Shown here piece by piece: positions 1 through 20,470 of a DNA stretch of 20,470 nucleotides. The stretch covers positions 2,333-22,802 of the forward strand of contig JAWABM010000011.1 in the NCBI GenBank assembly GCA_038999215.1, in the 5' to 3' direction. The DNA is from Candidatus Aenigmatarchaeota archaeon. GTDB taxonomy: Archaea > Aenigmatarchaeota > Aenigmatarchaeia > Aenigmatarchaeales > JACQIB01. A program made the translations under genes and the position numbers. How positions within the stretch are numbered: position 1 is the stretch's first letter; the number at the start of each line of letters is the position of its first letter. The notes below the pieces were generated by a model. That model made no database searches. It had not been told where the DNA came from and worked only from the letters and a program-made list of their open reading frames with translations.

Positions 1-9
1 CGAGTGAAG

Positions 10-17
10 TTTAAATA
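10..17 (+). promoter_or_regulatory. Probable archaeal TATA box of the TudS-like gene
   Basis: TTTAAATA preceded by purine-rich GAAG; would place the transcription start near 40-42. Confidence 0.55.
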
Positions 18-39
18 CTATTCGGTACTATAATTATTA

Positions 40-90
40 TAGGGTGAGAGGTGGGTTTTCTAACCTTGCGGGCGGAGACCCACCTACCTA
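40..90 (+). promoter_or_regulatory. Stem-loop in the putative 5' UTR
   Basis: AGGTGGGTTTTC (49-60) pairs with GGAGACCCACCT (74-85): 12 bp with 2 G-U pairs. Outer TAGG (40-43) pairs with CCTA (87-90). Confidence 0.55.
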
Positions 91-99
91 GTGATAGCC

Positions 100-606
100 A
101 TGAGGAGCAAGAAGGTGGTGTTCGTGTCGCATTGCATTCTCAACCAGAATGCCAGAGCTATGGGGCTCGAGAAGGCCGCAGGCGCTGTCCGCGAGCTGGT
201 CGAGCTTCTCTCCGAGGCGGGCGTCGGCATAGTCCAGATACCGTGCCCCCAGATGGAGTTCGGCAACGGCGCTCTTGGCAGGAAGGCGTCTGACAAGGAC
301 GGCCTTGACACCAAGAAATACAGGGATTCCTGCAGGAAAATAGCTGTAATGACGCTTAAGCAGATAGAGACCTACCTTGCCAAGAATTATTCTGTCGTTG
401 GCGTTCTTGGCGTCGAGTTCTCCCCTTCCTGCGGCGTCCATCAGATTTCCAACGGCTCCCGCAACGTGCCTGGCAAGGGCATTTTCTTCGAGGAGTTCGA
501 GTCCGAGATGAGAAAGAAGAGGTTCCAAGTGCCCGTGATAGGCGTCAATCTCAACAACATGTTCTCAACGGTCGAGAAGCTGCAGTCGCTTCTCGAATGC
601 ACATGA
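100..606 (+). CDS. DUF523/TudS-related (thiouracil desulfidase-like) Fe-S protein
   Basis: Family motifs SHCILNQN, QIPCPQ and SPSCG. ATG at 100 preferred; GTG at 91 is the alternative. Confidence 0.8.
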   Translation: MRSKKVVFVSHCILNQNARAMGLEKAAGAVRELVELLSEAGVGIVQIPCPQMEFGNGALGRKASDKDGLDTKKYRDSCRKIAVMTLKQIETYLAKNYSVVGVLGVEFSPSCGVHQISNGSRNVPGKGIFFEEFESEMRKKRFQVPVIGVNLNNMFSTVEKLQSLLECT

Positions 607-851
607 GTGGTCTTATGGAAACCGCGGAATGCAAGGAAAACTTGATAGGGTATTTGAAGGGGCTTGGCAGGCCGGTCGAGAAGGGCACGAATGAATACGA
701 GCTCCTGCGCAGGGAGCTGAGCAAGATAGGCAAGAACATAGAGGAGTACGGCTGCCTGGCCAGCGAACAGGCCTATCTGGAGCTCATAGAGCTGCTCCCG
801 GAGGAGGAGCGCGAGCGCCAGAGGAAGGTCCTCGAGGACCTCAAGAACTGA
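603..851 (+). CDS. Hypothetical helical protein (about 82 aa)
   Basis: ATGA overlap with the upstream stop; host-like codons (GAG/AAG/AGG). ATG at 615 is an alternative start. Confidence 0.7.
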   Translation: MSGLMETAECKENLIGYLKGLGRPVEKGTNEYELLRRELSKIGKNIEEYGCLASEQAYLELIELLPEEERERQRKVLEDLKN

Positions 852-852
852 C

Positions 853-2466
853 TCACATCTTCTCGGGCGCTTCTATTCCCAGCAGCCCAAGCCCGCTCTT
901 CAGGACGGTCTTTGCCGCCCTTGCCAGCGCCAGCCTGGCTGCCCTTTCCTTCGGTCCGGCTTTCAGCACAGGCACGTTCTGATAGAACTCGTTGAACAGG
1001 TCGGCCAGCTCGTGCAGGTACACGGCGATGATGTGCGGCTTCAGTTCAGCTGCGGCCTTTTCTACCGTAGCCGGGAAGCGGCCGAGTTTCCTCAGGACCG
1101 CGAGCTCCCTCGCGTCCGCGAGGGCCTTGGCATCGAACTTCCCGGGCTTCCCCGCCTTCCCGAGTATCGAGCAGGCGCGCGCGTATGTGTACTGCACGTA
1201 CGGCCCCGTGTCGCCTTCGAACCTCATCGCCTCGTCCATGTTGAACACCACGTTCTTGTCAGGGCCGACCTTGACTATGCTGTATCTGACCGCGGCGACC
1301 GCTATCGCTTTCGCCCTCTTATCTGCCTCCTTCTCGTCGAGGTCAGGGTATCTGCTCCTGACCTCGCTTCTGGCCTTCTCGAAAGCTTCATGCATAAAAT
1401 CATCAAGCAGCACTACCTCGCCTTTCCTCGTGCTCATCTTGCCGGACGGAAGCAAAACGAAAGAGTAGTGCACGACCTTGGGCGGCTCATGCCCGAGCAG
1501 TCTCAGCGCATGGCTAAGCTGCTCGAAATAGAGCTTCTGGTCCTCCCCAAGGACCAGTATGTTGAGGTCCTTGCCCCTTTCTGCCTTCTCAAGCGTATAG
1601 GCTATGTCCCTCAGTCCGTATAGGCTCGTTCCGTCGCCCCTGGCGAGCACGAAGAAAGTGTCCTTGTACGGAAGCACCTTCCTGCCCTGCTCGTCCGTTA
1701 TCAGCTTTCCTGTCTTATCCAGCTTTTTGAGTATGTCCGCTGTCTTGCCCAGCAGCCTGCTCTCGTAATCGAACGAATCGTAATGCACGTTCAGCTCCTT
1801 CAGTATCTCCTTCTGGCCGTTTATGCAGGTGTCGACGACTTCCTTGAACATCTTCCTGACATTCTTGTCGCCGGCCTCAAATTTGGCCAGCAGCTCCAAG
1901 ACCTCCTTCTCAACGGCAGGGTCCTTTTCCATCTTCTCGTTCGCTGCGATATAGATGTCGAGCAGCTTCGAAAAGTCGAACTCCTGCCCTTGGCAGCCCC
2001 AGACCAGCAGGGCTATCTGCTTGCCCATGTCGTTGACGAAATAGTGGGTCTCGACGTCGTACCCTAGGAAGCGCAGCATCCTGACTATGGAATCGCCTAT
2101 TATCGCGTTGCGCGCGCGCCCCATGTGCGGGCTCGCGTTAGGGTTTATGCTCGTGTGCTCCACGAGCGCTTTGCCCTTCTTCTTTCCGCGGCCGTAGTCC
2201 TCATCGATTTCCTTGAGGAGCTTCTGCCCCGCTGCAGCCCAGTCGATGTAAAAATTGAGGAACGGACCGAGCGCCTTCACGCTGACGCCTGCGACATTTA
2301 TCTTACTCGCCAGCGATTCCGCGATCTCCTTCGGGTTCTTCTTCTCGCGCTTTGCGAGCTCGAAGCACGGGTAAGCGAAGTCGCCGTACCCCTCGCGCTC
2401 CGGCTCTTCTATCTCCGTCGCAGGAACGCCGAGCGCCCCGGCTATGCTTTCCTTCAGTTTCTGCAT
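853..2466 (-). CDS. argS: Arginine--tRNA ligase
   Basis: Class I motifs EHTSINPN..HMGR and KMSTRKG; DALR domain motif FEGDTGPYVQYTYAR; C-terminal GIEAPEKM. Confidence 0.97.
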   Translation of the reverse strand: MQKLKESIAGALGVPATEIEEPEREGYGDFAYPCFELAKREKKNPKEIAESLASKINVAGVSVKALGPFLNFYIDWAAAGQKLLKEIDEDYGRGKKKGKALVEHTSINPNASPHMGRARNAIIGDSIVRMLRFLGYDVETHYFVNDMGKQIALLVWGCQGQEFDFSKLLDIYIAANEKMEKDPAVEKEVLELLAKFEAGDKNVRKMFKEVVDTCINGQKEILKELNVHYDSFDYESRLLGKTADILKKLDKTGKLITDEQGRKVLPYKDTFFVLARGDGTSLYGLRDIAYTLEKAERGKDLNILVLGEDQKLYFEQLSHALRLLGHEPPKVVHYSFVLLPSGKMSTRKGEVVLLDDFMHEAFEKARSEVRSRYPDLDEKEADKRAKAIAVAAVRYSIVKVGPDKNVVFNMDEAMRFEGDTGPYVQYTYARACSILGKAGKPGKFDAKALADARELAVLRKLGRFPATVEKAAAELKPHIIAVYLHELADLFNEFYQNVPVLKAGPKERAARLALARAAKTVLKSGLGLLGIEAPEKM

Positions 2467-2543
2467 ATAAGGAATATGCAGTTCCGGCTTAAAAATCGCA
2501 TCTATAAATATTTTCGGCTCCTATGTACTTTTCGGCTTTAAGT

Positions 2544-3659
2544 ATGAAGATGAAAATCCCGTATTTTCCCGAGCCGGTCGACCTTGACGAGCGCGCCGAA
2601 TATATTGCGAAGCTCCATTTCAGCAAGAAATGTGGCGCGCCCTACTGGATAAAATATCAGGAAAAAAACAAGGTCAATCTTTCCGGTATAGATAGCTGGG
2701 AAAAGCTTATGGATATCCCTCCGCAGCCCGAGGCTGTTCTGCAGCCAGTTTGGAACGGCGGAAAAAAAGAGTACGATTACAACCCGCCCGCCGACCTTCT
2801 TCTTCCGAAGGCCATGCGCAAGGAAGTCCTATATCAGTCCCAATCCTCAGGATCGACGCAGAAGCCTAAGAAGTGCATCTGGTCTCGGAGCAGCCTGGGC
2901 GAATCGATAGCAAGTTCAAATTATTATTTGGAAAGGATGGGCGTTCCGCGCAATGTTGACTGGATGATAGTGGGCCCGGCGACGCTCTATCAGGAGTACA
3001 TGCTGCAGCTCGCGCGCAGCCGTGGCTCTAACCCGCCGTACTTCGTTTCTGTCCCGACCGAAGGGATAAAGCCCCTCTTTGCCAAGCCGATTGACGGGCT
3101 GGACGAAGGCCCGAAATATTATCGCAGGCGCATAATCGAAGATTCCGTGAGCGGTGTCAAGGCGTACCTTGAGGGCGGGAGCAACATCAAGGTCATGATA
3201 GCGCTGCCGTTCAACATAGACGATTTTGTAGATATCCCTGAAATGCGAAACCTCGACACCATACTTTTCGTCGGCTTCGGGATGAACGGCGGCAAGATTC
3301 GTGAGTGGAAGGAAGCCTTCCCTAAGCAGAAGATTCTCGGCTTCTACACGCATTTCATGAACGCCACAGCGCCGTACGTGCCGCGCAAGGGGCATCTTGA
3401 TTATTATGCGGCCGAGCCGCTGGTGCATTTCGATGTGGCTGAATATGACGAAAGAAGGCCGGGCGAAGTCAGCATCGTCAGGTATGGCGAGCGCGGCAGG
3501 ATATGCTTCACGCGCGCAGGCAACGACATTTTCTGGCGCCAGTGGGAGGATGCAGCTACCCGTATAAGGCCCTGTGAACTTTTCCCCTGGGACGGAGTGC
3601 GCGATGTGGACCGCTTTGTGCCCATGAAGCACGCATCCACGCTGGAATGCCTTTCCTGA
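2544..3659 (+). CDS. Adenylate-forming enzyme, EhpF/PaaK/LuxE-like
   Basis: P-loop-like SSGSTQKPK; N-terminal LHFS..CGAPYW and C-terminal YGERGR..F and PWDGVRDV resemble the EhpF-type (phenazine-modifying) family. Start is 2523, 2544 or 2550. Confidence 0.7.
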   Translation: MKMKIPYFPEPVDLDERAEYIAKLHFSKKCGAPYWIKYQEKNKVNLSGIDSWEKLMDIPPQPEAVLQPVWNGGKKEYDYNPPADLLLPKAMRKEVLYQSQSSGSTQKPKKCIWSRSSLGESIASSNYYLERMGVPRNVDWMIVGPATLYQEYMLQLARSRGSNPPYFVSVPTEGIKPLFAKPIDGLDEGPKYYRRRIIEDSVSGVKAYLEGGSNIKVMIALPFNIDDFVDIPEMRNLDTILFVGFGMNGGKIREWKEAFPKQKILGFYTHFMNATAPYVPRKGHLDYYAAEPLVHFDVAEYDERRPGEVSIVRYGERGRICFTRAGNDIFWRQWEDAATRIRPCELFPWDGVRDVDRFVPMKHASTLECLS

Positions 3660-4235
3660 TTATTTCTTCGACAGCAGTTCCTTGTACTTGAGAGCTATCG
3701 GGTTGGTCTTCAGCGCCTCGTTTATGCCGTCAGGGAACATCGGAGCAGGCAGCGCAGGCACGTATGTTGGTTCGCCTTTGAGGCTCTTCCATATGGGCTT
3801 GCCCCATTGGCAGGCCTCTATGATGTTTTTGGTGTTTTTGCCGTACGAGGGGTCCGCCAGCACCCATTTTCCGCCCACAAACACCTCGGCAGCCACGTGC
3901 GGTATCTCTACGTCCAGGTCCTTGCGTTTGACCTTGAGTTTTCCTGTTATGAGCACGTATCTGGCAGGTATCCCTGCGGCTCTTGCTAGTGCAACGAGCA
4001 CGTTGTTCTTGTCAGCGCATTCCGCTCGCATCGGCTTCCTTGCCAGTACGTTCTTCGCGCCTACGACAGGCACTATCTGCCACTCTATCTCATCGCGAAC
4101 CCAGCTGAAAAGTGCCTTTGCGGCAGCCTCCCCGCTCTTTTTGCCCACTATTTTCTTTGCAAGTGCCTTTATGGCCTCGTCGTCGCTCTCGGCGAGCGGC
4201 GCAGGCTTCAAGTATACAGCGTCTGGAGTCTCCAT
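3660..4235 (-). CDS. Transglutaminase-like Cys-His-Asp protein (191 aa)
   Basis: FSWVRDEI, ECADKNNVLVALARAAGIPARYV, HVAAEVF and WVLADPS give an intact triad. Start trimmed to ATG 4235. Confidence 0.9.
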   Translation of the reverse strand: METPDAVYLKPAPLAESDDEAIKALAKKIVGKKSGEAAAKALFSWVRDEIEWQIVPVVGAKNVLARKPMRAECADKNNVLVALARAAGIPARYVLITGKLKVKRKDLDVEIPHVAAEVFVGGKWVLADPSYGKNTKNIIEACQWGKPIWKSLKGEPTYVPALPAPMFPDGINEALKTNPIALKYKELLSKK

Positions 4236-4269
4236 AAGCTTATATTGTATATTTATCCTTATAAAACCT
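4236..4269. promoter_or_regulatory. 34-bp bidirectional promoter for leaderless genes
   Basis: TTATATTG (+, from 4240) and TTTTATAA (-, 4266-4259), each about 23-30 nt upstream of the ATG it would serve. Confidence 0.6.
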
Positions 4270-4950
4270 ATGAAGAAATCAGTGGCTGTGAATACCGATA
4301 CGGTCCTGTCAAACCTGAACAAGGTGAGGAAAGACTGCCTGAGAAGTTCTGAGAACATAAAGTATGTAGTGCGCACCGCCAGGAAGGCCGATTCCGATGC
4401 CTTGGCTGGCATGTACAAGACATCCTTTCCCGAATACCCTTATAAGCAGCTGCACGACCCTGCTTACCATGCCAATCCTCCGGACCATGTGCTGCGCATC
4501 GTTGCTGAGATGAACATGGGGATAGTTGGCGCCGCAGCGTTGGAGGTCGACCCGCCCTGCCTGCTCGGCGAGGTCAAGCAAGTGGTTACGAGGCCGGATT
4601 GGCGTTCCAAGGGCATAGCCAGCGAGTTGGTGGGCGAATGCGTGGAAATCGCGGAGGAGGTAGGGCTCGAGAAGCTCTATGCGCACGTGCGCACGCGCGA
4701 GCCTTCGGCCCAGGCGCTGTTCATAAAGCACAAGTTCAAGCCGGTATGCATAATGAAGGGGCACTTCATAGTCTACCATGAAAAGCCTGTCCGCGAGAAC
4801 ATGATATACATGGAGAGGTTCATCAACGGGAGCGAGAAGCTCATGGACAAGGTCAACCTCGTCGACCCGGAGATAACCAAGAGCATATTCAAGGAGGCCT
4901 TGTACACGCACTATCTCTTGAGGATGCAGGACTCCGAAAAGCTTTTGTAG
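4270..4950 (+). CDS. GNAT family N-acetyltransferase (226 aa), AblB-like N-terminal motif
   Basis: Acetyl-CoA motif VVTRPDWRSKGIA; YKTSFPEYPY..LHDPAY recalls beta-lysine acetyltransferase AblB. Start trimmed to ATG 4270. Confidence 0.85.
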   Translation: MKKSVAVNTDTVLSNLNKVRKDCLRSSENIKYVVRTARKADSDALAGMYKTSFPEYPYKQLHDPAYHANPPDHVLRIVAEMNMGIVGAAALEVDPPCLLGEVKQVVTRPDWRSKGIASELVGECVEIAEEVGLEKLYAHVRTREPSAQALFIKHKFKPVCIMKGHFIVYHEKPVRENMIYMERFINGSEKLMDKVNLVDPEITKSIFKEALYTHYLLRMQDSEKLL

Positions 4951-4971
4951 TGACTCGCACAATTTCTCCTA

Positions 4972-5541
4972 ATGGGCTCAAAGGACTTTTTTGCCAGGAT
5001 GATAGCGAACGGGCAGTTTGTCATAAACGACAGCGGCCACGCCATACTTTTCGGAGAGTTCGTCGTCCTGACGCCGGGCGGGGTTTTTCTCGAGCTGTTC
5101 GAAATACTCAGAAAAAGACTCGGGGAAAAGGGCGCATGGAAGGTCATCCAGGAGATAGGCGAATACCAGATGAAGGCCGCCCTGTCGCGATACAAGGGGC
5201 GGTTCAACATACAGAACGCCCAGAGCTCGAAGATACTCGATTTTCTGATGGAAATATTGAACATACTGGGCTGGGGCTTGGGCACGCTCTCGGTTGACAG
5301 CAAGCTTGGCGTAGCCAAAATAGTTATGAGGAACAGCATGCTGCCGCAAAAATACCTCATTCGCTACGGCAAGCGCAGCAGGGGTCCGATAGATTATTTC
5401 GTGCTCGGGTGGATGAAAGCCATGTTCGAGGCATATTTCGGTTCGCCTGTCGAGGCTGCCGAGGTGCTGTGCGCGGCGAAGGGCGATCCCTATTGCGAAT
5501 TCGTCGTTAAGGCCAAAGGCCAGAGAAAAAGGAAGAACTGA
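4972..5541 (+). CDS. Stand-alone V4R-domain protein
   Basis: LGWG, then PIDYFVLG and EVLCAAKGDPYCEFVV, the V4R signature. Confidence 0.88.
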   Translation: MGSKDFFARMIANGQFVINDSGHAILFGEFVVLTPGGVFLELFEILRKRLGEKGAWKVIQEIGEYQMKAALSRYKGRFNIQNAQSSKILDFLMEILNILGWGLGTLSVDSKLGVAKIVMRNSMLPQKYLIRYGKRSRGPIDYFVLGWMKAMFEAYFGSPVEAAEVLCAAKGDPYCEFVVKAKGQRKRKN

Positions 5542-5542
5542 A

Positions 5543-6286
5543 TCAGATGCTCAAGCCTTTCTCTGCCGGCATAACTTCTATCCCCTGGCCGGTTATCTTG
5601 AAAGGATGCACGTCGGTCGAATGGTTTGTCCGCCTCATCTTCCTCACTAGCATGCTCTTGTCGTATTGAGAGCCGGAAATTCCAAGCGCCCGCAGGACTA
5701 TGACGCCGTCTGTCACGAACTCTTCGACCCCGAAGCGCGAAAGCGTGCCGTCTCCCTCGGCCATCTCGGATGTAAGAATTGTTGTCGCTCCGGTCGATTT
5801 GAGTTTGGTGAGCAGGTTGAACAGGTTCTTCCTGACCTCGAACGGGTCCTTGTAGTACAGCCCGAACAGCGAGGTCGAGTCTATGGCTACGCGCTCTATT
5901 TTCTCCCTTCTTATCTTTTCCGCCAGCTTGTCCATGAGTTCGGAAAGCTGGAACGGGTCCCTGTACCCTATTATGAGCTTTCCGGAATCCGCGTATTTTT
6001 TCAGGTCCCAGCCGAATCGGTTGACGTCGTTGAATATGTCATTGACCGTTTCTTCCATCGTAAGGAAAATGCACTTCTCGCCCCTCCTGAGGCCTTCCAT
6101 AATGAACTGCGCGCAGAAGATGGTCTTTCCAGTTCCAGTCGCCCCAGTGAGCAGCGTGGTCGAGCCCTTTATCAGGCCGCCCTCTATGTACCTGTCCAGG
6201 CCCTTGATGCCTGTCGGTATCCTTTCTAACCCCCCTTTTTTTGCGGATACCGCCTTCTTGGTCGCTGCTCTTTTCTTCATACTCAT
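5543..6286 (-). CDS. KaiC/RAD55-like single-domain ATPase
   Basis: RIPTGIKGLD, Walker A GATGTGKT, TMEE, Walker B VAIDS, GVEEFVTDG, VRKMR. Start is 6286 or 6280. Confidence 0.92.
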   Translation of the reverse strand: MSMKKRAATKKAVSAKKGGLERIPTGIKGLDRYIEGGLIKGSTTLLTGATGTGKTIFCAQFIMEGLRRGEKCIFLTMEETVNDIFNDVNRFGWDLKKYADSGKLIIGYRDPFQLSELMDKLAEKIRREKIERVAIDSTSLFGLYYKDPFEVRKNLFNLLTKLKSTGATTILTSEMAEGDGTLSRFGVEEFVTDGVIVLRALGISGSQYDKSMLVRKMRRTNHSTDVHPFKITGQGIEVMPAEKGLSI

Positions 6287-6331
6287 AAGTTCGGTTCCAA
6301 CATTTAAAAGTTTATGCGTAGAAATCATTTC

Positions 6332-6724
6332 ATGTCGATGCAGTTCGTCAAGAACATCGATGAGAAGCCGCCCGAGAGGAGCAGTGCTCAATCGGCCGAG
6401 GCCGAGATTGAGAGGATCAAATCCGAGTTCCTCTCGCTCCACAAGGAGGTCTTCTATACTGCGGACATGCTGATGGAGCTCGCCGAGGTCCCTCCTGGCA
6501 TGAGGAGCGCTGTGCGCAACAAGCTCCAGACCGCTTCGTTAAAGTATGGCATAAAGAAAATATCCTCTTCAGGCAAGCCGGTTTACGGCATTTCTGACCT
6601 TTGCCCCATCGATTACGCATGCTACAGGGGCTGGTGCTCGGGCAGGGTGCTTAAATACGGTTCGTGCGTCCCGGCTTGCCCGAGAAGGGACAAGAAAAAC
6701 CGCCCGGAATTCGTCGAGAAATAG
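6332..6724 (+). CDS. Hypothetical protein with Cys-rich C-terminus
   Basis: Fills the gap between the ATPase and rpl35Ae; contains CPIDYAC..WC..SCVPACP. Start is 6314, 6332 or 6338. Confidence 0.7.
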   Translation: MSMQFVKNIDEKPPERSSAQSAEAEIERIKSEFLSLHKEVFYTADMLMELAEVPPGMRSAVRNKLQTASLKYGIKKISSSGKPVYGISDLCPIDYACYRGWCSGRVLKYGSCVPACPRRDKKNRPEFVEK

Positions 6725-6725
6725 G

Positions 6726-6980
6726 TCATTCCGCTATGTTTATCGGCTTTGCCAGCGCCTTTGGCGGCAGCGGGTTCTTGAACCTGACCTTGACGGTGCC
6801 TGTGTTGCCGTGTATGCCCGAAACAAGGCCTATGTACTTCTCGCCTTTTTCATCCGTCCACACCGCCTTCCTGCCTATGAGTTTGCCCGCCTCCCTTTTG
6901 GAATTTATCCCGGGCACCTTGACAAGGACTTCCTTTGTGTAGGCTATGTGGTACGTCACTATCACGCCCTTGGGGTCCAT
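6726..6980 (-). CDS. rpl35ae: 50S ribosomal protein L35Ae (eL33)
   Basis: KGVIVTY, NSKREAGKLIGRKAVW and HGNTGTVKVRFKNPLP; GGTG RBS upstream of ATG 6980. Confidence 0.9.
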   Translation of the reverse strand: MDPKGVIVTYHIAYTKEVLVKVPGINSKREAGKLIGRKAVWTDEKGEKYIGLVSGIHGNTGTVKVRFKNPLPPKALAKPINIAE

Positions 6981-7073
6981 TTCAAACACCTATATTATAT
7001 GATGCAGTCCGCCCCATATTAAAAGCGCCTGCTCAGAATAGAATAATGCCAAGGCGAGATTTATTGTTAACTG

Positions 7074-8348
7074 TCACTTTTTGGCCTTCTTCCCGCCGCC
7101 CTTCCTGGCTTCCTTCTTTTCCATTTCCTTGGCCGCCTTCTCGAGCTCCTTTTCGGCCGGTCTGCTCTTCTCTATGATGCCGCGCACGTCCATAACGAAG
7201 CGCCGCACGTACTCCTTGGTCATATAGACGTCCCTGTCGTTTATTTCTTCCAGTTTCTTGTCTTCCAGTTTCTTGCGCATCTCCACCACCTTGCCGAAAA
7301 CGTCCGCATACCACGGGCTCACCAGCCCCGGCTCTGTCAGGTACTTCCTGAAAGCTTCAGGAAGCTTTTCCGGCTCAGGCGGAAGCTTCTCCAGGGATTT
7401 CAGCGCGGCCACGCTGGCCTTTATCATGATTTCGTACATCTTCTTTATGTCGCTTGCCTTCTTTCCGGCTTCGAGGTTCGCCAGCAGCCTCTCTATCCTT
7501 TCCACGAACTTCTCCGTCCTCGCTATCCACTTGTCGACCTCCTCGCCCTTGATTTGCCTTATTTCCTTGTGCTCCACGGCCTTCCTGAACTTAACGACTT
7601 CGTCTACGAAGTCAGCCCATTCCTCTTCGAGCAGGCCTGGTGCCACAAGATGCGCCCTCATCTGCTTGCCTATCACTTTAGGAGCAGGCGGGCCGACACC
7701 GACGAACATCAGCACCGCCTGGGCAGCGTCGACAATGGCGTAGTAGAGGTCCTCCGCGATCATGTAGAGCTTCACGCTCTCCACCCTTCTCAGCCTCTTC
7801 GGCACGCCTTCCATCCTCGTTTCCGCCGCCTCTATAGTGGCCGGGAACTTGCCCCATTCGAGCATCTTCCTCATCGGTATGAAGTAGCCTGTGTCGTGGA
7901 TGGCGTAGCCCTCGCGGACTATGTTGTAGAACAGCGGGTGCTGCTTCATCACGCCGTCCATGAACTCCGTCAGCGCCAGGACCGGTTGGGGGTGCAGGCG
8001 CGGGTCCGTTTCGCTTGCCATTCTTGCGATGTCCCTGTCGACCTTCTCCCTGATGTCGTCGAACTTCTTGAGCGGCATCTTCGTGTCATCAAAGATTATG
8101 TATATATCGACGTCCGATTTGCCGGTGTAATCGCCGCGGGTGATGCTGCCCCATACCACGACGGCCTTGATGTAATCCTTGAACATGCCGAGTATCTTGT
8201 TCTTGAACTCGTCCGAGCTTTTCAGCCTCGTCCGTAGCGAGAACTTCCTGAGCTTCTCGCCCATCGTCTTGGCCTTCTCCTCCCTTTTCTGCTCGGTTTT
8301 CTTTTCAGCCACTTCTGCTCCCCTCTGATTGTTTTCGCCTGCTGCCAT
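7074..8348 (-). CDS. Pol-beta-type nucleotidyltransferase (MNT) fused to HEPN-like domain(s)
   Basis: WGSITRGDYTGKSDVDI (GS..DxD); LYYAIVDAAQAVL and RKAVEH (Rx4H); a second degenerate helical repeat follows. Confidence 0.85.
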   Translation of the reverse strand: MAAGENNQRGAEVAEKKTEQKREEKAKTMGEKLRKFSLRTRLKSSDEFKNKILGMFKDYIKAVVVWGSITRGDYTGKSDVDIYIIFDDTKMPLKKFDDIREKVDRDIARMASETDPRLHPQPVLALTEFMDGVMKQHPLFYNIVREGYAIHDTGYFIPMRKMLEWGKFPATIEAAETRMEGVPKRLRRVESVKLYMIAEDLYYAIVDAAQAVLMFVGVGPPAPKVIGKQMRAHLVAPGLLEEEWADFVDEVVKFRKAVEHKEIRQIKGEEVDKWIARTEKFVERIERLLANLEAGKKASDIKKMYEIMIKASVAALKSLEKLPPEPEKLPEAFRKYLTEPGLVSPWYADVFGKVVEMRKKLEDKKLEEINDRDVYMTKEYVRRFVMDVRGIIEKSRPAEKELEKAAKEMEKKEARKGGGKKAKK

Positions 8349-8394
8349 TTATATAAGTTGAACGGTTGAATATTTAAATACCACTATAAGGTAG

Positions 8395-9942
8395 TTACCT
8401 ATACTTCTCCTTCGACCATTCCGCGAGCTTGCCCTTCTCCTTCGCCGCCGTCCCCAGCGCGCCGTGCTCCTCCTCCGTCATGGTCAGCATCCCCTTTAAC
8501 GGGTCTAGCGCATGCTCCTTCATCTTGAGCAGCTGCACCTTCCATTCCGCCGCCTGCATGTCCATTCCGAAGAACTCTGGCGGCAGCTTCTTGAACTCGA
8601 CGTCCTTTTCCAGGTATTTCTTCATAAGCCTCATTGCGAGCACAGTGTCTTTTATCATGCCCTCCTCCCCTCCCCTTTCGAATATCCACCAGCCGGACTT
8701 GAAGCCCTTCTTCCTCAGCTCGTAGAGCCTCTGATAGATGTACATCTGGGCCTCGGATCCTATCGCTATCGGCAGGTGGGAGGGGTTCATGGGGGTCGGA
8801 ACTGTCATGTGCACCACCTTCAGCCTTTCGCCTGCTCCGGGCGGCAGCTCCCCTATGTCCTTCTTCGGGTCTATGTTGCAGCTCATCATGTGCTCCATGT
8901 CCATGGTGATGCCGAACAGCGGCGAGCCCAGCGATTTCACTAGCTGGTATATTTGCGGCAGGCGCGCGAGCCTCATGTAGCCCTCGTATCCCTTCTGGGC
9001 CATGGGAGTCTCGAAGCAGAAATACATCCCGCTCCTTTCAAGTATCGGCTTCGGGTCCTCGTATGGAGAGCCCTTGTAGGGGTTGAAGTGCCCCCAGACG
9101 TATTTGGCCGATACCGCCGGCACCCATTTGTCATGCTTCGTGAGAATTTCGTTGTCGCTCAGTATCTTGCCTACAATGCCCTCCCAGATGCCGTCGCGGT
9201 TGTCCTGCATCCACTTGGCAACAATGATGTAGGCCAGCCTTTCCATGCCGTAGTGCATCTCCCCGCTGTTGACCATCCTTATAAGGTGTTCCTCTGCTTT
9301 CTTTCTTGCCTTTGTTTGCAATTCCTTCTGCGCCTTTTCGTCCGGCATCTTTCCTTCGTGAGTGCTTACGTATTCGTCCATCAGGTCCTTGATGAACCAT
9401 TCCGGTGACGGTATGTACCTGAAAAGGTCCGGTATCGGCGAGTCCTTGGCCACCTTGAGAACCCAGTCCACGAGCTTCGGGTTCTCCTTCAGGAATTCGC
9501 CGAGCGGCCGCCCCCAGAAGTCGCACAAGTTAGTGTTCTGCAGCTCGTGCGAGAGGAGTATGAACGGATGGGCCTCGCTGGTGTGTATTGTGCAGTATTT
9601 GGCGCCGAGCTTTGAGCATTCCTTGACATGAATCATGAGCCTGTCGTGCGCCCTGCGGTAGTCCGCCACCGACGTCGAGTCGAGCGGCATGGTGTCCATG
9701 CCCGTTATTGCGACGCATTCGCCGTGGACCCCGAATGTTATGTTCAGGTTCTTGACAGCCTTGTCCACTTTGGCCTTCAGGTCGTCCTCTTTGAACTCGT
9801 TCACGCTTTCCAAGTCTATCTGCACGTGGTTCGTGCCCGATGTCGCTATCCACGTGAGCTTCCTGCTTATACCCAGGATCTCCTCCTTCTTTGCCACCGA
9901 CCATATCCCGCTGGAGACTCCTATCTCGTATCCTTTGGGCAT
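8395..9942 (-). CDS. Xylose isomerase-like/AP endonuclease 2 TIM-barrel protein with large insertion
   Basis: Ordered metal ligands GVHG, TIHT, CFET, MDMEH, VVHM, SHLPI and IFER; TGATG overlap with the upstream gene. Confidence 0.8.
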   Translation of the reverse strand: MPKGYEIGVSSGIWSVAKKEEILGISRKLTWIATSGTNHVQIDLESVNEFKEDDLKAKVDKAVKNLNITFGVHGECVAITGMDTMPLDSTSVADYRRAHDRLMIHVKECSKLGAKYCTIHTSEAHPFILLSHELQNTNLCDFWGRPLGEFLKENPKLVDWVLKVAKDSPIPDLFRYIPSPEWFIKDLMDEYVSTHEGKMPDEKAQKELQTKARKKAEEHLIRMVNSGEMHYGMERLAYIIVAKWMQDNRDGIWEGIVGKILSDNEILTKHDKWVPAVSAKYVWGHFNPYKGSPYEDPKPILERSGMYFCFETPMAQKGYEGYMRLARLPQIYQLVKSLGSPLFGITMDMEHMMSCNIDPKKDIGELPPGAGERLKVVHMTVPTPMNPSHLPIAIGSEAQMYIYQRLYELRKKGFKSGWWIFERGGEEGMIKDTVLAMRLMKKYLEKDVEFKKLPPEFFGMDMQAAEWKVQLLKMKEHALDPLKGMLTMTEEEHGALGTAAKEKGKLAEWSKEKYR

Positions 9943-11618
9943 CAGCCAACACCCATCCTTCCCTTTATGAATCCAACGATTGCTCCGAACTTCTCGCCGG
10001 CCTGCGTCAGGTAGTATTTCGACAGCCTTTCCTTGAACTCCCTTTCGTACGGCCCGGCCTTGACGAAGAATCTCTTGTGTTCCTCCTTGAGCGACACCTT
10101 TCCGAAAGGCGCGAACATGCCCCTGAACTCCTCCACGGTCTTCGCCCAGTCCTTTGCCAGCTCGCCCAAAGGAGTCAGCTTCTTCGGCTTCTCGCCGAAC
10201 ATGCCGGGGAATTCCTCCTTTATGACCTCGCTTATGTGCTTCTCCTCTATCCTTACGCCGAGCATCTCGTCTATGTAGTGCTCAAGCTCCTTCTGCCTGC
10301 ATTTCAGTTCCAGCAGCTTCACTAGCATGATGTTCTGCGAAAGCATGTAGGTCCTTATCGTGAACGTTATGTCCTCCAGCTCGCCCAAGGGCAAGACCGA
10401 GCCAACCCTTAACACGTCTATGTCGAAGAATATGTAATACAGCTGGTTCGGGTCCAGGCTGTGCATGCCCGCCTTCCACTCCTTCTTTATCTCCTCGACC
10501 ATGAGGTCGGCCTCGCATTCGATCTCGCCTTTCTTGAATTTCTTTTCAGGCACCCTGTTCAGCAGCCAGGGATATATGCTCGCCAGACCAGTCTTGTCGT
10601 TCAGTATCAGGTTCTCCCTCACATAGCTGTCGTAAGGGTCATGAATGAAGTCCCCGACCTTCTCTACCCCCGGTTTGTGCACCTCCTCTGCGCTGAATGC
10701 CTTCCAGGCCCACAGCCTCACGTTGTTCGAGAAGGTCTTCTGGCCGGTCACGTCCGCGAAAGAGCTGAGCGCGGAGCCCCTTCTAAATGCGGTCTCGTGC
10801 CCCGTCTTCATCATCTTGAACTTGGTTATGTAAGGTTTGAGCCATTCCCTGTATTCCTCCACGCTGGCCTTTCTGGCCTCGACCATGCCTTTTATCGTAG
10901 CGTACCTTTCCTTGGCGGCCTCTCCGAACAGCTTCTTCCACTCCACGTAAAGGCGGTTCTTCGTCGCTAGGACGACCCCTTCGGCCTTGCTGACGCCGAG
11001 CTTCTTGGATATGCCTTCAGGGTCCACGTCCTTGTCGGACAGTTTCATGAAGTCCGCCACTATTGTGGGCCAGCGGGGAGCTATCGAGCGCAGCGCCACG
11101 GGCGCCTGGCCCTGCACGTCAGTATGTATGTCGACCTGGTCTATGAACATCGCCCTTAGCGAATGCTCGTCCTTCTTCTCGAAATAATCGAGTATTTCCC
11201 GGTACTTGCGCAGGTCGTGCTTGGCCAGCTCGTAGTCGGAGACGAGCGCGGCGGTTGACGCCATTCCCTGCTTTATCGTGGCCTCGAGCTCCCTTTTCTG
11301 TGAGAGCGTGCGCTGGTAGTATTCCGTGTGCGTGGGCGACACCTCTATCCATTCGTCCACCTTCACCACATTGTAGCCCCACTTTGGCAGCTGGAAAACA
11401 AGGGCATAGTATAGCGCCGAGGCCACCCCCGGCGCAGCTGTCATGTTAAGCTCCGTGGTCTGGTTGACCTTGGTTTCCATGCCTGGCGGCTTTGTCGGCC
11501 CTGTCGCCAGGTAGAGCCCTATGTAGGGGCTGCTCGCTTCTGTCAGCGGTATGCCGGTGCCTTTCGGCTTGCCGGCCCTCTTTTCAGCCTTCATGAAATC
11601 GAATATTGGCTTGTCCAT
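9942..11618 (-). CDS. Uncharacterised 558-aa helical/coiled-coil protein
   Basis: Long ORF with host codon usage; GGCGG RBS before ATG 11618; no motif recognised. Confidence 0.85.
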   Translation of the reverse strand: MDKPIFDFMKAEKRAGKPKGTGIPLTEASSPYIGLYLATGPTKPPGMETKVNQTTELNMTAAPGVASALYYALVFQLPKWGYNVVKVDEWIEVSPTHTEYYQRTLSQKRELEATIKQGMASTAALVSDYELAKHDLRKYREILDYFEKKDEHSLRAMFIDQVDIHTDVQGQAPVALRSIAPRWPTIVADFMKLSDKDVDPEGISKKLGVSKAEGVVLATKNRLYVEWKKLFGEAAKERYATIKGMVEARKASVEEYREWLKPYITKFKMMKTGHETAFRRGSALSSFADVTGQKTFSNNVRLWAWKAFSAEEVHKPGVEKVGDFIHDPYDSYVRENLILNDKTGLASIYPWLLNRVPEKKFKKGEIECEADLMVEEIKKEWKAGMHSLDPNQLYYIFFDIDVLRVGSVLPLGELEDITFTIRTYMLSQNIMLVKLLELKCRQKELEHYIDEMLGVRIEEKHISEVIKEEFPGMFGEKPKKLTPLGELAKDWAKTVEEFRGMFAPFGKVSLKEEHKRFFVKAGPYEREFKERLSKYYLTQAGEKFGAIVGFIKGRMGVG

Positions 11619-11626
11619 GGAACCGC

Positions 11627-11878
11627 CTACGTTAGCACGAATATGAGTATTCCGAGCAGGAGCAGCAGCACGCCTATGACCCTTCCGGCTATGGTGAAGC
11701 TCTTTGCCTGGTAATCGCTTATGTCGGGAAAATACATCAGTATGAGCGCGCCCATTATCACAAGCAGCGAGCCGAACAGCTTGGACGAGAACGACCATAC
11801 GAGATATACGACCGCGCCGATGATTATGAACAGTATCATGACGGTCGCTGTCTGGAAGGCCTGCGCCGAGGAGTTCAT
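11627..11878 (-). CDS. Small membrane protein (about 3 TM helices)
   Basis: Three hydrophobic stretches; first gene of the operon; TATA-like TTTATATT about 22-29 nt upstream. Confidence 0.85.
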   Translation of the reverse strand: MNSSAQAFQTATVMILFIIIGAVVYLVWSFSSKLFGSLLVIMGALILMYFPDISDYQAKSFTIAGRVIGVLLLLLGILIFVLT

Positions 11879-11946
11879 AATAATAATTTTAAGGGGCGCA
11901 ATATAAAGTTATATATCTTACTCAAGCCTGATATTTAGTGATTGCT

Positions 11947-12444
11947 ATGGTTATCGCGAGGACGAAGATGGTCATACAGGACGACCTCTTGAAGCCTTGG
12001 CCAAAGGCCACTGTCAGCTACGCCGGCCCGAACGCAGAAAGGTTCTACAAGGAGATACCCAAGCTGCTGCAGTCCGTGTTCCGCGTGCACCCCGGCGACA
12101 TACAGGAGAAGAAGTTCTCCTGGTCGAAGGGTGAGCCTGAGAAGTTCAGCGTCAAATGGGAGATGGACAAGAACCTGGACAGGAACTCCTATTACCAGGT
12201 CACTGTCGAACTCAAGGGCACGGGCGGGAAGGAGGGCAAGGCCGAGATTGTAGTGGACGGCGCCCTGAGGACCGAATACCCCCAGGACACCGTCTGGGAG
12301 CGCTCGCTTCTTTACGAGTTCCTTAGGGTATTCTGGCACAGGATTTTCTACTGGTCAAAAAGGGAGCAGATGATTAGGGAAGGCAGCAGGCTCTTGGCCG
12401 TCTATCTGGAGAATCTGAAGAGGCTCGCCCATCAGAAGGAATGA
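11947..12444 (+). CDS. Uncharacterised alpha/beta protein, paralogue A
   Basis: Aligns by eye to the next gene (KEIP.L, F, W, G.L.TE.P, R.FY). Confidence 0.85.
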   Translation: MVIARTKMVIQDDLLKPWPKATVSYAGPNAERFYKEIPKLLQSVFRVHPGDIQEKKFSWSKGEPEKFSVKWEMDKNLDRNSYYQVTVELKGTGGKEGKAEIVVDGALRTEYPQDTVWERSLLYEFLRVFWHRIFYWSKREQMIREGSRLLAVYLENLKRLAHQKE

Positions 12445-12448
12445 TGAG

Positions 12449-12946
12449 ATGGGAGAGGAATACGTGGTCAGGACCGAGGTCCTTCCGCTTGAGGGCGAGA
12501 TAGAAAGGGAGCTTGAAGGCAGCAATCCAACGAAGCTGCTCAAGGAGATACCTTCCCTGATGAAGCAGCTCTTTAAGATAGGCTCCTCCTCTTTCTTTGA
12601 AGACAAGATAAAGTGGGACAAGCTCGGCGATCCTGTCGAGTTCTTCGCTCAGTGGAGGGGCAAGGTCGGTGAGGACGCCCGCACAAACTTCTGGCTCAAG
12701 GTCGTAGTTCAGGGCAGGCAGGGCCTAAAGGACAAGAGGGGCAGCGTCACCGTGAAGATAACAGGCTGGCTCGAGACAGAGATACCGCATGAGACGTCCC
12801 TTGACAAGGCGATGAAGCTGGCCAACATGAGGATGTTCTATGCGAAGCAGCTGCAGGAATATGTGAGGAGGAACAGAGCGCTCATCGAGCGCCTTGACAT
12901 GGACATAAGGAGGGCCATGGAAGCCGGCCTTCCAGAGGAGATATGA
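12449..12946 (+). CDS. Uncharacterised alpha/beta protein, paralogue B
   Basis: Same length (165 aa) and shared motifs with the upstream gene; GGAA/GAG RBS-like sequence. Confidence 0.85.
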   Translation: MGEEYVVRTEVLPLEGEIERELEGSNPTKLLKEIPSLMKQLFKIGSSSFFEDKIKWDKLGDPVEFFAQWRGKVGEDARTNFWLKVVVQGRQGLKDKRGSVTVKITGWLETEIPHETSLDKAMKLANMRMFYAKQLQEYVRRNRALIERLDMDIRRAMEAGLPEEI

Positions 12947-13258
12947 ATGGCTTTTGATATTTTCAGGAAGAAGCCCAAGGAGCCGGCAGAGCCTGAGGAG
13001 GTGGAGCTTCCGCCGGAGCTTGAGCACCTGAGGCTTGCCGGTCCGCCGTTCCCCGGGAAGGCGGAGCCCGCCAGGACCGGCCTGGCTCCGGAGGCGCCGC
13101 AGCGCAGGCCTTTCGTGCCCGAGGAATTCGCCGAGGAAAGGTTCGGACCGGCGCCTGATAAGCCCAAGGAGTCCGAGGACAGGATAGCAATAATCCTCAG
13201 CAAGCTCGACATAATCGAGTCCAGACTGAAAATAATCGAGGAAAAGCTGAAGAAGTGA
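12947..13258 (+). CDS. Hypothetical protein: Pro/Glu-rich linker plus C-terminal coiled coil
   Basis: GGAG RBS, start abuts the upstream stop; C-terminal heptads IAIILSKLDIIESRLKIIEEKL. Confidence 0.8.
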   Translation: MAFDIFRKKPKEPAEPEEVELPPELEHLRLAGPPFPGKAEPARTGLAPEAPQRRPFVPEEFAEERFGPAPDKPKESEDRIAIILSKLDIIESRLKIIEEKLKK

Positions 13259-13642
13259 TTATTCGGACCCTTTCCGGCTCTTCTTTATGTCGTCCCTTAT
13301 CCCGTTCTCAATGTTCAGATATGCGTCAATGCAGCTCCCGCATTCCCTGTTCCCGCAGTGCCTCATTGCCGTCAGGAGGGACAGGTTTCTTGCCAGTGCG
13401 GTCTCAAGTCCCGAAAGCTTCCCATTTGGATCAGCGATGTTGCCGTTGGACCTGAACTCGTTGAAATGCTCGTAGACGCGCAATAACGCATTGTAAGCAT
13501 TGTCGCAGGCGGCATCCCTCCCAATCTCCTTCGACTTTTCCGGTCTGAATTTGGGGCAGTAATTCCTGAAATCCTTATAAGCTTCCAGCCATGCCTCGCT
13601 GCCTGTCAGATACTCCTTTTTCGGCTTCTCAGAAGCTTCCAT
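13259..13642 (-). CDS. Hypothetical Cys-containing protein downstream of tfb
   Basis: GGAGG RBS within the tfb 3' end; HCGNRECGSC motif. GTG at 13648 is an alternative start. Confidence 0.7.
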   Translation of the reverse strand: MEASEKPKKEYLTGSEAWLEAYKDFRNYCPKFRPEKSKEIGRDAACDNAYNALLRVYEHFNEFRSNGNIADPNGKLSGLETALARNLSLLTAMRHCGNRECGSCIDAYLNIENGIRDDIKKSRKGSE

Positions 13643-13644
13643 GC

Positions 13645-14643
13645 TCACGCCTCCTCCTTGACCCTCTTCTCGACTTCCTCCTCTATCCCGAGCTTATCAA
13701 CGAGTTCCTTGAAGCGGTTCCTTATCGTGACCTCGGTGACTCCGATTGCGTCAGCGATTTCGCGTTGGGTGCGCTTCTCGCCCTCTAGAACGGCGGCTAT
13801 GTAAAGGGCCGCCGCAGCGACGCCTGTCGGGCCCTTGCCCGAAGTCACTTCGTTCTTCTTCGCTTCCTTCAGGATCTGTATCGCCTTTGCCTGGACCTTG
13901 TCGGGAAGCCCCAGCATGCTGGCGAAGCGGGGCACATAGTCCTGCGGCGGAGCCGGCAGTATTCTCACGCGCAGCTCCCTTGCGATGTAGCGGTACGTCC
14001 TTCCGATCTCCCTGCGCTCCACTCCGCTCGCTTCCGCGATCTCCTCGAGCGTGCGGGGCGTTCCCATTTCCCTGCAGACAGCATAAAGCAGCGAGGCGAT
14101 GACGGATTCCATCGACCTCCCCCTCACGAGCCCGCGGTCGACGGCCTGCTCGTACTTCTTAGCCACCTCCTCGTGCACTTTCTTCGGCAGCCCCAGGAAC
14201 GAGACGAGCCTCTGCAGTTCGCTCAGGGCGAAGCTCAGGTTCCTGTCCTTCGATTCCACGAGCCTCTTCTGCCAGATCTTCAGTCTGTGGTATTGCGCCC
14301 TCTTCGCAGGTGCTACCCTGAACAGCTCGCCCTTGCCGCGGCCTATCTCGGTGGTAAGTCCTTTGTCGTGCTTCGTGAAAGTCAGCGGCGCCCCGGCGCG
14401 CGTGCGCTTTGATCTTTGTTCGTCGTCAAACGCCCTCCATTCAGGCGACGCGTCGACCATGGAATCCTCAAGAACCAGCCCGCATTTGGCGCAGACGCGC
14501 TCACCGCGCGCCTCGTCCTCGAAAAAATGGGTGCATCCGCATTCAGGGCACCTTGTTATCTTCTTCCCGGTGGGCTGCTTCTTTATCGGCTGCATGGCCC
14601 TTCTTGGGGTCAGTTTCGTCTCAGAAGGCTTCTTTTTGGGCAC
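13645..14643 (-). CDS. tfb: Transcription initiation factor IIB
   Basis: Zn ribbon CPEC..CAKC, B-reader PEWRAF, two cyclin repeats (RGRS, SGKGP, VTEVTIRNRFKEL); AGGTGA RBS with GTG start. Confidence 0.98.
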   Translation of the reverse strand: MPKKKPSETKLTPRRAMQPIKKQPTGKKITRCPECGCTHFFEDEARGERVCAKCGLVLEDSMVDASPEWRAFDDEQRSKRTRAGAPLTFTKHDKGLTTEIGRGKGELFRVAPAKRAQYHRLKIWQKRLVESKDRNLSFALSELQRLVSFLGLPKKVHEEVAKKYEQAVDRGLVRGRSMESVIASLLYAVCREMGTPRTLEEIAEASGVERREIGRTYRYIARELRVRILPAPPQDYVPRFASMLGLPDKVQAKAIQILKEAKKNEVTSGKGPTGVAAAALYIAAVLEGEKRTQREIADAIGVTEVTIRNRFKELVDKLGIEEEVEKRVKEEA

Positions 14644-14711
14644 AATATCACCTTGTTACTTATATGTAGTGAATAATACGCTCCTTATATAAGATTAGGT
14701 CATGCTTGGTA

Positions 14712-14737
14712 TATAAAGCTTTCTATCAAGCTTTATA
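14712..14737. repeat. Perfect 10-bp inverted repeat upstream of tfb
   Basis: TATAAAGCTT-tctatc-AAGCTTTATA. Confidence 0.7.
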
Positions 14738-14765
14738 AAACTATCGGTTTTTAACCGTAATCCGG

Positions 14766-15035
14766 TTAAGGCCGCTTCGTCTTTTGGCTCGGTTTCTTGT
14801 CTTCCCATCTCTTCTCGGCCGCCTTGGAGGGCTTTCCCCCTAATATATGCGGCCGGCGGCCGCTTCCGGCCCCCTTTTTGTATTCGTCAAAGGCGCGCCT
14901 TATCCTGCCCATCTCCCAGAGCATTATCCTCTGCCTTTCCTCCGCGTCCTTGGCGCCTTCCCTCCTTGTTCTGCCTTCGTCCAGAATCGAGTTTATCTCC
15001 CCTCTCAGCCTTTCCCAAGCAGCCTTGCTGGCCAT
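14766..15035 (-). CDS. Hypothetical basic protein (89 aa)
   Basis: Host-like codon usage; TTTTATAT box upstream; helical N-terminus and Lys/Arg-rich tail. Confidence 0.65.
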   Translation of the reverse strand: MASKAAWERLRGEINSILDEGRTRREGAKDAEERQRIMLWEMGRIRRAFDEYKKGAGSGRRPHILGGKPSKAAEKRWEDKKPSQKTKRP

Positions 15036-15069
15036 ACTCTTTTATTTGCCTCCCCCCAATATATAAAAC
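15036..15069. promoter_or_regulatory. 34-bp bidirectional promoter for leaderless genes
   Basis: TTTTATTT (+, 15040-15047) and TTTTATAT (-, 15068-15061) between divergent ATGs. Confidence 0.6.
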
Positions 15070-15270
15070 ATGATACCGCTGAAGGAGATAGAGAAGGTCG
15101 TAAAGGCTGCTGGCGTGGAAAGGGTGTCCGAGGACGGCCTGAAGGAGCTTCAGAAGGAGCTGGAAAGGGTCGGTTCCGAGGTGGCCAAGGATGCGGCCGT
15201 ATTGGCGAAGGCCGCCAAGCGCGACGCAATCTCCGCGCAGGATGTTCTCAAGGCTTCGGGAAAGGCATAG
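15070..15270 (+). CDS. Archaeal histone-fold protein (atypical variant)
   Basis: Collinear with HMf-type histones: P..I.K..K.AG.ERVS.D ... LA...R..I.A.D. Confidence 0.88.
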   Translation: MIPLKEIEKVVKAAGVERVSEDGLKELQKELERVGSEVAKDAAVLAKAAKRDAISAQDVLKASGKA

Positions 15271-15305
15271 CAAACTTTATATTCAAGCCCCGCAAATAAG
15301 GACGC

Positions 15306-15689
15306 ATGAGCACCACGAAATCTTCCATCAAGCTTCTCAAGCCCGGCAAATATTGCGTGATAGACGGCGAGCCCTGCAAGGTGCTGTCCGTATCCATCTC
15401 GGCGCCCGGCAAGCACGGAGGCGCAAAGGCGAGGCTGGACGCGATAGGCATATTTGACGAGAGGAAGCGCTCCATTGTCAAGCCCGCCGATACCGAAATA
15501 GACGTGCCCATCGTCGAAAAGAAGACCGCCCAGGTCGTGGCAATAACAGGCGACATGGCCCAGCTCATGGACATGGAGACTTATGAGACATTCGACATGA
15601 AGATACCAGAGGAGCTCAAAGGCAGGATACAGCAGGGGGCTGAAACGACCTACTGGATAATCCTCGGGAGGAAGCTGCTCGTCGGTTAG
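15306..15689 (+). CDS. eif5a: Translation factor aIF5A
   Basis: Hypusine loop PGKHGGAKAR; IDGEPC; QLMDMETYETF. Confidence 0.97.
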   Translation: MSTTKSSIKLLKPGKYCVIDGEPCKVLSVSISAPGKHGGAKARLDAIGIFDERKRSIVKPADTEIDVPIVEKKTAQVVAITGDMAQLMDMETYETFDMKIPEELKGRIQQGAETTYWIILGRKLLVG

Positions 15690-15720
15690 CTATAAATCGT
15701 TTCTTTGCCAAGTGTTTCTT

Positions 15721-15942
15721 ATGTGGAAAGCCGTCTTGTGGCTGGTTTTTTTGGCGGTCGTGGCAGCGGCAATCTATAATTACATTGGCTCTGCCGATGT
15801 CCCGTCCGCTGGGGCGACAGGCTTCTTCGCAAAGGCTGGCTCCGAAGTGAAGGTCTTAGCAGGCCAGGTGCTCGGCGAGATCGTAAAGTTCGTCCTTTCC
15901 GGCCTCAAGGCAGGTGCGATGGCCGCTTTAAACAGCCAATAG
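15721..15942 (+). CDS. Small protein with N-terminal TM or signal helix (73 aa)
   Basis: MWK followed by a hydrophobic helix; TATAAAT upstream. GTG at 15712 is an alternative start. Confidence 0.7.
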   Translation: MWKAVLWLVFLAVVAAAIYNYIGSADVPSAGATGFFAKAGSEVKVLAGQVLGEIVKFVLSGLKAGAMAALNSQ

Positions 15943-16320
15943 TGCGGAGAATATCCTGTTAGAGTCCATTTCCTGCATTCCTGGAAAGGGCAAGAGCGTC
16001 GCGATGATTAATACTACAAAAACGGCCGATAACAGCCAAAGCGCTTCGCTTCCCGACAAGCTGTAAAGCATCCCGAAATAGAGCGCGCAGAAGAGCGGGA
16101 TTATGAACGCCGCCATGATTATCAGGTAATCCTGTATCATGCTCGCAGGCGCATGCGTGACTCCTATCGAGAAGCCTGAAAGGCCGTTGCCCGCGTCGCT
16201 GAAGGTTATGCTAGGGTTCAGGCCGAAGCTGGCCGCCGCCATGTAGTGCCCTCCTTCGTGGGCAAGCACGAAGAGCATGCCGGCGATCGTTATGATAAGC
16301 ATCTTGCCCGCCAGTTTCAT
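15928..16320 (-). CDS. Minimal membrane zinc metalloprotease, M50/site-2-protease-like (130 aa)
   Basis: HEGGH at the end of TM1; distal LLPFPG....D resembles NxxPxxxxDG. Start trimmed to ATG 16320. Confidence 0.75.
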   Translation of the reverse strand: MKLAGKMLIITIAGMLFVLAHEGGHYMAAASFGLNPSITFSDAGNGLSGFSIGVTHAPASMIQDYLIIMAAFIIPLFCALYFGMLYSLSGSEALWLLSAVFVVLIIATLLPFPGMQEMDSNRIFSALLAV

Positions 16321-16437
16321 GATTAAAGTCAGTAAAGGTGGCGATTTAAAGCCCTCATTAAATAAAACAAGGTTAACTAAGGAAAGGAAACACCACTCTT
16401 TGATATATTTAAATAAGTTCTTGCCCAAATTAATGGC

Positions 16438-16653
16438 ATGAGGAAGGCCGGAAAGAACGGCGCAGCGGAGAGTTTCTTTATGTATTTCTCTTCCATAGTA
16501 GCGGTGCTGCTGATAGCATCGCTGGCATTTCCGAGCTCTGTCCTGCCCAACGCAGAATCCGGCAACGTGCACCTTTCGTCTGGTCTTTTCATCATATTGG
16601 CTCTCTCGATGTTCTTGTATTTCATGACGAAGGAGAGGGGGTTCAAATTATGA
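16438..16653 (+). CDS. Small 2-TM membrane protein (71 aa)
   Basis: Two hydrophobic helices; TATTTAAATA box about 23-32 nt upstream. Confidence 0.75.
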   Translation: MRKAGKNGAAESFFMYFSSIVAVLLIASLAFPSSVLPNAESGNVHLSSGLFIILALSMFLYFMTKERGFKL

Positions 16654-16802
16654 ACGAGCTCGTGCTGGTCGCCTTAGGCTTCGGCGGGATTGCGGTTTCG
16701 GTCGTATTGCTTGCCTACATAAGGAACGAGAAAGGCAAGCTCAGGAAATCCGTCCTCGAATACGAGAAGATAAAGAAGAAGCTTGACGAAAACGGGGACT
16801 GA
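16650..16802 (+). CDS. 50-aa single-pass membrane protein (absent from ORF track)
   Basis: Manual translation: MNELVLVALGFGGIAVSVVLLAYIRNEKGKLRKSVLEYEKIKKKLDENGD; ATGA overlap with upstream gene; GAGGGGG RBS; fills the gap exactly. Confidence 0.8.
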   Translation: MNELVLVALGFGGIAVSVVLLAYIRNEKGKLRKSVLEYEKIKKKLDENGD

Positions 16803-16806
16803 TGCA

Positions 16807-17358
16807 ATGGACAGGATAATTGTTTTCTCTCTCGCTGTTATTGCAATCAACATAGCGGTTTTTCTCCTCGTGCCGGCTGGTGACATATCGCTTTCGTTCG
16901 CGGACTTCCGTCCGCAGGCGCTCTTCCTTTTCCAGTTCATGCACTTCAATGCGACGCATCTCATAGAGAATGTTGCCGGCCTGCTGCTCGTGGCGCTCAT
17001 AGCGGCAGAGCTCGAAATGAAGTTCGAGAGCTTCCTTGTTTCCTATTTTGTCGGCGTCTTCATAGCCGTGCCGATGCTGGCGTTCTTTCCGGACGCTATA
17101 ATAGCCGGAAACTCGACTGGCATATACAGCGTGCTTGCGGCCGCCTTGGTGAAGGCCAGGAACTTCGTGCCGCAGAAGATAAGCCTTCCGCTTTTCGCCA
17201 TGTTCATATTTTCCCTTTCAATAGCAAACTTTTTTATGTGCGGACCGTGCGTAAATAGGTTATTGAAGACGGACATGTTCCACTTTTCCGGCTTCGCCAG
17301 CGGGATTGCCTCGAGGTACCGCAGGACCGGTGCCAAAAGGCTGCTGAGGTGCGATTGA
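16807..17358 (+). CDS. Rhomboid-family intramembrane serine protease
   Basis: FMHFNATHLIEN, catalytic GNSTG and FHFSGFASG; multiple TM helices. Confidence 0.85.
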   Translation: MDRIIVFSLAVIAINIAVFLLVPAGDISLSFADFRPQALFLFQFMHFNATHLIENVAGLLLVALIAAELEMKFESFLVSYFVGVFIAVPMLAFFPDAIIAGNSTGIYSVLAAALVKARNFVPQKISLPLFAMFIFSLSIANFFMCGPCVNRLLKTDMFHFSGFASGIASRYRRTGAKRLLRCD

Positions 17359-18068
17359 TGAGGGTTGAAACGGGGATCAAGGGCTTGGATGAGATGCTTA
17401 ACGGGGGGTTCCTGCCGGGCAAGGTCATGCTCGTTTCCGGCCCTGCCGGCACTGGCAAGACCACCTTTGCCATGCATTTTGTCTTCGCCGGGACGAAGAA
17501 AGGCGAGCATTGCCTGTTCATCACGTTGGAGCAGAACAAGAGGAAGATGATAGAGGACATGCTTTCTGTAGGGATGGACGTCAAGGGCAACAGGAAGCTC
17601 ACCATCATCGGCGGTTCGCTTGCCGACATAATGAGGTTCCAGCAGAAGGTCAAGGCCAAGCCGCAGGATTTTCTCGATGAGATAGCCGAGATAGTGAAGA
17701 AAAACAGCGTAAAAAGGGTCGCAATAGATTCTTCGAATCTTTTCCTCATGCTGTTCAAGAACGACGAGGAGAGAAGGAATGCGCTCCTTGCTCTTGCCGA
17801 GATGCTGAGCAGTTTGGGCTGTACGACCCTGCTGACCTCCGAGGTCAGGAACGGCACCCGCGACATGAGCTGGTACGGCTTCGAGGAGTTCGTCGTGGAC
17901 GGCGTTATAACGCTGACGAACGACATCTCTTTCGACAACTATTACAAGAATGCGATAGCCGTCAGGAAGATGAGGGGCAGCTCTCACAACAAATCGGTCG
18001 TCGAGTACAAGATAACCGACAAGGGGATAGTGGTCTTTCCGGATTCGGCCATAAAGAGAAGGGTATAA
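17358..18068 (+). CDS. KaiC/RAD55-like ATPase (second paralogue)
   Basis: TGIKGLDEML, Walker A GPAGTGKT, VAIDS, EEFVVDG, RKMRG; TGATG coupling to the rhomboid gene; GAGGTG RBS. Confidence 0.92.
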   Translation: MRVETGIKGLDEMLNGGFLPGKVMLVSGPAGTGKTTFAMHFVFAGTKKGEHCLFITLEQNKRKMIEDMLSVGMDVKGNRKLTIIGGSLADIMRFQQKVKAKPQDFLDEIAEIVKKNSVKRVAIDSSNLFLMLFKNDEERRNALLALAEMLSSLGCTTLLTSEVRNGTRDMSWYGFEEFVVDGVITLTNDISFDNYYKNAIAVRKMRGSSHNKSVVEYKITDKGIVVFPDSAIKRRV

Positions 18069-18110
18069 GCCCTGAAAATCTTTATTTATTAGGTTCTGTT
18101 ATAACTTTAT

Positions 18111-19496
18111 GTGGTAAAGTTGGACAGATATGCCAAGGTTCTTGCCGGAGTATTGAAGAAGGTGAAGCCCAGCCCTGCCGAGGAGAAGGAAATGGAGGGG
18201 GTGATGGGCAGCGTGGTGGCTGTCGCCAGGAAGCATGCCAATCCCATGGTCTGTGGCTCCTCTGTCAAGGGCACCTGGCTTTCCGGAAGGAACGAGCTTG
18301 ACCTCTTCCTGCTCTATCCTCCGGCGCTTCCGAGGAAGCAGCTCGAGGAGAAGGGCGTGGCCGCTGCCAAGGCCATAGTCAAGGAGCTGGGCGGCACGTT
18401 CGTAATCGCCTATGCCGAGCATCCTTACGTGAGGGGGAAGATAAGCGTTAATGGCAAGGCCTTCGACATCGATGTCGTGCCGTGCTATGATGTGAAGGAC
18501 CCGGCCAAGATAAAGTCTGCTGTCGACCGCACCCCCCACCACGTGCGCTTCGTCAACGCCAACATAGGCAGGAAGGGCGACGAGGTGCGCCTGCTGAAGC
18601 AGTTCTGCAAGGGCATAGGCGTTTACGGGGCGGACACGAGGACACAGGGCATCTCGGGCTACATCTGCGAGCTGCTTATACTGGCTTATGGCAGCTTCGA
18701 GGCTGTGCTGCGCGAGGCTTCAAACTGGCGGCCGCCTCATGCCGTTGGAAAAGGCGCAGAAAAATTCGACAGCCCGCTCGTCATCATAGACCCGGTTGAT
18801 TCGAACAGAAACGCGGCAGCCGCGGTGTCCGCGGAAAACTTTTCGCGGTTCGTGTTCGAAGCGCGGCGGTTTATGAAAAATCCAAACGAACGATTCTTTT
18901 TCCCAAAAATCAAGAAGCTCACCAAGGCGGACATCGATAAACTTGTTTGGCGCGGCACGCAGTGGCTTGCCATAGTCGCGCCGCGACCGGACGTAATCGA
19001 CGACGTCCTGTGGCCGCAAATGAGGCGCGCAAGGCACCGCCTGGTCAAGGAACTCGAGCAGAGCGAGTTCCACGTCATGCGCTCATTTGAGTGGGCGAGC
19101 GAAAATGAGGATGGAAAGGGTGAATTAGCTCTTGTCTTCGAAATGGAAGTTTGGACTTTGCCTCCCGTGCAACGCATGCACGGACCACCTATCACGGCGC
19201 ATGATCATTCCGCGCGATTCCTGGAAAAATACGGAAAACCGCGGTTCGGTCCTTTTGTAGACGGCCAGGGATGCTGGTTCATAGAAAAGGACAGAACATT
19301 CACCACCGCCGGCCAGCTACTTAAGGCGTTCCTTAGACGGCCTGCGATAAGGCTTGAAGAGTCGGGCATTCCAAATTTCATTGCGGCAGCGATGGCGAAG
19401 CATCGCTTGCTCGAAGGGCGTAAATTCTGGGCGTGGGTCCAAAAATCCGACATCTCAGAACTGATGTGGAAAAAATACATGAAGAAGCTCCAGTAG
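18111..19496 (+). CDS. cca: Class I CCA-adding enzyme
   Basis: GSSVKGTWL..ELDLF, YAEHPY, DVVPC, SAVDRTP.H, GVYGA, SGYICELL, DPVD.NRNAAAA. Confidence 0.96.
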   Translation: MVKLDRYAKVLAGVLKKVKPSPAEEKEMEGVMGSVVAVARKHANPMVCGSSVKGTWLSGRNELDLFLLYPPALPRKQLEEKGVAAAKAIVKELGGTFVIAYAEHPYVRGKISVNGKAFDIDVVPCYDVKDPAKIKSAVDRTPHHVRFVNANIGRKGDEVRLLKQFCKGIGVYGADTRTQGISGYICELLILAYGSFEAVLREASNWRPPHAVGKGAEKFDSPLVIIDPVDSNRNAAAAVSAENFSRFVFEARRFMKNPNERFFFPKIKKLTKADIDKLVWRGTQWLAIVAPRPDVIDDVLWPQMRRARHRLVKELEQSEFHVMRSFEWASENEDGKGELALVFEMEVWTLPPVQRMHGPPITAHDHSARFLEKYGKPRFGPFVDGQGCWFIEKDRTFTTAGQLLKAFLRRPAIRLEESGIPNFIAAAMAKHRLLEGRKFWAWVQKSDISELMWKKYMKKLQ

Positions 19497-19631
19497 GTTT
19501 TGCTCTAAAACTGAATCAATTGCAGAAGCTTCAAAATGCGCCTAACTCATGCGATCTATCAGGTTCGGAATCAGGCTTGCCGCTCTTAATTTGCAGCATT
19601 ATGATCCTCGCTTCGAACTTTCGAAAGGTAC

Positions 19632-19937
19632 CTATCGCACAATCTTCCCGTGCGAAGACGACGCGATTATCCAATCTTCTCCTGCTCCGACGATGTCTCC
19701 GCCAACGGCTTCGCATGTGCGCTTTATCCTTTCGAGTGCGCGCTTCAGCTCAGCTATGTTCTTTTCGCGCAGCTCCTTTACGCGTATCAGCATGATCGCG
19801 CCTTCGCGCAGCTTCCGCTGTATCCTGTCCGAGTCGGCATATTCAGAAAGCCGCTCGACCTCTATAGGGACCTTTGCCCTCCGCTCTTCCTCCGGCTCGA
19901 GCTCGATGTAATCATCCGCCTTGTCGAATATGCCCAT
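19632..19937 (-). CDS. sepF: Cell division protein SepF (archaeal type)
   Basis: MGIFDK amphipathic start, DYIEL, LREG, ELKRA, GGDIVG. Confidence 0.9.
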   Translation of the reverse strand: MGIFDKADDYIELEPEEERRAKVPIEVERLSEYADSDRIQRKLREGAIMLIRVKELREKNIAELKRALERIKRTCEAVGGDIVGAGEDWIIASSSHGKIVR

Positions 19938-20013
19938 GATAGTAATGCGCAACGAAAATTCTTAAGCATGTGATTTCGCAGCTTTTCGGAAGCGGTTTAA
20001 ATGCGCTTTGCGC

Positions 20014-20469
20014 TTAGAAGCGCTTTCTGCTGAAAATCAAATAAGAACCGACTGCCAGGCCTATGACAGGTATTATTATTATATCGAGCGGCAGCTTTGG
20101 AACGGACGGCTGCTCCTCCACGCCGCACTTCCTTTTTTCCACATGAGGCACGCATTTGTAATTCTCATCGCATGACATGGCTATGCGCGACTGCTCGCCG
20201 TTCATGCACTCAGACCATTCGCCTGAAACGCAAACTGCTTGGCACTGCAGCGACATAGAGACCGCGACGGTTGCGAACGTCGACAATCCGGTCGATGCTG
20301 CGCTGAAATAGTAATTTTCGGCATCCTCACCCACCGGAGTAGTCTCTAGCTCTTCCCATTCGCCGCCATCGGCGCGGTGCGCCAGCGTGACTGTAGACGG
20401 GTCGACTGCATTTTCCGCCACCCAGTCCTTGCCGACCTTAAACTGCACCGAAACATTCTCAATGTTCCC
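20014..20469 (-). CDS. PGF-pre-PGF-domain surface protein, 5'-truncated by the window edge
   Basis: FKVGKDWV..W.ELET..YYFSA.STGLSTFA, then a 6-Cys module, a TM helix and basic tail SRKRF; frame open to the window end. Confidence 0.85.
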   Translation of the reverse strand, partial: GNIENVSVQFKVGKDWVAENAVDPSTVTLAHRADGGEWEELETTPVGEDAENYYFSAASTGLSTFATVAVSMSLQCQAVCVSGEWSECMNGEQSRIAMSCDENYKCVPHVEKRKCGVEEQPSVPKLPLDIIIIPVIGLAVGSYLIFSRKRF

Positions 20470-20470
20470 G

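Follow-up and report, generated by a model that had tools for sequence, protein, structure and literature searches.

The locus analysed here is a housekeeping module inherited vertically within Candidatus Aenigmatarchaeota, a phylum of tiny symbiotic archaea. It is built in two tiers: a B-A-MNT core that reaches the nanohaloarchaea, and the accessory genes C, D/E (duplicated) and F, which are mostly specific to Aenigmatarchaeota. We consider it quite likely that A, B, C, D/E and F constitute one functional module. Although most of their metabolism is gone, Aenigmatarchaeota retain this module no less faithfully than tfb, suggesting that its role is probably indispensable and is performed differently, or not at all, by other archaea.

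Organization of the locus

The window, that is, the whole stretch of DNA analysed (20,470 nucleotides), contains the following features:

7074-8348, minus strand: MNT-HEPN gene, 424 aa; beyond 8395..13258, yet within the conserved core
8371-8378, minus strand: TATA-like box ahead of MNT-HEPN, 22 nt from its start codon
8395-9942, minus strand: A, 515 aa, endonuclease-IV-like metallo-TIM barrel
9942-11618, minus strand: B, 558 aa counted from its own ATG
11627-11878, minus strand: C, 83 aa, small membrane protein
11879-11946: divergent spacer, 68 bp, 28% GC vs about 55% nearby
11900-11907, minus strand: TATA-like box in the spacer
11909-11916, plus strand: TATA-like box in the spacer, back to back with the former
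11947-12444, plus strand: D, 165 aa
12449-12946, plus strand: E, 165 aa, paralogue of D
12947-13258, plus strand: F, 103 aa
13259-13648: unconserved ORF of 129 aa separating F from tfb

On the minus strand, C and B are 8 bp apart, B and A overlap by 1 bp at a TGATG junction, and 46 bp separate A from MNT-HEPN; on the plus strand, the gaps are 4 bp between D and E and 0 bp between E and F. For B, the 618-aa version reported by the ORF finder overlaps C; counted from the ATG, the protein has 558 aa. The gaps and gene lengths listed in the earlier note, including the 68-bp AT-rich spacer, all held when checked against the sequence, and the proposed twin relationship of D and E was confirmed (27% identity over 110 aa, E-value 2e-14). 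Judging from their sequence and placement, the two boxes in the spacer presumably act as divergent promoters; in the 15 relatives displayed, the spacer is likewise short and AT-rich. The box ahead of MNT-HEPN is likely a separate leaderless promoter, so this gene may be transcribed separately.

The gene arrangement is conserved beyond chance, as the order E-D<>C-B-A was seen again in 46 of the 60 B loci examined (in 31 with F included). In 59/60 loci, A comes after B in the same orientation, and the gap is at most 38 bp in 53 of 60 pairs. The tandem D/E pair is present in 47/60 loci and F, detected with an iterated profile, in 32/60. MNT-HEPN is found at 49 B loci and is missing from 11, including all those sampled from one family (f14). 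The loci adjoin translation and transcription genes (tfb, rpl35Ae, eIF5A, aminoacyl-tRNA synthetases), the identity of these housekeeping neighbours varying from lineage to lineage.

Distribution and inheritance

Genome by genome, we surveyed 151 Ca. Aenigmatarchaeota genomes (0.4-1.9 Mb). A and B are each present in 150 genomes, the D/E family and MNT-HEPN each in 148, and C in 131. In the sole genome without B (G004), the genes for A, D/E, MNT and tfb are missing too, pointing to an assembly gap. Family f11 (L047) carries A and B at separate places, and in three families (12 genomes) D/E is a single, unlinked copy; none of these 12 genomes yielded a C.

The module is mostly single-copy, the B tree is congruent with host families, and a pattern-based search of viral contigs found no relative of B. 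Together with near-universality, these observations argue that the locus is core and not mobile, as the earlier note had supposed. Its view of codon usage as host-like likewise stood (among 248 long genome ORFs, the six genes rank between the 61st and 98th percentiles), and so did the suspected DPANN setting. The idea of a six-gene unit has to be revised: the conserved core is B-A-MNT and not the six genes. A scan of genome contigs with B alone returned nothing, the B patterns being too specific. Among the best 80 of 255 matches in an MNT alignment search, about 45 are titled Aenigmatarchaeota and none clearly comes from another phylum's own arrangement.

The B-A-MNT arrangement is kept from Aenigmatarchaeota through families with a short B to the nanohaloarchaea. 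Of 20 nanohaloarchaeal-type loci, 14 have B-A and 10 have B-A-(x)-MNT, most of the misses being short contigs; no match to C or D/E was found in these 20 loci. Nanohaloarchaeal A is longer (835-930 aa), and the ten His/Asp/Glu positions checked are intact in 10/10 copies. In Ca. Nanohalobium constans, LC1Nh_0808, LC1Nh_0809 and LC1Nh_0811 are likely orthologues of B, A and the NTase, and the published proteome lists 17, 29 and 16 peptides for them, with PAI values of 0.74, 0.76 and 1.0, respectively (PMC7443923 Dataset S2a). Two other candidates in this organism, LC1Nh_0269 and the genes next to atpD, proved not to be the module. Ca. Nanohalococcus occultus encodes a B orthologue as well. Since the likely orthologues are made in cultured N. 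constans and B is encoded in N. occultus, the function of these DPANN-specific core genes is directly testable. A and B also provide two new marker families tying Aenigmatarchaeota to nanohaloarchaea, and the locus as a whole yields four orphan families plus a defined enzymatic pair.

A, an endonuclease-IV-like metallo-TIM barrel

The barrel of A is split by a large insertion (approximately residues 125-300) and followed by a conserved C-terminal tail. PF01261 matches A of the window with an E-value of 1.2e-6 and 28.9 bits, below the 31.1 cut-off, and matches 40 of 60 A members at E-values of up to 0.1 (best 1e-19); profile matches to MJ1311 and Endo IV structures have E-values from 4e-6 to 5e-4. 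Residues H73, H120, E311, D348 and E422 are invariant, while H351, H378 and H389 are present in 58-59 of 60 members. The earlier assignment of A as a metallo-TIM barrel enzymatic subunit is upheld by PF01261-type profile matches and by eight retained metal-ligand positions. The full trinuclear metal site of Endo IV, however, has nine residues, and the ninth ligand was not found in A: two residues ahead of its last His, A has P/H/T/G in place of Asp. The base-flipping Tyr located three residues after the first His of Endo IV is not kept either; column 76 is I/L/T/S/V in 84/95 sequences, with Tyr one column further on in 13/95. The genome also encodes a separate full-length PF01261 protein. Going by these sequence features, A is not a canonical Endo IV, and may be a metal-dependent phosphodiesterase.

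B and its predicted complex with A

B is predicted to consist of a beta-sheet base, a long antiparallel coiled-coil arm (residues 97-270) and a helical head at the end of the arm (pLDDT 86, pTM 0.79). The head bears a conserved polar cluster (H134, D135, R137, D160, D163, D189, E213, K220). B matched nothing in the Pfam, NCBIfam, PHROG or PADLOC family collections. B of the window has no Pfam family at E-values of up to 0.1, and an ABC-ATPase head with Walker motifs is absent among the 25 of 65 families listed for 61 members. Foldseek with whole B as the query returned nothing at E≤0.001 in PDB or BFVD, ESM Atlas gave no usable match, and fold matches are to generic coiled coils only. Going by its model, B may be a protein of new architecture.

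Several candidate relationships of B were rejected. Levivirus maturation proteins (TM≤0.16) and large helical toxins turned up repeatedly as weak matches, which reflect shape only. The beta-core of B resembles D/E in the order of secondary structures, but profile-profile comparison gave probabilities of 0.4% for whole alignments and no higher than 3.6% when core segments were compared. HisKA is not among the 25 of 65 Pfam families listed, and the H-D-x-R of B, reminiscent of a histidine-kinase H-box, is kept as a motif only.

Prediction of an A-B complex gave a score of 0.57, compared to 0.00 for the best of three controls, a value in the range where, by the tool's own rating, most calls are wrong if the pairing was not already plausible. 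In calibration, 116 of 157 solved pairs and 2 of 215 mismatched pairs got as far as the mark, with only 18 solved pairs, plus both mismatches, doing so at or below 0.60. The A-B runs share at least 80% of contacts, and partner pLDDT is at least 82. The modeling thus hints that A may bind B.

MNT-HEPN

MNT-HEPN combines a Pol-beta-type nucleotidyltransferase, a HEPN-like helical domain and a C-terminal helical extension (Pfam E-values of 1e-7 for Polbeta and 0.018 for HEPN). It is a fused protein of 380-480 aa at a fixed position in 148/151 genomes, not a small, patchy, mobile two-gene dyad. The best PDB matches of the NTase domain are to KNTase (E-value 6e-9) and MntA (3e-4). The NTase residues G67, S68, S78, D79, D81, D87 and D88 are invariant in 50/50 main copies; the motif is intact in 8/8 nanohaloarchaeal copies and the catalytic Asp positions in 16/16 short paralogues. 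The HEPN motif R-x4-H (RNase motif Rx4-6H) is common in the main Aenigmatarchaeota copies (R in 48/50, H in 44/50), absent from 8/8 nanohaloarchaeal copies and altered in 16/16 short paralogues, where Arg is replaced by Trp. Loss of the HEPN Arg alongside a kept NTase suggests that transfer, and not RNase activity, is the constant feature. Passages of PMC3710099 describe MNT-HEPN as a known toxin-antitoxin architecture and note a tendency of MNT-HEPN fusions to evolve into enzymes that modify proteins.

Accessory proteins

In the alignment, the C family core appears as a Gly-rich hairpin of two helices, some 53-57 aa long, with an FP...YQ loop, and hydropathy is at least 1.6 in 50/50 members. 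The three hydrophobic segments read earlier as three transmembrane helices do occur in C of the window, but the family core has two. D is predicted to adopt a beta-beta-alpha-beta4-alpha fold of the helix-grip, KA1 or TBP-like type (pLDDT 95). The fold search gave no clear winner (best Z 7.8, rmsd 4-5 Å): START/SRPBCC helix-grip folds (Z 7.0-7.8, rmsd 3-5 Å) tie with KA1 and TBP-like ones, and START/PRELI/Aster lipid carriers and KA1 domains are among the nearest (Z 7.0-7.5). No sequence family match came up in 96 members of the family. F has a short basic-aromatic N-terminal motif, a Pro/Glu-rich linker and a C-terminal coiled coil (alignment of 19), and its named homologues are all from Aenigmarchaeota, apart from one labelled only 'archaeon'.

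A search for amphipathic helices in B, D/E and F had no discriminating power, leaving C as the sole basis for membrane tethering. As C was not found in the 12 genomes of three families or in the 20 nanohaloarchaeal-type loci, membrane association looks accessory. Of the membrane-associated multiprotein complex with an enzymatic subunit envisaged in the earlier note, the enzymatic A stands and the A-B prediction lends slight support to a complex, whereas the membrane layer looks accessory; the suggested role in division or host contact gained no support.

Proposed function and alternatives

Our preferred reading, a tentative one that we would put somewhat short of an even chance, is a membrane-tethered nucleotidylylation writer/eraser. 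The NTase, modelled on a domesticated GlnE-type MNT-HEPN, would add a nucleotide tag, either NMP onto a protein or a short oligonucleotide signal, and the predicted complex of A and coiled-coil B would remove it. The conserved head of B might be the acceptor or present the substrate, while in most Aenigmatarchaeota C, D/E and F would keep the core anchored to the inner face of the membrane. Co-retention of A, B, D/E, MNT and C within 0.4-1.9 Mb genomes counts for this proposal. Counting against it are the retention of R-x4-H in the main copies, unneeded by a pure transferase, the missing Asp two before the last His of A, and the unlinked A and B of f11. MNT might also be a mere neighbour, having its own TATA-like box and being missing from 11/60 B loci; in addition, its family appears, from Table 1 of PMC6393860, to range wider than A or B are known to.

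A quite unlikely alternative is that A-B-C-D/E-F is one membrane-associated phosphodiesterase machine and MNT-HEPN an unrelated long-standing neighbour. The separate TATA-like box of MNT, its absence from 11/60 B loci (all sampled f14 ones among them) and the DPANN-wide listing of MNT-HEPN in PMC6393860 would fit, but B-A-MNT is retained out to the nanohaloarchaea, which show no linked C or D/E. Another unlikely reading, though the one among the alternatives that we would take most seriously, is RNA-end processing or repair: HEPN would cut RNA, A would heal the 3′-phosphate or cyclic-phosphate end, the NTase would add nucleotides and B would serve as a scaffold. Endo IV enzymes do possess 3′-diesterase activity, R-x4-H is retained in 44-48 of 50 main copies and the neighbours belong to translation and transcription. 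However, the motif is gone in 8/8 nanohaloarchaeal copies and its Arg in 16/16 short paralogues, membrane protein C is left unexplained, and the housekeeping neighbours change between lineages.

A host-lipid or host-contact apparatus, in which START-like D/E would carry host lipids, A trim head groups, the NTase activate and C and F anchor, strikes us as improbable. Nha. antarcticus is reportedly reliant on host lipids (PMC11035636) and lipid carriers are among the nearest folds of D, but Z below 8 denotes a common arrangement in which unrelated folds tie, the 20 nanohaloarchaeal-type loci show no D/E match, and neither A nor B has a visible signal peptide-like or extracellular part. We give very little credence to a nuclease for DNA repair or chromosome processing that would work with a coiled-coil partner, in loose analogy to Mre11-Rad50. 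Although A falls within the Endo IV superfamily and the arm of B superposes on SMC/Rad50 coiled coils (Z 10-11), these matches are confined to residues 97-270 and score no better than numerous unrelated hairpins, no ATPase family is among those listed for B, the base-flipping Tyr position of A is I/L/T/S/V, and the genome has its separate PF01261 protein. Least credible, and already disfavoured, is an anti-virus or toxin-antitoxin system. The architecture described in PMC3710099 and weak PADLOC matches, confined to the NTase domain of MNT, point that way; a near-universal, mostly single-copy module with host-like codons and a family-congruent tree does not, and PADLOC 2.0 gave no matches for A-F at E≤0.01.

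Returning to the writer/eraser, a bolder version, doubtful in our estimation, would make it an essential machine, unmatched elsewhere, that defines the lineage of Aenigmatarchaeota and Nanohaloarchaeota and in which B would be tagged on its head and act on the membrane side, perhaps controlling changes between a free and a host-attached state.

Comparison with known systems

The literature searched yielded no paper describing the cluster or module, and earlier recognition was likely limited to MNT-HEPN as a DPANN signature. The passages of PMC6393860 on this family (cls.004259 / NEQ050; 36 of 67 DPANN genomes, Table 1) tentatively interpret it as a toxin-antitoxin module whose role is important but unknown (Makarova et al. 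2019). By description, our gene is alike, a fused MNT-HEPN in a housekeeping context; the B-A-MNT linkage sets it apart from that account, the partner genes being unmentioned in those passages.

MNT-HEPN shares the Pol-beta NTase motif with kanamycin nucleotidyltransferase, GlnE/GlnD-type fused NTase-HEPN proteins and MntA-HepT, but the match spans only about 65-85 profile positions. In GlnD/GlnE, removal is carried out by an HD or second NTase domain, whereas the proposed remover here would be a separate TIM barrel. The arm of B resembles those of SMC/Rad50 and prefoldin; unlike SMC/Rad50, B has no ATPase head, and its remainder has no listed match. As in helix-grip (SRPBCC/START), KA1 and TBP-like folds, the curved antiparallel sheet of D packs on a long C-terminal helix (TM about 0.5). 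Finally, A retains the eight metal-site His/Asp/Glu positions of Endo IV / AP_endonuc_2 (PF01261; MJ1311, PDB 3wqo; T. maritima Endo IV, 2x7v), but differs from Endo IV in its 175- to 500-residue insertion and conserved C-terminal tail, its extra conserved His residues (H285, H477) and its coupling to B.

Locus organization and genomic context

An earlier note on this DNA, made from sequence alone, proposed a divergent six-gene locus as an undescribed system, and the window sequence contains the six ORFs, the tight gaps (8, -1, 4 and 0 bp) and the 68-bp AT-rich spacer (28% GC, between C and D) as it described them:

8395-9942, minus strand: A, endonuclease-IV-like TIM barrel, 515 aa
9942-11618, minus strand: B, orphan, 558 aa
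11627-11878, minus strand: C, small membrane protein, 83 aa
11947-12444, plus strand: D, twin paralogue of E
12449-12946, plus strand: E, twin paralogue of D
12947-13258, plus strand: F, linker/coiled-coil protein

A gene for a nucleotidyltransferase-HEPN fusion (MNT-HEPN, here MNT) lies 46 bp beyond A. On our reading of the sequence, two TATA-like boxes stand back to back within the spacer and a third in the A-MNT gap; these are putative promoters. The module is flanked by tfb, histone, eIF5A, rpl35Ae and KaiC-like genes, and its codon usage is host-like, as the note had held, the six genes falling at the 61st-98th percentile among 248 long ORFs of the genome.

Several neighbouring genes deserve mention. 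A 129-aa ORF with four Cys (13259-13648, minus strand) sits between F and tfb and overlaps the tfb stop; it has no family match and no homologues across 60 related loci, and is a lineage-specific insertion. Two KaiC-like ATPases are encoded within 12 kb (5543-6442, minus strand; 17349-18068, plus strand), one adjoining a V4R protein, and 10 of 61 loci likewise have KaiC-like genes close to the module. Upstream of transglutaminase-like, GNAT and V4R genes is a 378-aa ORF without a Pfam match (2523-3659, plus strand), whose SSGST motif we take to be reminiscent of adenylate-forming ligases.

Conservation and the constant core

Module homologues carry Ca. Aenigmatarchaeota labels. Among 151 Aenigmatarchaeota genomes, A and B are each present in 150, D/E (almost always in two copies) and MNT each in 148, and C in 131. 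The sole genome negative for B (G004) is without A, D/E, MNT and tfb as well, so that an assembly gap is the probable explanation. Of 60 B regions, fetched from the 150 B-positive genomes for family spread and long contigs, 59 carry A, 50 C, 47 the D/E pair, 49 MNT and 32 F; the order E-D<>C-B-A holds in 46 of the 60 loci and includes F in 31. Module genes are missing owing to contig ends in some loci and to true rearrangements in others (L047, L053, L082, L084). Within the phylum, phyletic profiling and synteny, checks suggested earlier, bear out presence and linkage in most relatives. Loci L104 and L110, titled Nanoarchaeota and Woesearchaeota, show the Aenigmatarchaeota-type arrangement, and their titles may be wrong. 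In one genome C-like genes form a tandem array of three (L080:10654-12099).

In three families (f9, f18 and f26) a short B of about 400 aa is followed by A and then MNT; C was found in none of their 12 genomes, and a single, unlinked D/E gene occurs in 11. In L190-L194, loci of these short-B families, the lone D/E gene lies near cdc6, polB, a CBS-domain gene and hjc, away from B-A-MNT. Searched against 1.84 billion representatives, the B profile gave 402 matches at E<=0.001; ten distant ones were checked among the 150 listed, and the four named clusters were two of nanohaloarchaea and two of Aenigmarchaeota. A profile built from distant B copies retrieved many nanohaloarchaeal proteins, one of them from Ca. 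Nanohalococcus occultus, as well as 20 unlabelled metagenome loci that are nanohaloarchaeal-type by similarity. In these 20 loci A lies after B in 14 and MNT after A, in some with a gene between, in 10; a weak F-like gene is divergent from B in three, and no C or D/E match was found at E<=0.01. Since B-A-MNT is kept in the short-B families and the nanohaloarchaeal-type loci, with C and D/E unlinked, it is, judging by gene order, the constant core of the module. This core differs from the proposed six-gene unit. A conserved gene of about 190 aa runs antisense between A and MNT (L208:12212-12796, L210:12314-12898 and L212:12100-12672, minus strand) in several nanohaloarchaeal-type loci; LC1Nh_0810, in the same position, was detected in the proteome of Ca. 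Nanohalobium constans.

On a rapid maximum-likelihood tree built from 75 B proteins, the 27 groups called for 27 label changes (at least 26 being needed; 57.4 on average after shuffling; none of 200 shuffles as low), and the gene order seen in the window forms a single clade. This congruence and the single clade indicate that the module has been inherited by vertical descent. With no viral relatives of B found in a pattern-based scan of viral contigs, the view that the locus is core rather than mobile held up.

Protein B and the accessory proteins

Protein B had no family-library matches (Pfam, NCBIfam, PHROG, PADLOC), and fold searches with its confident model (pLDDT 86, pTM 0.79), coiled coil included, returned generic hairpins alone. 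Its base is modelled as a beta-sheet, residues 97-270 as a long antiparallel coiled coil, and its head as small and helical; invariant or near-invariant polar residues (H134, D135, R137, D160, D163, D189, E213, K220) gather, by sequence, in the head region. Nanohaloarchaeal-type B proteins carry N-terminal C-x-H/F-G and C-terminal C-K/R-H motifs, a possible zinc site, and an MBF1-like helix-turn-helix is annotated in some; a few Aenigmatarchaeota B proteins have a zinc ribbon.

C forms a hydrophobic hairpin whose loop is conserved; some lineages have extended it to three or four helices. D is modelled confidently (pLDDT 95) as a sheet packing against a long helix; its closest matches, tied at Z 7-7.8, are helix-grip, KA1 and TBP-like folds, so its fold implies no function. 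Kinship between the B beta-base and D was unsupported by profile comparison. F begins with a short motif, continues through a disordered linker and ends in a coiled coil.

Complex prediction for B 52-555 with A 4-499 gave a score of 0.57 against 0.00 for the best control, with runs sharing at least 80% of contacts and partner pLDDT of at least 82. The complex-score mark is reached by 116 of 157 solved pairs and 2 of 215 mismatched pairs, and the range at 0.60 or under holds only 18 solved pairs together with both mismatches; the prediction therefore lends weak support to A binding B. Of the multiprotein complex envisaged earlier, this one pair is the part to gain weak support. In the proteome of Ca. 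Nanohalobium constans (PMC7443923 Dataset S2a), LC1Nh_0808, 0809 and 0811 (1665, 2718 and 1263 bp) are represented by 17, 29 and 16 peptides, at PAI of 0.74, 0.76 and 1.0. We assign them as probable B, A and MNT counterparts by gene order, length and 5' ends judged by eye; the gene order upstream of LC1Nh_0808-0811 is identical to that of loci L203, L212 and L218. The similar PAI is compatible with equimolar A and B in N. constans, yet such values are common in that table.

The two enzymes and the putative function

Protein A matches PF01261 weakly and, used as a profile, matches MJ1311 and Endo IV structures. Across 60 copies H73, H120, E311, D348 and E422 do not vary and H351, H378 and H389 hardly do, and all eight positions are retained in 10 of 10 nanohaloarchaeal copies (835-930 aa long); H285 in an insertion and H477 in the tail are also conserved. 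A is best read as a putative phosphoester hydrolase, metal-dependent and acting on a new substrate. The window's genome has another, separate full-length PF01261 protein. In one of the 60 A proteins (alignment A2) a match to glutaredoxin (E 3e-10) hints at a fusion.

All 50 of the main MNT copies compared carry the transferase motif unchanged, and they largely keep the HEPN R-x4-H (R in 48/50, H in 44/50); the latter is lost from all eight nanohaloarchaeal copies, and in each of 16 short tandem paralogues Trp takes the place of its Arg. Another contig of the window's genome encodes two extra tandem paralogues (G000:C5:34127-35949, minus strand), the longer retaining the transferase motif and the shorter with a degenerate, lost motif.

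That a transferase and a phosphoester hydrolase are kept together across two phylum-level lineages suggests a writer and an eraser. Our leading reading, held tentatively, is that the module may be a nucleotidylylation writer/eraser with a membrane-anchored core. A protein, perhaps B, would receive a nucleotide from MNT, or MNT would build a short signal; a complex of A with B would take the nucleotide off; and in most Aenigmatarchaeota C, D/E and F would tether the core to the membrane. We consider it unlikely that the module instead processes RNA ends, and are more sceptical that MNT is an unrelated neighbour of the module, and more so again of a role in host-lipid handling or contact; DNA processing seems very improbable, and defence the least credible of these. 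The function of the module as a nucleotidylylation system is putative, yet open to testing in culture.

Comparison with known systems

No description of the cluster was found in the literature searched, most subscription papers lying outside its reach. In sources available in part, PMC8204110 reports an Aenigmarchaeota-specific module 128 without functional prediction, whose supplements may list these families; PMC6393860 places an MNT-HEPN fusion (NEQ050) in 36 of 67 DPANN genomes and names no partners for it or for two other enigmatic DPANN families; PMC3710099 supplies the Rx4-6H motif definition and describes domestication of fused MNT-HEPN proteins; and the accessible portions of PMC9258230, PMC8407114, PMC10266531 and bioRxiv 2025.08.05.668663 hold nothing on the cluster.

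Overall, the module is real, undescribed and lineage-defining, combining two enzymes from known superfamilies with four orphan families. Of the two enzymes, MNT has kanamycin nucleotidyltransferases and MntA as its closest solved sequences. A departs from its relatives at two positions that are unconserved among its copies: MJ1311 has an Asp two positions ahead of its final His, and Endo IV employs a Tyr for base flipping.
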